Origin: Anaerolineae bacterium
Lineage (GTDB): Bacteria; Chloroflexota; Anaerolineae; Aggregatilineales; J027
Length of the DNA stretch: 64,000 bases
Direction of reading: 5' to 3'
NCBI GenBank assembly: GCA_019913005.1
Contig: JAIOHL010000333.1
Coordinates: forward strand, 100,885 to 164,884
Below the pieces are notes generated by a model. The model was not told the DNA's origin and searched no databases. It was given only the letters and a program-made list of their open reading frames with translations. Position 1 is the stretch's first letter; every line of letters begins with the position of its first letter. Below are positions 1 to 64,000 of the stretch, one piece after another. Both the position numbers and the translations under genes were made by a program.

Positions 1-336
1 CGCATCCATCAGGAATATCACCCCAAAGCGATTTACATCACCGAAAATGGTGCGGCCTTTGATGACCCTCCACCGGACGGCCTGATTGTGGATGATCCGC
101 TACGTGAGAATTATCTAATTGATCACTTTGCCGCCGCCGAAAACGCGATTGATCAGGGCGTGCCGCTCAAAGGCTTTTTTGTGTGGAGTCTGATGGATAA
201 TTTTGAATGGGCCGAAGGGTTTAGCAAACGTTTTGGCCTTTACTACATCAATTATGAAAATCAGGCCCGCATCCCCAAGCGCAGCGCCCAATATTACAAA
301 CGAAAAATCGCCACCGAAAAAGGCCGCGCCATCTAA
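1..336 (+). CDS. Glycoside hydrolase family 1 (beta-glucosidase), C-terminal part; 5' end outside window
   Basis: Frame 1 is open from nt 1 (RIHQEYHPKAIYITENGAAFDD...). It carries the GH1 nucleophile motif ITENG and the C-terminal FVWSLMDNFEWAEGFSKRFGL block. Stop TAA at 334-336. The ORF track shows only the part after an internal Met (88..336). Confidence 0.9.
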   Translation, partial: RIHQEYHPKAIYITENGAAFDDPPPDGLIVDDPLRENYLIDHFAAAENAIDQGVPLKGFFVWSLMDNFEWAEGFSKRFGLYYINYENQARIPKRSAQYYKRKIATEKGRAI

Positions 337-338
337 AA

Positions 339-1139
339 ATGTCGAATACCGCCGCGTTTGACACCCTTGCCGCCGTGTATGACCGCGACTTTGCCGAAAG
401 TCCGGTCTCACGTTGGCTGCGGGAACGGGTCTGGTCATGGCTTGAACCGCGTTTCCAAACTGGCGATACCGCTTTTGAAATCGGGTGTGCCAGCGGGATA
501 GATGCGTTGTGGATGGCCCAACGCGGAGTCAAAGTCATCGCCGCCGACATCAGCCCGTTCATGCTGGAACAAACACAAGCCAAAGCCGAAGCCGCTAATC
601 TGGGCCATCTCGTGACACCCCTACTTTTTGATCTCAATCAGTTGCCGGAGTGGGATGGCGAACCCGTAGACGGGGTATACAGCAACTTTGGCCCGGTCAA
701 CTGCACCCGTGATTGGGCCGGGTTAGGGCGATTTTTGGCAAAGGCGGTTAAACCGGGGGGCTATGTCGGGTTAGGCATTATCTCCCCATTTTGCATGTGG
801 GAAACGCTCTGGCATGGCCTCCATCTGGATTTCCGCACCGCTTTTCGTCGGTTCAAACGCGAAACAATTGCCACCTTGCCGGGTGGGGGGACACTGCCGA
901 TTTATTACCCCTCACCCCGCCAATTTGCCCGCGCTTTCCAGCCCTATTTTGAATTTGAACGGGTACGTGGGTTAGGCGTATTTTTGCCTCCTAGCGATGC
1001 TTTTGGGGTGGTAGATAAACGCCCTCGAATCATGAAACCTTTAATTACCGCCGAAACCCGTCTGGCTGATTACTGGCCCTTCCGCACATGGACGGATCAC
1101 TATTGGATTGAATTTAGACGAACAGAAGATAAGTCATGA
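339..1139 (+). CDS. Class I SAM-dependent methyltransferase
   Basis: 266-aa ORF with a SAM-binding motif I-like FEIGCASGIDALWMAQRG followed by VIAADIS. It starts 3 nt after the GH1 stop, and its stop overlaps the next start (ATGA at 1136-1139). Confidence 0.75.
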   Translation: MSNTAAFDTLAAVYDRDFAESPVSRWLRERVWSWLEPRFQTGDTAFEIGCASGIDALWMAQRGVKVIAADISPFMLEQTQAKAEAANLGHLVTPLLFDLNQLPEWDGEPVDGVYSNFGPVNCTRDWAGLGRFLAKAVKPGGYVGLGIISPFCMWETLWHGLHLDFRTAFRRFKRETIATLPGGGTLPIYYPSPRQFARAFQPYFEFERVRGLGVFLPPSDAFGVVDKRPRIMKPLITAETRLADYWPFRTWTDHYWIEFRRTEDKS

Positions 1140-1843
1140 GTATTGAACTCTCTGATTATGTCTCGGCAGGTTACTACATCACCAAATACATGACACGCGG
1201 CGATTGGCAATCTGCCGGGTTGCTCCCCGAAAAACTTTTGAGTGTATCCCACTGCCTCGCAAAAATAGCGCCAATTGTTTACTGGGCCAATTCGCAGGAA
1301 GATTTTGACGCTTTTGGTATTCCCGACACCCTTCGACCAGAATTCGAACAGTGGTGTAGTGATAGGTTTGACATAGAAATTGGCTTTCCTGATGTCATCT
1401 ATCATCTCCAAACTGCCCGTGATTTCATCTCCCGCTTCATTCCTAAAAAGGAAGATATATTTCTACTTGGGGCGGGTTTGCACAAGGATTTTGTCGAACT
1501 ATTCCTAAATTTTGAGCAGCCTTTATTGAAGGAATACGCAAAGGATGAGCCTGAGCGCGGGCTGTCACATATCATTAGGCAAAGGTCGTCTGTGTTGGAT
1601 GGGGAAATCCTCGGCTATGAGGTCGTGTGCAGTGACTTCGGCGATATAAACCATTCTTGGCTGTGCAACGGTCTCGAAAAAGATGGATGGGAGCGATTTC
1701 AAATTCGGCCCAATCAATACGGCTTCATCGAAAGCTACGCTGAGGCGAAAACATTGACCGAATTTATCATGACCGACCCCGCGATATATGGCGAACCCGG
1801 CTTTTATATGCCGCTACTCATCATCAATTATCCATTGGAGTGA
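1136..1843 (+). CDS. Hypothetical protein (no recognisable domain)
   Basis: 235-aa ORF that is translationally coupled at both ends (ATGA at 1136, GTGA at 1840). It looks somewhat lower in GC than its neighbours by eye. No competing ORF. Confidence 0.5.
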   Translation: MSIELSDYVSAGYYITKYMTRGDWQSAGLLPEKLLSVSHCLAKIAPIVYWANSQEDFDAFGIPDTLRPEFEQWCSDRFDIEIGFPDVIYHLQTARDFISRFIPKKEDIFLLGAGLHKDFVELFLNFEQPLLKEYAKDEPERGLSHIIRQRSSVLDGEILGYEVVCSDFGDINHSWLCNGLEKDGWERFQIRPNQYGFIESYAEAKTLTEFIMTDPAIYGEPGFYMPLLIINYPLE

Positions 1844-2169
1844 CCCCTATGAGCGCCCAAGAACCTGAATTTTGTTATGTCACCACCACTGGTTGGAAGA
1901 GTGGGAAACCCCATGAAATCGAAATCTGGTTTGTCAGCAATGATGGAGCGTATTACATCGTGGCAGAGGGGCGTGAAAAAGCCCACTGGGTACAAAATAT
2001 CCGGCACAATCCGGTGATTTCCGTTCGTGTAGGTGATAAAACGTATCAAGGTAAGGGTCGGGTCATTGACCGCACCGACGAACCCGAACTCGCTGCCGCT
2101 GTCGCCGCCAAAATGGACGCCAAATATGAGTGGAGTGACGGCCTGATTGTCGAACTCCGGCCCGATTAA
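1840..2169 (+). CDS. Small PNPOx-like / deazaflavin-dependent nitroreductase family protein (DUF385-like)
   Basis: 109 aa. TTTGWKSGKPHEIEIWF...YYIVAEGREKAHWVQNIRHNP resembles the DUF385/F420H2-dependent reductase family as I remember it. GTG 1840 overlaps the upstream stop; ATG 1849 is an alternative start. Confidence 0.6.
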   Translation: MTPMSAQEPEFCYVTTTGWKSGKPHEIEIWFVSNDGAYYIVAEGREKAHWVQNIRHNPVISVRVGDKTYQGKGRVIDRTDEPELAAAVAAKMDAKYEWSDGLIVELRPD

Positions 2170-3056
2170 CCATCGGTTTTGGGAATAGGGGCGGCCTTAA
2201 ATCCACGTCCATAGGCCACATGACCCTGCCCAATGACCACAAACGCTTTAGGGTCAACAGCGAACACCAGATGGCGCAGCGTGGCGACTTGGGGACGGGC
2301 AATCGTCACGAACAAAACGGTGTGGGGTTGATCGGTAAACATGCCCATGCCTTCCCATGACGTGACCCCACGCCCCAATTGACCCAAAATCGCTTTGGAT
2401 ACTTCTTGTGGATAATCGGTCACAATTGTCACGGTACGAATGACACTTGGCCCTTCTAGCACATAATCCGCTACCATGCCACTGATAAATAGCGAAACAA
2501 TGGCATACATGGCGGCTTCCCACCCAAACACCAACCCCGCCATGCCGATAATCAGGGTATCGGTATACAGATAGGCGCTACTGAGGGGGATGCCCATTTT
2601 ATGCTGCAAAATCCGCGAGAGAGTGGCTGTGCCCCCCGCCGTTGCCCCTGCGCCATAAATGAGGCCGCTGCCAATTCCGCCGACAATCCCGCCAAAAATC
2701 GCATTGAGCAAATCATTCTCGCTGACGCCATGTGTCGAAACAAAGGCAGGCAAAATATCGACTGAGGTGCTGAAAATGACCACCGAGAAAATCGTGCTGA
2801 TAATGAGCCAGCTTCCCCCCAGCACCCGATAGGCAAAAATCTGGATAGGGATGTTAAAAATTAGGGTCATAATCCCGACAGGTGTGCCGATGACCTCATG
2901 CAAAATGATGGCGATGCCGGAAACACCCCCTGGCGCAATTTGTGAGGGAATGAGGAACACAATCACCCCGATGGCGCTGATAATCGTGCCAATCGCCGTT
3001 TGTAACAAACGCCAACCGGATGCAAAGCCGCCTAGTCGTTGAAGTAGGTTTGTCAC
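2166..3056 (-). CDS. YitT-family membrane protein (DUF161/DUF2179 type)
   Basis: 296 aa with multiple glycine-rich TM helices, followed by a soluble C-terminal domain (TIVTDYPQEVSKAILGQLGRGVTSWEGMGMF...TVLFVTIARPQV) typical of YitT. Its stop overlaps the convergent DUF385 stop within TTAA (2166-2169). Confidence 0.75.
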   Translation of the reverse strand: MTNLLQRLGGFASGWRLLQTAIGTIISAIGVIVFLIPSQIAPGGVSGIAIILHEVIGTPVGIMTLIFNIPIQIFAYRVLGGSWLIISTIFSVVIFSTSVDILPAFVSTHGVSENDLLNAIFGGIVGGIGSGLIYGAGATAGGTATLSRILQHKMGIPLSSAYLYTDTLIIGMAGLVFGWEAAMYAIVSLFISGMVADYVLEGPSVIRTVTIVTDYPQEVSKAILGQLGRGVTSWEGMGMFTDQPHTVLFVTIARPQVATLRHLVFAVDPKAFVVIGQGHVAYGRGFKAAPIPKTDG

Positions 3057-3079
3057 AACGCCCTCGTTTCAGTGGTGTC

Positions 3080-4228
3080 TCAAGATGAACTTGCGTCTAA
3101 TTGTAATCCCGGCTCGTGTAAAGTACAGCGGCGCACCCGCTCTACCAATTTTTTCGCCATCAATTTTCCCCGCCCATCCAATATCACCCGTTCAAATTGG
3201 CCGGGAAACTGCCGGACTAATTCGGGGTCGCCGATCATGACCTGCCCCCGGCGCATCACCAATGATAAATCGGCTCGCCTAGCACTCGTCAATGCCTTAT
3301 CAGGATTATCATGGTAGGGCAGTACAATCAAATCCGCCGATTGTCCCTTTTTTAAACTGCCGCCCTCTTTTAACTTCAGTATCTGTCGGGGGTATTCGGT
3401 CACCATCGCTACAAGAGTTGCTGCGTCTACTTGGCCTGTTGCATAAGCGGCCCTCAACTCATCCAACAAGTCCCCATCCGCCGTCAAGCGTGAATCGCTG
3501 CCAATCGCTACCCGCCCAGTTTGTGCCCACTGCTGCATGGCGGCAGTTTTGCCCAGTAGATAAAGATTGGTGGAGGGACACCATACCAACCTTGCGCCGC
3601 GTTCAATTGCTAACTGGGTATCGGCGTCAGTCAATCCCACGCCATGAATCAAGACGGTGTTTGACCCAATCACTCCCAATTGATTGAGTTCGCCAAATTC
3701 ACCTGCTGCAATTTCGTCTGTGCCTTCCGCCGCATGAATCATCCAGACTTGTCGCCGCGCTTTGTGATAACTCCATTGAATTTCCTCAACAGGGGTCAAA
3801 TAGAGCGAATGTGACCACTTATATTTTTTCACCACCCACACTGGGAAATCCCATCTTTTTAGTGGAGGATGCAGTGGATTATGATGCGCTACTGTCGTCA
3901 CACCCGATAGTAGATTTTTCAAGCCGCCGATAAAACAGCGATCTGCAAGGGGGGCCGTGCGTAATTCGAGATAGGGGGAGGAGTTGAGGTGCTGCGAAAC
4001 ATCATCACTCCACTCACGAGCATTGGGGTAGACGTCTCGAAATTTGGTACGCGGAAAATGATTTAGCTCAAGATGGTCATGGGCATTGATTAGGCCGGGA
4101 TAGACCGTGTAACCCGTCAAATCAATCGAAATCTGATGGTGGGATGTAGCAGCTTGTAGGAAAACACCCCGGCGATTATCTATCACCAGCGACCCATCAT
4201 TTGTCAGCAAAACGAGTTGTGTCATCAA
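3080..4228 (-). CDS. Amidohydrolase-superfamily metal-dependent hydrolase
   Basis: 382 aa with the N-terminal metal-binding motif GLINAHDHLELN and later HAAEG and SDS motifs typical of the amidohydrolase fold. Confidence 0.7.
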   Translation of the reverse strand: MMTQLVLLTNDGSLVIDNRRGVFLQAATSHHQISIDLTGYTVYPGLINAHDHLELNHFPRTKFRDVYPNAREWSDDVSQHLNSSPYLELRTAPLADRCFIGGLKNLLSGVTTVAHHNPLHPPLKRWDFPVWVVKKYKWSHSLYLTPVEEIQWSYHKARRQVWMIHAAEGTDEIAAGEFGELNQLGVIGSNTVLIHGVGLTDADTQLAIERGARLVWCPSTNLYLLGKTAAMQQWAQTGRVAIGSDSRLTADGDLLDELRAAYATGQVDAATLVAMVTEYPRQILKLKEGGSLKKGQSADLIVLPYHDNPDKALTSARRADLSLVMRRGQVMIGDPELVRQFPGQFERVILDGRGKLMAKKLVERVRRCTLHEPGLQLDASSS

Positions 4229-4303
4229 ACGAAAACCTTGCTACCCAGTATCCACGCGCTACAGTATACTCTGGAAAATTTGATGCGCTGAGGAGTGCCT
4301 TTC

Positions 4304-4720
4304 GTGAAAAAGTATTTCTTCATCTCTGGAATGATGATTTTATTGGTGATTTTGACGGCGTGTGGTTTAGTCAATGCAAAGGTTGAACGCGCCTATCTTG
4401 CCAGCGACCAAAACGGTGCTAATCGAACGGATACCTTTGAACGCGACAGTATTTTTTATCTATTTGTCGAAGTCAAAAACGCCGATGACGATACCGAATT
4501 AAAAGCCGTGTGGACGTTGGTAGAAACCGGCGGCGAAACTTTGAATACCCGCCTTGACGAAACCATCATCAAGACAGGCAGCGGCACCATCACCTTTAGC
4601 CTCGATAGCGATACCGATTGGCAGGGTGGCAAATATCAGGTGGAACTGTATCTCAATGACGAAAAACAAGAGACGTTTACCTTCACCGTCCCCGAACCCG
4701 CCACTGATGTCTTTGGATGA
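4304..4720 (+). CDS. Putative lipoprotein, unknown function
   Basis: GTG 4304 lies 9 nt after AGGAG; the track start is 4295. The signal peptide KKYFFISGMMILLVILTAC has a lipobox LTAC-G. The mature part looks beta-rich. Confidence 0.6.
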   Translation: MKKYFFISGMMILLVILTACGLVNAKVERAYLASDQNGANRTDTFERDSIFYLFVEVKNADDDTELKAVWTLVETGGETLNTRLDETIIKTGSGTITFSLDSDTDWQGGKYQVELYLNDEKQETFTFTVPEPATDVFG

Positions 4721-6685
4721 TTATTGCAGCGTCAGAGTGGTCAATAGATAGGCATTGTTGGCATCGGCTTGACCCGGAATTAGGCGGGTATAGGGTGGGT
4801 CAAGTTCATACAAGGCTACAATTAAAGTATATATTCCGGTTGCGGCGTCCTGTTTGACCACAATCCCATGATTATCGGTAATGGTCTGCCCCGCCTGCCA
4901 TGTGGTCGTGATGGCCCGTCCGTTGGCGGGTTCGCTGTCATGCTGCGAGGCCAGCGTGCCATCGGGGTTTAATAGCTGCACCGTCACCTTATACCGTTTT
5001 TCCAATGGGGCGTCTGTCCGCCAAAACAATGTCACCCCTAACACATCCCCCGGCAAAATTTGTTGACCCGTCCCATCCGTTGAGAGGGCATAACCGACTA
5101 GCGTGATCTGATCGCCAAAGGGCATATTCACCACTTGTGATGGTTCGGCGGGTGGGGCATCCAAAACGGCATATTGTACTAATTCGACATCGGTAATCCA
5201 CTGCCGTCCAATGACATATGCCCCCTCGTCCAGCGTGGTTTCTACAATGCCGTTCGGGTCGCGCTCATTTTGCCCCCACAGCACGACATAAATCCGCTGA
5301 TAATCGGCGATTAAATCATGGGTAGCCTGTCGCGTGGCAGCATCATCCCCGCCTAATCCTTTGGGTAAACCAAACACCGGGGCATTACCGTGATAATAAT
5401 AATCAAACGCTTCAATCTGATTGGGGGCGTTTAAGATAATAGCATCCCCATCGTGTGCATTTTCGGTCAGCAGTTCGGCAATCCGCCGATAATCGCTGCG
5501 GGCATAAGTATCGTCGTGATACATCGGGCTGAGATTTTGAATATTGGGAATAATCATGAGCAACGAAAGAGCCACTGCACTGCCCCAACGCACGACCAAC
5601 CGATAGGGGGTATTGTGTACAGTCCCACTCATCACCGCCCCAATGCGTTCCAAACTGCGACCCAGCATCAACGCAACCGCCATTTGAGCAGGGACTAAAA
5701 ATTTCAGATTGGCTTCACGGTAGGCCCCCGATAGCAGCAGTGCCCCAATGCTGAGTCCACTCCAAATCAGCGGCAGGCTCACCCGCCACAACACCGAGGG
5801 TCGTTCGGCCCCGGCACGGCGATCCGGCAGCAGCACCCCCAAAACGAGTAACCCGATGGGTAAAACATAGGCGAATGTGGAAAGATTGGTCGCGGTTTGT
5901 CCATAGATCAACAGCGTAAAAACCCGATCAGCGCGGTCTATCAAATCGCTTTGGTCGCCTGCTTGGGGCCATGAAGTAATCTGTTTATAGGCTGTCGGCA
6001 GCCACGACTGGAAAAACATCAGCGTAATCACATTGAGGACGATATAGACATTCCGGGCACGCGGATCTCGGCGCGGAATCCACCACCACAAAAACACCAC
6101 GCCCTGTGCAATCATGGTAAACGGATAGGTGTAGTGGTTGTATAGGCCGACGGTGTTGATAATCATGAGCCAGATGGCCCAAGGGGCGATATGGAAAGCA
6201 AATTGATTGGGGCGATTTTCGGCGCGGTGGTGGTCACTGGCGTGCAGCATCTTGACCAGCACCCAAAAACTTAAGACGCTCAATGCTCCCAATTGGGCAT
6301 ACATGCGCGTCTCTTGAGAGTAGTACACCACAAAGGGGTTCGCCGCGACCAGTGCCGCCGCAATGCTGGCTGCGAGTGGGCCATACAAGCGCCGACCCAA
6401 CCCATACGTTCCCGCTACCGCCAACAAGCCCCAAAACGCCGAGAACGAGCGCAGGCCATATTCAGTTTTACCCGCAAAAAACATCCACCATTTTAAGCCG
6501 ATATAATAACCGGGAGGGTGAATATCCCGACTGCTGGCTTCGACCAAAGAGGGAATCGAGCGTTCGGCAAGGCGCAAGCTGTTGCCCTCATCATGCCACA
6601 GGGATTGGGCCTCTAGTAAATGAAAACGCCAGAAACCCGCCGCCAACAAAATCAGCACGGGAAGCCAGCGGATGACCCGATTCAT
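4721..6685 (-). CDS. GT-C fold glycosyltransferase, family 39 / ArnT-PMT-like, with extracytoplasmic C-terminal domain
   Basis: 654 aa with more than 10 predicted TM helices. The first-loop acidic motif WHDEGNS is typical of GT-C enzymes, and the C-terminal half is soluble. Its start overlaps the upstream stop (6682-6685). Confidence 0.7.
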   Translation of the reverse strand: MNRVIRWLPVLILLAAGFWRFHLLEAQSLWHDEGNSLRLAERSIPSLVEASSRDIHPPGYYIGLKWWMFFAGKTEYGLRSFSAFWGLLAVAGTYGLGRRLYGPLAASIAAALVAANPFVVYYSQETRMYAQLGALSVLSFWVLVKMLHASDHHRAENRPNQFAFHIAPWAIWLMIINTVGLYNHYTYPFTMIAQGVVFLWWWIPRRDPRARNVYIVLNVITLMFFQSWLPTAYKQITSWPQAGDQSDLIDRADRVFTLLIYGQTATNLSTFAYVLPIGLLVLGVLLPDRRAGAERPSVLWRVSLPLIWSGLSIGALLLSGAYREANLKFLVPAQMAVALMLGRSLERIGAVMSGTVHNTPYRLVVRWGSAVALSLLMIIPNIQNLSPMYHDDTYARSDYRRIAELLTENAHDGDAIILNAPNQIEAFDYYYHGNAPVFGLPKGLGGDDAATRQATHDLIADYQRIYVVLWGQNERDPNGIVETTLDEGAYVIGRQWITDVELVQYAVLDAPPAEPSQVVNMPFGDQITLVGYALSTDGTGQQILPGDVLGVTLFWRTDAPLEKRYKVTVQLLNPDGTLASQHDSEPANGRAITTTWQAGQTITDNHGIVVKQDAATGIYTLIVALYELDPPYTRLIPGQADANNAYLLTTLTLQ

Positions 6686-8139
6686 AGGCGCTCCAATCGC
6701 TTCATCACCGCATCACCCATCACCGCCCCCGCAAATAACACCGCCAAGCCAGCGATGAGCACCTGTGGCAGGCGTTCACGGGCTTTGGTCGGCCATGCTT
6801 TATCGGGATGCTGCCATTCGCCGGATTGAATATAGTCTTGCAGACTGTAATAAATCGGCGTGGGTGTCCAATCCGGTTCTACGATGCGGAAATAATACCA
6901 GCTTTGATTAGCCTCGCTCTCACTGGGGCGCTTCAAAAACCAATAACTCATCACGCCGATATAGGGCCATTCTTCACGGGCACGTTCATAGGCCAGTGGT
7001 GCCCATTCCGCCGCCTGTTCCATTGTCACCTGCCCATACGTCTCCAAGCCGGAAATGTTGGGGTCATCTGGTACAGGATTCCAAGCGATTTCACTCAGCC
7101 AAATCGGTTTATGGGCCTCCCCATTGGCGACCATAATATCCCGCAGCCATTGATGGCGGGCAAAATTCATGGTAAAGGGGCGCATCCGGCGATCCGTTGG
7201 GCCACTAAATAGGCCATAACCCTGTGCGCTGAGAATATCAAAACAACGGCCTGCCCCTAAATCATAGAGGCGCTGCAAAAACAGCAAATCAAAAGCATCC
7301 CGTCCGGTGTGATCAACGGTTGGGCCAATCGCCCCTGTCAAAACGACGATATTCGGGTCAATTGTTTTGAGGGCATCATGGGTACGGCACAGCAAATCGG
7401 CATATCCTTCCGGGCTGATTAACTGGTCACCCCATTCAGGATAGAGGTTCGGTTCGTTCCAAATCTGATAATGGGTGATACGCCCTTGATACCGTTCTGC
7501 CAATGTCACCGCGAAATCCACAAAATCTTGAATATTGGCGGGTGGGCCATGCGATTGACTGGTCGGTAATGGCAATGTCCAAGGCGGGGTGGGGCTGCTG
7601 ATTCGAGCGATAATCTCGACGTTATATTGGTCAGCCAAATCCACAATATGGTCGTATTTATCCCAACTCGAAATATAGTCGGCTTCATTGACCACCCCGT
7701 CGAAATTCCGATCATTGCGCCGATCTATGAAATCTTCTTTGGCGTCAATCTCAATATCTTCCCATGCAAATTGTTGACGCAGCCAGCCAAAACCTGCCTC
7801 CGCAATTAATCGCATCGCATGTTCGCGCTTTTCCGGTTCGGCCTCTTGTTCAAGGAAAGCATTAATGCCAAATGGATTTTCGGGTAGATTTTCAATCGAG
7901 GCGTTTTTTTCGAGGTGGGGCATCGCACGTGTGCCATTGGCGAGATATTGTAGACCCCCCAATAGCTGTGCCCCCGGTTCCGTTTCACCCGTTACATTCC
8001 ACAGCAAATCTGCCACGAGGCCATCATTTTCGAGATCAAGCCACAGGGCCGCTGTGCCAATGATGAATGCAATCAGCCCCGCGCCCAATGTGCGGAGCGA
8101 AAATCCAAATAGTCGAAGGGTAGTCAGTTTTGTTCGCAT
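6682..8139 (-). CDS. Membrane-anchored glycoside hydrolase, (beta/alpha)8 clan GH-A like (GH5-like)
   Basis: 485 aa with an N-terminal TM anchor, the clan GH-A acid/base motif QIWNEPN, and a C-terminal TM helix. Confidence 0.6.
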   Translation of the reverse strand: MRTKLTTLRLFGFSLRTLGAGLIAFIIGTAALWLDLENDGLVADLLWNVTGETEPGAQLLGGLQYLANGTRAMPHLEKNASIENLPENPFGINAFLEQEAEPEKREHAMRLIAEAGFGWLRQQFAWEDIEIDAKEDFIDRRNDRNFDGVVNEADYISSWDKYDHIVDLADQYNVEIIARISSPTPPWTLPLPTSQSHGPPANIQDFVDFAVTLAERYQGRITHYQIWNEPNLYPEWGDQLISPEGYADLLCRTHDALKTIDPNIVVLTGAIGPTVDHTGRDAFDLLFLQRLYDLGAGRCFDILSAQGYGLFSGPTDRRMRPFTMNFARHQWLRDIMVANGEAHKPIWLSEIAWNPVPDDPNISGLETYGQVTMEQAAEWAPLAYERAREEWPYIGVMSYWFLKRPSESEANQSWYYFRIVEPDWTPTPIYYSLQDYIQSGEWQHPDKAWPTKARERLPQVLIAGLAVLFAGAVMGDAVMKRLERL

Positions 8140-8148
8140 GAGGCGAAA

Positions 8149-9270
8149 TTATAGCCAACTGCGCCGCTTGAAGTAAAATGCCAGCGACGCACCGACCATC
8201 AGCATCAGTGTTAAGGCAAATGGATAGCCCCAATACCAGCGTAGTTCTGGCATATTTAACGGAGATGTATCAGGATCAAAATTCATGCCATACACCCCGG
8301 CGATAAAGGTCAAGGGCAGGAAAATCGTCGAGATCAACGTCAAGGTCTTCATGACATCGTTGGTGCGATTGGCGATACTGGAGAGATAGACATCTTGCAA
8401 ATCGGCACACACTTCCCGATAGACCTCCACCAAATCCATCACCTTGATGGCATGGTCATAACAATCGCGCAGATAGTGACGGATTTGCTCATCTTCAAAT
8501 TCGGGTGCGTCGTGAAATAGAGAGTTAATCGCGTCCCGCAAGGGCCATATCGCCCGTCGCAGAACTAATAGATCGCGTTTAATCGAGTGAAGTTGAGCGA
8601 TTGTCTGCCGATCCGGGCGGAGCAGCAGCAAATCTTCAATTTCTTCCAAACGCTCCCCATATCTTTCCAGCACGGGGAAATAGGCATCAATCACCGCGTC
8701 CAACAAGGCATATACTAAATAGTTTGGCCCACTTTGGCGCAGACGGTCAAGACTTTTGCGGATGCGATTGCGGACTGGATTGAGGCAGTCACCCGGATGC
8801 GATTCTTGAAAGGTGAGGACAAAATTTTTGCCCAAAAAGATATTCAACTGTTCATTGGTAAGGTCACTTCCATGTGCCACCATCCGTGCCACAATAAACA
8901 AATATTGGTCATACCGTTCGACTTTGGCCTGTTCGTTTGCTAGTACCACATCTTCGAGCGCCAATTCGCCCAATCCAAAAATCTGCCCGACTTTTTTGAC
9001 TAATTCAGGCGTGCCCAAGCCATCTACATTGACCCAAAGCACGGGCCATTTGCCCAAATAATCCCGAATAGTGGCGGGGTCGTTGCGGTGGTGTTCCTCA
9101 AACTTGGTCGCATTATAGGCGATTAATTGAATGTTGGAGGGGCCAGTGCTAGGCAAATCATCAGGGATACCGGGCGGTGCCCCGACCTCCGTCGTCGGAA
9201 TCTGCAACGTTTGGGTCATCCGCTTACGGGGGTTTGGGTTTTCGGGTGCGGGGGTCTCGGTGGCTGTCAT
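8149..9270 (-). CDS. corA: Magnesium/cobalt transporter CorA
   Basis: 373 aa with the signature YGMNF (GVYGMNF) between two C-terminal TM helices and a large cytoplasmic N-terminal domain. Confidence 0.9.
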   Translation of the reverse strand: MTATETPAPENPNPRKRMTQTLQIPTTEVGAPPGIPDDLPSTGPSNIQLIAYNATKFEEHHRNDPATIRDYLGKWPVLWVNVDGLGTPELVKKVGQIFGLGELALEDVVLANEQAKVERYDQYLFIVARMVAHGSDLTNEQLNIFLGKNFVLTFQESHPGDCLNPVRNRIRKSLDRLRQSGPNYLVYALLDAVIDAYFPVLERYGERLEEIEDLLLLRPDRQTIAQLHSIKRDLLVLRRAIWPLRDAINSLFHDAPEFEDEQIRHYLRDCYDHAIKVMDLVEVYREVCADLQDVYLSSIANRTNDVMKTLTLISTIFLPLTFIAGVYGMNFDPDTSPLNMPELRWYWGYPFALTLMLMVGASLAFYFKRRSWL

Positions 9271-9495
9271 AAGAATGTCCCTTCTTCGGAATAATTGCCG
9301 ACTGTCATTTTACACCTGTCCCTCTTTCCGAAAAATCCTGCACTTAGCTTTCCACGATTCTTGAGAATGGTTGGCGGTGACGATGCCGTGACGGTTACGT
9401 AACGCCTGACTGATACGATGAATGAACTGATTTCACTATGAAAATCAGTTAAGTTCTGACTCTCACGTGAGGCGGTTACATGCACGTTTGTCCAA

Positions 9496-9524
9496 TTGAC
9501 CCAAATTGCTTGTGTCCATCTACT
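9496..9524 (+). promoter_or_regulatory. Candidate sigma70-type promoter of the lysC leader
   Basis: TTGACC (9496-9501), a 17-nt spacer, then TCTACT (9519-9524). It would give a leader of about 250 nt before the lysC ATG at 9779. Confidence 0.35.
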
Positions 9525-9696
9525 ACCTGTGTTATCCTGTTTCCAATCCATATTCAGCAGAGATTGATATTCTGTGAAAATTTTCGGCCTCACTTGCACC
9601 ACGATGATGATTTCGACTACCGGTATGGGTACCGGCATATTGTGCTTCAGGTCGCAGGATGTGAGAGCCTAAAGTCTCTAAACCAAACGAAATCCC

Positions 9697-9737
9697 ACAA
9701 ACGCGACGTGAAGCACTCTCAACCACGTCGCGTTTGT
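9697..9737 (+). terminator. Perfect 14-bp hairpin just upstream of the lysC RBS (candidate attenuator terminator)
   Basis: ACAAACGCGACGTG (9697-9710) pairs with CACGTCGCGTTTGT (9724-9737) around a 13-nt loop. The 3' arm runs into TTTGTTGCT. It sits 42 nt before the lysC ATG, and no gene ends here. Confidence 0.55.
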
Positions 9738-9778
9738 TGCTATATAGACCAAAATACAAACGCAGGAGAACATATCCG

Positions 9779-11338
9779 ATGGCGATACTGGTCATGAAAT
9801 TCGGCGGCACTTCGGTGGGCAGCGCCAATGCTGTGCGACAGGTCTTGGAAATTACCCAAAAAGAAACCCAAAAATGGGACAATGTGGTCGTCGTCACTTC
9901 CGCTATTGGGGGGATTACGAACTCGCTGGTTAAATTAGTCGAACATGCCGCCAAACATGATTTTAATGGCCCACATGGGGTCAAATATCAACTCGATGCG
10001 CTGCGTGCCCGTCACCAACAAGCCGCCCAAGAATTTATGAACGCCAATGAACATGCCGACGAACTGGATAAAGTAGACGTTCATATTGACACCCTGCTCG
10101 AAGAATTATATGGGACGTGTGAGGAGATCGCCGCTGCGGGTGGAGCAGACAGCCGTTTGAGTGACGCCGCGATGTCAATGGGTGAACGCCTAATGGTTGG
10201 CATCCTAGCCGCGATTATGCGGGTTAGTGGCATTCCGGCCCAACCCGTAGACGCCAGCAAGGTTATTGTGACAGATCGCCGCTTTCAGAATGCCCAACCG
10301 GATTTTGCGCCCTCGCGTGCCAATGCCCAAAAAATCATCGGCCCGCTGTTGGAGCAAAAACAAGTGCCCATCGTGACGGGCTACATTGGTGCGACGCCTG
10401 AAGGCCAGATCACGACATTGGGGCGAGGGGGGTCGGATTATTCCGCGACCTACCTCGGCAGCTTGATTGATGCCAATGATGTGTGGATTTGGACGGATGT
10501 GAATGGGGTCATGTCTGCTGACCCGCGTAAAATCAAAGAGGCCAAAGTCATTGATATGATCTCTTATCAAGAGGTCAGTGAATTTGCCCATTTTGGTGCG
10601 AAGGTGCTGCATCCGCGCTGTGTCGAGCCTCTCATGGGTCCGCATATCCCGCTGCGGGTGTGCAATACGTTTAATCCCGACTATCCCGGTACACGCATTA
10701 ACAGCGCCAATGCGGGCAAACCCAAACATCTCAGCGCTGTGACTTCGATTGACGGCCTATTGGTGTTCGCCCCCTCCAACGCCGTGCCCAGTGCTCCCGG
10801 CTTGCCCTCTATGACCGACCTCGCCAGCCAAGTGCTTGAAAAAGTGCTGTTACAAGCCGCGCCGCCTGTGATTACGGTTAATGCCCATGCTGGACACCTG
10901 TTGTGTTACGTCATTCCGACGACGGCCCGCCGCACCGCCAATCAAGAAAGCCTTGCTGCCTTACAAGAAGCCTTTGCCGAAGCCTATCCCAATGGCGAAT
11001 GGCGTGTCGAACCGATTGCAATCGTCGCCGCGATTGGGGTGGTAGATGTGCAGCAAACCATGCAAGTGTTGACGGCGGTCAAATCGGTACGGGCGAATTT
11101 GCTGGCATTGGGGCATGGCTCACCCGCGTGTTGTTTGCTGGCCCTGCCCCCTGAACAAGCGCCACGAGTCGTCAAGCGTCTACACAGCCTCGCCGTATCG
11201 GTGCAATCTAATCTCCCTTATGCCGAAAACGACCCCGCCGCCCCTGCCGCTATTCCCGCCATTCCCAACAATCGCCGCCGCAAGACTACCCGACCCAACA
11301 AACGGGGCAATCCGCCGCACCGTGTTATTCCACTGTAA
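9779..11338 (+). CDS. lysC: Aspartate kinase
   Basis: MAILVMKFGGTSVG is the kinase N-terminal motif, and ...GRGGSDYSATYLG... is also present. AGGAGA lies about 10 nt upstream of ATG 9779. The track start 9734 (TTG) lies inside the hairpin and is rejected. The protein has an ACT-like C-terminal region plus a basic Pro-rich tail. Confidence 0.9.
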   Translation: MAILVMKFGGTSVGSANAVRQVLEITQKETQKWDNVVVVTSAIGGITNSLVKLVEHAAKHDFNGPHGVKYQLDALRARHQQAAQEFMNANEHADELDKVDVHIDTLLEELYGTCEEIAAAGGADSRLSDAAMSMGERLMVGILAAIMRVSGIPAQPVDASKVIVTDRRFQNAQPDFAPSRANAQKIIGPLLEQKQVPIVTGYIGATPEGQITTLGRGGSDYSATYLGSLIDANDVWIWTDVNGVMSADPRKIKEAKVIDMISYQEVSEFAHFGAKVLHPRCVEPLMGPHIPLRVCNTFNPDYPGTRINSANAGKPKHLSAVTSIDGLLVFAPSNAVPSAPGLPSMTDLASQVLEKVLLQAAPPVITVNAHAGHLLCYVIPTTARRTANQESLAALQEAFAEAYPNGEWRVEPIAIVAAIGVVDVQQTMQVLTAVKSVRANLLALGHGSPACCLLALPPEQAPRVVKRLHSLAVSVQSNLPYAENDPAAPAAIPAIPNNRRRKTTRPNKRGNPPHRVIPL

Positions 11339-11357
11339 CTAAATTCGCTCTCGTAGA

Positions 11358-11390
11358 GGGGTGGTTGTGAAATACAATCACCCCTTTTTT
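11358..11390 (+). terminator. Rho-independent terminator of lysC
   Basis: GGGGTGGTTGT pairs with ACAATCACCCC (11 bp, one G.U) around a GAAAT loop, followed by TTTTTT (11385-11390). It lies 20 nt after the lysC stop. Confidence 0.8.
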
Positions 11391-11424
11391 ATCCTCCGTC
11401 AAAAAATCCGTGACTTTCAACACG

Positions 11425-11453
11425 TTGCAAAATTTGACCCGGAATCTTATACT
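11425..11453 (+). promoter_or_regulatory. Candidate promoter of ilvE
   Basis: TTGCAA (11425-11430), a 17-nt spacer, then TATACT (11448-11453), located 90 nt upstream of the ilvE ATG. Confidence 0.5.
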
Positions 11454-11542
11454 TTTAAGTGAATTATATTTTTGCTTAAAAAATATTTCGGGTAATGCCG
11501 ATTCGCATTAAGATTTCTCAAGTTGTGCAGTGAAAAAGGAGA

Positions 11543-12499
11543 ATGATTGTGAAGAACCGTTACGCATTTTTTGAAGGGCGGATTGTTCCGATTGAAGAAG
11601 CCAAAGTCAGCGTCATGACCCACGCCCTCAATTATGGCACTGGCGCGTTTGGTGGCCTACGAGGATATTGGAACGAAGCCGATGAAGAATTATATGTATT
11701 TCGCCCCAGAGATCATTTCAAACGTATCCTTGCCTCAGCCAAAATGCTCCTGATTGATCTGCCCTATACCATTGATGACATGGTGAATATTCTGCTCAAT
11801 CTGCTGCAAGCGGAAGGCTTCCGTCAAGACTGCTACATCCGACCATTGGTCTATAAATCAGATAACGTCATTGGGGTACGCCTGAATGATCTCAAAGGTG
11901 ACTTCACGATGTTTAGCATCCCCTTTGGAAGCTATCTTGGTGATGAAGAAGGTACAAAGGTCGCGGTCAGCAGTTGGCGGCGTATTAGCGATATTTCGAT
12001 TCCGGCACGCGGCAAGTTTACCGGAGCCTATATCAACTCCGCCTTTATCAAATCCGAAGCCCTGATGAATGGTTATGATGAGGCGATTGTGCTGGACGAA
12101 TCCGGTCATATCGGCGAGGGCAGTGCGGAAAATGTGTTTATTATTCGGAATAACAAGGTGATTACGCCGCCGGTCAATGCCGATATTCTGGAAGGCATCA
12201 CCCGCATGACGGTTATGCAGTTGGTACGCGAAGAATTGGGCCTAGAAGTGATTGAACGCCCCATTGACCGCACTGAATTTTACGTGGCGGAAGAGGCGTT
12301 CTTCTGTGGCACTGGGGTTCAATTGGCCGCCATCACCGAAGTAGATCAGCGGCCTGTAGGTAATGGCAAGCTAGGGCCGCACGTCCATGCCCTGCGTGAC
12401 CTCTATTTCAGTGTCGTCCGAGGCCAGCACCCCGCCTACAAGCATTTCTGTCTCCCAGTCTATGCTTCGGAAGCGATTGCGGTACCAGCGATGGGCTAA
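11543..12499 (+). CDS. ilvE: Branched-chain amino acid aminotransferase (fold type IV)
   Basis: 318 aa. YGTGAFGGLRGY, EGSAENVFII and GITR motifs are typical of IlvE. AAGGAG lies 6 nt upstream of the start. Confidence 0.9.
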   Translation: MIVKNRYAFFEGRIVPIEEAKVSVMTHALNYGTGAFGGLRGYWNEADEELYVFRPRDHFKRILASAKMLLIDLPYTIDDMVNILLNLLQAEGFRQDCYIRPLVYKSDNVIGVRLNDLKGDFTMFSIPFGSYLGDEEGTKVAVSSWRRISDISIPARGKFTGAYINSAFIKSEALMNGYDEAIVLDESGHIGEGSAENVFIIRNNKVITPPVNADILEGITRMTVMQLVREELGLEVIERPIDRTEFYVAEEAFFCGTGVQLAAITEVDQRPVGNGKLGPHVHALRDLYFSVVRGQHPAYKHFCLPVYASEAIAVPAMG

Positions 12500-13093
12500 A
12501 GCGCCTAGACCGATGATAAACATGGAGCTTCGGAAAATACTCTGAGGCTCCAGCCAATCTATCATAAATACAGCCCCACCAGCGTTGCGCTGTTGAAAAT
12601 ACCAGCGAGCCGCTGAATATACCCCGGCATAGACTGCCAAGAGTGCTGCCAACACACGCGCTTTCCCAACACGGGTCTGGCCTGCGATCACCAATGGGAA
12701 TGAGAACATCAACACCCGCATCAAATAGGTGCCCAGATGTACTAAATGAGCTTGGACCCGCAGATCGCGCTCACATATTTTGGGATAGACGGTACAATCA
12801 GTTGGCGTTATCCCCGGAATTACCCCAGCCGGCTTGAAAATATAACCCCACGCATAGGTCTTATCCAGAATACAAAACATGACCACCGCCGAAATCATCA
12901 GCGTGTCCCGCATAGACCCCTGCGACAGCATGAATAGCGCGATGAGCGAAAAAAACAGCAACCCGTAAACCATCCCATCCCAAATCACCTGTCCCTCTTG
13001 CGGGAGCAAAACATCTTGAATCGTAACACCACCCATAAAAACCACCCCTTCTTTTGCACTGCACAATAATTTCATGTCCATGATTGTACTCAT
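12371..13093 (-). CDS. Hypothetical polytopic membrane protein
   Basis: 240-aa ORF with 5-6 hydrophobic helices and no competing long ORF. It lies 40 nt downstream of the DtxR-family gene on the same strand. Its last 43 codons overlap the 3' end of convergent ilvE. Confidence 0.5.
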   Translation of the reverse strand: MSTIMDMKLLCSAKEGVVFMGGVTIQDVLLPQEGQVIWDGMVYGLLFFSLIALFMLSQGSMRDTLMISAVVMFCILDKTYAWGYIFKPAGVIPGITPTDCTVYPKICERDLRVQAHLVHLGTYLMRVLMFSFPLVIAGQTRVGKARVLAALLAVYAGVYSAARWYFQQRNAGGAVFMIDWLEPQSIFRSSMFIIGLGALAHRWYRNRFRSIDWETEMLVGGVLASDDTEIEVTQGMDVRP

Positions 13094-13133
13094 GGCAGAA
13101 AAATCAACAATTCAGATTGCTTAACAAATGGGG

Positions 13134-13841
13134 CTATCGCGGTTCGGCGATTAAGATGGATTGGGTGGTGCTTTGGCTCAAGACGTGCAGGGTAGAATCA
13201 ATCAACACATGGGTAAGGCCATCAAACGGTTCACGTTTGGTAATCTGAATAATCGTGCCGGGTTTTAGGCCTTTTTCTTCAAAATACTGCAATTTTTCGG
13301 GGGCTTGGTCAAGAAAACGCACCACGACGCCGGGTTTATCTTGCGGCCAATTGGAGAGGGGTTGTAAATGCTCCTGTCCCGGCAATTTGCCTTCGAGGGT
13401 TGGGATGGGGTCGCCATGCGGGTCAATAACCGGGTTGCCTAGCACTTCTGCGATACGCGCCTCAAATCGCTCGGAGATGTGATGCTCCAAACGGTCAGCT
13501 TCTTCATGTACCTCATCCCAGCTATACCCCAATGCTTCGACCAGATACAACTCCAATAGCCGATGATGGCGTAAAACCTCTAACGCGACTTGTTCTCCCA
13601 ATGGCGTTAGGCGCACGCCACGATAGGGTTTAACGACCAACAAAGGCTCATGCAGTCGTTCAGTATCCGACAATTTTTTTGCCATGTCGGTGACAGACGG
13701 GGGCGTGATGTCCAAAGTCTGCGCCAAGAGGGTAGTTGGGACTAATTCATGCTCTTGTTGCAGCATATAGACCGCTTTTACAAAATCCTCAACGGCCTCC
13801 GAGCGTAGTTCACGCATAGTTCGGTCTTCATCGGTCATCAA
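13134..13841 (-). CDS. DtxR/MntR-family metal-dependent transcriptional repressor with FeoA/SH3-like C-terminal domain
   Basis: 235 aa. It has an N-terminal wHTH (VEDFVKAVYMLQ...TTLLAQTLDITPPSVTDMAKKL), a dimerisation/metal domain (HRLLELYLVEALGYSWDEVHEEADRLEHHIS), and a C-terminal FeoA-like segment. Confidence 0.85.
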   Translation of the reverse strand: MMTDEDRTMRELRSEAVEDFVKAVYMLQQEHELVPTTLLAQTLDITPPSVTDMAKKLSDTERLHEPLLVVKPYRGVRLTPLGEQVALEVLRHHRLLELYLVEALGYSWDEVHEEADRLEHHISERFEARIAEVLGNPVIDPHGDPIPTLEGKLPGQEHLQPLSNWPQDKPGVVVRFLDQAPEKLQYFEEKGLKPGTIIQITKREPFDGLTHVLIDSTLHVLSQSTTQSILIAEPR

Positions 13842-13911
13842 AAAACGACGCCCCCTTTTGAACCAGCACCTTTAATTGATGTAGTCAGTCTACTTGTCCC
13901 TCATTTACCCG

Positions 13912-14358
13912 TCAAGATAACGCGGGTTCATAGGCTAAAGTTCGTTTGCGCCAGTCTGTTGGAAACGCGATAGTCTGGTTGGTGGCATAATCATACGCCA
14001 CCATGCCTGTCATCCCAGTTGCCACAATGCTATCCGGGCCAGTTTTCTCATCGCGCTGCACCAAATAGGCCAGATCAAAACTTTTAGTGCCCAAGCGAGA
14101 ACAGCGCGTCCACACCCGTACCTGCTCACTCAGGAACAGCGGTGCTTTATACTCAACGGTAGCGCGTGCCACAATGATGCTCAAATTTTTCATATCGCCG
14201 TCCCAGCCCCACACATCCTTCGCATACGACATGCGGGCCTGTTCCATATAGGTCAGATAAGCGGCATGATTGACATGGGCCAACGCATCCAAATCCGCAA
14301 AACGGACGATCATCAGAATCGCGTGGCGGAATAATTCCGGTTTAAATAAATCATCCAT
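13912..14358 (-). CDS. Acyl-CoA thioesterase, hotdog fold (YbgC/4HBT-like)
   Basis: MDDLFKPELFRH...DLDALAHVNHAAYLTYMEQAR matches the 4HBT pattern. I use ATG 14358 rather than the track start 14400, because 14358 avoids overlapping the upstream crotonase stop at 14363. Confidence 0.75.
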   Translation of the reverse strand: MDDLFKPELFRHAILMIVRFADLDALAHVNHAAYLTYMEQARMSYAKDVWGWDGDMKNLSIIVARATVEYKAPLFLSEQVRVWTRCSRLGTKSFDLAYLVQRDEKTGPDSIVATGMTGMVAYDYATNQTIAFPTDWRKRTLAYEPALS

Positions 14359-14362
14359 CGGT

Positions 14363-15157
14363 TTATTTCCCTTGCCATTTGGCCGGACGCTTGTTGACAA
14401 AGGCGTTCATACCCTCTTTTTGATCTTCAGTGCTAAACAGGAAATAGAAATTGCGCCGTTCCAGACGAATCCCCTCGCTCAAGGGCAGTTCAAAAGCCGC
14501 GTTGACACTTTCACGGGCCAAACGAATGGCAACCGGGGCACGCGCCGCAATATCCCGCGCCAATTTCAGCGCTTCATCCAAATAGGTTTCCGGCGCAACC
14601 ACCCGATTAACCAAGCCGAATTGATAGGCTTCTTGTGCTTCCAGCCAGCGATTATTCAGCACCATCTCCATTGCAAGCGCCTTACCGACAGCCCGCGTTA
14701 AGCGCTGGGTGCCACCTGCGCCGGGAATCACACCTAAATTAATTTCAGGCTGTCCAAATTTGGCGGAGGTGGAGGCCACAATCATGTCACACGCCATTGC
14801 CAATTCGCAGCCCCCGCCAAGCGCCACGCCCGACACGGCGGCAATCACTGGCTTGTTGATTTTCGCAACTTTATCCCACAGGCTGATGCTGTCACGGGTG
14901 AGCATCTCGACGGTTGTGGCGTTTTCCATTTCTTTGATGTCCGCGCCAGCCGCAAAGACTTTTTCGCTACCGGTGATGACAATGCAACCGATTTCGCGGT
15001 CAGCTTCAAAATCGTTCAGTGCCTGCACCAACTCAGACATCAAAACACTGTCGAGGGCGTTCATGGCCTTGGGGCGATTGAGTCGAATCAGACCAACACC
15101 ACCTTCTACTTTTTCTACCAAAATATTTTCATAAGGCATGGGAGTTTCTCCATTCAA
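14363..15157 (-). CDS. Enoyl-CoA hydratase/isomerase (crotonase family)
   Basis: 264 aa. VITGSEKVFAAGADIKEM, GGGCELAMACD and EINLGVIPGAGGTQRL are classic crotonase motifs. Confidence 0.9.
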   Translation of the reverse strand: MNGETPMPYENILVEKVEGGVGLIRLNRPKAMNALDSVLMSELVQALNDFEADREIGCIVITGSEKVFAAGADIKEMENATTVEMLTRDSISLWDKVAKINKPVIAAVSGVALGGGCELAMACDMIVASTSAKFGQPEINLGVIPGAGGTQRLTRAVGKALAMEMVLNNRWLEAQEAYQFGLVNRVVAPETYLDEALKLARDIAARAPVAIRLARESVNAAFELPLSEGIRLERRNFYFLFSTEDQKEGMNAFVNKRPAKWQGK

Positions 15158-15159
15158 GG

Positions 15160-15948
15160 TTAGGCCAAAGTAAGTAAGGCTTTCATTATCAAAAATGCGC
15201 CAAACATGGAATTAGCGAAAATGGCCGCTGTAGTTGATTTAGTATGGGCGCGGATAAGGCCTGCTGTTAGACCAATTATCAAAGGGTAGGCCAAACTCCA
15301 ATAGGTGACTTCCCAGCTAACATCCCATGTAAACGCTTGGATAAAATAAAACAAGGCAAATAGCACCGCCGACCAGCCCACCGCCTGTACATTATCTTGG
15401 GTGCGTTTGACCATGATCGGATAGAGTATTCCACGAAAAATGACTTCCTCAGCGGCAGGGCGGAGAACAATAAACACTACCGCTGCCATAATCCACGTCA
15501 ATGTATCCGCGCCATCCATCCGGTCAAGCCCTAGTGGTAAACTAGTATCGGATTTACCTAGAATGAGCGTGACGGTATCCAGTGCAATCGCCACCGCCCA
15601 TGCAGCCAGAGAAGTAATCCAAAGAGGGCGGCTGCGGCTGGGAATCAAACCGAGCGATTGGGCTACTGTCTGTTTATAATGTTTAGAAGATTCCTGCTTC
15701 TTTAGCACTATGCCGCTGCTATATTGATAGGCCAGTGTCAACGCCATCACACTGCCAATGGCCGCTCCCATAATAATCGAGGGAGCTTGGGCATCGCTAG
15801 GATTGTCTTCGCGGATGGTGGTCGTAATCAACAGGCCCAAAAACAAAGCCACCGCAAACATCACCACTGTCCCAAACGCCAATCGCATCCCCCAAGGCGG
15901 AAGGTAGGGTTCAGGCAGTCGAATTTTTTTCAAAATGGATTTAATCAA
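15160..15948 (-). CDS. CPBP-family intramembrane glutamic endopeptidase (CAAX protease-like)
   Basis: 262-aa polytopic protein with motif 1 EEVIFRG and a downstream ...FALFY... helix. Confidence 0.7.
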   Translation of the reverse strand: MIKSILKKIRLPEPYLPPWGMRLAFGTVVMFAVALFLGLLITTTIREDNPSDAQAPSIIMGAAIGSVMALTLAYQYSSGIVLKKQESSKHYKQTVAQSLGLIPSRSRPLWITSLAAWAVAIALDTVTLILGKSDTSLPLGLDRMDGADTLTWIMAAVVFIVLRPAAEEVIFRGILYPIMVKRTQDNVQAVGWSAVLFALFYFIQAFTWDVSWEVTYWSLAYPLIIGLTAGLIRAHTKSTTAAIFANSMFGAFLIMKALLTLA

Positions 15949-15962
15949 TCGAAATTCCTTTG

Positions 15963-16232
15963 TTAAAACTGGGATATGAGTTTGTCATAATCCGAATGAG
16001 TACCAACCCAAAACCAGACGATTTCATCACCATCACGGAGACCCACCACCCGATAATCAATACTCACTCTCGCTGAGTAAATTGGTTTGGTCGGATGTAT
16101 CTGCTTGAAATGCAAACTTGGGTGATAGGGGTTTTCCCTAAACAGTAAATAGGCTTGCCTCGCCTGCCGTCTAATCTGCGGTGGGAGATTTTCTAGCCCT
16201 TTTCTAAATCGCTCGGTAGTGCGAGAAATCAT
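15963..16232 (-). CDS. Type II toxin, RelE/ParE superfamily
   Basis: 89 aa. The pattern ...NPYHPSLHFKQI......YSARVSIDYRVVG...DEIVWFWVGTHSDYDKLI is typical of RelE/ParE toxins. A 4-nt overlap joins it to the upstream small acidic ORF. Confidence 0.7.
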   Translation of the reverse strand: MISRTTERFRKGLENLPPQIRRQARQAYLLFRENPYHPSLHFKQIHPTKPIYSARVSIDYRVVGLRDGDEIVWFWVGTHSDYDKLISQF

Positions 16233-16447
16233 AGATCATCTGGGTCGAGTAACTGGGTTTTCCCCATTCGATGTTCTGCCAATGCCTCGTCCGCTAGGAG
16301 GGCTAAAATGTCTGCCGATTTCGCAAATACTTCGTCCCAACGGCGTTCGGAAGCCAATTCTTCTAACACCCATGCGGCAAATGCTTCCTGTTCCGACTCC
16401 GGCAGTTTGGTGATTTCAGCAATGGCTTTTTCTAGTAAGGTATTCAT
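16229..16447 (-). CDS. Cognate antitoxin (small acidic helical protein)
   Basis: 72-aa acidic protein (LPESEQEAFAAWVLEELASERRWDEVF) placed immediately upstream of, and overlapping, the toxin gene. Confidence 0.6.
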   Translation of the reverse strand: MNTLLEKAIAEITKLPESEQEAFAAWVLEELASERRWDEVFAKSADILALLADEALAEHRMGKTQLLDPDDL

Positions 16448-16696
16448 CGTTTCACCCAGTCTTTCTTATTGCGACAAATACGTGATAGAGGCAACCTACC
16501 ATCTGCTATTGGTGTAATCTAATTTGGAACTCCCAATATTGACAAATCGTCTTGCTAAAAGGTAGAGCATCTATCTACTACAAATTATACCCAAGCATGG
16601 TACTCCCGGCTTTATGTTAGAGCAGTTGGACATCTTGCATGAGAAACTCCGAAAAATTGATGAGGAGTTGATTAAGCCAATAGAAACTATGCTATA

Positions 16697-18676
16697 GTGT
16701 TTTTTAATCGCCAGAAAGAGGTTCACTTGAAAACTCCCCGTACCCCTATTGCCATATTTACCCAGCGGCTAGTCGCTTTAGGTCTCAGCATCGCAATAGT
16801 CGCTGGCGTCGTTACCCTGCAAGCACCCGTGCAAGCACAGGACAACAAACAGTTTTTGACTGAACAAGCCCTTACTGCCGCCGTCGTCCCGCCGCGTGAC
16901 CGGCTTGATCTTGCCCAGCGGCTGAACGGAGTTGGGGAAATTGCCCCACCGCCGACCACCCCCGCCAAGACTTATCAGGTTGGGGATGTTGAGCAATTTT
17001 TCGCCCAAAATGATGAGACTGGTCTATTCACAGTAGACGCCACACTGGTTTACATGAACGATGTTATTTATATGTGGATCGAAGACGGCTACACGGTTGA
17101 TTACGATAGCCTGAAGAGTGCCGCTGATGAATTTGCTAATCTCGTTTATCAACAGGCACGCGATGTGTTTGGCAGCGAATGGTCGCCGGGAATTGATGGC
17201 GACCCCCGACTGCATGTCCTCCATGTATCCAATTTGGGGGCTTACATCGCAGCCTATTATTACAGTGAGCAAGAATACCCCAACGAGGCCGTTTCCTCAT
17301 CCAATGAAAAAGAAATGTTTTATGTGAATTTGGACACGATGCTGCCTTATATTGGCTCACCCTACTATGTCGGTGTACTAGCGCATGAATTTCAACACAT
17401 GATTCATTGGGTCAATGATGCCAATGAAACCTCATGGGTCAATGAGGGTCTCAGCGAACTGTCGGCTTTCATTGGAGGCTATGGGCCAAGCGATTTTACG
17501 CCCACATTTCTCAACGAACCCTCGACACAGTTGACCCACTGGCCCGAAGATGATCGAGGTGTGGTATACGGCGCGTCGTTTTTATTTAGCGCCTATTTGC
17601 TGGAACGCTTTGGCATCGAATTCACCAAAACAATGGTGGCTGACGATGCTAATGGGATGCAAAGTGTCCAAAATACGTTGGATGCACTCGGCATTACCGA
17701 CCCACTGACAGGTGAACCAATAACAGCCTCCCAAGTCTTTGCGGAGTGGACAGCCGCCAATTACCTCAATAACGCGAAGATAGGCGACGGACGTTATGTC
17801 TATACCCACCCCGACCTTGCAAATTTGGTCGAAATTACAGGGGGAGTAGAGCAAATCGGCCTCCCAACGACGATGGAGCATGAGTCGGTCAATCAGTGGG
17901 GCACGAATTACTATACTCTCAAGGGTGAGCCAGATACCCAAACTGTGACGATTCAATTTAGTGGCAATGAAACCGTGCCTGTAATTCCTACTAGCGCCCA
18001 CAGTGGTCAATTTGCTATATGGTCAAACCGCGTGGATGACAGTGATGCTCGCCTAACCCGCGAAGTGGATTTGACCAGTGTCAGCAGTGCTACCCTCAAC
18101 TTTTGGGCATGGTACAACATCGAAGAACTGTGGGATTTTGCCTATGTGATGGTCAGCACCGATGGCGGCGCAACATGGACACCCATTGCTACCAGCCGCA
18201 CCACCGCCGAAAATCCGTTTAATACAGGTTACGGCGCGGGCTATACGGCAGCATCTGGCGACTGGGTACAGGAGACGATTGATCTTTCGGCTTATGTGGG
18301 TCAAAAAATCCAGCTACGTTTTGAATACATCACCGATGATGCGGTGGTGCGTGATGGATTCCTTCTCGATGACGTCAGCATCCCCGAAATCGGTTTCAGC
18401 GATGATTTTGAGCAACCTCTTGATGCCAGTTGGGTGGCTGAAGGCTGGGCACAAATTGATAATGTGCTGCGTCAGCCCTTTACTTTGCAGTTGATTCAAG
18501 AAGTGGTGGACGGCACGGTCACGGTTGAGCCACTGCTCACTAATGAAGATGCCCCGTCCGGTGAATGGACACTCCCGCTTGGTGGCGATGTCAAAAACTG
18601 GACACTGGTTGTCTCTGGCCTTGCACCCGTCACCATCATTCCAGCTAATTTCAACCTGACCATTACGACCCAGTAA
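16697..18676 (+). CDS. Secreted HExxH zinc metalloprotease (M6 InhA-like / M30-like) with C-terminal beta-sandwich domain
   Basis: 659 aa with a signal/TM segment (LVALGLSIAIVAGVVTLQAPVQA), the zinc motif LAHEFQHMIHW followed by NEGLSE, and a C-terminal STDGGATW...IDLSAYVGQKIQLRFEYITDD...LLDDVSIPE domain. TTG 16727 with an AAAGAGG RBS is an alternative start. Confidence 0.7.
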   Translation: MFFNRQKEVHLKTPRTPIAIFTQRLVALGLSIAIVAGVVTLQAPVQAQDNKQFLTEQALTAAVVPPRDRLDLAQRLNGVGEIAPPPTTPAKTYQVGDVEQFFAQNDETGLFTVDATLVYMNDVIYMWIEDGYTVDYDSLKSAADEFANLVYQQARDVFGSEWSPGIDGDPRLHVLHVSNLGAYIAAYYYSEQEYPNEAVSSSNEKEMFYVNLDTMLPYIGSPYYVGVLAHEFQHMIHWVNDANETSWVNEGLSELSAFIGGYGPSDFTPTFLNEPSTQLTHWPEDDRGVVYGASFLFSAYLLERFGIEFTKTMVADDANGMQSVQNTLDALGITDPLTGEPITASQVFAEWTAANYLNNAKIGDGRYVYTHPDLANLVEITGGVEQIGLPTTMEHESVNQWGTNYYTLKGEPDTQTVTIQFSGNETVPVIPTSAHSGQFAIWSNRVDDSDARLTREVDLTSVSSATLNFWAWYNIEELWDFAYVMVSTDGGATWTPIATSRTTAENPFNTGYGAGYTAASGDWVQETIDLSAYVGQKIQLRFEYITDDAVVRDGFLLDDVSIPEIGFSDDFEQPLDASWVAEGWAQIDNVLRQPFTLQLIQEVVDGTVTVEPLLTNEDAPSGEWTLPLGGDVKNWTLVVSGLAPVTIIPANFNLTITTQ

Positions 18677-18728
18677 ATTGTTCGTGACTGCGTACAGTAT
18701 CCGCAGTCGAGATAAGTGAGTAAACAGT

Positions 18729-20612
18729 ATGGTTCAACAGCGTGTCCGTCAATCTCTCCGTTGGGTGGGGGCCATCGGGTTGATTATCGTGTTGTCATCA
18801 ACAATGATGGCAAAAGCCGATTCCAACAGCAGCCAACAAAGGCTAACATGGGCCGATGCGCCTGCGCCTTCACCACTCCGCCACGAAGGAGATGCACGGT
18901 CACGCTGGGGTTGGGAACTATATGCCGATGTGTATGGCCCATTTTTCACCGACCCCTATCAAATTGGCGATCAAACGACCTTTGCGCTGGGGGAATCGCC
19001 ACATGATATTTATGAGATGGAACTCTACTATCGCAGCCAGTATGCCTATTTCTGGTTTGAGCCGGGTACTGATATAGACATGGATGAATTGCAGACGACG
19101 GCGGATTATTTTGACAAGCGTGTTTGGTGGCTTGACCGCGAGATTTTTGGGCCAAACGCTAACCCCGGCATTGATGGCGACACCCGGATTCATTTGGTGC
19201 ATGTCAATGAGTTCTATCCCGGCCTGTTAGGATTTTTCAGCCCCAAAGACCAATGCCCCCAACATATCTGTCCGTCCAGCAATCAGCGCGACGCGGTGTA
19301 TATGATGCTGAATGAAAATCCATTGGACAGCGAACAATACTACGCGACATTGGCCCACGAATTTCAACACCTCATTCAGTTCAACCGCGATGGCAATGAA
19401 TACCGCTGGATGGATGAGGGGCTTTCCCAACTGGCCGAACATCTCATCGGGGTGGTGGATAACGAGGTCAATCATTTTAATGTCGAGCAGTTCATGTTCG
19501 ATACCAACCGCCCGCTCAATTCGTGGTCGCTGGATTACGAGGAACAATCGGCTTATTATGGGGCGGGGTATCTCTTTGCGGTCTATCTGTATGAGCGGTT
19601 TGGATCGGAATTTATCAAGGCGTTGACGCAAAATCCACATGATGGTCTTGCCGGGGTCTACGATACGCTGCAACAGACGGGACAGCTTACAACCTTCAAC
19701 GAACTGATGATTGATTGGTACATCGCCAGCTTGATTGATAATCCCTATGTGGGCGATGGTCGCTACTACTATCAAACCTATGATTTGACCACGACCCCGC
19801 CGCTGATTGACTTGGGCAGCGTCAAACGCGAGTTTGTGTTTAATAGCAACGCCAATCAATATGGGGCGGATTATCTGTCACTAGAATTTCCGGGTACGTA
19901 TCAACTGAATTTTGGCGGCTCAACCGAAACGCCATTGATGGATGTTGCCCCTGCATCTGGCGACTGGATGTGGTGGTCATATAACGCGATTGGGGCGGCC
20001 AGCAGCCTGACTCGTACTGTAGATTTAACCCGCGTGCCCGGCGCAACCCTGCGTTACAACGTGTGGTGGGAGACGGGGGAACTACCCGATTACATGCACG
20101 TTTTGGTCTCCACCAATGATGGGCAGCGTTGGGATCCGCTGTCGGGCCAGCATATGGAATATCCCGACGGCTACACCGATGCCCCCGGTCTGCATTACAC
20201 AGGCTATTCTGACGGGTGGCTGGCGGATGAAATTGACCTATCGCGTTATGCCGGACAGGTCATCCAAATCCGCTTTGAATATGTCACCAACAATGCCCTG
20301 ACCGGGCCGGGATTTTTGCTGGACGACATCGAAATTCCTGAAATTGGACTGATGGATGACGTGGAAACGCTTGACAGTGAATGGGTCACCGACGGGTTTT
20401 TGCGGACACAGCAGACGGTTAGGCAAGATTGGTCAATCGCAGTGGTGAAGTTGGGCGACCCCAATGAAGTCCAGTATGTCCCGGTTGAGGCAGGCAAGTC
20501 GGATATGGAAATTGATGTGATAGAGGGTGGGGCGGTGGTCATTGTAAGTGCCCAAGCACCCTTTACCCTGCATGAAGCCAAGTATCGGCTGACTCTGACG
20601 CCGTTGGATTAA
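18729..20612 (+). CDS. Secreted HExxH zinc metalloprotease, tandem paralog of 16697..18676
   Basis: 627 aa with a signal peptide and the same blocks in the same order: LAHEFQHLIQF, DEGLSQL, STNDGQRW...IDLSRYAGQVIQIRFEYVTNN...LLDDIEIPE. Confidence 0.7.
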   Translation: MVQQRVRQSLRWVGAIGLIIVLSSTMMAKADSNSSQQRLTWADAPAPSPLRHEGDARSRWGWELYADVYGPFFTDPYQIGDQTTFALGESPHDIYEMELYYRSQYAYFWFEPGTDIDMDELQTTADYFDKRVWWLDREIFGPNANPGIDGDTRIHLVHVNEFYPGLLGFFSPKDQCPQHICPSSNQRDAVYMMLNENPLDSEQYYATLAHEFQHLIQFNRDGNEYRWMDEGLSQLAEHLIGVVDNEVNHFNVEQFMFDTNRPLNSWSLDYEEQSAYYGAGYLFAVYLYERFGSEFIKALTQNPHDGLAGVYDTLQQTGQLTTFNELMIDWYIASLIDNPYVGDGRYYYQTYDLTTTPPLIDLGSVKREFVFNSNANQYGADYLSLEFPGTYQLNFGGSTETPLMDVAPASGDWMWWSYNAIGAASSLTRTVDLTRVPGATLRYNVWWETGELPDYMHVLVSTNDGQRWDPLSGQHMEYPDGYTDAPGLHYTGYSDGWLADEIDLSRYAGQVIQIRFEYVTNNALTGPGFLLDDIEIPEIGLMDDVETLDSEWVTDGFLRTQQTVRQDWSIAVVKLGDPNEVQYVPVEAGKSDMEIDVIEGGAVVIVSAQAPFTLHEAKYRLTLTPLD

Positions 20613-20636
20613 GCATCTGAATTCATAGATCTAGAA

Positions 20637-20670
20637 ATAGGGACAATCTTGAGTATTGTCTCTATTTTTT
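20637..20670 (+). terminator. Rho-independent terminator after the protease pair
   Basis: ATAGGGACAAT pairs with ATTGTCTCTAT (11 bp, one G.U) around a CTTGAGT loop, followed by TTTTT (20666-20670). It lies 25 nt after the stop. Confidence 0.75.
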
Positions 20671-20935
20671 AGGGAGGATTCTGAACACATGTTCTATTAC
20701 TGTAGATTATATGCGCCGAAGTTGAATTCGTAACCACGGTTACGCATGAGTTTGTATTGTGACGGTAGAATTAAGATAAAATTTGGCTTGGATAAGGAAA
20801 ATAAGGAATGGTATAGAGTAAAATACTAACCATTTACCAATCACCGTGAAACCAGTGAACATAATATTTTGGCAATAGGAATGTCCCCACGAGGCAACTT
20901 TATTGCAAGCAGTCAGATAAGGAGAACTAATTTAC

Positions 20936-22504
20936 ATGCCTAGCAAAATGCGTTGGTGGAAGCCAATAATAAACTCTCTCATAGCTATCACTTTGTTGAT
21001 TACTGGGATAGCAAGTCAGGCAACGCAAGCAAAAGGCTCTATTGAAAATCCTTATTCTTACTACTACTCATCAGAAAAAAACACTTTTATCATCGAAAGT
21101 GCGGACGACGGAGACCAATATACATTGGCAAAATATTCATTGCCCAGTTCAGATTACCGTCTTTCCGGCGCGGGCTGGTCACCGTCTGGAGAATGGTTCA
21201 CTTGGAACCCCAATTCTACACAGATTTCCGTTGTTCATCGTCGAGAAGGCCAACAATTCGATTTTCCTTCATCTCATATAAACGCCGAAAATTTATCTAC
21301 AAGCAGTCGTTGGTCGCCAACGTCAGACATGCTTTATGTTCTTCGCACTCAGGATTTTGGCATTGGAATTGAATACTTCGATTTTTTTGTGATGAACGAT
21401 ATACCATCACAGAATGTGATTTTTGAATTTAGCTCAGATTACGATCTATCTAATTCGGGAAAACCGACAATTGTAGGGGCTTTTTGGGCAAAAGATGGTC
21501 AGGCCGCTTATCTCTACTTTTCCGATCCCATACTACAAAACAAAATCAATTTCGTGGCTATTCGACTTGATGGAAGAATCCTTGAATATCAAATAGGTTT
21601 ACCAGAAAACGAGTGTGGCATTAATTTTTCTTTCTCTTCTTCAGGAACTGGATATATTCCTTTAACGAACACTCTGATTCAAGCAACTGAAGAATTAGAG
21701 ATAACTCCACTAACTCCAACAGACGAATTTGCAGAATCGTATATAAAACGAGTGGAGTGGAGTCCAAATGGCGCTCATGCTTTTATCTATAGTCAACCCA
21801 TATGTGGGAATCAGGGCAATCTATTTGATCTTTGGGTGCTATTTGTAGACCAACAGATCGTCAAAAAAGCCAGTACACAAGTTTTGGGAGATGAGTATGG
21901 ACAGTTATCACACTGGTCGGGTCAAGGCAATAAAGGTTGGTTTCTTGATCCAGATTCTAAAATCATGTTGCTGACTTTAGAGCCACTGGGCGTCAGGCTA
22001 ATTGAATATCCCCAAAACAGCGTACTCGATGTTACCAGTATTGGATGGGTTGGTAATGACAGCGATTTGGTCTTTATAGCAGGAAATGAGAATAGAATTG
22101 CGTATCGCTATAATGACGATTTGGGCATAACAACGTCAATTATAGAAAACCAACAAATCTACGATTTAAGCGTTGGCACGTTCGCCTATTCGAGTGAAGA
22201 ACGCTATATTGCCATCTTAGGAAAGTGCCTCGGTCAATACAATACACCATGTATTTTTGATTTGACCCTAAATCAGTTAAACCAACTACCTCCGAACAGC
22301 GCAGACATGTATGGTTCTTATGGGCAATTACGTTGGCATCCTAAAGAAAACTGGATACTTATCGGTGAATTTGTAGAAGAAGGGCGCATATTTTTGCGTA
22401 TCACTAATTCAGATGGCTCAATAGCGCGAGAGCTAGGATATAACTGCACTACCCCCATATGTTTTGGATGGCTTCCATCAGTTTCAGTTACTACTGCCCA
22501 TTAG
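20936..22504 (+). CDS. Secreted protein with PD40/TolB-like beta-propeller repeats, low-GC gene
   Basis: 522 aa with a signal peptide (LIAITLLITGIASQATQA). Recurrent WSP-type repeat motifs are present: GWSPSGEWFTW, RWSPTSDMLY, VEWSPNGAHAFIY, LRWHPKENWILIG. Line 21001-21060 has 24/60 G+C, against 34/60 for line 20401-20460. Confidence 0.6.
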   Translation: MPSKMRWWKPIINSLIAITLLITGIASQATQAKGSIENPYSYYYSSEKNTFIIESADDGDQYTLAKYSLPSSDYRLSGAGWSPSGEWFTWNPNSTQISVVHRREGQQFDFPSSHINAENLSTSSRWSPTSDMLYVLRTQDFGIGIEYFDFFVMNDIPSQNVIFEFSSDYDLSNSGKPTIVGAFWAKDGQAAYLYFSDPILQNKINFVAIRLDGRILEYQIGLPENECGINFSFSSSGTGYIPLTNTLIQATEELEITPLTPTDEFAESYIKRVEWSPNGAHAFIYSQPICGNQGNLFDLWVLFVDQQIVKKASTQVLGDEYGQLSHWSGQGNKGWFLDPDSKIMLLTLEPLGVRLIEYPQNSVLDVTSIGWVGNDSDLVFIAGNENRIAYRYNDDLGITTSIIENQQIYDLSVGTFAYSSEERYIAILGKCLGQYNTPCIFDLTLNQLNQLPPNSADMYGSYGQLRWHPKENWILIGEFVEEGRIFLRITNSDGSIARELGYNCTTPICFGWLPSVSVTTAH

Positions 22505-22730
22505 TCTTTTCATTAGCTTTCTTGGGGCGTGTCATCTCGGCGAGTTCAGCTTCCAGTTGGGCACGGCGTTCGACAGCAGCTTTGGCGCTTTCTTCCAATA
22601 CCCGTTTATACCGTTCCTTTGTCCCCTCGCGCAGATCATCACCGGAAGCAGGGGTCAACAACAACGACACCCCCGCACCAATGATCGCCCCGGCCAGTAA
22701 GCCTGCTCCAAAAACCAAGATTTTTCGCAT
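22491..22730 (-). CDS. YtxH-domain protein (N-terminal TM helix plus coiled coil)
   Basis: 79 aa. MRKILVFGAGLLAGAIIGAGVSLLLTPASGDDLR followed by a charged helix is the YtxH pattern. It lies 13 nt downstream of the TIR gene on the same strand. Confidence 0.7.
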   Translation of the reverse strand: MRKILVFGAGLLAGAIIGAGVSLLLTPASGDDLREGTKERYKRVLEESAKAAVERRAQLEAELAEMTRPKKANEKTNGQ

Positions 22731-22742
22731 GATGCCCTTCCT

Positions 22743-23432
22743 TTAGCTCGAAAGCGCCTCGACCAATTGACGCAGGCCCTTTTTGTAATCGGTGTAGCAG
22801 TCAAAACGGGTACAGCGGCGTAGCTCATCCGGCGGGTCAACCGGTTCGACCAACGCCAAGATGATTGGTTTGCGCTGACTGCGGAAATATTGCCATGCTT
22901 GTTCCACACTACCCGTCTTGATGCCAAATTGGGACAACACCACGACCATTTTTTTGCATTGTTCCAAAGCCGGATGCACCCCGCCTGCCCAATTCACATT
23001 TTCGGGGGTTTCCCCGTCATCCAGCCACGTGGAAATGCCTACCGCCTTGAGGTCGTCGGCTAATTTTTTGGCAAAATCAGCATCGGTGGCGGCGGCGGCG
23101 ATATAAGTGGCGGCTTCAATTTTGATCTTGGCGGCTTTGGTCTTGCCCATTCCGCGTGTATCCGCCACATTCACCGCGCTTGGTTTAGAGGTGAAATCGT
23201 GCGCCGAGGTCTTGCCCATGCGATAGACCGTGCCGCCGCAAGTGGGACATTCGCCACGTGTACCGGGACGCCCTTTGCTTGTCCAAACCGCCTGTGGGTT
23301 CAGCATTTCGACTTTTTCACGGCAGGTGACACAAAACGCCTCTACCGCCTCATCTTCAAGATCGCTGAGGTGTTCCAATTCATCTATATCTTCAAATTCA
23401 TCCCGAAAGGGGTCGCGGTCATAGTCCGTCAT
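22743..23432 (-). CDS. Acidic N-terminus + CxxC...CxxC zinc ribbon (DUF5679-like) + TIR-like domain protein
   Basis: 229 aa. Residues 34-74 (CVTCREKVEMLNPQAVWTSKGRPGTRGECPTCGGTVYRMGK) form the ribbon. The C-terminal part, from about residue 108 to 229 (TDADFAKKLADDLKAVGISTWLDD...MVVVLSQ...SVEQAWQYF...KPIILALVEP), follows the bacterial TIR layout. Confidence 0.6.
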   Translation of the reverse strand: MTDYDRDPFRDEFEDIDELEHLSDLEDEAVEAFCVTCREKVEMLNPQAVWTSKGRPGTRGECPTCGGTVYRMGKTSAHDFTSKPSAVNVADTRGMGKTKAAKIKIEAATYIAAAATDADFAKKLADDLKAVGISTWLDDGETPENVNWAGGVHPALEQCKKMVVVLSQFGIKTGSVEQAWQYFRSQRKPIILALVEPVDPPDELRRCTRFDCYTDYKKGLRQLVEALSS

Positions 23433-23504
23433 AAAATTCCAACCCTAATGTTTGTCTTTGTATACGTTCAAGATTAGCACATTCGTCTATTCTGTCCAAA
23501 CTAA

Positions 23505-23533
23505 TTGACAGCCCAAAACCCGAACGTTATACT
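23505..23533 (+). promoter_or_regulatory. his operon promoter (consensus-like)
   Basis: TTGACA (23505-23510), a 17-nt spacer, then TATACT (23528-23533). Only 7 nt separate the -10 from the leader-peptide ATG. Confidence 0.6.
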
Positions 23534-23540
23534 TTCGCCC

Positions 23541-23615
23541 ATGTTAAAAAATCAACTTTCTATCGCTGTGTATCATCACCATCATCATAACTTCCGGCTT
23601 CATTTCCGGTGGTGA
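23541..23615 (+). CDS. hisL: his operon leader peptide (24 codons, 5 consecutive His codons)
   Basis: ATG 23541 to TGA 23613-23615 encodes MLKNQLSIAVYHHHHHNFRLHFRW. The His run CAT CAC CAT CAT CAT spans 23574-23588, and there is a sixth His at 23601. The ORF sits between the promoter and hisG and is too short for the ORF track. Confidence 0.65.
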   Translation: MLKNQLSIAVYHHHHHNFRLHFRW

Positions 23616-23674
23616 TGGTGTGTCGCGCCCGCAAAAATTTTCAAAATAGGGCGCACCCGAAATCAGCAAATCTG

Positions 23675-23710
23675 CGCTCCACGCCAACCGGATGTGGGGC
23701 GTTTTTGTTT
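23675..23710 (+). terminator. Candidate attenuator terminator of the his leader
   Basis: CGCTCCAC (23675-23682) pairs with GTGGGGCG (23694-23701) for 8 bp with one G.U, around an 11-nt loop, followed by TTTTTGTTT (23702-23710). It ends 36 nt before the hisG ATG. Confidence 0.55.
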
Positions 23711-23745
23711 ATGGGGTAGCCATCAAAAGGGAGAGTAAGGGTCGA

Positions 23746-24750
23746 ATGAATGAGCAAGTACGAATCGCATTGCCAAGCAAAGGGCGGATGGAAGGGGAAA
23801 CCCTCGAATTCCTTGCCAACTGCGGCTTGCGTGTCAACAAAACCAATCCGCGCCAATATACCGCCACGATTCCCGCCCTACCGGGGGTAACGGTCATGTT
23901 CATGCGTCCCCGTGACGTTCCCGTCAGCGTGGCATCGGGGGATATGGATTTGGGGATTACAGGTTATGACACGGTGTATGATGCGTTTGGCGGCGAAACC
24001 GAGGAATTGATGCTAGTCCATGAGGCGCTCGATTATGGACAGTGTGCACTGGTGCTGGCTGTCCCGATGGAATGGACAGAGGTGCATACCGTCCAAGATT
24101 TAACCGCCAAAGCCGCCCAACATGAACTGCGGGTCGCCACCAAATATCGCAATTCGGTAGATCGTTTTTTAACGGAGCGCCACATTTCGGGTATACGGGT
24201 AGTTAGTGCGGATGGGGCACTCGAAGCCGCCCCCAGCATTGGGTATGCCGATTTTATTGCCGACATCACCAGCAGCGGTACGACTCTGCGCGAAAACAAT
24301 CTGCGTTCATTGGAAGATGGCCTGATTGTGGATTCACAAGCCGTATTGATTGGCAACCGCACCGCATTAGCAACCCGTCCAGCAGTCATGGCGGCGACGG
24401 AGCAACTCCTAGAATTTATCGAAGCCTATATGAACGCACATGGCAAATACATGATTTTCGCCAACATGCGGGGGGAGACATTGGATGAGGTCGCCCACCT
24501 AGTATTGGGGCAACCCGATTTAGGTGGCCTGCAATGGCCTACTATTTCGCCGCTTGGGACACAAGCCCATCATGGCAACTGGTGGTCGGTCAGCATTGTG
24601 GTGTCCCATGCTAGACTATATCCCGCCATACAACAGTTCCGTACCATCGGGGGCAGTGGTGTCGTCGTAACCCCGGTGTCGTATATTTTTGAAGAACGGC
24701 CCGAACGTTGCCGCCGCCTATTATCTATTGTTCAAGGGGTGCAACCATGA
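23746..24750 (+). CDS. hisG: ATP phosphoribosyltransferase, long form with C-terminal regulatory domain
   Basis: MNEQVRIALPSKGRMEGETLEFL...DLGITGYD, with GGGAGAG upstream of ATG 23746. The track start 23692 lies inside the terminator and is rejected. The stop overlaps the hisD ATG (ATGA at 24747-24750). Confidence 0.9.
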   Translation: MNEQVRIALPSKGRMEGETLEFLANCGLRVNKTNPRQYTATIPALPGVTVMFMRPRDVPVSVASGDMDLGITGYDTVYDAFGGETEELMLVHEALDYGQCALVLAVPMEWTEVHTVQDLTAKAAQHELRVATKYRNSVDRFLTERHISGIRVVSADGALEAAPSIGYADFIADITSSGTTLRENNLRSLEDGLIVDSQAVLIGNRTALATRPAVMAATEQLLEFIEAYMNAHGKYMIFANMRGETLDEVAHLVLGQPDLGGLQWPTISPLGTQAHHGNWWSVSIVVSHARLYPAIQQFRTIGGSGVVVTPVSYIFEERPERCRRLLSIVQGVQP

Positions 24751-26075
24751 CCGAATTGCTGCCGATTTATTCACTAGCCGATGCCAAAACCAAGATTTTG
24801 TTGCGCCGTCCGCCTGACGAGACAGAAGTAACACCCGCTATCAGCAAACGGTTAGAAGAATTGTTTGATGGGCCAGTTACCCCCGAAGAAGCGGTACGTC
24901 GGATTTTGACGGCGATTCGGGATGGGTCGGACAATGCAGTGGGGTATTGGACAAAAAAGATTGATGGTGTGCAACTTGATGCGCTGTATGTACCGGAAAT
25001 CGAAATCCACGAGGCACTGGATAGAATCCCCCAAAAAGTTGCCGAAGCCTTGCAATTGGCAGCAGGACGCATTGAAAATTTCCACCGGACACAAGCCGAA
25101 CACCTGACGGATTGGTATGAAAACGGATTGGGGCAAATTTTGCGCCCGATTACCAAAGTCGGGGTGTATGTGCCGGGGGGGACAGCGCCGCTGCCTTCCT
25201 CGCTGTTGATGAGCGCGATTCCAGCGTTGGTGGCAGGCGTTGAAGAAATCATTATCTGTACCCCTCCGCAAAAGGATGGGACGGTCAATCCGGTCATCTT
25301 AGCAGCGGCGGCGGTGTGTGGTATCAAAAAAGTGTTTAAGGTGGGTGGGGCGCAGGCGATTGCAGCAATGGCCTATGGCACACAGACCATCCCGCGTGTG
25401 GACAAGATCGTTGGGCCGGGAAATCTGTTTGTAACATTGGCAAAACGACAGGTGTTTGGTGTGGTGGGGATTGACGGGCTGCCGGGGCCAACGGAGACTA
25501 TGATTATCGCCGATGAATCCGCCAATCCCGCCCTTGCCGCCGCTGATTTATTGGCCCAAGCCGAACATGATGTGCTGGCCTCGGCGATTCTCGTCACCCC
25601 CAGTCGCAATCTTGCCAAACGAGTGCAAATTGAAGTGGCCCGTCAGTTGGAGCATTTGGACCGTGACAACATTATCGCACAATCCCTCAGCAATCAAGGT
25701 GGGGTAGTCATTGTGAATGGCCTCGTGGAAGCGTTTGAGGTCGCCAATGAGTATGCCGCCGAACATCTCTGCCTGCTGCTGGAAGACCCCTTTGCGTGGA
25801 TTGGCGAAGTCAAAAACGCCGGGGGTATTTTCTTGGGAGAGGGGTCATTTGAGGTGTTGGGGGATTACGTGGCAGGGCCGAGCCATGTCATGCCAACCGG
25901 GGGCACAGCACGATTCTCCTCTCCGCTCAATATTTTAGACTTCATCAAAATTACCAGTGTCATCGGCCTTGACCATGACACCGCCGCTGAACTGAGCAAA
26001 GCCGCCTCGGTGCTGGCCCATGCCGAATCTTTGACCGCCCATGCCGCCGCTGCTGAAGCCCGTATACAGGAGTAA
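24747..26075 (+). CDS. hisD: Histidinol dehydrogenase
   Basis: Conserved blocks [27 protein letters not shown] and AEHDVLA. Start at the ATGA overlap with hisG. Confidence 0.9.
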
Positions 26076-26080
26076 TCGCT

Positions 26081-27205
26081 ATGCAGACTCAAGACATTCC
26101 CCAAATACGCATCCGGTCAGACATCGCCGCAATGGAGGGGTATGGGTATCCTAGCGGCACACTCGAATTATTGAGCGAACGCATGGGTCGCCCTGCCAGC
26201 GAAATCATCAAACTCGATACCAATGAAAATCCATTCGGGCCATCTCCTAGAGCCTTAGAAGCCCTCGGCAAGATGGAAAGTACCGCTCATATCTACCCCG
26301 ATGTGCGTGTACCGTATCTGCGGGCAGGCTTGGCGGAATATACCGGGGTTGACCCAGAGCATATTTTGGTTGGGCAGGGTTGCGACGAAATTATCAAAAT
26401 CACCGAGCAGTTATTTCTTGAACCCGGCGATGTTATTTTGAACTGCCCGCCGACCTTCACCATGTATTCACTGGTGGCAGGCTGGCTCGGCGCAAAAACG
26501 ATCAACATCCCCCGCCGTGCCGATTTTTCGCTGGATGTGGAAGCGATTGAAAAAGCCGCCCATGAAACGGGTGCAAAATTATTGTTCGTCTGCTCCCCCA
26601 ATAATCCCGATGGCAGCCTAACTCCACCCGATGTTTTGGAGCGACTTTTAAAGCTACCGCTGGTTGTGGTGCTAGATGAAGCCTATTTTGAATTCGCTGG
26701 GGTCGAAAATAACGCGCTGCGAGTGCCAGATACGACGAACCTGATTGTGATTCGCACCTTCAGCAAATGGGCAGGCTTGGCAGGGCTGCGGATTGGCTAT
26801 GGCATCTATCCGCTGGAAATCATCGAACACCTCTGGAAAATCAAGCTACCGTTTAATGTGAGTGCCGCTGCCGATGTTGCTGCACGGGCGACACTGACTG
26901 ATATGCCAATGATGCAGGCCAATATTCAAAAAATCATCAACGAGCGTGAACGATTCATCGCCGAATTAAAGACCATTCCCTATATCCATGTTTACCCAAG
27001 CGCGGCCAACTTTGTTTTTTGCAAGGTTGCCAGCGTGCCGATTCCCGAATTACAAACACGGCTGGAAAATGAAGGCATCCTAATTCGTTACTACGAAGGC
27101 AAAGTGCCGGGGCATGTGCGGATTAGTATTGGACGTCCCGACCAAGACGACAAATTATTAGCCGTACTGCGCCAACTTGGGAAGGAATGGAACGTCCATG
27201 CGTAA
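26081..27205 (+). CDS. hisC: Histidinol-phosphate aminotransferase
   Basis: 374 aa with [20 protein letters not shown]-like SPNNPDGS and [14 protein letters not shown] (PLP lysine context). Confidence 0.9.
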
Positions 27206-27791
27206 CGCGAAAATTCAACGCAACACCCAAGAAACCCAAATTGAATTGGCCCTTGAATTGGATGGCACGGGGCAGGCAAATATCAATACCGGGGTCGGTT
27301 TTTTTGACCATATGCTGCACCATGTCGCGGTGCATGGCCTGTTCGATCTGATCGTGCTCGCACAGGGTGATTTACATATTGATTCCCACCACACCATTGA
27401 AGATGTCGCTATTTGTTTGGGGCAGGCACTACACGAGGCGCTGGGGGATCGCAAAGGCATTGTGCGGATGGGGTCGGCGCTCGTCCCGATGGATGAGGCG
27501 CTGGCACAGGTCGTGATTGACCTCAGTGGGCGGCCCTATACTATCGTCCATGCCGATTTTGATACCCCGACCATCGGGCAAATGCCGACATCACTGGTAA
27601 CCCATGTATTTGAATCCATTGCTACCCATGCCCGCATGAATTTGCACGCGCAGGTATTTTATGGGCGTGACGACCATCACAAAGCCGAAGCATTGTTTAA
27701 AGCATTGGGTCGGGCGTTGCGTGGCGCGGTTGAACTCGACCCCCGCCGACAAGGAATCATCCCAAGCACGAAAGGAACATTGACCAAATGA
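27198..27791 (+). CDS. hisB: Imidazoleglycerol-phosphate dehydratase (monofunctional)
   Basis: [17 protein letters not shown]...[11 protein letters not shown]...[11 protein letters not shown] 27198 overlaps the hisC end by 8 nt. There is no N-terminal histidinol-phosphatase domain. Confidence 0.9.
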
Positions 27792-28396
27792 TCGCCATTG
27801 TAGATTATGGGGCTGGAAATTTACGCAGCGTGCAAAATACGTTGAAGCATGTCGGGGCGGAGACCAAAACGGTCAGCAAACCCAACGAACTCGACGGCGC
27901 GGATAAGATCGTCCTGCCGGGAGTGGGGGCATTTGGAGCAGGCATAGCAGCGTTGCGCGACTCAGGTTTTGTTGAGCCGATTATCCAATTAACCAGAGGG
28001 GGTGTGCCATTGCTCGGCATTTGTTTGGGGATGCAATATTTGTTTGAGACCAGCGAAGAAATGGGCACGCATCAAGGATTAGGATTGCTGTCGGGGCGGG
28101 TGGTCAAATTTCCACCGAATGGTCCACTGGTGCCGCATATCGGGTGGAATCAATTACACATTCGCCAACAAAGCCCCTTGTTGCGCGGCGTGAATGAAGG
28201 TGACTATGCCTATTTTGTCCACTCGTATTATGTCGAAGCCGCCGACCCCAATGATATTCTCGCCAGCACTGATTATGGTCTAAATTATGCCAGCGTGGTG
28301 GGGCGCGGCAACATTTTTGGGATTCAATGCCATCCCGAAAAAAGCCAGCATGTCGGGCAGCGTATTTTGCGTAATTTCGTGGAGGACATAAGTTGA
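27788..28396 (+). CDS. hisH: Imidazole glycerol phosphate synthase, glutamine amidotransferase subunit
   Basis: [15 protein letters not shown]...LPGVGAFG...GICLGMQ...CHPEKS (Cys-His-Glu triad context). ATGA overlap with hisB. Confidence 0.9.
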
Positions 28397-29109
28397 TTAT
28401 CTATCCCGCGATTGATATTCGACAGGGGCGCGTGGTACGGCTACTCTATGGCGACCCCAACCTTGAATCGGTCTATGGTTATGATCCGGTGGCGATGGCC
28501 CAAAAATGGCAGAATGCCGGGGCGGAGTGGGTGCATATCGTTAATTTGGATGGAACACTCGGTGCGGAAACGACTATTTTTGATACGGTGCGCCAGATTG
28601 CCGATTTAGGATTATCGGTGCAATTTGCAGGCGGCCTTCGCAATTTTGACGCCGCGCAACAGGCTATTGATGCCGGGGCAGAACGGGTTGTGTTTGGTAC
28701 GCTGTTGGTCAAGCAGCCAGAACTTGCCGCCGAAGCCGTCCAAAAATTTAGCGCGGAACGGGTCGTCGTCGCGCTGGATGCCAAAGGCGGGCAGGTGGCG
28801 ACACATGGCTGGCAAGAAAAATCCACATGGTCGCCAATTGAACTCGGTCAGCGACTCGCCGCTGATGGGATTCGACACGCCCTCTATACCGATGTGGATA
28901 AAGACGGCGATTTATCAGGAGTGAATGTGGAATCCACTGCCGCCCTTGCTGATGCGACAAGTTTGCAAGTCATCGCATCAGGGGGAGTCGCCAAGTTAGA
29001 CGATATTCGCATATTAAAATCCACTGGCAAAGTCGCCGGGGTGATTATCGGGCGGGCGCTGTATGCGGGGGTGTTCTCGTTGGAAGAGGTTTTTGAGGCA
29101 TTAAAGTGA
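28393..29109 (+). CDS. hisA: ProFAR isomerase
   Basis: (M)[16 protein letters not shown]...SGGV...GRALY. TTG start overlaps the hisH stop. Confidence 0.85.
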   Translation: MIIYPAIDIRQGRVVRLLYGDPNLESVYGYDPVAMAQKWQNAGAEWVHIVNLDGTLGAETTIFDTVRQIADLGLSVQFAGGLRNFDAAQQAIDAGAERVVFGTLLVKQPELAAEAVQKFSAERVVVALDAKGGQVATHGWQEKSTWSPIELGQRLAADGIRHALYTDVDKDGDLSGVNVESTAALADATSLQVIASGGVAKLDDIRILKSTGKVAGVIIGRALYAGVFSLEEVFEALK

Positions 29110-29110
29110 A

Positions 29111-29548
29111 ATGTCCAATTATGTGTCCCAGAAAACGAAGTTTTTTGAGGAAATTTCAGAGCAGTTTAAGCGACGGGGTTGGAAAATCACACCTAATAGC
29201 CCAACCAACTTAGCTTTATCAGGATACACCTTAGAGGGGTGCGGTATTTGGGCTTTAATCCTGATGCCATTTGTGGCTTTTTTAGGGATCATTGCTTTTC
29301 CAATCAATTATTTATTGATAACAACCACACTCAAAAAAGTACATGCCCAGTTATATCTCAATGAATTTGGCGAGATTGAGTTGACGGGTAATATCGGAAA
29401 GCGTTGTGTTGATCGGACGATATTAGGAAAACCACAAATCCCCAGAATTTTGATGCTTAGTAAAGAGGCTCTTATAGCTTTTCTCTTGTTGGGGTCTCTC
29501 CCAACAACATTCCTCGAAATAGGGATTTTATTAAATGCTATTCAGTGA
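29111..29548 (+). CDS. Hypothetical small membrane protein, AT-rich ORF inserted between hisA and hisF
   Basis: 145-aa ORF starting 2 nt after the hisA stop and ending 12 nt before the hisF ATG. It has two or three hydrophobic helices. Line 29281-29340 has 17/60 G+C, against 38/60 for the hisA line 28741-28800. Confidence 0.5.
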   Translation: MSNYVSQKTKFFEEISEQFKRRGWKITPNSPTNLALSGYTLEGCGIWALILMPFVAFLGIIAFPINYLLITTTLKKVHAQLYLNEFGEIELTGNIGKRCVDRTILGKPQIPRILMLSKEALIAFLLLGSLPTTFLEIGILLNAIQ

Positions 29549-29560
29549 GGTAGTGTTTTT

Positions 29561-30352
29561 ATGTTAGCAAAACGAATCATTCCCTGCTTGGATGTGAAAG
29601 ATGGGCGGGTGGTTAAAGGTATCAATTTTGTGAATCTGCGTGATGCAGGTGACCCGGTAGAACAGGCCATGATTTATGATGCTGCCGGGGCGGATGAACT
29701 AGTCTTTTTGGACATCACCGCCACCCATGAAAAACGCGATACCATGCTAGATGTGGTACGCCGTGTGGCCGATTCGATTTTTATCCCCTTTAGTGTGGGG
29801 GGTGGGATTCGCACCGTTGAAGATATGCGGGCGACGTTGCTGGCGGGGGCGGATCGTGTCTCGGTCAACAGTGCCGCTGTGCGTGACCCCGAAATTATCA
29901 GCGAAGGGGCGGAACGTTTCGGTGTGCAGTGCATCATCTTGGCGATTGATGCACGCTGGAATGGCGATTTTTTTGAGGTCTATGTCGCAGGGGGACGCAC
30001 TCCCACAGGTATTAACGCAGTTGAATGGGCCATGCGCGGCGAACAAATGGGAGCAGGTGAAATTTTACTCACCAGCATGGATCGGGATGGCACAAAAATC
30101 GGGTATGATTTGAAGCTGACCCGTGCGATTGCCGAGGCAGTCAATATTCCGGTCATCGCATCGGGTGGGGCAGGCAAAAAAGAGGATTTTCTACCCGCCT
30201 TCACAGAAGGGAAAGCCGAGGCGGTGCTTGCCGCCAGCCTGTTCCATTATCAAGAACTCAGCATCCACGATTTGAAAACTTATCTACATGAAAATGGCGT
30301 ACCAGTGCGCTTGACGGAGGCCGTCACCGATGGACAACCTGAAGTGGGATGA
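29561..30352 (+). CDS. hisF: Imidazole glycerol phosphate synthase, cyclase subunit
   Basis: [19 protein letters not shown]...[10 protein letters not shown]...SVGGGIR...ASGGAG. Confidence 0.9.
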
Positions 30353-30650
30353 AAATGGCCTACTGCCTGCCGTCGTACAAGATGATGGCACAGGGCAGGT
30401 TTTGATGGTGGCATGGATGAACCGCGAATCGCTGCAAAAAACCATCGAGACGGGCGAAACTGTTTTTTGGAGTCGCAGTCGCCAAGAAATTTGGCACAAG
30501 GGCGAAACCAGTGGCAATATACAAAAGGTGGTTGAAATCCGCGTGGATTGCGATGCCGACACGCTGTTAATCAAAGTCGCCCCGGCTGGCCCAGCTTGTC
30601 ATACGGGGGCGTATAGCTGCTTTTACCGCGCTTTGGAGGAACTTTCGTGA
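30330..30650 (+). CDS. hisI: Phosphoribosyl-AMP cyclohydrolase (stand-alone)
   Basis: 106 aa. [25 protein letters not shown]...[17 protein letters not shown]...DCDADTLL. It overlaps hisF by 23 nt. Confidence 0.9.
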
Positions 30651-30934
30651 GCGATACCCTAGAACGTGTTTTTGGTATTATCCAAGACCGCAAAGCCAAC
30701 CCCAAACCCGGCTCGTATACCAATTCCTTATTTGAAGCGGGGGAGGACGAAATTATCAAAAAAGTGGGCGAAGAAGCGGTAGAAGTCGTGTTAGCGGCAA
30801 AGGGTCAGGGTCAAGAACGCCTGATTTCTGAAATGGCTGACCTGACGTATCACTGTTTGGTGTTATTGGCCCAATTTAATCTGACGCCGGAGGATATTGC
30901 AGCAGAATTGGATAAGCGGCACAAACCGCGATGA
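30647..30934 (+). CDS. hisE: Phosphoribosyl-ATP pyrophosphatase (stand-alone)
   Basis: 95 aa. [31 protein letters not shown]...[17 protein letters not shown] overlap with hisI. Confidence 0.85.
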
Positions 30935-30955
30935 GATTCTACGAGGACATTCAAT

Positions 30956-31720
30956 ATGACAGCAAAACCCAAGTGGTTGATTCTAACAGATGAATTGCTT
31001 TGGCCTCTCGTTGGAATGGGACTAAATTCCCTAAATTTTATATGGGCAAGTTCAAATCCCGATTTGGGAAGTATACCTTATGCATCTCTCCTTCATTTTG
31101 CACACTCCCTCGAAACCAGCATGGTCACAAATGAAGCGGGCAAACATTCCGTTGCCATTTGTCTGCTTAGGCAATGCGTTGAAACTGTCACTCTCATTGA
31201 TATTGGTCTTCAGGAGACTACCTTTTCAGAACCCTTACTTGCTTCATGGAAAGCTGGGAAAAAATCCCATGGGGAACTTCGCGCAAAACTTGAAGAAAAT
31301 ATTTGGCCTAATTATGGGACAGGTTTTTGGGATGAAAACTGGACTGAATATTTCAGAAACTTTGCTGGTGCGGTTCAACCCTATGCCCACTACACACAAG
31401 GATTAATGGGTTGGCAATTCAGCGTAGTGGATACGAATTTGAGTAAATCCCAGTATTTAGCCAGCTTGGATTTACTGGGCGGCTATGACCCTTTAAAAGC
31501 ATCGAGAATCACATTGTTTCACAGCATTCTTGGCTGGACTTTAGGTCGTCTTCTGTTAACGCATGGAAAAAATCAAGATGTGCTTGACAGAGAGGATAAA
31601 ATTCTCGATTGGGGGAAAAGTCTAGCATCGTCAAAATTATTATTCCATAAAGAAAATTGGGGAGTTCAATTATTGGCAGACGTGTTTTTTAAGTCGGGAG
31701 CAAGCTACTTCGACTCATAA
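30956..31720 (+). CDS. Hypothetical protein, low-GC, directly downstream of hisE
   Basis: 254-aa ORF with GAGGAC 7 nt upstream of the ATG. No domain recognised. Line 31021-31080 has 20/60 G+C. Confidence 0.5.
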   Translation: MTAKPKWLILTDELLWPLVGMGLNSLNFIWASSNPDLGSIPYASLLHFAHSLETSMVTNEAGKHSVAICLLRQCVETVTLIDIGLQETTFSEPLLASWKAGKKSHGELRAKLEENIWPNYGTGFWDENWTEYFRNFAGAVQPYAHYTQGLMGWQFSVVDTNLSKSQYLASLDLLGGYDPLKASRITLFHSILGWTLGRLLLTHGKNQDVLDREDKILDWGKSLASSKLLFHKENWGVQLLADVFFKSGASYFDS

Positions 31721-31742
31721 AGATTTGTCGTTGAGCTACTTG

Positions 31743-32129
31743 TCATTCTTCCCTAGTCTCATCCACATTGTTCTTGAGCCATTCTGCGATTGTCTCAATA
31801 TCATGCTGGCCTTGTGCCACTGCCAATATAAATTGGAGTGCTTCGGAAGCATCCCAAATGGCTTCATAACCGTTGATTTCTAAAAAAGCAGCAGTCGCCA
31901 AAGTTGCAGTACGCTTGTTGCCATCCACAAATGGGTGGTTTCGGCTCAGAGAATCAAGTAGAGCAGCGGCTTTGTGAAAAAAAGAGGGATAAGCATCTTC
32001 ACCAAAGGCACTTGCCATTGGTCGGCCTAATGCGGATTCAAGGAGGCCAGAGTCGCGTAGGCGGGTTTCTCCACCCAAAACCTTCGCGTTAATTCGCAGA
32101 ACGTTCTCGGATGTCAGATAAACAATCAC
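31743..32129 (-). CDS. doc: Doc (death-on-curing) Fic-fold toxin
   Basis: 128 aa with the Fic/Doc motif HPFVDGNKRTA. A 4-nt overlap joins it to the upstream antitoxin ORF. Confidence 0.85.
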   Translation of the reverse strand: MIVYLTSENVLRINAKVLGGETRLRDSGLLESALGRPMASAFGEDAYPSFFHKAAALLDSLSRNHPFVDGNKRTATLATAAFLEINGYEAIWDASEALQFILAVAQGQHDIETIAEWLKNNVDETREE

Positions 32130-32332
32130 TGTTTGGCAAGCTCATCCAATAACCACTTGTGCTTTTCCATAAGGCGGTCAATTCGAGCGTCAAAGTCATC
32201 AGCCTCGACCTGCTGCTTGATATATTGTTCAACTGCTTCATAGATAACCGCCATCACATCGCGGTTTTGTTTTCGGGCAATGTCTTCAAGCTGATGCAAC
32301 ATCTCGTCCGAAAGCGGCAATCCAATAGTCAT
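32126..32332 (-). CDS. Antitoxin of Doc (Phd/RHH-like small protein)
   Basis: 68 aa. N-terminal LPLSDEMLHQLEDIARKQNRDVMAVIYEAVEQYI looks like a ribbon-helix-helix. Its ATG overlaps the stop of the upstream HAD gene (ATGA at 32329-32332). Confidence 0.65.
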   Translation of the reverse strand: MTIGLPLSDEMLHQLEDIARKQNRDVMAVIYEAVEQYIKQQVEADDFDARIDRLMEKHKWLLDELAKQ

Positions 32333-33477
32333 AATCCAAGTCCCATCACCAATCCTTCGTTCACATCATTATAAACGTGATTCGCCACCTGACGTAATGC
32401 GGCTTGTTTATCAGCATGGGGGGAAACGCCCATCGCTTGAAATTCGATTTCGACACCGACCTCGCGTAATAATTCCACTGCCAGCCGTGTCGCCCGAATG
32501 CCGCCTGTCGAATCTTCAAACACTGTGACACGATTGGGCTGTAGGGTCAATTCGGCTAATGGCCCAGTCAGGCGTTTTTGCTCAAATAATATCGCCGCCG
32601 CATGGAGGGATTCGGCTTCCTTGCCAGAAATCGCCGCACCCATCGCCGCCAATGCCTGTACGGGATAGGGTTTGATGTATTCGCCGGGAGTGCGCTGATA
32701 ATGGGAGGCTAACCACTGCATCCGGCCTGCGCCAATCAAGGGCACATCATGGAAGCCGAGCAGGTCTACCGCGAAATCACCTTCAAGGGCATATCCCAAT
32801 GGGCTAGCATCGGCATCACGCGGGGGCAAACTAGGACGGGCCGTAAACACCACAAAATCATGGTTGGGGTGTTCGCCCCAATTAAACAAGGCAGTTTTGC
32901 TGTCCTCACTCAGCAGCGGCACATCATAAACCAAGAGGGTGCTTTCACTCTCAAACGGGGCGGGTGCACCATACGTTTTGGCAAATCCGTCGCTGCCCAA
33001 TGTATGCACCTGCTGAATGCGGGTGGTCGGTGTGTCGAGGGAATAAATATCACCCAAGAACAGCGGCAAAAAGGGATGATTGGCGAATTCCTGCAAATAG
33101 GCGAGGGCGTAGGGGGTTGGGGCATCGCCATTATGATTCCGCGCTGCGACCTGCCGCACATGATTTACAAAATCGGGTCGGGGATTGACATTGGCGGACT
33201 GGCGGATATTGGCGAATGTGCCTTCGAGTGTATCGGCTTGTAAATTTGGATGTTCGGCAAGGGCCTGTGTCAATATCAAGCCAACCGCGAAGGCCGCCGA
33301 ATCCCACTCATTGGTCAAACCGCAGGCTTCAAAAATCGAGATTTCGTCGTCCGTCAAGTTAATCAGAGGGCGACCCATCAACGAGCCAAAGTAATCAATG
33401 GTGCGGCGCAGGGCCACCTTGTAGCCCTCTGGGTGAATCAGAACGCCATCTACATCAAACAACAGTATGTTTCGCAT
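32329..33477 (-). CDS. HAD-superfamily hydrolase with large cap/insert
   Basis: Start at MRNILLFDVDGVLIHPEGY (HAD motif I DxDGV), i.e. ATG 33477. The track start 33624 would overlap livF. Late FEDSTGGI motif. Confidence 0.6.
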   Translation of the reverse strand: MRNILLFDVDGVLIHPEGYKVALRRTIDYFGSLMGRPLINLTDDEISIFEACGLTNEWDSAAFAVGLILTQALAEHPNLQADTLEGTFANIRQSANVNPRPDFVNHVRQVAARNHNGDAPTPYALAYLQEFANHPFLPLFLGDIYSLDTPTTRIQQVHTLGSDGFAKTYGAPAPFESESTLLVYDVPLLSEDSKTALFNWGEHPNHDFVVFTARPSLPPRDADASPLGYALEGDFAVDLLGFHDVPLIGAGRMQWLASHYQRTPGEYIKPYPVQALAAMGAAISGKEAESLHAAAILFEQKRLTGPLAELTLQPNRVTVFEDSTGGIRATRLAVELLREVGVEIEFQAMGVSPHADKQAALRQVANHVYNDVNEGLVMGLGL

Positions 33478-33493
33478 GTTTTTTCGGGGGTAA

Positions 33494-34288
33494 TCAGCCG
33501 AGCCAGCGTTTGCGGCGCTTATAATGTTTGACCTCGCGGTAGCTCTTGCGCTCCCCTTTTTGACCGAGGCCAAGATAAAACTCTTTGATGTCTTCGTTGG
33601 CAACCAGTTGTTCTCTAGTGCCATCCATCACGATGCGCCCATTTTCCATCACATAACCGTAATCTACTAAGTCGAGTGCGGCACGGGCATTTTGTTCCAC
33701 CAGCAACACGGAAATTCCTTCTTGCTGGCGAACTTGCTTCACAATCGAAAAAATTTCTTGCACCAACAGCGGGGCTAATCCCAGTGACGGCTCATCGAGC
33801 ATCATGAGTTTGGGGTGGCCCATCAACGCGCGGCCTATCACCAACATCTGCTGCTCACCACCGGATAAATAACCGCTGGTACGGCCACGCATATCGCGCA
33901 GGCGAGGGAAATAATCATAGACTTTTTCAAGGTCGCGTTTGGTTTCACGCCCACCTTGATAGACCATACTGCCGACCCGCAAATTTTCCTCAACGGTCAA
34001 ATGGCGGAACAGCGGACGGGCTTCAATGACTTGGAAGATGCCCTTCCGTACAATATCTTCTGCCGATTGACCATCAATGCGTTGACCTTCCCATGTAATC
34101 GAACCGCGTGTCACTTCACCGTCTTCGCTATGCAGCAGGCCGCTAATGGCTTTGAGCGTGGTGCTTTTGCCTGCGCCGTTCGGCCCCATCAACGCGATGG
34201 CTTGACCCGACTGCACTTTAAATGAGATGCCTCGCAGCACCAGAATCACGCTACTATAAATCACTTCAATATTGTTGACTTCTAACAT
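33494..34288 (-). CDS. livF: Branched-chain-amino-acid-type ABC transporter ATP-binding protein (LivF-like)
   Basis: 264 aa with Walker A GPNGAGKST, signature LSGGEQQML and Walker B MMLDEPS. Confidence 0.85.
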   Translation of the reverse strand: MLEVNNIEVIYSSVILVLRGISFKVQSGQAIALMGPNGAGKSTTLKAISGLLHSEDGEVTRGSITWEGQRIDGQSAEDIVRKGIFQVIEARPLFRHLTVEENLRVGSMVYQGGRETKRDLEKVYDYFPRLRDMRGRTSGYLSGGEQQMLVIGRALMGHPKLMMLDEPSLGLAPLLVQEIFSIVKQVRQQEGISVLLVEQNARAALDLVDYGYVMENGRIVMDGTREQLVANEDIKEFYLGLGQKGERKSYREVKHYKRRKRWLG

Positions 34289-34313
34289 CTATTTTTGCCT
34301 CAAAAATGTCCCA

Positions 34314-34342
34314 TAAGGGAGGAGTTATAAACCCCTCCCTTA
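34314..34342 (-). other. Intercistronic stem-loop between the SBP gene and livF
   Basis: TAAGGGAGG (34314-34322) pairs with CCTCCCTTA (34334-34342) for 9 perfect bp around an 11-nt loop. It lies in the 71-nt gap downstream of the binding-protein gene. Confidence 0.5.
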
Positions 34343-34359
34343 GTAGAAGTGTCAATTAT

Positions 34360-35760
34360 TTATTGGGGTACATCCGCACCGCCGACGCGCAAATCGGGCA
34401 GTTCGCGCAGTTCGGTCAGTGGGCCAATGGTGGGTTGGACTTGACCATCACGCTCTACAAAATCAATCGCCCCAACGTAGGCATGGGTTTGGGAACGGGT
34501 ATTGGCATCAAAGGCATATTCAACCATCCCCTGCATCGCACTGTATTGATAACCTGCATTGAGCAGATTGTAGAGGGTTTCGCCTGTTACCGCCTCAAAA
34601 CTGCCCGCCTCATTGATAGCGCGGGTCATGACATCAATCCACAGATCGAGCAAGGCCCATGAAGTCAGATAGGCGATATTACGGGTAAGGAAGGCAGCGG
34701 TGCGCTCTTCGTCGTTGGTTGCGACGGATAGACGATTGGTGACCCATGCGTTGTTCACAATCTGAACGCCGGGGTTATCCAATTGATCCCACCATAGATA
34801 GGGTAGAGTACCAACAACACCATCGGAATCCGCACCCGCTAGACCATAGACCGAGGTGTCCAGAATCCAGTTTGGGCCACCCACAAGTATCTGACCCTGC
34901 AAATCAGCACCCACAATAGCGCGGATGACTTGACTTGAACCAGTTGCCAGTGTGGTTGTGTAGATGATATTCGCGCCAGCATCAGTGAGAATCTTCAATT
35001 GACCGGACAGGTCGGGAGTACCGATGGGTAGGAAGTATTCAGCACCTGCATAACCAACACCCAGACTCTCGCAATAGGCACGAGTTTCCGCCGTGTCACT
35101 GGATTGACCAAAAGCGATATTCCAGCTTAGGTGTCCAATCGTAGGTGTGCCTTCCATACCCATTGCTGCCCAATTTTCAGCCACATATTCACAGAACAGG
35201 CCCATCTGATCGGCATAGGAAGGAATCGCGGCAAACACCCATCCGGGAGTCTGGTCTTCACCATAGAGTGATTTTTCGCTGCCTGCTGCCAACAGAATCG
35301 GCATCTTGAGTTCGGCGGCTTGTTCACGCAGATTTTCCGCGTCCGTGCTGGAGTACAGGAAAATGATGCGTGGTTTCTCATTGCCTTCGCGTGAGGTGAA
35401 GTCGGCCCAGTATTCGGTGGCCTTCGCTGCATCACCGCCGGTGTCTTCATAGATCATCGTGATCTGAGCGCCGCACAAACCACCGCCACCTTCTTCAGAA
35501 TTGAAGTAGGCCATCGCATCGGTCAGCCCTGCAACCAACGGTTGGCTGATGGGCCGATAGGGGCCGCTGAGGTCGCCAAAGTGAAAGAACGAGACTTCGC
35601 TGACGCCTTCATCCGCCAGATTCACCGCACATTCGGCGCGTCCGCTCTGTTGATTGACCATGCGATCCGGGTTGGTTGAACGACTCGCCAATGCCGAGGG
35701 CAGGGCGACAGTCGCCAACACCGCAATCAGCACAAGCAAAATCACAAAATGCTTTTTCAT
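34360..35760 (-). CDS. ABC transporter periplasmic substrate-binding protein (LivK/type I PBP-like)
   Basis: Start at MKKHFVILLVLIAVLATVALPSALA (ATG 35760, with AGGAGA upstream). The track start 35868 is rejected. The mature part is about 440 aa with a type I PBP-like pattern. Confidence 0.75.
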   Translation of the reverse strand: MKKHFVILLVLIAVLATVALPSALASRSTNPDRMVNQQSGRAECAVNLADEGVSEVSFFHFGDLSGPYRPISQPLVAGLTDAMAYFNSEEGGGGLCGAQITMIYEDTGGDAAKATEYWADFTSREGNEKPRIIFLYSSTDAENLREQAAELKMPILLAAGSEKSLYGEDQTPGWVFAAIPSYADQMGLFCEYVAENWAAMGMEGTPTIGHLSWNIAFGQSSDTAETRAYCESLGVGYAGAEYFLPIGTPDLSGQLKILTDAGANIIYTTTLATGSSQVIRAIVGADLQGQILVGGPNWILDTSVYGLAGADSDGVVGTLPYLWWDQLDNPGVQIVNNAWVTNRLSVATNDEERTAAFLTRNIAYLTSWALLDLWIDVMTRAINEAGSFEAVTGETLYNLLNAGYQYSAMQGMVEYAFDANTRSQTHAYVGAIDFVERDGQVQPTIGPLTELRELPDLRVGGADVPQ

Positions 35761-35896
35761 GGGTACTTTTCTCCTAAACTCGGTTTTAAACGGGACAAAA
35801 ACTAAATTCAAAGGCTGTTTTTTTCCTTGATGCTCCACCCCTCCATCATGTCTATGGAACCTCTTCACTCATCGGATTGATTATAGGGATTATAGC

Positions 35897-37054
35897 TTAG
35901 ACTTTGGTAAAGGGCCTTAGACGCCACGCCGCCTGCAAGATCGCCCAGCGATACGCGATACCCCTCGGCTGATAAATTAAAAACAGCGCCAGTAGCATCC
36001 CCAACAATAGCGGTGGCAGTGCGCCGGGGACGTTGGCAGGATTAATAAATGCCAGCACTTCGACAATGCGCTTTTCAAACAAATCGCGCAACCAATGGAC
36101 AATATAGCGATCCATAAACAGAAAAAAGCCGACACCAAAAGTTGGGCCAAGTGCAAAACCTGCCCCGCCGATCACCAGCATTGCCAGCAAGCGGATACTG
36201 ACTTCAATGTTATAGGCGTCTTTGGTGATGTTGCCATCAATATGGGCTTTCAGACTTCCAGCAACGCCCGCATAGACAGCGCAGACAAAAAAGGCCATCA
36301 TTTTGTATCGAAATACATTGATGCCTAACTGTTCGGCGGCTAGGTCATTATCTCGAATCGAAATCCATGCCCGCCCAACCCGACTGCGTAACAGGTTGCG
36401 TGCCGCAATCCATGTAAAAATCACAAAAAACAACACGATGTAATATTTGTCGAGCGTGGTGGTAAATTCCTCGCCCAAAATGCTGGCGTTCGGCACGATC
36501 ATTTCTGACCCGCCAAAGTCCAAATTGCGGAAAAAGTCATGCAGAAAGCCGATAGATTTGAAGGGGCGGGAGATTTTTTCAGCATCATAACTGGTAAAGG
36601 CCCAAGGAATCATAAACTGGGCACCGAGCGTTGCCATCGCCAGATAAAATCCTTTGACACGTAGGGCGGATAGGCCAAATAGAATTCCCAGCACGCCCGA
36701 AACTATGGCGGCAATGGGCAGCGCAAACACAATTGAGAAGCCACTATCCCGCACTAGCAGAGCCGACGTGTACGCCCCGACCATCATGAAAGCGGCCTGC
36801 CCCAATGAGATTTGCCCATTGTAGCCCAACAGAATATTGAGGCCCGTCACCGAAATCAGGTAAATGCCACCTGTCGTCAAAATGCTTAGGAGGCGCAGGG
36901 GCACGATGCTGGCCCCTAACCCGCCTTGACTTGAAAGCAAGGGTATGGCGATGAGTAACACGAGGAAAAAAACCACCCAAAATAGGTCTACCCGTGTGCG
37001 GACAAGCGACTGATCTTGAATGTAGTTGACATCATAGATACCACTAGGACGCAT
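35897..37054 (-). CDS. livM: ABC transporter permease (LivM-like)
   Basis: 385-aa polytopic protein with GYNGQISLGQAAFMMVGAYTSA, the LivM signature region. Confidence 0.85.
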   Translation of the reverse strand: MRPSGIYDVNYIQDQSLVRTRVDLFWVVFFLVLLIAIPLLSSQGGLGASIVPLRLLSILTTGGIYLISVTGLNILLGYNGQISLGQAAFMMVGAYTSALLVRDSGFSIVFALPIAAIVSGVLGILFGLSALRVKGFYLAMATLGAQFMIPWAFTSYDAEKISRPFKSIGFLHDFFRNLDFGGSEMIVPNASILGEEFTTTLDKYYIVLFFVIFTWIAARNLLRSRVGRAWISIRDNDLAAEQLGINVFRYKMMAFFVCAVYAGVAGSLKAHIDGNITKDAYNIEVSIRLLAMLVIGGAGFALGPTFGVGFFLFMDRYIVHWLRDLFEKRIVEVLAFINPANVPGALPPLLLGMLLALFLIYQPRGIAYRWAILQAAWRLRPFTKV

Positions 37055-37068
37055 GGTGTATCAATCTC

Positions 37069-38358
37069 CTACACACGATCAATGCGCTTCTGACCAAAGA
37101 GGCCAGTTGGCTTAAAGTATAAAACGGTAATCAACACAATGAACGGCGCAAATTCTTGGGCGGCAGTCGTTGAAATAAACAAGATGCTCAGTTGTTCAAC
37201 AATCCCGATAATAACCCCGCCGACGAGCGCACCCGTGACGGAATCCATTCCACCCAACAACACAGCTGGGAACACACGCAGAGCCAGCGCGGGAATGACG
37301 AGGGCACTGAGTCCTGACCCACCTGTGCCTTGAATCACTCCGGCGATACCTGCCATAACCGCAACTGTGCCCCACACAATGGCGAGAATCAGGCGGACTC
37401 GTAGGCCGACACTTTCAGCTAGAACTTGATTTTCGGCGGTGGCCCGCATTGCCAAGCCGATGGAGGTATATTGGAACAACCAGACGAAGGCCAAAAAGGT
37501 CGCAATGGCAATCGCAAAACCCCACGTCAGGTTACGCGGGAAACGCAGCGATTCTCCCAACGCACTTTCAGTATTGACCTTATAATCCGGCAGGGCACGT
37601 GGGGGCAAAATATCGTAACCAATCACGGTATAGATGGTGTTGCCATTCTCATCAATCCCCGTCGGCACGGAAATCGGTTTACTTTCACTTTCTTCAACAA
37701 ACACTGGAATGGGGCGCTCGTCTGCCCCCCAGATCAGTTGGGTTGCACCTTGAATAATGAATCCAATCGCCAGCGTCATCAAAATCGCCGTCAACAGGGG
37801 CTGACCCAGAAGGGGGCGAATGGTGAAGCGTTCGACAAACATGCCGATGAGAATGCTGCCAACAATGCCTGCCATCGCGCCACGCAGGATTTTCGAATCC
37901 TCTTGATTAAGCAAAAACGCCATGACCACAGCAGCAATCAATGCGGGGATTAGTGCAATTTGAAAGCGGCGGTTGGTGAGGATCGTCAGCCATTTACGCC
38001 CGATTTTTTCAAGACGTGCCTGCCAACCAGAACGTCCTTCTGTTGCTGTGTTCGTTTCAGGGCGGACGGTGACTGCCCCAATCCCCATGCTCATGACTGC
38101 GCCAACCACCAAAAACGCGGTTGCCAAACTGAGGCCAGCGGTCACTTGGTCGGATGCACCGTTCTGGAAGACTTGCCAAAAAAAGAGGCCACCAATGAAC
38201 ATCAACCAGCCGTGTGCGAAATTAAATACCCCGGAGGCTTTATTGATGATGACGATGCCGAGGGCTACCAGCGCGTAAATGCCGCCGCTGAGGATACCCC
38301 AGACCGTGAATTGAATGATATTAAAAAGGCTCTGGCCGACTATATTTACATCCGACAT
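37069..38358 (-). CDS. livH: ABC transporter permease (LivH-like) with extra insertions
   Basis: 429 aa. GVFNFAHGWLMFIGG and C-terminal GGMDSVTGALVGG blocks. It is roughly 130 aa longer than the approximately 300-aa LivH proteins I remember. Confidence 0.8.
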   Translation of the reverse strand: MSDVNIVGQSLFNIIQFTVWGILSGGIYALVALGIVIINKASGVFNFAHGWLMFIGGLFFWQVFQNGASDQVTAGLSLATAFLVVGAVMSMGIGAVTVRPETNTATEGRSGWQARLEKIGRKWLTILTNRRFQIALIPALIAAVVMAFLLNQEDSKILRGAMAGIVGSILIGMFVERFTIRPLLGQPLLTAILMTLAIGFIIQGATQLIWGADERPIPVFVEESESKPISVPTGIDENGNTIYTVIGYDILPPRALPDYKVNTESALGESLRFPRNLTWGFAIAIATFLAFVWLFQYTSIGLAMRATAENQVLAESVGLRVRLILAIVWGTVAVMAGIAGVIQGTGGSGLSALVIPALALRVFPAVLLGGMDSVTGALVGGVIIGIVEQLSILFISTTAAQEFAPFIVLITVLYFKPTGLFGQKRIDRV

Positions 38359-38383
38359 AAAGAATAACTCTCCAAATTATTTT

Positions 38384-40390
38384 CTAATCACCTGCCATTT
38401 GAGGCGTTTCAAAACCACCCAATTTGACCACAGGCAGGTCTTGGGTATCACCAACGTTGCGTACACGCACTTCGGTTTCGGTATGACCCACGCGCCCATC
38501 CCGATAGCGGACTTCGGAACGGACAAGCAGCATGGATTCTCCGCCGTAAATCGCGTTTAAGACGTCACCATGCTTTTGTTCCATAAACCGACGGCGCAGT
38601 TTGCGGGTACGGGTGAGTTCTTCTTCATCCGGGTCAAAGGCACGCGGCAAAATGACAAATCGGCGGAGGCGGGCAGGCGGCGGCAGGGTCTTGTTGGTGC
38701 GGTTAACATCTTCCATGATGAGTTCGGCAATCTCATCGCGTTGGGAGAGGTCAACCATCGTCGTAAACGAAAGACCACGTTTTTCGGCCCAGCGTGCCAC
38801 GTTTTCAAAATCGAGGGTAATCAGGGCACTCACATAAGGCATATCGAACCCACCAACCGCCATTGTATCGTAAATATACGGGCTAAATTTGAGGCGGCCT
38901 TCGATATATTGAGGGCTAAAGTGCTCACCGCTGGCAAGGGTGATTAGATCAGACACGCGGTCAAGGTAAATGAGATGCCCATTTTCATCCACATAGCCCG
39001 CGTCACCGGTCTTAAACCAGCCATCGGGGGTCAGGGCTTTTTGGGTCTTTTCATCATCTTTATAGTAGCCCGCAAAGACACTGCGGCTTTTGACCATGAT
39101 CTCGCCACCCTCGCCGAGTTTGACCTCAACCGTTGGTGGGGCTTTGCCGACTGTACCCATACGCACATCGCCGGGGTAATGAATGGTGTGCGTTTGGCAT
39201 TCGGTTGAGCCATAGAGTTGATGTAAGTCTACATTGATGGCGCGGAAGAACCGCAATACATCCGGGCTGAGGGCTGCACCGGAGGTATAGGCATAACGGA
39301 TACGTGAGAGACCTAGTTTATCGCGTAGGGGAGCAAACAAAGCGAACTCCCCGATAAAGCGTAAAAGCTGCATTAGTGGGTCGGGACGTTTGCCTCGTTC
39401 CTCGATTTCAGCCAGTTTATAGCCAATCGGCAAAAAGCGTTTATAGAGCCAACGGTTAATCCAAAAAGAGTCATCCATACGCGCTTGCACGATGCTGACC
39501 AAACTTTCCCACAGGCGGCTGGGGAATAACAGGGTCACAGGGGCAATTTCACGAATATCCTGTTGGACGGTTTCGGCTTTCTCTGGGAAATTGATAACCG
39601 TCCCATAGGTTACATGATAGGTTAGGCCGAGTGATTGCTCGGTAATCCATGCCAGTGGGCTGAACGAGACATAATCGTCATTTTGATCAACTGGCATAAT
39701 GGTATATACATGACGTGAACCATAGATGAGGTTGCGATGCAAAATCATCGCGCCTTTGGGCAGGCTGGTCGTGCCGCTGGTATAGCTCAGAATGGCAATA
39801 TCATCGCCTTTGCCCTGTGACACTAATTCTTCATAAATACCGGGATGTGTTTTGGCATATTCTCGACCTAACGCCTCAACACCGCTAAAGGAAATCAGCC
39901 AGTCGTCGTGATAACCGCGCAAGCTCTTGTCGTCCCAATAAATGACCCGTTTGATATTGGGCACTTTGTCGCGGATTTCGAGCGCATGATCTACCTGTTC
40001 TTGATCTTGAGCGACCAAAAACGAGGCTTCAGAGTTGTTCAACAGATATTCCAGTTCGCGGGGGGTGGCATCGGTAAAAATGCCGATGGTAATGCCTCCA
40101 GCAGATTGGGCGGCGAGTTCGGCCCAATAATATTCGAGGTCGTTATCGCCCACGATACCTACTTTGTCGCCACGCTGAAGGCCCATGCTGACCAACCCCA
40201 AGCAGAAATCATGAACATGCTGGAAACTGTCATTCCATATATGTTCCTGCCAGATGCCATAGCGTTTTTTACGCATCGCCACCTGACCGCCGAGTTTTTT
40301 CGCGGTTTTTATAAAATTCTTGGGCACGGTATCGCCGTCAGGGGCCAACGTGCCAATTGGGTCGTTTGGAATTGCAGTATTGGTCATCAC
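38384..40390 (-). CDS. AMP-dependent (long-chain) acyl-CoA synthetase/ligase
   Basis: 668 aa with the AMP-binding motif ILSYTSGTTSLPKGAMILH, plus YGSTEC and FKTGDAGYVDENGHLIYLDR. Confidence 0.85.
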   Translation of the reverse strand: MMTNTAIPNDPIGTLAPDGDTVPKNFIKTAKKLGGQVAMRKKRYGIWQEHIWNDSFQHVHDFCLGLVSMGLQRGDKVGIVGDNDLEYYWAELAAQSAGGITIGIFTDATPRELEYLLNNSEASFLVAQDQEQVDHALEIRDKVPNIKRVIYWDDKSLRGYHDDWLISFSGVEALGREYAKTHPGIYEELVSQGKGDDIAILSYTSGTTSLPKGAMILHRNLIYGSRHVYTIMPVDQNDDYVSFSPLAWITEQSLGLTYHVTYGTVINFPEKAETVQQDIREIAPVTLLFPSRLWESLVSIVQARMDDSFWINRWLYKRFLPIGYKLAEIEERGKRPDPLMQLLRFIGEFALFAPLRDKLGLSRIRYAYTSGAALSPDVLRFFRAINVDLHQLYGSTECQTHTIHYPGDVRMGTVGKAPPTVEVKLGEGGEIMVKSRSVFAGYYKDDEKTQKALTPDGWFKTGDAGYVDENGHLIYLDRVSDLITLASGEHFSPQYIEGRLKFSPYIYDTMAVGGFDMPYVSALITLDFENVARWAEKRGLSFTTMVDLSQRDEIAELIMEDVNRTNKTLPPPARLRRFVILPRAFDPDEEELTRTRKLRRRFMEQKHGDVLNAIYGGESMLLVRSEVRYRDGRVGHTETEVRVRNVGDTQDLPVVKLGGFETPQMAGD

Positions 40391-40415
40391 AAGCCCTCAA
40401 AAAAGGATATTTTAT

Positions 40416-41267
40416 TTAAACGGTCTCTTCACCCAAATAGGCTTCAATCACTTTGGGGTCACGGCGGATTTCGTCGGGTGTGCCTTCAGCAATCTTTTGA
40501 CCAAAATCTAACACCACAATACGATCCGCAATATCCATGACCAAGCCCATATCGTGTTCGATCAACACAATCGTTGTGCCGTTGTAATCGTGAATATCGA
40601 GGATAAAGCGGGCCATGTCTTCTTTTTCTTCAACATTCATGCCCGCCATTGGTTCATCTAGCAGCAATAATTTGGGTTGTAGTACCAATGCACGGCCTAA
40701 TTCGACCCGTTTACGCAAGCCATACGCTAACGTTCCAACCGTGCGCTTGCGGACATGATTCATTTCAAGGAAATCAATCACTTCTTCTACAATGGCCCGA
40801 TTTTCAATATCTTCTTGAATAGCAGGCTTCCAATATTTGCCGATGGAATCACGCAGATTAGGAGGCAAAAATCTAAATACATCCCAATAGACCGCACCGC
40901 TGATGAGGCCGGATTTCATAAAAATATGCCGAGCCGCCATCAGATTATCGAGGGTGGTCATGTGGGTGTAGAGGGCGATATTTTGAAAGGTGCGGGCAAT
41001 TCCCAATGGAGCACGCTTGTAGGTGGGCAGGTTGGTAATATCGCGGCCTTCAAAGAGAATCCGACCCTGCTGAGGATGATAAAAACCGCTAATGCTGTTG
41101 ATGGTACTGGTTTTGCCCGCACCATTGGGGCCAATAATCGCAAAAATTTCGCCGGGGTTTACCTTAAAATCAACATTTTGGATGGCTTTGATGCCGCCAA
41201 AGCTGAGCGATATTTTTTCAACATGCAAGATTGGGCCGCTGGAAGCGCCATTTTCCGCCGGGGGCAT
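40416..41267 (-). CDS. livG: Branched-chain-amino-acid-type ABC transporter ATP-binding protein (LivG-like)
   Basis: 283 aa with Walker A GPNGAGKTS, signature-like LAYGLRKRVEL and Walker B LLLDEPMAG. Confidence 0.85.
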   Translation of the reverse strand: MPPAENGASSGPILHVEKISLSFGGIKAIQNVDFKVNPGEIFAIIGPNGAGKTSTINSISGFYHPQQGRILFEGRDITNLPTYKRAPLGIARTFQNIALYTHMTTLDNLMAARHIFMKSGLISGAVYWDVFRFLPPNLRDSIGKYWKPAIQEDIENRAIVEEVIDFLEMNHVRKRTVGTLAYGLRKRVELGRALVLQPKLLLLDEPMAGMNVEEKEDMARFILDIHDYNGTTIVLIEHDMGLVMDIADRIVVLDFGQKIAEGTPDEIRRDPKVIEAYLGEETV

Positions 41268-41310
41268 ATTTTATAAGTTCCTCTAAACCCAAAAACTCTA
41301 AGTTGTCCAC

Positions 41311-41338
41311 ATTGTAGACGATTCACGCCAAAAGTCAA
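41311..41338 (-). promoter_or_regulatory. Candidate promoter of the livG...doc string
   Basis: On the minus strand: TTGACT (41338-41333), a 16-nt spacer, then TACAAT (41316-41311). It lies about 44 nt upstream of the livG ATG. Confidence 0.5.
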
Positions 41339-41427
41339 ACATGGGTTTAGCCACCGCTAGTCAGGTTTTGATGAATGGTGTAGAGTATTGGGAGTGTGCT
41401 ATCAACCATTGAAAGGAACCGGGGGTT

Positions 41428-41745
41428 ATGAACCGTCGAACTGTTTTTGGTTTGTTGCTGCTTTTGCTCCTCATCATCTTCTTGGCGCAAAATACCCAAG
41501 ATGCGACTGTCAAGTTTTTGTTTATCGAGGAATCTGTCCCTCAAACTGTTGCCATCCTGATTTCGACTCTGATTGGTATCTTCTTCGGCATCTTTGGGCC
41601 AAGAATTTTGGACCTTATGTATGAGAGCCGCAAAGAAAAACAGGAAAAGGAAAAACTGAAGCAAGAAATCGCATCGGTAGCCAAGACGACGGCGGAAGAA
41701 GTGCTGCAAGAAGCGAATCTTACGAGCACTGACCCAAACAAATAA
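41428..41745 (+). CDS. LapA-domain (DUF1049) small membrane protein
   Basis: 105 aa with two TM helices flanking ...QNTQDATVKFLF..., then a charged K/E-rich tail. Confidence 0.6.
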   Translation: MNRRTVFGLLLLLLLIIFLAQNTQDATVKFLFIEESVPQTVAILISTLIGIFFGIFGPRILDLMYESRKEKQEKEKLKQEIASVAKTTAEEVLQEANLTSTDPNK

Positions 41746-41755
41746 CTAACCGCCG

Positions 41756-42808
41756 ATGGACAGGATAGAAAAAGATTTCGAGTATTTTCTAAATCACACC
41801 CTCAGCTTGGGGCTTTCCGATGATACAGTGCGGATTGTGCTGGCAATCGGGTTATTTTTGCTGACCCTGTTGGCCCGTCAAGTGGTTGACCGTCTATTGG
41901 TCTTGGTTGCCAAATTGATGGGACGCAGCAAAACTACCCTTGATGATCGGCTGGTGATGGCCTTTGATACACCCGCCCAACTGCTGGTCACGATTATCGG
42001 CTTTTGGACTGCGCTGGATGTTTTAGAAATTGGGCCGGAAATCAGCGCGGTTTCTGACCAAGTTTTCATTGCCATTGTGACAGCCATCGTCTTCTGGGGA
42101 TTGTATCGTTCGATTGATGTGCTGGTAGATTCACTAGAGACACAGCGCAACCGCATCAAACGCATTGATGCCAATGTAGCCCGCTTTTTACGGCAAATTG
42201 GGCGGGCACTGGTGCTGATTTTTGGTATCGTGCTGGTGATGGAGCAGTTTGGCTATAACCTCAGCACACTGGTGGCTGGGCTGGGCATTACGGGCTTGGC
42301 GATTGCGCTGGCTGCCCAAGATGCCCTATCGAATCTTATCGGCTACTTTGTGATTATGGCGGATTCCCCATTTCAAGTGGGGGATCACGTCATCGTCAAA
42401 GATAGCGAGGGCACAGTCGAGGGCTTAGGTTTCCGCACCACCCGTATTCGCAAATATGACCAATCATTGGTGTTTGTCCCCAATCGGGACGTTGCCAATT
42501 CGAGCGTTATCAATTGGTCGCGTTTAAACAAACGGCGCTTGGAAATGACGCTTAATATCAAACGCGACACCCCGCCAGAAAAAGTCTTGGGTGTGATTAA
42601 CAGCATCCGCACCACGTTAAATGCACACGAGCGAATCATCGCCGAATCGCCCGTTGTCCAATTTATTGCGATTGAAGGAGCCGCCCTCCAAATTCGGGTG
42701 GTGGCTTATTTCAGTGTTTCCAAAACTGAAGCCTTCCAAGCCATTCAACAGGATATCAATTTGCTGATACTAAAAATCCTCAGTCACTACGGGGTCGAAT
42801 TTGCTTAG
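41756..42808 (+). CDS. Mechanosensitive ion channel, MscS family
   Basis: 350 aa with N-terminal TM helices. The pore-helix/beta-domain pattern is GLGITGLAIALAAQDALSNLIGYFVIMADSPFQVGDHV...VEGLGFRTTRIRKYD...VFVPN. Confidence 0.85.
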   Translation: MDRIEKDFEYFLNHTLSLGLSDDTVRIVLAIGLFLLTLLARQVVDRLLVLVAKLMGRSKTTLDDRLVMAFDTPAQLLVTIIGFWTALDVLEIGPEISAVSDQVFIAIVTAIVFWGLYRSIDVLVDSLETQRNRIKRIDANVARFLRQIGRALVLIFGIVLVMEQFGYNLSTLVAGLGITGLAIALAAQDALSNLIGYFVIMADSPFQVGDHVIVKDSEGTVEGLGFRTTRIRKYDQSLVFVPNRDVANSSVINWSRLNKRRLEMTLNIKRDTPPEKVLGVINSIRTTLNAHERIIAESPVVQFIAIEGAALQIRVVAYFSVSKTEAFQAIQQDINLLILKILSHYGVEFA

Positions 42809-42811
42809 GCA

Positions 42812-45409
42812 TTACCATTTGCTGTCATCATCGTCGTTTTCCGGGAGAGCCTCATCTAAATCCACATCCATTGAGGCTTCTACCTCGGCTAATGCTTCCT
42901 CCGCTGCTGCTTTGGCCGCCGATGTTAGACCAACCCGACTTGCCGCCGGATTGATGATGGTCGGGTTCGTTTCGATGAAGGGGGCGTCTTTGTCCTCCTC
43001 TTCATCAGCTTCCACCGGCTCAACAGGTTTTTCGGGTGGCGGTGCAACGGACGCTGCTATCACCGGCCTAGCGGGTTCTTTAGCTAATTCGGCTAAACCC
43101 GCAGGTGGCTTTGGCTGTGTTGGACGCGCAGTGGCAGTACCCCCAGAGAAGGTCATCACACGGCGTCCACCTTCGGGCGGGGTGATGGGCAGGACGATAT
43201 AGAACGTACTACCGGGGAGTTTATCGGGGTCAAAGCCTTCACTTTCAGCCCAAACCCGTCCGCCGTGCCCTGTAATTACACCACGCGCAATCGTCAACCC
43301 CAAGCCGGGGCCGGCCCCCATAAATTTCGTCGTGCCCGTCGAGTGCAGACCGGGGTCGGTAGTGCGGAAGAATTTTTCAAAAATGGCCTCGTGGTTTTTG
43401 GGATCAATTCCGATGCCGGAGTCCTTGATAGCGATTTGAATCTCATCCCTGCCCGTTTGCGTATTCGAGACCAAGCTGCCAATGATGTCAATGCGTCCGC
43501 CATCGGGGGTAAATTTAACGGCGTTCAAGACCACATTGCGAATAGCCTGCACCAAACGCTGCATGTCGGCCTCAATAACAGGTAGGCCGCGCAAACCTCG
43601 TGCGGTCAGAGACTGCTTGCGATTGCGGATACTCTCTTGCAGGGGTTCTATCGCCAAACGTACCACATTTTCAATGGTGGTCTGGGCAAAGCGCAAATCC
43701 ATCGCGCTCAGGTCAAGCTGGCTAACATCCAACATATCGCCGATCAGGGTTTCTAGGCGGTCAGCGGCCCGGCGCAAATTAGCAGTTAGGCCCGTCAATT
43801 GATCTTGGTCAAGGATGCCCTGCTCATTGAGGGCTTCAATAATATCGGTATGACCACGAATCTGGGCCAGTGGGGTACGCAGTTCATGGCTGGCGATGGT
43901 GATAAAGTCGGTTTTTACCGCGTCGAGAGCTTCCAGTTGACGTTTGGCGGCTTCAAGGCGTTTGTTGCTTTCGGCGACATCATGCTCTCGTTTACGCAGG
44001 TCATCTACCAGACGGGAATTTCGCAAGGCAATCCCAGTCTGATTGGCAATGGTTGTCAGCAGTTCAAGGTCGCTGGCCGAGAATGGGGCATCGTTCAATT
44101 TTGGCCCGGACGCCAATACACCAATCAGCCGCCCCTGAACCATAATTGGGGCAAAGGCGGCCATCCGTAACTGACGGAAAAATTCGCGCTCGACTGGAAT
44201 CACTTCGCCATATTCTTTGGCGTAATCGAGGTCAAATTGGAGTAGGGGAAGACGATGTTTAATAAAATGGCTGTGGATGGGGCTTTCGGCACTCAGCCAC
44301 CCCTGCGTTGGGGGAACTTCCCCCAATGAGACTTTGTGCGGTTCAATGCGCAGCGTGTTGGAATGTTCCCCTGCCGAAACAATCAGCAGTGCCCCACGCC
44401 GCACCCGCACCACATCACGCAGAGTATTCATGACCACTTGGGCCAATTCATCAATCTCGACGACGCCAGTGATGGTTTCAACAAAACGACGTACTTCCGA
44501 ACCAACATCATCTACATCTTGGCGGATCAGACGGGCGGAAAGTGCCTGTGAAATCAAATATAGTGGGCCATAGAGGGCAGCAGTAATTAGCGCTAAACCG
44601 ACTAGCACGATGCGGCGGTTATCTACCTCGTCCGCTTTGATTTCGTCGGCAATGAGCAGCACACCCCAGATCAACACAGCCGTGATGAGTGTTAGGACTA
44701 AATTAACCGTGCTGAGGCGAATCGTTTGGCGGATGTCTACGACGCGCAGTTGGATCACACCATAAACAACACCCGCAACACCAAGCAATTGAACAACCCA
44801 ACCAACCTCACGTAGGAACTCGGCGTGACTGGAGTTTAAAACAGCCCCGGTCAATACAAATGGCACAACCAGCGCCCAAAACAAGGCACGGTTGGCGACT
44901 TCGGGTAATCCGGCGGCATAAAAGCGTTGGAATGACAATCCTAACAAAATGACGGCAATCACCGCCCACCCGCCAATCACAATGAGACCAGCCGGGTCGG
45001 GATCATCAATCAGGTCGGCAATCCAATTTTCCGCGCCGAGGGGTGATTCACCGAATACCCCTAATCCGACTAACGCGACACACCAGCCCAGTCCTAACAC
45101 GAGGGCGATCAAGGCGATTCGACGCTTTTTTAGGAAGAATATGAGGGTCAAAACGGCGTAGGCGACCAGCATGAAACTCAAAAGATAAATGACCAGCGAC
45201 GTTTGGGTCAGGCGGTCTTCCACAAAATCGCCGCTGTCGGGCGACACAATCGAAACCAAACTGGCAAGGGTTGCAAACATCAAAACCCCCATGAGCCACG
45301 GCATGGTTTCTGAACTGATCTTGTGCCGATTGCGCCATACAATCGCAAGCAAGCCGAAGTAAAGTAGGGTCATGATACCGGCTATGATTGATGAGGCTTC
45401 GAGTTCCAC
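42812..45409 (-). CDS. Sensor histidine kinase: polytopic N-terminal domain + GAF + HisKA + HATPase_c + acidic Pro/Ala-rich tail
   Basis: 865 aa with about 8-10 TM helices, a GAF-like region, an H-box SHELRTPL, and a G2 box GAGPGLGLTIARG. GTG start. No response regulator gene lies adjacent. Confidence 0.8.
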   Translation of the reverse strand: MELEASSIIAGIMTLLYFGLLAIVWRNRHKISSETMPWLMGVLMFATLASLVSIVSPDSGDFVEDRLTQTSLVIYLLSFMLVAYAVLTLIFFLKKRRIALIALVLGLGWCVALVGLGVFGESPLGAENWIADLIDDPDPAGLIVIGGWAVIAVILLGLSFQRFYAAGLPEVANRALFWALVVPFVLTGAVLNSSHAEFLREVGWVVQLLGVAGVVYGVIQLRVVDIRQTIRLSTVNLVLTLITAVLIWGVLLIADEIKADEVDNRRIVLVGLALITAALYGPLYLISQALSARLIRQDVDDVGSEVRRFVETITGVVEIDELAQVVMNTLRDVVRVRRGALLIVSAGEHSNTLRIEPHKVSLGEVPPTQGWLSAESPIHSHFIKHRLPLLQFDLDYAKEYGEVIPVEREFFRQLRMAAFAPIMVQGRLIGVLASGPKLNDAPFSASDLELLTTIANQTGIALRNSRLVDDLRKREHDVAESNKRLEAAKRQLEALDAVKTDFITIASHELRTPLAQIRGHTDIIEALNEQGILDQDQLTGLTANLRRAADRLETLIGDMLDVSQLDLSAMDLRFAQTTIENVVRLAIEPLQESIRNRKQSLTARGLRGLPVIEADMQRLVQAIRNVVLNAVKFTPDGGRIDIIGSLVSNTQTGRDEIQIAIKDSGIGIDPKNHEAIFEKFFRTTDPGLHSTGTTKFMGAGPGLGLTIARGVITGHGGRVWAESEGFDPDKLPGSTFYIVLPITPPEGGRRVMTFSGGTATARPTQPKPPAGLAELAKEPARPVIAASVAPPPEKPVEPVEADEEEDKDAPFIETNPTIINPAASRVGLTSAAKAAAEEALAEVEASMDVDLDEALPENDDDDSKW

Positions 45410-45469
45410 GCGGTTTTTAACTCCATCATGTGTTCATAATAAATCAGACCGCCACCCTTGATTATAGCC

Positions 45470-46108
45470 CTATCCCAGAAATTCTACTGTCCGCGTCGAA
45501 ATGGGTGTACTGGTTGGACGCGGGGTAAAGGTCGGATAGAGAGTACGCGAGGGTATCGGCGTTAAGGTCGGTGCAGGTGTCCATGTCGGCGGCAGAGTGT
45601 TTTGGATAATCGGCGTACTGGTCGGACGCGGCGTAAACGTCATGGACGGTGTAAAACTTGGACTGGGAGTAAATGTTTTGGTCACAGGGATCGGTGTCGG
45701 CTCGTCGTTTTGCGACTGGCGTATCACCGCAGCAGCCAAGACCACCACCAGCATCAGCACAATCGCAACTCCCACGATCACCACATCTTGCTGTGACAAG
45801 AAAGCCTGTTTGGGCCGACGGGGAGCAAATGCCGCCGCTAATGGGTCATCAGAATAAAAAGTCTCCCCTAGTTGTTGGAGGGCTACCCGTGCGGTCTCAT
45901 TATTGGGTTCAATTTGCAAAACCCGCCGAAGGGCCGTCACACGTTCATCACGAGTGGTCGCCGCCGAAGCCAGCCACAACCATGCCGCTGCAAAATTGGC
46001 ATCTTCCACCACGATTTGTTGCAGTAGACGCCGCCCTTCGGTTGGATTGCCAGACTGAATATATTGAATCGCTTCTTCAAGCAAGCGATGATGTTCTGAT
46101 GACGCCAC
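45470..46108 (-). CDS. TPR-like N-terminal domain, single TM helix, Pro/Thr-rich repetitive tail
   Basis: 212 aa: AIQYIQSGNPTEGRRLLQQIV...AAWLWLA (TPR-like), a TM helix VVIVGVAIVLMLVVVLAAAVI, then TFTPSPSFTPSMTFTPRPTSTP...TFTPRPTSTP. Confidence 0.6.
   Translation of the reverse strand: MASSEHHRLLEEAIQYIQSGNPTEGRRLLQQIVVEDANFAAAWLWLASAATTRDERVTALRRVLQIEPNNETARVALQQLGETFYSDDPLAAAFAPRRPKQAFLSQQDVVIVGVAIVLMLVVVLAAAVIRQSQNDEPTPIPVTKTFTPSPSFTPSMTFTPRPTSTPIIQNTLPPTWTPAPTLTPIPSRTLYPTFTPRPTSTPISTRTVEFLG
45504..45641. repeat. Internal 30-nt direct repeat (26/30 identical) inside the PT-rich tail
   Basis: GGTGTACTGGTTGGACGCGGGGTAAAGGTC (45504-45533) and GGCGTACTGGTCGGACGCGGCGTAAACGTC (45612-45641). 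Both encode (T)FTPRPTSTP on the minus strand. Confidence 0.6.
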
Positions 46109-46200
46109 AAGACGACTCCCAGAGGTACAAATGGTACACCTGAAATCGTACAGGTAAATTGTAGAATGGTCAAACGATTTGGTTAAGAGAGGGAAAAATG

Positions 46201-47247
46201 TTAGTTTGCGATTAGGGCGCGGGCTACTTCTTCGGCAGTCGTTCGGCGCATCCGATATTGGGCAGGCAGGTTCGCCCGCACATCTTCACCAGAGCGAAAA
46301 CGGCGAATGGCAACCGCGTAGTCGGTATTCCGCAAATTGACATAATAGAGCGCGATGACACTGCCATCTTTTTGCGGCCATTCTTGCGTGGTGATAATCA
46401 AATCTTCGCTCATGCGGTTGCGTGTCCCACCGACAGCGATTTGCCACAATTCTGGTGGCAGCCATACCAAATTCGCGCCGACCCGTAACACATGGTGCTG
46501 TCCATAGAGGCTGACCAGCGGCCCCCAAAAACGATAGGGCGGCTGGATGACCGAACGACCTAAGATTTGGCGAATGGTGTTGGGGTCATTTTCCAAACGT
46601 TCTGGTAGGCGCTCACTTTCTTCCAACAGCCACCATCCACCATAGACCTCAGCGGCTTCTAATACTGATTTCAGCGTGACCTGTCCACTGCGAAATTGAT
46701 CGGAGGGCAAGCTAATCACCGGGATGGATTGCGCGGTAAATTGAGTATAGATCAGTGGGTCGCGCTTGCTGTCCAAATTGAGCATAAACACGGCATAGGG
46801 ATGATCCCATTTTTCGCCTTGCATCAGCGCAATATCGGCTTCGGTTTTGCCAAACTCGATATGCTCTTGAATGGCAGTGACATCCTTTAAAAGATTGACA
46901 CGGTAGCTCTCACCATACATCTGCCATTGGAGAGGAAAGGGCTTCTTATGGGCCATGTGTTCGCCCAATTCCAACACCAACCACGTCCCGGCGATCTTTT
47001 TGGCAACATTTTCAGGGGTGCATTCCGGTAGGCTCTCGAATTCATGGGCAAAATGGTGCTGTTTGATGTCGCCTTTTTTGGCGATCATCGGGCCGTTACA
47101 GATGGGACAGGTATAGCCCTGTGCGCCGCGCCCCGCCAGCGAAATCGGGACAGGGCGTTTGTGACTATCGAGCGCCCAACCATACATTGGCTGGTCTTGA
47201 TGTGAAAAGGATGGCAGATTGGCAGGGCGAGATGGTTGTTGGGTCAT
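46201..47247 (-). CDS. CoiA-like protein (zinc finger + HFAH motif; putative nuclease fold)
   Basis: 348 aa. YTCPICNGPMIAKKGDIKQHHFAHEF resembles the N-terminal CoiA competence-protein motif. The rest is unassigned. Confidence 0.4.
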   Translation of the reverse strand: MTQQPSRPANLPSFSHQDQPMYGWALDSHKRPVPISLAGRGAQGYTCPICNGPMIAKKGDIKQHHFAHEFESLPECTPENVAKKIAGTWLVLELGEHMAHKKPFPLQWQMYGESYRVNLLKDVTAIQEHIEFGKTEADIALMQGEKWDHPYAVFMLNLDSKRDPLIYTQFTAQSIPVISLPSDQFRSGQVTLKSVLEAAEVYGGWWLLEESERLPERLENDPNTIRQILGRSVIQPPYRFWGPLVSLYGQHHVLRVGANLVWLPPELWQIAVGGTRNRMSEDLIITTQEWPQKDGSVIALYYVNLRNTDYAVAIRRFRSGEDVRANLPAQYRMRRTTAEEVARALIAN

Positions 47248-47325
47248 AGATATTTATCTCGTTTGATTACCTCCTCAGTATACCGCTGTTAAGGGCTGCC
47301 ACCATAGTCCCATAGTTTAGGTGAG

Positions 47326-48624
47326 TTAATGTTCGGCAAAAACAACCGTACTGAGGCTATCCACCTCTGCCAACTTTGTAAACGTCCCATCCACTGCATT
47401 GTAGAAACCAATCGTATGGGGTTCACGATAGTCACCCACTGCCAGCACGTATAGACCATCACTGAGTGGCTGCAATGCGATAACAGGCTGTTCAATCTCC
47501 GAAGTTTCATCGAGCCATTGCCGCGCTTCGCCTGTTGTTAAATTGGCAATGCTTAAATCGGGTAAAGCATATTCCTTAAACAATAGATTATCCTCGTCCA
47601 ACCACAGAATTGGCATCCCGCTTGTCGTGGAAAACGCGATTTCTGATAATTCTTGAGGTGACTCTGGCGAAAATTCACCGTAGACCAGATGCGACTCTTC
47701 GTTTACCCCCGACCCAGAACGTTGAGCATAGGCAACCCGTGTCAGTTGGTCATTAAAAACTGGCATCCCCCAAAACTCAAAAGCGTATGCTTGGCAGCGG
47801 GTGGGTTGGGTATCTACCGTCATGTGACAAATGTTGGAAAGGGGCGTTTGCTCAAGGTTGTAAATAAGATCGGGGTCAGGCAGGCCGAATGCAAAACCAG
47901 TGCTATCCGCCTTCCAAAAAATCGTGGGAACCCACAAATATTCGGCAGCGGTTGCAACAGCAGGAAACTCAAAACCATCGTTGACGGGTTGAAAGGTGGT
48001 TGCATCAATAACGCTTATTTCACCGGGTTTATCTGGATCGGAATATTCACCGGGTTTCAAAATGACCAGATATTGACGATTCGGGCTTGGGACAATCGCG
48101 CCATTTTTACCAAAAGCCAACGCCTCGGTTAATTCGGCGGTATTGATTTCCAAATGGAAAAGATTGTAGGCGGGCATTCCATATGGCTCGGCAAAGTCTA
48201 CAGTTGAGAAAACGAGCGCTGTTTCATCCAGCCAGATAGGACACGCTCGACCACCAATGAAGAGATGCAGATCGGGTCTCGTGAGACCATCCACAGGTAA
48301 ATTGAGAATTGTTTCATGGTCGCTCAATCGCATCACCGCTACTGTTTTGGAGGTTAAATAGGCGATATGGGCCTGCTGCGGGGAAAAAGCTGCACATCGA
48401 ATTCCCTCATTTGAGACGATTGATACACCTGTTTCCGATTGGAAAAGGCGTAATGTGCTGCCCTCTTGATTCAATTCAAGCCAAGCGACAGGGGGCAAAT
48501 GATCGCTGTCCGACTGGGCCACAACTCCTCTAGCGGAAAAGATACCCCCTAGCATCAAACATATCAGGCTGATCAGCATCATTTTTCGGTAGGCCATCTC
48601 ATATAACTCTCTCTGGTGATTCAC
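47326..48624 (-). CDS. Secreted hypothetical protein, probable beta-propeller
   Basis: 432 aa with a signal-like MMLISLICLMLGGIFSARGVVA; ATG 48597 is an alternative start. It has repeated beta-strand-rich segments with SP-x-x-x-x-IAYL / SPNRQYLVI motifs. Confidence 0.55.
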   Translation of the reverse strand: MNHQRELYEMAYRKMMLISLICLMLGGIFSARGVVAQSDSDHLPPVAWLELNQEGSTLRLFQSETGVSIVSNEGIRCAAFSPQQAHIAYLTSKTVAVMRLSDHETILNLPVDGLTRPDLHLFIGGRACPIWLDETALVFSTVDFAEPYGMPAYNLFHLEINTAELTEALAFGKNGAIVPSPNRQYLVILKPGEYSDPDKPGEISVIDATTFQPVNDGFEFPAVATAAEYLWVPTIFWKADSTGFAFGLPDPDLIYNLEQTPLSNICHMTVDTQPTRCQAYAFEFWGMPVFNDQLTRVAYAQRSGSGVNEESHLVYGEFSPESPQELSEIAFSTTSGMPILWLDEDNLLFKEYALPDLSIANLTTGEARQWLDETSEIEQPVIALQPLSDGLYVLAVGDYREPHTIGFYNAVDGTFTKLAEVDSLSTVVFAEH

Positions 48625-48642
48625 CTCCCCTAGATTATAAAC

Positions 48643-48675
48643 AAAAAAGCCCCACCTCTAATCCAGAAGCAGGGC
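48643..48675 (-). terminator. Rho-independent terminator of the nuo cluster
   Basis: Minus-strand RNA GCCCUGCUUCU-GGAUU-AGAGGUGGGGC forms 11 bp (3 G.U) and is followed by UUUUUU (48648-48643). It lies 23 nt after the nuoN stop. Confidence 0.7.
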
Positions 48676-48697
48676 GTGGAGAGCGTAATCGTTGGGT

Positions 48698-50269
48698 TTA
48701 CAGACGGAACAAGTCAAGTCCAGCTTCGGATGCCCAGTTGACAATCGGGCCAATCAGGAACGTGCCAAGCAAGACGACTGCGACAGTGCTGGTAGCCATC
48801 ACAAATCCATAAGGAGCAGGCAGATCAATCGGCTTCTCATCATCCGGGCTGCGGTCAACATAGATCACTTTGATGACCACCAGATAGTAGTAGAGACCGA
48901 TGATTGCGTTCAGCACACCAAACACCGCCAGCCATGTCAGGCCAGAATCCACAGCGGCGCGGAACAGCAAGAACTTGCCGACGAACCCGGCTGTGGGTGG
49001 AATCCCTGCTAATGAGAGCAGAGCGATTGTGATACCCATCGCCAACCAAGGATTGCGACGGCTGAGACCCGCCATATCGGCAATGGTTTCTGAGCCAGTG
49101 GCATTGGTAAACAGGATGATACAGGCAAAAAACAGGGTATTGGTGAAGACGTACATGAACATATAGTACGCCACCGCCGCCGCGCCATCACCGGATTTGG
49201 TCGTAGCAATCGCCGCGACACCCATCAGGGTATAGCCCGCTTGGGCAATCGAGCTATAGGCAATCAGGCGTTTAATATTGCGCTGGCTTAGGGCGACAAT
49301 GTTGCCAAGTGTCATGGTGATAACGGCGAGAATGGAGAATAACTGCACCCAGATTTCGCTGAATTCTTTATACTGATCCAGCGGAACACTAATCAACTGC
49401 TCTGGTGGGAAAACCGCCAGCAAGAAACGGGTCAAGACCGCGAAACTGGCCGCTTTGGAAACCACCGAGATGAAGGAAGTCACCGGGGTGGGTGCGCCTT
49501 CGTACACATCGGGTGTCCAGAAGTGGAACGGCACAACACTAATCTTGAAGCCGAAACCAACCACCACCATCATGAGGGCCAGAATAATCGGGGCCGTATC
49601 TTGCTCGCCAGCCGCTAATGCTTGTCCAATTCGGTAAATATTGGTGTGACCACCGGAAAAACCGTAGAGCAGGCTGAGGCCATAGAGCAAGAAGGCCGAA
49701 GTGAACGCGCCAAACAAGAAATATTTCATCCCACTTTCGGCGCTACGGCTGGCAAAGGCTTCTTCGGTTGGATTGGGTGTCTCCGGACGGCGTACAAAAC
49801 CCGACAGCACATATAGGCTGATGGAAAGGGTTTCGAGGGAGATGAACACCATCACCAAGTCGGCGGCACTGCTCAAGAGGCTGGCCCCCATCGTGGCAAT
49901 GATAATCAGAGCATAGAACTCGCCTTTATAGCGCAGGCGGATGTCGCCCATCCCCATCAGGCAGGTTAGACCGCCAACCAACGCCACCATCACCTTAAAG
50001 ATTTTGGCAAGGTCGTCGCTACGAACCATCCCGCCCAACACGAGTTGTTCGGAAACTTTTAGGCCATCGGCAGGCACAATCAGCCAAGCCAGACCCCCAA
50101 TGACCAACATCCCAACACCCGCCATATAGCCAACACTCTTGCGGCGGCTGGGAGGCAAAAACAAGTCCATATAGATGACAATCAGTACCAAGATGGTCAT
50201 CAAGATTTCTGGCAAAATCGCCAGAAAACCACGTGTATCGTCAGTATTAAACTGCATCAATTCAGGCAC
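48698..50269 (-). CDS. nuoN: NADH-quinone oxidoreductase subunit N
   Basis: 523-aa polytopic antiporter-like subunit. It is last in the nuo order and has the ND2-type pattern (...FHFWTPDVYEGAPTPVTSF...). Confidence 0.85.
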   Translation of the reverse strand: MPELMQFNTDDTRGFLAILPEILMTILVLIVIYMDLFLPPSRRKSVGYMAGVGMLVIGGLAWLIVPADGLKVSEQLVLGGMVRSDDLAKIFKVMVALVGGLTCLMGMGDIRLRYKGEFYALIIIATMGASLLSSAADLVMVFISLETLSISLYVLSGFVRRPETPNPTEEAFASRSAESGMKYFLFGAFTSAFLLYGLSLLYGFSGGHTNIYRIGQALAAGEQDTAPIILALMMVVVGFGFKISVVPFHFWTPDVYEGAPTPVTSFISVVSKAASFAVLTRFLLAVFPPEQLISVPLDQYKEFSEIWVQLFSILAVITMTLGNIVALSQRNIKRLIAYSSIAQAGYTLMGVAAIATTKSGDGAAAVAYYMFMYVFTNTLFFACIILFTNATGSETIADMAGLSRRNPWLAMGITIALLSLAGIPPTAGFVGKFLLFRAAVDSGLTWLAVFGVLNAIIGLYYYLVVIKVIYVDRSPDDEKPIDLPAPYGFVMATSTVAVVLLGTFLIGPIVNWASEAGLDLFRL

Positions 50270-50285
50270 AGTTACGCTCTCCTAA

Positions 50286-51983
50286 TTACTTGCTGCCGGT
50301 CAGTAACCCGACTACCGGCTGGACGGCGCTTTCGATCATATCCGACATGAGCTTCGGATATACGCCCAAAACAATCAGCCACGCCGTTAGCATATAAATT
50401 GCTACGCGATCCTGAATTCGAATGGGGGGGATGTCGGGGAATTTTTCTTCGTCGAACTCGCCAAAGAAAACCTGCCCCACAACACGCAGCACATAGGCCG
50501 CTGTCAGAATAATACCGAGGGCCGCTGCGATGCCGATAAGGCCGTAGTAGTTCGCGCCACCAGAGGTCAGTGAAGTTGCCCACTCTGGGTGATTTTCGTT
50601 ATTCCAAATTAACTCAGGAATACCACGCCAGACACCCACAAAAATAGGGAATTCTGCCACAAATCCACTTAGGCCGGGCATACCCATGCTGACCAAACCG
50701 CCAATAATGAAGGCGATTGCTACCAGCGGCATCTTCTTGATAAACCCGCCCAAACTAGGAATGTCGCGGGTATGCGCCCGGTCATAGACCATGCCGACGC
50801 AGGCGAAGAAGAGGGCCGTCATCACACCGTGCGAGAACATTTGCAGGCCCGCACCCGTCATACCGGTTGTGTTCATGGTCGCCACACCCAAGCTGACCAA
50901 CCCCATGTGCGACACCGAGCTAAACCCGATGACATACTTGAAGTCGCGCTGGCGGAAGGCGATAAATGCGCCATACACCACATTGACTAACGCAAGGAAG
51001 ATAATCCACGGCAGGTGGACACGCGCCCCGTCTGGCAGGAGTTGAACCCCCAAACGAATCGCGGTCAATGCGCCTAGTTTCATCAACACCCCCGCGTGAA
51101 TCATCGAAACAGCGGTTGGCGCTGCCACGTGACCATCGGGTGACCAGTTGTGGAAGGGAAAGATACCAGCCAGCACCGCGAACCCCAAGAAGATGAAGGG
51201 GAACCAGAAGGTGGCAACGGTAACTTCTTTGCCTAAACCAAGATATTGAGGGTCGTCAAATGCGCCTTGTTGGGCCGCATATTGGATATGGTTGAAATCA
51301 AAGCTGTAGGCACTTTCCGAGGTGGCCGGTAGGAGATCAGGGTTTTCGGTAAAGAACGACCCGGCCTCAAAATACAGCACCAAGATGCCGACCAATGCAA
51401 TGACCGACCCAATCAAGATATAGAGGGTCAGCTTCATGGAGGCATATTCGCGCAGTTCCACCCAGCCCCAACCTGCAATCAGGAAGTACATCGGGAAGAT
51501 GGCGAGTTCATAGAAGAACAGCAGCAGGAAGATGTCGGTGGAAAGGAACACCCCGTACACCCCGGCGACCAAGAGCAGGAAAAACGCCATAAATTCGCGT
51601 ACCCGGTCTTCGATGCCCCATGAAATCATCACCCCGGCAAAACTGGCGAGACCCGTCAGCAGCACCATTGGGGCGGCCAAACCGTCTACCCCCAATTGAT
51701 AACTGACGCCGAGTTCCTTAATCCATGTCACCTTATCCACAAATTGGAAGGTCAGCAGCCCACTGCCGCTATCAATAAGACCAGCATTCGCAGTTCGGGC
51801 CGCCTCGGTGTCATAGGTAAAAAAGACCAGCGCCGCCAGAATCAAACTTGCTCCGGTAGCGAAGGCCGCGATGGTGCGAATCACTTCTTTCTGTTCTTTA
51901 TCAATAAACAGAATGATGATCGCGGCGACAAAGGGAAAGGCCAAAATGCCTGTAAGAATGCCGCTGAACTGAGTTTCCATCAA
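50286..51983 (-). CDS. nuoM: NADH-quinone oxidoreductase subunit M (copy 2 in transcription order)
   Basis: 565 aa, ND4-type: FPFHNWSPDGHVAAPTAVSMIHAGVLMKLG. Confidence 0.8.
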   Translation of the reverse strand: MMETQFSGILTGILAFPFVAAIIILFIDKEQKEVIRTIAAFATGASLILAALVFFTYDTEAARTANAGLIDSGSGLLTFQFVDKVTWIKELGVSYQLGVDGLAAPMVLLTGLASFAGVMISWGIEDRVREFMAFFLLLVAGVYGVFLSTDIFLLLFFYELAIFPMYFLIAGWGWVELREYASMKLTLYILIGSVIALVGILVLYFEAGSFFTENPDLLPATSESAYSFDFNHIQYAAQQGAFDDPQYLGLGKEVTVATFWFPFIFLGFAVLAGIFPFHNWSPDGHVAAPTAVSMIHAGVLMKLGALTAIRLGVQLLPDGARVHLPWIIFLALVNVVYGAFIAFRQRDFKYVIGFSSVSHMGLVSLGVATMNTTGMTGAGLQMFSHGVMTALFFACVGMVYDRAHTRDIPSLGGFIKKMPLVAIAFIIGGLVSMGMPGLSGFVAEFPIFVGVWRGIPELIWNNENHPEWATSLTSGGANYYGLIGIAAALGIILTAAYVLRVVGQVFFGEFDEEKFPDIPPIRIQDRVAIYMLTAWLIVLGVYPKLMSDMIESAVQPVVGLLTGSK

Positions 51984-52013
51984 AATAAACTCCTATTTTA
52001 GCCAGCCGGCTGA

Positions 52014-53855
52014 TTACCGAATAAATGCCGAGAAGATATGATAGACGCGCTCGTTAATGACAGGCAAAATCCAGTTGGGATACAGTCCTGTAATCAACAT
52101 CAATGCGACCAATGGTGCAATGGCAATCGTCTCACGGTACGAGATTTCTAAGCTGTGGTGGTGCTCGTGATATTCAATCCAGTCCGGATTCGGCGGGCCT
52201 TGCAGCACCTTCTGAATCCCTTTGAGGATATACGCACCCGTCAGCAGCAAACCAATTGTGCTAATCAGCACCATCACCTCAAAGTATGGGAATGCGCCGG
52301 AGACGATCATCCACTCGCTGGTAAAACCATTCAAACCGGGCAGGCCGAGGCTCGCCATGCTGGTGAAGACGAACAAGCCGCCAAACACCGGGACAATGTG
52401 CCACAGACCACCGAAACGCCGCAGGTCACGAGTATGCGCCTTATGATAGAGTGCTCCGACCAACAAGAACATCGCCGCCGCGCTCAGACCATGATTAAAC
52501 ATTTGCAACACCGCGCCGTTTAAAGCAACGTTGGCGGTTTGCATGTTCTCATCCATGTCGAGTTCAGCGTCCAATTTGACTTGGGCCAATGCCTTTTGGT
52601 CATCACTCGTAAGCTCGTCAATGGTCGCCGCTTGAAGTTGGGTTTGGTCTCGATACTTGGCGATGTCCTCATCCTCTAATCCCTGACCTGCCATTTGGAG
52701 CGCCAACACGGGGTCATTGACATCAGAGGATTGTGCCCACATCACACTGTACCAAACGCCCATCACCGCAATACCCATCACTACAAAGCCCATATGATTG
52801 ACGGAGGAATAGGCGACCAATTTCTTGAGGTCATCCTGTGCCCATGCCGAGAACGCCCCCATGACAATCCCCAACATTCCCAACCCTGCCATTACTTGGG
52901 CAAAGGTGAAATTTAAGTCTGAGACACTCAATAAAGTGCGTGGGCTGGCAAGTTCTTCGGGGAATAGGGGGATCACCAATCGGATAAACCCATACGCCCC
53001 TAATTTCAGCAAGACCCCTGCCAACAGCATCGAGCCAGCAGTGGGGGCTTCGGTGTGGGCATCGGGCAGCCATGTATGGAAGGGCCAGACTGGAATCTTG
53101 ATCGCAAAGGCAATAAAGAAACCGAGGAAGGCATAATATTTCACGGCGGTATAACTGACACCTAGAATCTCGCCCGGATTTTCACCCGGCAGATTCGTCT
53201 CACGCCCAATTTGGGGCCAGACTTCGTGCCATGTTTGGATATCAAAGGTCGGGCCATTCAAGCCTTTGACATCACCGACGGTGAAGCCGATCAATTGGAT
53301 GGCTAACAGCAAACCGAGTGACCCCGCCATCGTATAGATGAAGAACTTCATCGAGGCGTACTTGCGATTCGCGCCACCCCATTGGTTGATAATGAAGTAC
53401 ATCGGGACGAGGCCGATTTCCCAAAACAGGAAGAACAGCACCATATCGAGCGCCACAAATACGCCGACCAAGCCCATTTGCAGGAACAGGATCAACGCAA
53501 GGATGGCTTTTGTATTCTCCGTGTGTTCAAACGCAATCAACAGGGCAATCGGGGTGAGCAGGGCGGTCAGCAGCACCATCGTGACTGAGATGCCATCTAC
53601 CCCCACATGCCAGTTCGCGCCGATTTCCGGGAACCATTCGCTGACATATTCAAGATGATAACCACTCGCCGTTGGATCGCCATTCATGATCGCATAAAAC
53701 AGGCCGATGGAGATAATCAGCGAAGGAATACTCATCCCCAGCGCGACCCAGCGTGCTAAATTGGGCTGATTGCTGGGCAGCAGAGCCACCACAATCGCGC
53801 CAATTGCAGGCCATAGAATCAAGAAATTAAGAACATTTGAGATGAAACTTCCCAT
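52014..53855 (-). CDS. nuoM: NADH-quinone oxidoreductase subunit M (copy 1), with an acidic insertion of about 75 aa
   Basis: 613 aa, ND4-type: WPFHTWLPDAHTEAPTAGSMLLAGVLLKLGAYG. Extra segment at about residues 369-444 (SSDVNDPVLALQMAGQGLEDEDIAKYRDQTQLQAATIDELTSDDQKALAQVKLDAELDMDENMQ). Confidence 0.8.
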   Translation of the reverse strand: MGSFISNVLNFLILWPAIGAIVVALLPSNQPNLARWVALGMSIPSLIISIGLFYAIMNGDPTASGYHLEYVSEWFPEIGANWHVGVDGISVTMVLLTALLTPIALLIAFEHTENTKAILALILFLQMGLVGVFVALDMVLFFLFWEIGLVPMYFIINQWGGANRKYASMKFFIYTMAGSLGLLLAIQLIGFTVGDVKGLNGPTFDIQTWHEVWPQIGRETNLPGENPGEILGVSYTAVKYYAFLGFFIAFAIKIPVWPFHTWLPDAHTEAPTAGSMLLAGVLLKLGAYGFIRLVIPLFPEELASPRTLLSVSDLNFTFAQVMAGLGMLGIVMGAFSAWAQDDLKKLVAYSSVNHMGFVVMGIAVMGVWYSVMWAQSSDVNDPVLALQMAGQGLEDEDIAKYRDQTQLQAATIDELTSDDQKALAQVKLDAELDMDENMQTANVALNGAVLQMFNHGLSAAAMFLLVGALYHKAHTRDLRRFGGLWHIVPVFGGLFVFTSMASLGLPGLNGFTSEWMIVSGAFPYFEVMVLISTIGLLLTGAYILKGIQKVLQGPPNPDWIEYHEHHHSLEISYRETIAIAPLVALMLITGLYPNWILPVINERVYHIFSAFIR

Positions 53856-53874
53856 TGGAGTTCAAGTCTCCTTC

Positions 53875-56376
53875 TTAGAGTACCCGCAATACGAAAAACA
53901 GACCGATTGCGAGCAGCATGACTGCCGTGAAGAGCAGATATTGCTGGACACGCCCGCTTTGTAGATTGCGGAACCAGCGTCCGCTCAGTCCGATGAGTTG
54001 TGGGATACCATCACCCACACCATCAATAATCACATGGTTGAAACGCTTAATGGCCTCGCCGATGTTGTTAAAGACCACCGCGACGGTTTCAAGGATGCCA
54101 TCAATCGTTTCTTTATCCACCTTGCGATAGGAGAATACGCGCCCGAACCATTCAAAGCCGCGATAGAAAGTCGCCAGATAAAGCGTATCGAAACCGAAAC
54201 GATCCTTGAGTGCCTGCCAAACTGGATCGCCGACCATGTTTTGCACGGGGTCTTTTTCGTAGCTATCGCGTGGCACGCCATATTTGACGTATGCAAAACC
54301 CGCACCAATGCTGAAAGCCAAAACCGACACAAGCACAGGCCATATCTTGAAGGGGACTGTCGCTGGCTCGTGTAACAACGATGCACCGACAAATTCATGG
54401 AAGAAATTATGGCTACCTGTAAACCATTCCAACACTGGGAAATCGCCATGAATTCCAACGAAACCCGCAAAAATCGCAAAGAAGGCCAAAACCACCAGCG
54501 GCCCTTGCATCAAGGCACTGTTGCTATATTGCAGCCAGAATTTCTTGGTGGATGTTTGGGCTTTGGCAAGTTCTTCGGGGTCAACATGATTCATCAGGGT
54601 GGCGTGTTCCGCCATTGCGCTGCGGGGTTTGCCCCAGAAGGTCAATAACCACATGCGGGTGGTGTAGAACGCGGTAAAGGTGGCTGCAATAACCAAGCTG
54701 AAGAATACCAACATATGCAACCATGGCGAATGACCTTCAAATTGTCCACTGTTGGTGATAAAGGTCATCGCATCAGCAATGATCTCGTCTTTTGACCAGA
54801 ACCCCGCTGTAATCAACGGAAAACCGACTAGGCTGGCTGATCCGGCTAACATCGCATAGGCGGTCACAGGAATTTTATGACGTAGGCCACCCATCAAAGC
54901 AATGTTATTGGGTTTCGCCACAAAATCGGGTTTCAAGCCCTGTGGAATACTGGTTTTCCATTCGGCATCATCGGGGAGTTCACCATTTGGCCCGACATAA
55001 TCCGTACCATAAGGGGTACGTTCGCCGGGTTGCAGATGACCCGCTTCAATGCCGTGTTCAATTTTCGCGTTCAGGTCGGCCCATGTATAGCTGCCGTGAC
55101 CGTGCGCGTGTTCGTCGTGGGTATGATGCTCGTCATGTCCATGTTCATCGTGACCATGCCCGTGTTCGGCGGCGTGTTCACCATGTTCCATCGCGTGAAT
55201 GACCGCACCGGAACTCATGAACAAAAGGGCCTTAAAAAATGCGTGGGTAATAAGGTGGAAGGCCGCCGCAACGTAAGCACCAATGCCGAGCGCCGCCACC
55301 ATAAACCCAAGCTGTGAAATCGTCGAATAGGCCAGCACGCGCTTGATGTCATTTTGACCGACACCCAAAATCGCCGCACCGAGGGCTGTGATAGAACCAA
55401 TCACCCCCATTAAGATGAGTGGGGCGGTGTATTCGGCGTGATGGGGATTGCCACCTGCTTCCAAGAGGGGGAATACGCGAATCACGGCATAGACACCAGC
55501 CGACACCATTGCTGCCGCATGAATCATAGCAGAAACGGGGGTCGGGCCTTCCATCGCGTCGGGCAGCCATGCGTGCAGCGGGAATTGGGCGGATTTACCG
55601 ATTGTCCCGATGACCAGCAGCAAGCCGATAATCGAAGCCGCGCTTAGGCCAATATACCCGGTCTGATCCGCGTTGCCGAGTCGTTCTATGATTTCCGCAT
55701 TGTTGGCAAAAAATATCTCATGGAATTTGAGCGTGCCCGCCTCAGCGTACAGATAACCAATCCCGACCAGCATCAGCACGTCGGCGACGCGGGTGGTCAT
55801 AAAGGCTTTGACGGCTGCTTGCTGGGCACTCTTCTTTTCAAAGAGGAAACCGATGAGTAGGTAGGAGCATAACCCCATAATTTCCCAACCCATAAACAAT
55901 AGCAGCAGGTTATCGGCCACCACCAGCGTCAACATCCCACCCGCGAACAAACTCAGATAGGCGAAGAAGCGCGAGTAGCGAATTTTGTGGGGGTCATCAT
56001 CCGGGTACGCGCCCATGTAGCCGACGCTGTAGATGAAGATCATCAGCATGGCAATCGGCACCATGAACAGCATCACGGCGGTCAGGGGATCAACCGCTAC
56101 ACCCATCTTGAACTCACTGAGGCCAACATCCATCCATGTGATGTCGTCCCCAAAAATCCGCAGGGTGGTTTCGTGAAAGCCAAAATCATCTGTGCCAGTG
56201 GCTTTTAGAAAAACACCAAAGGCCATCAAGAAGGACAACACCACCGAACCCACCGCGATGGAGTGACTAAGAACTTTATTGCGCCCGGTAAACAAAATAA
56301 TCAGCATAAAGCTAATTAGCGGCGGCACCGGGATGAGCCACGCCAGATAGTTTGCGTCTAGCCAATTTACATCCAT
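53875..56376 (-). CDS. nuoL: NADH-quinone oxidoreductase subunit L, unusually long (833 aa) with His-rich insertion
   Basis: ND5-type: [42 protein letters not shown]-like block, MGGLRHKIP. Residues 397-492 are an insertion that begins [32 protein letters not shown]. Confidence 0.85.
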   Translation of the reverse strand: [833 protein letters not shown]

Positions 56377-56430
56377 ACGTGTTCTCCAGACTAGTGCGCG
56401 AGCAGATTAACTATATCCGCTGCGACGGGT

Positions 56431-56739
56431 CTACCACTTCAGCATGTTAACGTCTTCAACAATGACCGTCTGGCGGCTGCGGTAGATGGAAATAATCAAT
56501 GCCAGACCGACGGCGGCTTCTGCGGCGGCGACGATAAACACGAAGGCCGCGAAGATTTGCCCATTAATTTCAAAGGGATTGAGATAGCGCCAAAAAGCTA
56601 CCAGATTGATATTGGCCGCGTTCAGCATCAACTCAACCGACATCACAATGGCAATCGCGTTACGCCGTGCCAGTGCGCCATACGCGCCAATCGCAAACAG
56701 CGCCGCCGATACCACCAGATAGAACCACAACGGAACCAT
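56431..56739 (-). CDS. nuoK: NADH-quinone oxidoreductase subunit K
   Basis: 102 aa with 3 TM helices. ...ALARRNAIAIVMSVELMLNAANINLVAF... is the NuoK signature. Confidence 0.9.
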   Translation of the reverse strand: MVPLWFYLVVSAALFAIGAYGALARRNAIAIVMSVELMLNAANINLVAFWRYLNPFEINGQIFAAFVFIVAAAEAAVGLALIISIYRSRQTVIVEDVNMLKW

Positions 56740-56759
56740 AATTTCTGCTCCTAAAAAAA

Positions 56760-57395
56760 TCAGGCTTCGTCTTCGCGGGCAACTACAATCGCCCCGATGA
56801 GTGCCGCTGTCAGCAAAATAGAGGCCAATTCAAATGGCAGCACAAACCCATCGCGCGTGACGAGGGCTTCTCCAATGGCCTCAACCGTTACAAAATTCAG
56901 TTGGTCGTTGGGTTTGACCTTTAATTCGCCATTTTCATCGCGTTCGTCAGTGTCAACGGGCAAATCGGCATTTAGCCTACTAATACGCTGTCCCAAACTA
57001 TCCTTCTCATCCCCACCAAAAATATCCTTGAACCATTGTTCATCTACTAGCGGGGAGACGGTAACAAATAGAATGAGGAACAAGACCAATGCCACCGCAG
57101 CAGCAGCAGGCCACTGGGTATTTTGGGTTTCTTCTAGGCCCATCATCCGGCGGGTCAACATGATAGCGAACAAAACCAAAATCGCAATCGCGCCGATATA
57201 AACCAATACTTGCACCGCAGCAAGGAAGGGGGCAACCAGCAAAACAAACAGGCCAGATGTCCCAAAAAGGCTCAACATCAAAAACAGCGCGGAGTGCCAC
57301 AGATTACGGCTGATAACCACCATCAACCCGCCGCCGAGTGTCATCACCGCGAAAGCAGCAAAGGCTATTGTTTGCCATGTAATTTCCATGTGCAA
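56760..57395 (-). CDS. nuoJ: NADH-quinone oxidoreductase subunit J
   Basis: 211 aa. ...NLWHSALFLMLSLFGTSGLFVLL...FLAAVQVLVYIGAIAILVLFAIML. It has a long acidic loop before the last TM helix. Confidence 0.85.
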   Translation of the reverse strand: MHMEITWQTIAFAAFAVMTLGGGLMVVISRNLWHSALFLMLSLFGTSGLFVLLVAPFLAAVQVLVYIGAIAILVLFAIMLTRRMMGLEETQNTQWPAAAAVALVLFLILFVTVSPLVDEQWFKDIFGGDEKDSLGQRISRLNADLPVDTDERDENGELKVKPNDQLNFVTVEAIGEALVTRDGFVLPFELASILLTAALIGAIVVAREDEA

Positions 57396-57420
57396 AATCC
57401 TCTCAACAAGTCACGAAAAA

Positions 57421-58650
57421 TTAATCCCCGGCGGGGGCGGTAGTCGGATGGGCCGCTGGATAGGCCTCACGTAATTTGGCGGTGGTTTCTTCGCGCACCC
57501 GCAAAATCGCATTCCGCAGTATCCGCAGTGAATAGACCAATAGGAGGGCGCTAGTCACAAACATCACCCCCATACGCAGCAGGGCTTCCCCATTAAACAG
57601 GCGTTCAAATACATTGCCCGTCACATCCGGCTCTGGTAGCACTTTCCACAAGAAACCCGTAATCAAGAGATGGACGATGGACACGGGTACAAGGAATTTC
57701 CAGTTGAACGCCATCATCTGGTCAATACGGAAGCGTGGCAGGGTCAAACGAACCCACATCGTCAAGAAGTAGATGAAAAACGCCTTCGCTGTCAGATAGA
57801 GAATGCCCAACGCGGGTACGTCTTGGACAAACGGCCCTTGCCAGCCACCCATAAACAGCGTCGCGGCAAACACACCGATCAAGAAAGCGTGCAGGAATTC
57901 GGCCAGATAGAACATCGCAAAGGCCATGCCGCTGTATTCGATCATGAACCCGGCGACCAATTCCGATTCCGCTTCAATCAGGTCGAAGGGCGAACGCCCT
58001 ACTTCACCGAGGTTGCTCAACACAAAGATGACAAACGCAGCCGGGGCATAGAAAAACACCCAATAATTATCGCCCTGAAAATCCACAATCTTCTGCATAC
58101 TCATTGTGCCCGCCAACATGACCGGAACGAGCAGGGTGAAGACCAGCGGGATTTCATAGCTTATCAATTGAGCGACTGTGCGAAAAGCGCCGAGCAGTGC
58201 ATATTTGTTATTGCTGCCCCAACCCGCCATAACCACGCCGATGGTGGCAAGCGAGCTAATGGCGATAAAATAAAGCGCCCCGATGGAAAGGTCAGTCCCG
58301 ATGATATTGGGGCCAAGCGGCACGACTGCCACCATCATAATGACTGACACCACCATCAGAATGGGTGACAGCAGATAGGGCATACGGTCAACATTGCGCG
58401 GGAAAATCAATTCTTTGCCTAGCAATTTCACTACGTCGGGGATGGATTGTAGCAACCCAAACGGCCCCACACGATTTGGCCCGACGCGGTTTTGGAAACG
58501 AGCCGCCACTTTACGTTCAACCCAGATGGTGAAAATGGGCAGCAGCAAGAACACCGTCGCCAGCAACAGGGCGCTGATATATATCCCCAGTGTATTGGCG
58601 AGGCCGTCGCTCAGGCCAGCGTCTTTTAAAAGCTCACTCACATAATACAT
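57421..58650 (-). CDS. nuoH: NADH-quinone oxidoreductase subunit H, with C-terminal extension
   Basis: 409 aa. ERKVAARFQNRVGPNRVGPFGLLQSIPD and EAESELVAGFMIEYSG. About 70 extra C-terminal residues include one more hydrophobic helix (LLRMGVMFVTSALLLVYSL). Confidence 0.9.
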   Translation of the reverse strand: MYYVSELLKDAGLSDGLANTLGIYISALLLATVFLLLPIFTIWVERKVAARFQNRVGPNRVGPFGLLQSIPDVVKLLGKELIFPRNVDRMPYLLSPILMVVSVIMMVAVVPLGPNIIGTDLSIGALYFIAISSLATIGVVMAGWGSNNKYALLGAFRTVAQLISYEIPLVFTLLVPVMLAGTMSMQKIVDFQGDNYWVFFYAPAAFVIFVLSNLGEVGRSPFDLIEAESELVAGFMIEYSGMAFAMFYLAEFLHAFLIGVFAATLFMGGWQGPFVQDVPALGILYLTAKAFFIYFLTMWVRLTLPRFRIDQMMAFNWKFLVPVSIVHLLITGFLWKVLPEPDVTGNVFERLFNGEALLRMGVMFVTSALLLVYSLRILRNAILRVREETTAKLREAYPAAHPTTAPAGD

Positions 58651-58722
58651 AGTTCGTTACTCCCGATCTACACACAAAATATCGGCCTGTGCAGCCGATT
58701 TGGGTGAGTATTTCCTGTACCT

Positions 58723-59082
58723 CTATGACCACTCCAACGCGCCTTTTTTCCACGCATAGGCTAGACCTTCGACCAACAGCAGAATAAAAATTGCCCCGGC
58801 CATGTAGGAGAAAAAGTCTAACTTGGCATAGGCAACCGCCCATGGAAACAAGAAGATCATTTCCACATCAAACACAAGGAAAATAATCGCGTACAAATAA
58901 TATTGCACTTTGATCTGTCCCCATGTGTCGCCTACGGTCTCGATCCCGCACTCATACACATCGTTCTTGATGCGATTGGCGCGTTTGGGTGCGATGAAGT
59001 AGTTCATAATGATTGGCGCAAGCGGGAGCAACCATGCGATTGAAAGGAATGCTCCGACAAAGGCCCACTGATTTAGTTCCAT
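58723..59082 (-). CDS. nuoA: NADH-quinone oxidoreductase subunit A
   Basis: 119 aa. ...YECGIETVGD...YYLYAIIFLVFDVEMIFLFPWAV. Confidence 0.9.
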   Translation of the reverse strand: MELNQWAFVGAFLSIAWLLPLAPIIMNYFIAPKRANRIKNDVYECGIETVGDTWGQIKVQYYLYAIIFLVFDVEMIFLFPWAVAYAKLDFFSYMAGAIFILLLVEGLAYAWKKGALEWS

Positions 59083-59175
59083 GCGACACGTTCTCCACTG
59101 CCAAACACTTGGTTTGCATGTGTAAAGCGAATTTTAATAATGCCGTGAATAAGCGTTTGTGAATTACAGCGCGAA

Positions 59176-59204
59176 AGTATAACGCAGGGTCAACGGCTTG
59201 ACAA
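59176..59204 (-). promoter_or_regulatory. Candidate promoter of the nuo cluster
   Basis: On the minus strand: TTGTCA (59204-59199), a 17-nt spacer, then TATACT (59181-59176). The -10 context TATACTTTCGC is identical over 11 nt to the his promoter. It lies about 94 nt upstream of the nuoA ATG. Confidence 0.5.
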
Positions 59205-59313
59205 CATTACATAAACTTAAGGTTCGCGCAAAAATTAACGCGGGGCAAATTCTAACATATGGGGGGCGAAAAAAACATCAAATGATTTCCGCCACCCCTA
59301 ATCCACTTAAAAA

Positions 59314-60675
59314 TTATTCACCGTTGAACAAAGTCCGAGCGATTTGATTGTGGCGTTCAATGACAGGTTCAATCTCTAATGTAGTGATGCGGCCTTCGCG
59401 GATGACCACCCGCCCATTGATGACACTATAATCAACAGTGGCAGGGGTACAGAACACCAATGCAGCGACAATATCATGATGTGCCCCGGCAAATGCTACA
59501 GTGTTAACATTGATAGCAATAAAATCTGCCGCCATGCCCGGTGCGATGCTGCCGATGTCATCCCGGCCCAAGATCCGCGCCCCGCCAAGTGTGCCTAATT
59601 CCAGCGCCTCGCGTGCCGTCAAACCCGCCGGATCGCCGCCTGCCCGTGCGCTCAACATCGCCATCCGTGCTTCAGCTAACAGATGTCCACTGTCATTGGA
59701 GGCCGAACCATCTACTCCCAAGCCAACCGGGACGCCGTATGTCAACATTTTGCGCACCCGTGCGATATTGCTGCCGAGGCGTAGATTACTGGTTGGGCAG
59801 TGAGCCACCCCCGTCCCTGTGCGGCCAAATTTTTCAATGGCGTCGTCGCTGAGATGGACACAATGCGCGTGCCATGTATCCTCACCAACCCACCCAACTT
59901 CTTCCGCGTAATCACCGGGGGCAAGGCCAAATTTCTCGATGCTATAGGCGACATCCGGCTTGGTTTCGGCGAGATGGGTATGCAAGCGGACGGCGGGATA
60001 GCTGCGGGCCATTTTTGCCGATTCGCGCATCAAATCTACCGAGACCGTAAATGGTGAGCATGGCGCAAGGGTAATCCGCAGCATGGCATAACGCTTGGGA
60101 TCGTGATAGGTCTCAATTAGGCGCTGCGAGTCCTTTAAAATAAAAGGTTCTTTTTCGACCACTGAATCCGGCGGCAGCCCGCCTTGACTCTCCCCCACGC
60201 TCATACTGCCACGACTGGCATGAAAGCGCATTCCGATGGCTTGAGCCGATTCAATTTCGTCATCGAGCGTACAGCCATTGGGATATATATAGAGGTGGTC
60301 GCTGGCGGTGGTGCAACCGGACAGCATCAATTCCGCCAGACCAATCTTGGTACTGACCTTAATCGCTTCGGGATGCAACCCTTTCCAAATCGGATAGAGC
60401 GTTTTTAGCCAGTCAAAGAGTTCGTAATTTTGGGCCAGTGGGATAACGCGGGTTAGGCTTTGATACAGATGATGATGGGTGTTGACCAACCCCGGCATGA
60501 CAACATGGTGGCCTTTCATATCCAACACTTCATCCGCAGTGGAGGGAAGTTCAGCAGTTGTCCCCACCTGTTCAATCACATTGTCTCGCACCAAAATCGC
60601 GCCGTTGGGGATTTCGCGGCGGGTGGCATCCATAGTCACAAGGGTATGAATATTTTTAACGAGAAGGGTTCCCAT
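59314..60675 (-). CDS. Amidohydrolase, 8-oxoguanine deaminase / chlorohydrolase-like
   Basis: 453 aa. PGLVNTHHHLYQSLTR, HLAET and GVDGSASND are metal-ligand motifs of this amidohydrolase subgroup. Confidence 0.65.
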   Translation of the reverse strand: MGTLLVKNIHTLVTMDATRREIPNGAILVRDNVIEQVGTTAELPSTADEVLDMKGHHVVMPGLVNTHHHLYQSLTRVIPLAQNYELFDWLKTLYPIWKGLHPEAIKVSTKIGLAELMLSGCTTASDHLYIYPNGCTLDDEIESAQAIGMRFHASRGSMSVGESQGGLPPDSVVEKEPFILKDSQRLIETYHDPKRYAMLRITLAPCSPFTVSVDLMRESAKMARSYPAVRLHTHLAETKPDVAYSIEKFGLAPGDYAEEVGWVGEDTWHAHCVHLSDDAIEKFGRTGTGVAHCPTSNLRLGSNIARVRKMLTYGVPVGLGVDGSASNDSGHLLAEARMAMLSARAGGDPAGLTAREALELGTLGGARILGRDDIGSIAPGMAADFIAINVNTVAFAGAHHDIVAALVFCTPATVDYSVINGRVVIREGRITTLEIEPVIERHNQIARTLFNGE

Positions 60676-60693
60676 AATATTTTCCTGCGGTGA

Positions 60694-61356
60694 TTAGCTT
60701 GGATTCAATGTTTCGGCAATATCCTCCCGAAACGCTAAGTAACGGTCTAAAAATGCGTCAATTTCATGTACCGATTGGCTGGCGAAAATATGTAGGGCGG
60801 CGACAGTCGCAGTAATCGCGGCGGCGGCTTCAGGTTTAAAGGCCGTCTGTCCCTCATCCTGCCAAATATTATCGCGCTGGGTCGTAATTGGATGCTGCTT
60901 GCTAGGATAGGTGTACATAGCGATGATGGGGGAAGTTGGCACGGCATTATCTACCCGTCCAGCATGGGCAATGCAATAACTATCTTGGAGGGTGTGCAGG
61001 GCACTGCCAAACGCGAGGGCACGGTCTTCCCACGACAAACTATCGTCACAGCCTTTGGTGAAGCCGCGTTTGATCGTTTCGCGCAAAAGCGGATAGGCCT
61101 TGGCGACTTTTTGTTTGCGACAGCGCATGGCATGGGAGGGGTGATCGCCATATTTACAAGATGCCCCACGCACCGCCATGACGATAATTTCCCAAGCGGA
61201 TACACACTTGTCGGTTTGAATGTTGGGAATATCCGTGCGGACATTTCCCAAAATCAACCAATCCAATTGAACATCGGGGGGCATTTTTCCACCTTGCGTC
61301 TCAAAATCAGCCGCCGCCTGACGCATCAGGTGTTCATGCCCCTCGCCAAACCGCAC
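60694..61356 (-). CDS. Hypothetical protein (possible zinc-dependent PLC/P1-nuclease-like helical fold)
   Basis: 220-aa ORF with a GTG start. LHTLQDSYCIAHA resembles the H-x-x-x-D...H metal motif of that fold only weakly. Confidence 0.4.
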   Translation of the reverse strand: MRFGEGHEHLMRQAAADFETQGGKMPPDVQLDWLILGNVRTDIPNIQTDKCVSAWEIIVMAVRGASCKYGDHPSHAMRCRKQKVAKAYPLLRETIKRGFTKGCDDSLSWEDRALAFGSALHTLQDSYCIAHAGRVDNAVPTSPIIAMYTYPSKQHPITTQRDNIWQDEGQTAFKPEAAAAITATVAALHIFASQSVHEIDAFLDRYLAFREDIAETLNPS

Positions 61357-61446
61357 AATAATTTTTCCAAATAGGGTGATGTTCGCGCCGGTATAGAAAG
61401 CACACCTTCCTTTGTGGGGTCTACCTATATCCGGCGGGATATTACC

Positions 61447-62334
61447 CTATTTGACTGTTTTCGCCAGCATCAACTCCGCGCCGCTGAGGGTATTTTTCAG
61501 CAGCATGGCAATTGTCATCGGGCCAACGCCGCCGGGGACGGGGGTAATCGCGCCCGCCACCTCTTTGGCTTCATCAAAGGCCACATCACCTACCAGTCTA
61601 TAGCCCTTCTTGCTGGCCGGGTCATCCACACGATTGACCCCGACATCAATTACCGTCGCGCCGGGCTTAATCCAATCGCCCTTGACCATTTCCGCCCGAC
61701 CCACCGCCGCAATCAAAATATCGGCTTGGCGGCAGATACCGGGCAAATCACGGGTACGACTATGAGCAATCGTGACGGTGGCATTGCGTTTGACCAGCAT
61801 CAGCGCGGCAGGCATCCCGACGATATTGCTGCGCCCTAACACCACCGCATTCGCACCATCAAATTTGACCCCGACATCCTCTAGCAGCACCATACAACCG
61901 TGTGGAGTACAGGGCATAAAGAGGGGTTCACGGCCTTTCATCGCCAGCCGTCCGATATTCAGTGGGTGGAAGCCGTCCACGTCTTTTTCGATACTAATCA
62001 GGCTCAAAACCGCCTCAGAATCGAGATGGTCGGGTAAGGGCAGTTGTACCAAAATGCCGTGTACACGCGGGTCAGCATTGAGGTCGCGCACCACATTTTC
62101 TAATTCGGCTTGGGTGATGCTGGCGGGTAGCTCATAACCGAACGATTCAATCCCTACCTCGGCACAAGCCTTGCGTTTCATCCGCACATAGGTCTGCGAA
62201 GCGGGGTTTTCTCCTACCAAAACTGCCGCCAAACCGGGACGAATGCCGTGTTGTGCGACCATTTTTTCAACCGCCTCGGCTGTTTGATGATGCAAACGAT
62301 CCGCGACAGCTTTGCCATCAATAAGGGTTGCCAT
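61447..62334 (-). CDS. folD: Bifunctional methylenetetrahydrofolate dehydrogenase/cyclohydrolase
   Basis: [11 protein letters not shown]...[14 protein letters not shown]...GILVQLPLP...GRSNIVGMP...[11 protein letters not shown] use ATG 62334; the track start 62370 adds 12 unlikely residues. Confidence 0.9.
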
Positions 62335-62714
62335 TGATTTTCCTCCTAAATGGATTGCCCCCAAATTCAATTTGAACTAAGCTAACGCTGTGGGTGCAAT
62401 CGTACCTACAGTTTCTAGGCTAACACACCCTACACGCCTTGCAAAAGTGTGAAGCGGCTATGTTGTAGCGGCCTTTTGTCAGGCCTTTTTGTCAAGGACT
62501 TCCGACAAATTTTCTACAAATATGCGCGATTATTTGCCGGGTAGTCAGGTAACATTAAGACAGGTGGTTAGAAGATTTTTTCAACCCCTATGCTTGTGTG
62601 CTATCTCAACAGCAATTTTAGCGATTAGGGACTTAGCCTAAGCAAAAACGTTCATGCAAAAACATCCTATCTGTTTAATGTCATTTAGGTAGGCTTAGGA
62701 GAGGATAACGGATT

Positions 62715-64000
62715 ATGTCCGATCATCAAGCCAAACAGGTCAAAAAAACACCCACATCCAAGCGTGGGGGTAAACTACGTGGTCAGGCGCTGCTTGAATA
62801 CGTGATGATTTTGGCGTTGGCCTTTATTGGCCTTATCGCCATTCTAACCATCACCGGGCCAGCGATTGGCAACGTGTTTAGCCGAACGGTTTATGATCTG
62901 TTGGGTCAAACTACAACTCCGCAAGACCCATTGGAAGCAAATGAATTTTGGAATCTGGTCACTGCGGTGGCCTCCTACACACCGGATGATGTTGATCTCA
63001 TCACCAACACCCCCGCCCCGCAGAATAATCCGGGTTTGCCACCCACCAGCGCTCCAAATGCGACTGCGACCTATACTTTTACACCAGAACCGAGTGGAGC
63101 AACCGCCGGACCAACCACCACACCGCAAGATCAAGATCGGGATGCCCCATGGAAGGATACAGCCACTGATCCTAATAACTGGCAGACCGATTTCGCCGAT
63201 GTTTTCACCGACCCGAACTTAGCACCGTGGAATGCCCAATGGTGGAATTTGTCTACCTGTAACAATGGGAATATTTTCAGCGCGACGGATGGCAGCTATT
63301 CAACTCCCCCAACCACCACCACACAGGAACAACTTATTCAGTTCCCGCGTGCGACCCATGCCTATTGGAATACGGCTGGTAGTGCGCCTGCGGCTGGTGT
63401 TACTGACGACTTCTGTTCGCGGTTCTCAAACTCTGTCATGCTTGCCCAAGGGGCCTACACCTTCCGCTATCGCCGTGACGACGGGGTACGTATTTTTGTG
63501 GACGGAAGCACCCAACTGGTTAACAGCCAAGACTGGAACTACAGCCCAACGGGTGCGAACTATGTCGAGGTCAATTGGACCAATCCTTCTACCCGTGCGG
63601 TGCCGATTGTGATTCAACACCGTGACACGGGCAGTGGCGCGATGCTCGAAGTTAGCTTGTTTAAATCCGGGCAATCAGGCAATACGGCTGACTGCAACTG
63701 GTCGTTGGTCACTTGGCTGCCCAACTCACCACCCACCGCTTGGCATGACAGCCCGCCCATCAATACGACCTATACCAGTGGTCAAAACTGTATTTTGCGC
63801 TATCGTGGTCGTATCAACCTGACACTACAGGGTATCAACAATCCCTTCTTGGAATTCTCGGATGCTTTCGACCTCGGCCAATATGACCGTGCGGTTGTCA
63901 GCGTGGCCGGCAGCGCCAATCTAGGCCGCTGGTATGATCGTACTGTACACACTGGCCCAACAGCTTCTCCAACGTATAATCGTCAAAGTTATGACCTTGC
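62715..64000 (+). CDS. Flp-type (type IVb/Tad) prepilin N-terminus fused to a long Pro/Thr-linker and PA14-like domain; 3' end outside window
   Basis: This ORF is absent from the ORF track because it has no stop in the window. I translated it by hand: ATG 62715 follows AGGAGAGG, and the frame stays open to nt 64000 (428 codons). N-terminus: MSDHQAKQVKKTPTSKRGGKLRGQALLEYVMILALAFIGLIAILTITGPAIGNVFSR (G-x4-EY motif). Later: GAYTFRYRRDDGVRIFVDGSTQLVNSQDW...VIQHRDTGSGAMLEVSL (PA14 pattern). Confidence 0.75.
   Translation, partial: MSDHQAKQVKKTPTSKRGGKLRGQALLEYVMILALAFIGLIAILTITGPAIGNVFSRTVYDLLGQTTTPQDPLEANEFWNLVTAVASYTPDDVDLITNTPAPQNNPGLPPTSAPNATATYTFTPEPSGATAGPTTTPQDQDRDAPWKDTATDPNNWQTDFADVFTDPNLAPWNAQWWNLSTCNNGNIFSATDGSYSTPPTTTTQEQLIQFPRATHAYWNTAGSAPAAGVTDDFCSRFSNSVMLAQGAYTFRYRRDDGVRIFVDGSTQLVNSQDWNYSPTGANYVEVNWTNPSTRAVPIVIQHRDTGSGAMLEVSLFKSGQSGNTADCNWSLVTWLPNSPPTAWHDSPPINTTYTSGQNCILRYRGRINLTLQGINNPFLEFSDAFDLGQYDRAVVSVAGSANLGRWYDRTVHTGPTASPTYNRQSYDL

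Follow-up and report, generated by a model that had tools for sequence, protein, structure and literature searches.

Our results suggest that the region between a near-consensus promoter and hisG in the window (by which we mean the whole 64,000-nucleotide stretch of DNA that was analysed) is very probably a ribosome-mediated transcription attenuator of the his operon, with a leader peptide translated from a leaderless mRNA. What we observe directly are the elements of the sequence, how they are conserved and which alternative pairings the RNA can adopt; from these we infer ribosome stalling, termination and a response to histidine in the uncultured carriers of the element. Namely, RNA polymerase would start at, or within a base of, A23541, and a ribosome would load on the 5'-terminal AUG and translate 24 codons. 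With charged tRNA-His plentiful, this ribosome would pass the five His codons and reach the UGA at 23613-23615 and, since the UGA lies inside the strand which we call segment 2, that strand would lie under the ribosome or else return to its pairing with the His-codon strand (helix 1:2). The terminator (23674-23685 with 23690-23702, plus the U-tract) would then form, and transcription would stop about 40 nt before hisG. With tRNA-His scarce, on the other hand, the ribosome would stall on 23574-23588 and mask segment 1, and the freed segment 2 (23608-23621) could pair with 23676-23689 before the 3' arm of the terminator is made. No terminator would form in that case, and the polymerase would read through into hisGDCBHA-orf-F. 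Finally, if no translation took place, helices 1:2 and 3:4 would both form, leading to termination.

The leader, its promoter and the his operon

The features of the promoter, the leader reading frame and the surrounding genes are as follows.

22743-23432, other strand: upstream gene with DUF5679 and TIR_2, divergent from the his operon
23505-23510, + strand: -35 box TTGACA, the identical hexamer being present in 43 of 48 related leaders
23528-23533, + strand: -10 box TATACT, the same in 44 of 48 relatives
23534-23540, + strand: discriminator TTCGCCC, 7 nt, without a Shine-Dalgarno sequence; the predicted transcription start is A23541 of the ATG
23541-23615, + strand: leader open reading frame, hisL-like, 24 codons, MLKNQLSIAVYHHHHHNFRLHFRW, with stop codon UGA at 23613-23615
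23574-23588, + strand: five consecutive His codons, putatively regulatory; the part 23574-23587 doubles as segment 1, on the 5' side of helix 1:2
23729-23735, + strand: Shine-Dalgarno sequence GGGAGAG of hisG, 10 nt upstream of its ATG
23746-30352, + strand: operon hisG, hisD, hisC, hisB, hisH, hisA, orf145, hisF, from NCBIfam equivalog hits and open reading frame coordinates
23746-24750, + strand: hisG, with its ATG at 23746
29111-29548, + strand: orf145, 145 amino acids, no family match
29561-30352, + strand: hisF, by NCBIfam

As the upstream gene is divergent from the operon, the terminator in the leader is not the terminator of that gene. The promoter itself matches the consensus at 11 of 12 positions over 23505-23533, with a spacer of 17 nt between the two boxes, as in 38 of the 48 related leaders. 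More telling is what follows it. Namely, the gap that separates the -10 box from the ATG is 7 nt in 45 of the 48 leaders, 8 nt in two and 9 nt in one (L040, L025 and L041 being the three that deviate), and the 7-nt spacing is kept across lineages whose flanks are otherwise unrelated. Such a gap is too short for a ribosome-binding site. The discriminator heptamer varies in sequence, is rich in pyrimidines and lacks a Shine-Dalgarno motif throughout the 48 leaders, 46 of them have a pyrimidine at -1, and the start codon of the leader reading frame is ATG in every relative. What is more, with a 7-nt gap the start codon lies 12 nt downstream of the -10 box's second base, and this is the signature used for calling leaderless genes in bacteria (PMC3160421). 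Within the 64-kb window, the succession of a -35-like box, a -10 box, six to eight nucleotides and a start codon is found at this single site, and there is no second promoter-N7-ATG site.

The original prediction had named the near-consensus promoter TTGACA-N17-TATACT and a 24-codon reading frame with five His codons and a sixth before hisG, all of which are present, and had suggested that the peptide may be read from a leaderless message, a suggestion supported by the 7-nt spacing, the pyrimidine at -1, the exclusive use of ATG and the lack of a Shine-Dalgarno sequence. Here, we infer that the leader transcript is leaderless and that its 5' end lies at, or within a base of, A23541. One could argue instead that the attenuator works as described on a transcript that is not leaderless, the start site preceding the AUG by a few bases or lying farther upstream, with an otherwise Shine-Dalgarno-free initiation. 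In favor of this, the start site is a predicted one, the three leaders named above have gaps of 8-9 nt, and a further relative, L030, lacks a promoter adjacent to the leader ATG and may therefore have a 5' untranslated region; moreover, few leaderless genes are expected in Chloroflexi, where, by prediction, they account for approximately 5% of the genes in 4 out of 12 genomes (PMC3160421). That said, it would be hard to reconcile with near-perfect -35 and -10 boxes held at a fixed distance of 7 nt in 45 of 48 leaders with otherwise unrelated flanks, or with a pyrimidine at -1, an A at +1, starts at ATG only and no room for a ribosome-binding site, and we consider it unlikely.

The peptides encoded by the related leaders are 17-34 residues long and their sequence varies freely except for the His codons, a typical one being MxxxxHAHAHHH...RRSGG...CV. 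The number of consecutive His codons ranges from three to six, often in an HxHxHHH pattern, and the run always shares the reading frame of the ATG that lies 7 nt past the -10 box, despite the 5-11 variable codons between the two. The sixth His codon of the window (23601-23603) falls in the loop of hairpin 1:2 and is not conserved even in the closest relatives; the loop that holds it differs in L001, L003 and L006. In all leaders, the stop codon of the frame is found within or after segment 2; in the window it falls inside this segment, and in the main clade it comes 15-25 nt later. As for the conserved C-terminal 'SGG' of the peptide, it clearly reflects the RNA strand CGGUCCGGUGGUG and not the protein.

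Alternative pairings in the leader RNA and a proposed switching step

The elements of the leader RNA downstream of the His codons, in addition to segment 1, are the following.

23594-23609, + strand: apical part of hairpin 1:2, in which CCGG 23594-23597 pairs with CCGG 23606-23609
23608-23622, + strand: segment 2, GGUGGUGAUGGUGUG, with two alternative partners; contains the leader stop codon
23625-23654, + strand: middle hairpin, 6 bp, GCGCCC 23625-23630 with GGGCGC 23649-23654, in the minimum free energy (MFE) structure
23674-23689, + strand: segment 3, the terminator 5' arm (23674-23685) and loop (23686-23689)
23690-23710, + strand: segment 4, the terminator 3' arm (23690-23702) and the U-tract UUUUUGUUU (23702-23710)

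Folding of 23541-23745 without constraints, as had been suggested at the outset, gives three hairpins (one with the His run, one of GCGCCC with GGGCGC, and the terminator) with a z-score of -3.07 for the whole leader, 1 of 200 shuffles being equally stable; for the portion that begins with the His codons and ends with the stop codon, z is -4.0. Helix 1:2 joins 23574-23587 to 23610-23622 (13 bp, duplex energy -18.2 kcal/mol; partner of the His run GGUGAUGGUG), and is thus longer, also on account of its apical CCGG:CCGG part, than the 11 bp originally described. Similarly, the terminator, first given as 23675-23682 with 23694-23701, is larger and extends over 23674-23685 with 23690-23702 (12 bp, -18.5 kcal/mol), followed by U5-G-U3, and lies 39 nt before hisG. 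The pairing of GCGCCC with GGGCGC, also part of the original prediction, recurs in the MFE structure. The middle hairpin that it forms sits in the loop of the antiterminator, and in many relatives a hairpin occupies the same position, with no conservation of sequence. Its 3' strand can instead pair with 23673-23679, and the alternative helix of GGGCGCA (23649-23655) with UGCGCUC that had been proposed on this basis is indeed possible (7 bp, -10.3 kcal/mol) and overlaps the 5' arm of the terminator. Segment 2, finally, can pair either with the His codons (23610-23622 with 23574-23587) or with the terminator 5' arm and loop (23608-23621 with 23676-23689), the latter being the antiterminator helix 2:3, with 12 bp and a duplex energy of -15.2 kcal/mol. 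It is this pairing with 23676-23689 that would connect a stalled ribosome to antitermination, a link which the original prediction had not found.

How would the ribosome choose between the two? The leaders were folded without the 3' arm of the terminator, that is, in the state before the decision point. With no ribosome, or with a ribosome at the stop codon, the terminator 5' arm is mostly free (median paired fraction 0.45), and its pairs are largely local; with a ribosome masked on the His codons, the median fraction is 0.73, and the new partner of the arm is the strand otherwise paired to the His codons. In the window, with the A site on His12 or His14, the antiterminator fold has an energy of -44.5 kcal/mol as compared with -43.6 kcal/mol for the full-length fold that contains the terminator. 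Once the complete terminator is present, thermodynamic folds usually retain it even with a masked ribosome and, consequently, the switch must be kinetic. For the same reason, thermodynamic folds of the complete leader under ribosome masking were dropped as a test of the switch in favor of the folds lacking the 3' arm. It should also be noted that the energy of the antiterminator, as compared with dinucleotide shuffles of the intervening region, is a weak test (mean z of -0.7, with 14% below -1.64 and the window at -0.31), because a G-rich stretch will pair with a C-rich arm almost irrespective of the order of its bases. Taken as a whole, the analysis supports a switch of the classical 1:2 / 2:3 / 3:4 type, in which the anti-His strand would pair directly with the 5' arm of the terminator.

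Would the clade of the window not rather switch by a six-segment scheme, such as that of the Salmonella and E. coli his leader, where pairings A:B, C:D and E:F alternate with B:C and D:E and the antiterminator would be the helix of 23649-23655 with 23673-23679? Here, D:E is a clean helix (7 bp, -10.3 kcal/mol) overlapping the terminator 5' arm at its base, masking of segment C makes it the MFE pairing, and C:D is present in the unconstrained MFE structure. However, there is no usable B:C pairing, with GGUGUG and CGCGCC only 1 nt apart, and in the stalled-ribosome folds C:D stays closed while segment 2 takes the terminator arm instead. In addition, D:E exists only in the clade of the window, the 3' strand of the middle hairpin in the main clade resembling the terminator arm and not its complement, and the state in which it would form, with the ribosome at the stop codon, is physiologically the wrong one. 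A ribosome at the stop codon that reached 11 nt downstream would, in this clade, free GGGCGCA for the base of the terminator arm, which would run counter to the three-helix logic that we propose. The six-segment reading is, in our opinion, improbable, and the three-helix switch is the one that we retain. In other words, the enterobacterial-like attenuator of the original prediction holds as far as attenuation is concerned, with a His-codon reading frame and a terminator at 49 loci, while its six-segment layout gives way to a conserved core of three helices.

Conservation among relatives and in metagenomes

A scan for hisG with one genome per species gave 53 loci, nearly all of them from MAGs labelled Chloroflexota or Anaerolineae, with Aggregatilineales, Thermoflexus, Ardenticatenia and Anaerolinea also among the labels. 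Upstream sequence is present at 51 of them. A short His-rich reading frame precedes hisG at 49 of the 51, these being from species-representative MAGs under the labels Anaerolineae, Aggregatilineales, Thermoflexus and Ardenticatenia, and at 46 this frame has at least three consecutive His codons and lies 80-170 nt before the gene. In two other leaders (L011 and L043) the run is of the HAHAHHP type, and in L010 the leader is found 2 kb upstream of hisG, with a group II intron between the two, directly after the U-run. The His leader is absent, among these 51 loci, from two outgroups (L052 and L053) with a HisG identity of 40-41%, while all loci with a HisG identity of at least 57% carry the layout of His-run frame and terminator (49 relatives). 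The comparison of regions upstream of hisG that had originally been suggested thus yields the His-run frame in 49 relatives. Downstream of the frame, each related leader has a hairpin with an energy between -16 and -28 kcal/mol and then a U-run, at 18-106 nt from hisG.

The three helices were followed through two alignments, namely a structure-blind MAFFT alignment (A1) and a covariance-model alignment of 65 leaders (A2), which was fitted to helices 1:2 and 3:4 only and not to 2:3. The terminator 3:4 has 99% of its cells paired in the family and compensatory changes in 7 of 10 pairs in A2. For the antiterminator 2:3, the proportion of paired cells is 84.5% in A1, as opposed to 36-55% when the strands are slid, with 21 double-change cells against 5.1 ± 2.0 expected, a count reached in 0 of 500 shuffles. 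The values in A2 are similar (85.4% as opposed to 36-56%, and 21 double-change cells against 5.4 ± 2.1 expected). Helix 1:2 has 72% of its cells paired in register in the MAFFT alignment as compared with 26-50% when slid, and 63-85% (per helix) in A2; its stability across the family has a mean z of -1.39, with 90% of sequences below zero, and there is no covariation beyond shuffles for it in the MAFFT alignment. Compensatory changes, which the original prediction had proposed to look for, are therefore seen in helices 2:3 and 3:4, but not beyond shuffles in 1:2. The mutually exclusive nature of the pairings is visible in the A2 columns themselves: columns 112-118 (segment 2) are common to helices 1:2 and 2:3, and columns 196-204 are common to 2:3 and 3:4. 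In the main clade, helix 2:3 consists of CGG-U-CCGG-U-GGUG with CGCC-UC-CCGG-U-CCG, and the loop of the terminator, UCCG, is conserved because it is part of this helix.

The element can also be found without reference to his genes. Namely, a search of metagenomes with the pattern TTGACA-N16-18-TATACT-N7-ATG-N12-36-(CAY)3, which has no his-gene term, returned 77 stretches, approximately 40 of which have in-frame short His reading frames, most of them followed by his genes. About 20 of these 40 precede hisG and are of the Anaerolineae type, while about 13 precede hisH-hisA-hisF and have a different leader. In addition, a covariance model, R1, was built from 44 leaders, that of the window included. 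On leaders outside its build (L010, L030, L032, L039, L040 and metagenome copies) it scores 34-127 bits; on the window's own leader it scores 85 bits, the sole convincing match in the window. A second match at 15996-16194 (17.6 bits, E = 0.05), inside a minus-strand reading frame of 89 amino acids, was rejected as due to chance. The window and the related loci were also searched for leaderless leaders built on a run of some other amino acid, with one match, a chance CCC-containing reading frame without a terminator.

As for known RNA families, neither Rfam His_leader (RF00514) nor T-box (RF00230) has a match at E up to 10 in 23300-23900, and neither the window nor 20 related loci have a match to these two or to any other Rfam family at the gathering score, which places the element outside both RF00514 and the T-box family. 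A match to Thr_leader (RF00506) with 17.7 bits and E = 1, the gathering threshold being 55 bits, was set aside as a generic resemblance to attenuators at chance level.

These observations also bear on the role of translation. In principle, the switch could be independent of it, in the manner of a T-box or of HutP, the His codons being a by-product of GGUGGUG pairing, or else the frame could encode a functional His-rich micropeptide next to an unrelated terminator. Structure and coding are confounded here, given that the codons CAC and CAU have their complements in GUG and AUG repeats, and the 'SGG' discussed above is clearly dictated by RNA. Against these proposals, the His run keeps to the frame of the ATG across 5-11 variable codons in all cases, the stop codon always lies in or past segment 2, and no T-box or other Rfam family was detected at E up to 10 in the window or at gathering score in 20 relatives. 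Beyond the His codons, neither the length of the peptide (17-34 amino acids) nor its sequence is conserved, and the independent metagenome matches link the element with his biosynthetic genes. We therefore give them very little credence, and continue with a switch operated by the translating ribosome.

Relation to known leaders and significance

The closest functional parallel is the his leader of enterobacteria (hisL, RF00514), which, like the window, has a short reading frame with a His run, alternative hairpins and an intrinsic terminator just before hisG, in front of an operon with the same order hisG-D-C-B-H-A-F; the logic of this type of attenuation is described in PMC9413887. That said, the leader studied here belongs to another phylum, does not match RF00514 and is predicted to be leaderless, while hisL is led by a Shine-Dalgarno sequence; its conserved core has three helices as opposed to six segments in hisL, and its consecutive His codons number three to six. 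In its switching step, it is closer to E. coli trpL. There, too, a stalled ribosome masks segment 1 and 2:3 replaces the terminator 3:4, the stop codon is placed such that a terminating ribosome covers segment 2 or permits re-pairing, and the lack of translation leads to termination. The differences from trpL are His in place of Trp, an extra hairpin in the 2:3 loop, the predicted leaderless start and the absence of any sequence relationship.

As far as the leaderless start is concerned, one has to turn to actinobacteria. In the Corynebacterium ilvB leader, transcription starts at the start codon of the leader (PMC5784534; PMC11857589), and mycobacteria have leaderless short reading frames with poly-Cys runs (bioRxiv 10.1101/834739). 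As is predicted for the window, a short frame lies at the very 5' end of the transcript, and stalling at the cognate codons remodels the RNA and controls the operon. The actinobacterial leaders respond, however, to branched-chain amino acids or Cys and not to His, they come from another phylum, and their transcription starts were measured, whereas ours is predicted. Attenuators with His codons have, in turn, been predicted in Firmicutes, in particular in the Bacillus cereus group, Peptostreptococcaceae and Erysipelotrichales (PMC9413887), and at hisS/hisZ in bacilli (PMC2965389). These share with the present leaders the lineage-specific His-run frames, the terminator and antiterminator hairpins, the lack of a match to RF00514 and the fact that they were recognized by comparative genomics; they differ in phylum and have no sequence similarity to ours, and a leaderless start is not mentioned in either work (PMC9413887, PMC2965389). 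Our literature searches, which were not exhaustive, returned no report of a his attenuator in Chloroflexi or Anaerolineae, in agreement with the remark made at the time of the original prediction that leader-peptide attenuation of his was not known to have been described for Chloroflexota-like genomes.

If our reading is correct, attenuation by a His leader peptide extends to Chloroflexota (Anaerolineae in the broad sense), and the element adds a clear example, outside actinobacteria, of a leader peptide whose mRNA is apparently leaderless. As the mechanism itself is a textbook one, what is gained here is breadth and evolutionary insight and no new principle. Being conserved in at least 49 species-level genomes, the element suffices to define a new RNA family. 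For annotators, it gives a reason against calling these short reading frames hypothetical proteins, and it is a candidate marker of histidine starvation for use with metatranscriptomes from wastewater and anammox communities. A bolder proposal, which we advance only tentatively and which may well turn out to be wrong, is that leaderless initiation is integral to the mechanism and that the same design underlies a wider, undescribed set of histidine-sensing leaders. Were this true, loading at a 5' AUG, and only there, upon its exit from the polymerase would synchronize translation with transcription without the need for a Shine-Dalgarno sequence or a dedicated pause, and the wider set would span sub-operons led by hisG and by hisH-hisA-hisF, and possibly non-biosynthetic genes, in several uncultured lineages.

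A Shine-Dalgarno sequence is present on approximately 58% of Anaerolineae genes (PMC10783764) and, like these, hisG itself carries one.

Leaders in front of hisH-hisA-hisF and of a gene for a 304-aa protein

A second family of His leaders combines the promoter-N7-ATG design and the terminator of the hisG type, and is found upstream of hisH-hisA-hisF, not hisG. Its members, all on metagenome contigs, are L056, L066, L067, L069, L072, L075, L080, L082, L093, L106, L111, L112 and L121, with MQITFSFHHHHIQAHTLLLD and MINDFLHTSHHHSSIKSYPVSGV as example peptides and a motif, GGUGUCGGGnnUCUGAGAC, that is common to several of them. R1, the covariance model built from 44 hisG-type leaders including that of the window, gives these leaders scores of only 14-40 bits. 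What is more, a leader of the leaderless type, with the peptide MFAQRNVALAVHHHPSPRRGGVVFS, precedes the gene for a 304-aa protein at another locus, L070. This protein had no match in a Pfam search, and its gene and leader are adjoined by a gene of the Trp_repressor family, to which the histidine repressor HisR also belongs (PMC9413887). It may be that L070 presents a candidate histidine-controlled gene outside the biosynthetic operon.

L111:2936-3735, example of a hisH-hisA-hisF leader, metagenome contig
L070:32-367, Trp_repressor-family gene (PF01371)
L070:409-1519, leaderless-type His leader with terminator, followed by the gene for the 304-aa protein

Variants of the leader and an intron behind its terminator

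On a high-GC contig, another variant of the leader, with the peptide MFFARMRHHRLHHHHPATGGWVEM, is followed by a terminator (L099:111-400), and the gene 3' of it begins with MTDILRIGLPKGRMERAVLDLL, which appears to resemble the start of the window HisG, MNEQVRIALPSKGRMEGETLEFL. The relative L030 (1203-1532) has retained a terminator and a His ORF, MKAIYIAQTIHHHHHLE, whose ATG has no -10 box 7 nt upstream; an extended -10-like element, TGGTATAAT, lies approximately 55 nt upstream. L030 may be a non-leaderless variant.

The leader terminator and hisG of an Aggregatilineales MAG (L010, contig CBDCER010000003.1) are separated by a group II intron of approximately 1.85 kb, which lies directly 3' of the terminator U-run. 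Some bacterial group II introns insert downstream of intrinsic terminators; if so, the placement of the intron would suggest, indirectly, that the leader hairpin acts as a recognised terminator.

L010:914-3000, stretch with the group II intron
L010:1191-1362, RF02001 match (Rfam, 105 bits)
L010:1518-2474 and 2547-2912, ORFs between the two Rfam matches
L010:2916-2983, domain V, RF00029 match (Rfam, 41 bits)

Neighbouring genes and hisG in unrelated bins

Neither the 145-aa nor the 254-aa ORF of the window matched NCBIfam or Pfam, and no hisI/hisE was identified among the window ORFs scanned.

22743-23432, minus strand, divergent neighbour of the leader, protein with DUF5679 (zinc-ribbon-like) and TIR_2 domains
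29111-29548, plus strand, 145-aa ORF between hisA and hisF
30956-31720, plus strand, 254-aa ORF downstream of hisF

Finally, Anaerolineae-like long-form hisG genes occur in MAGs labelled Heimdallarchaeota (L052, 40% identity) and Brocadiia (L048, 62% identity), and their presence in such unrelated bins may reflect either mis-binning or gene transfer.
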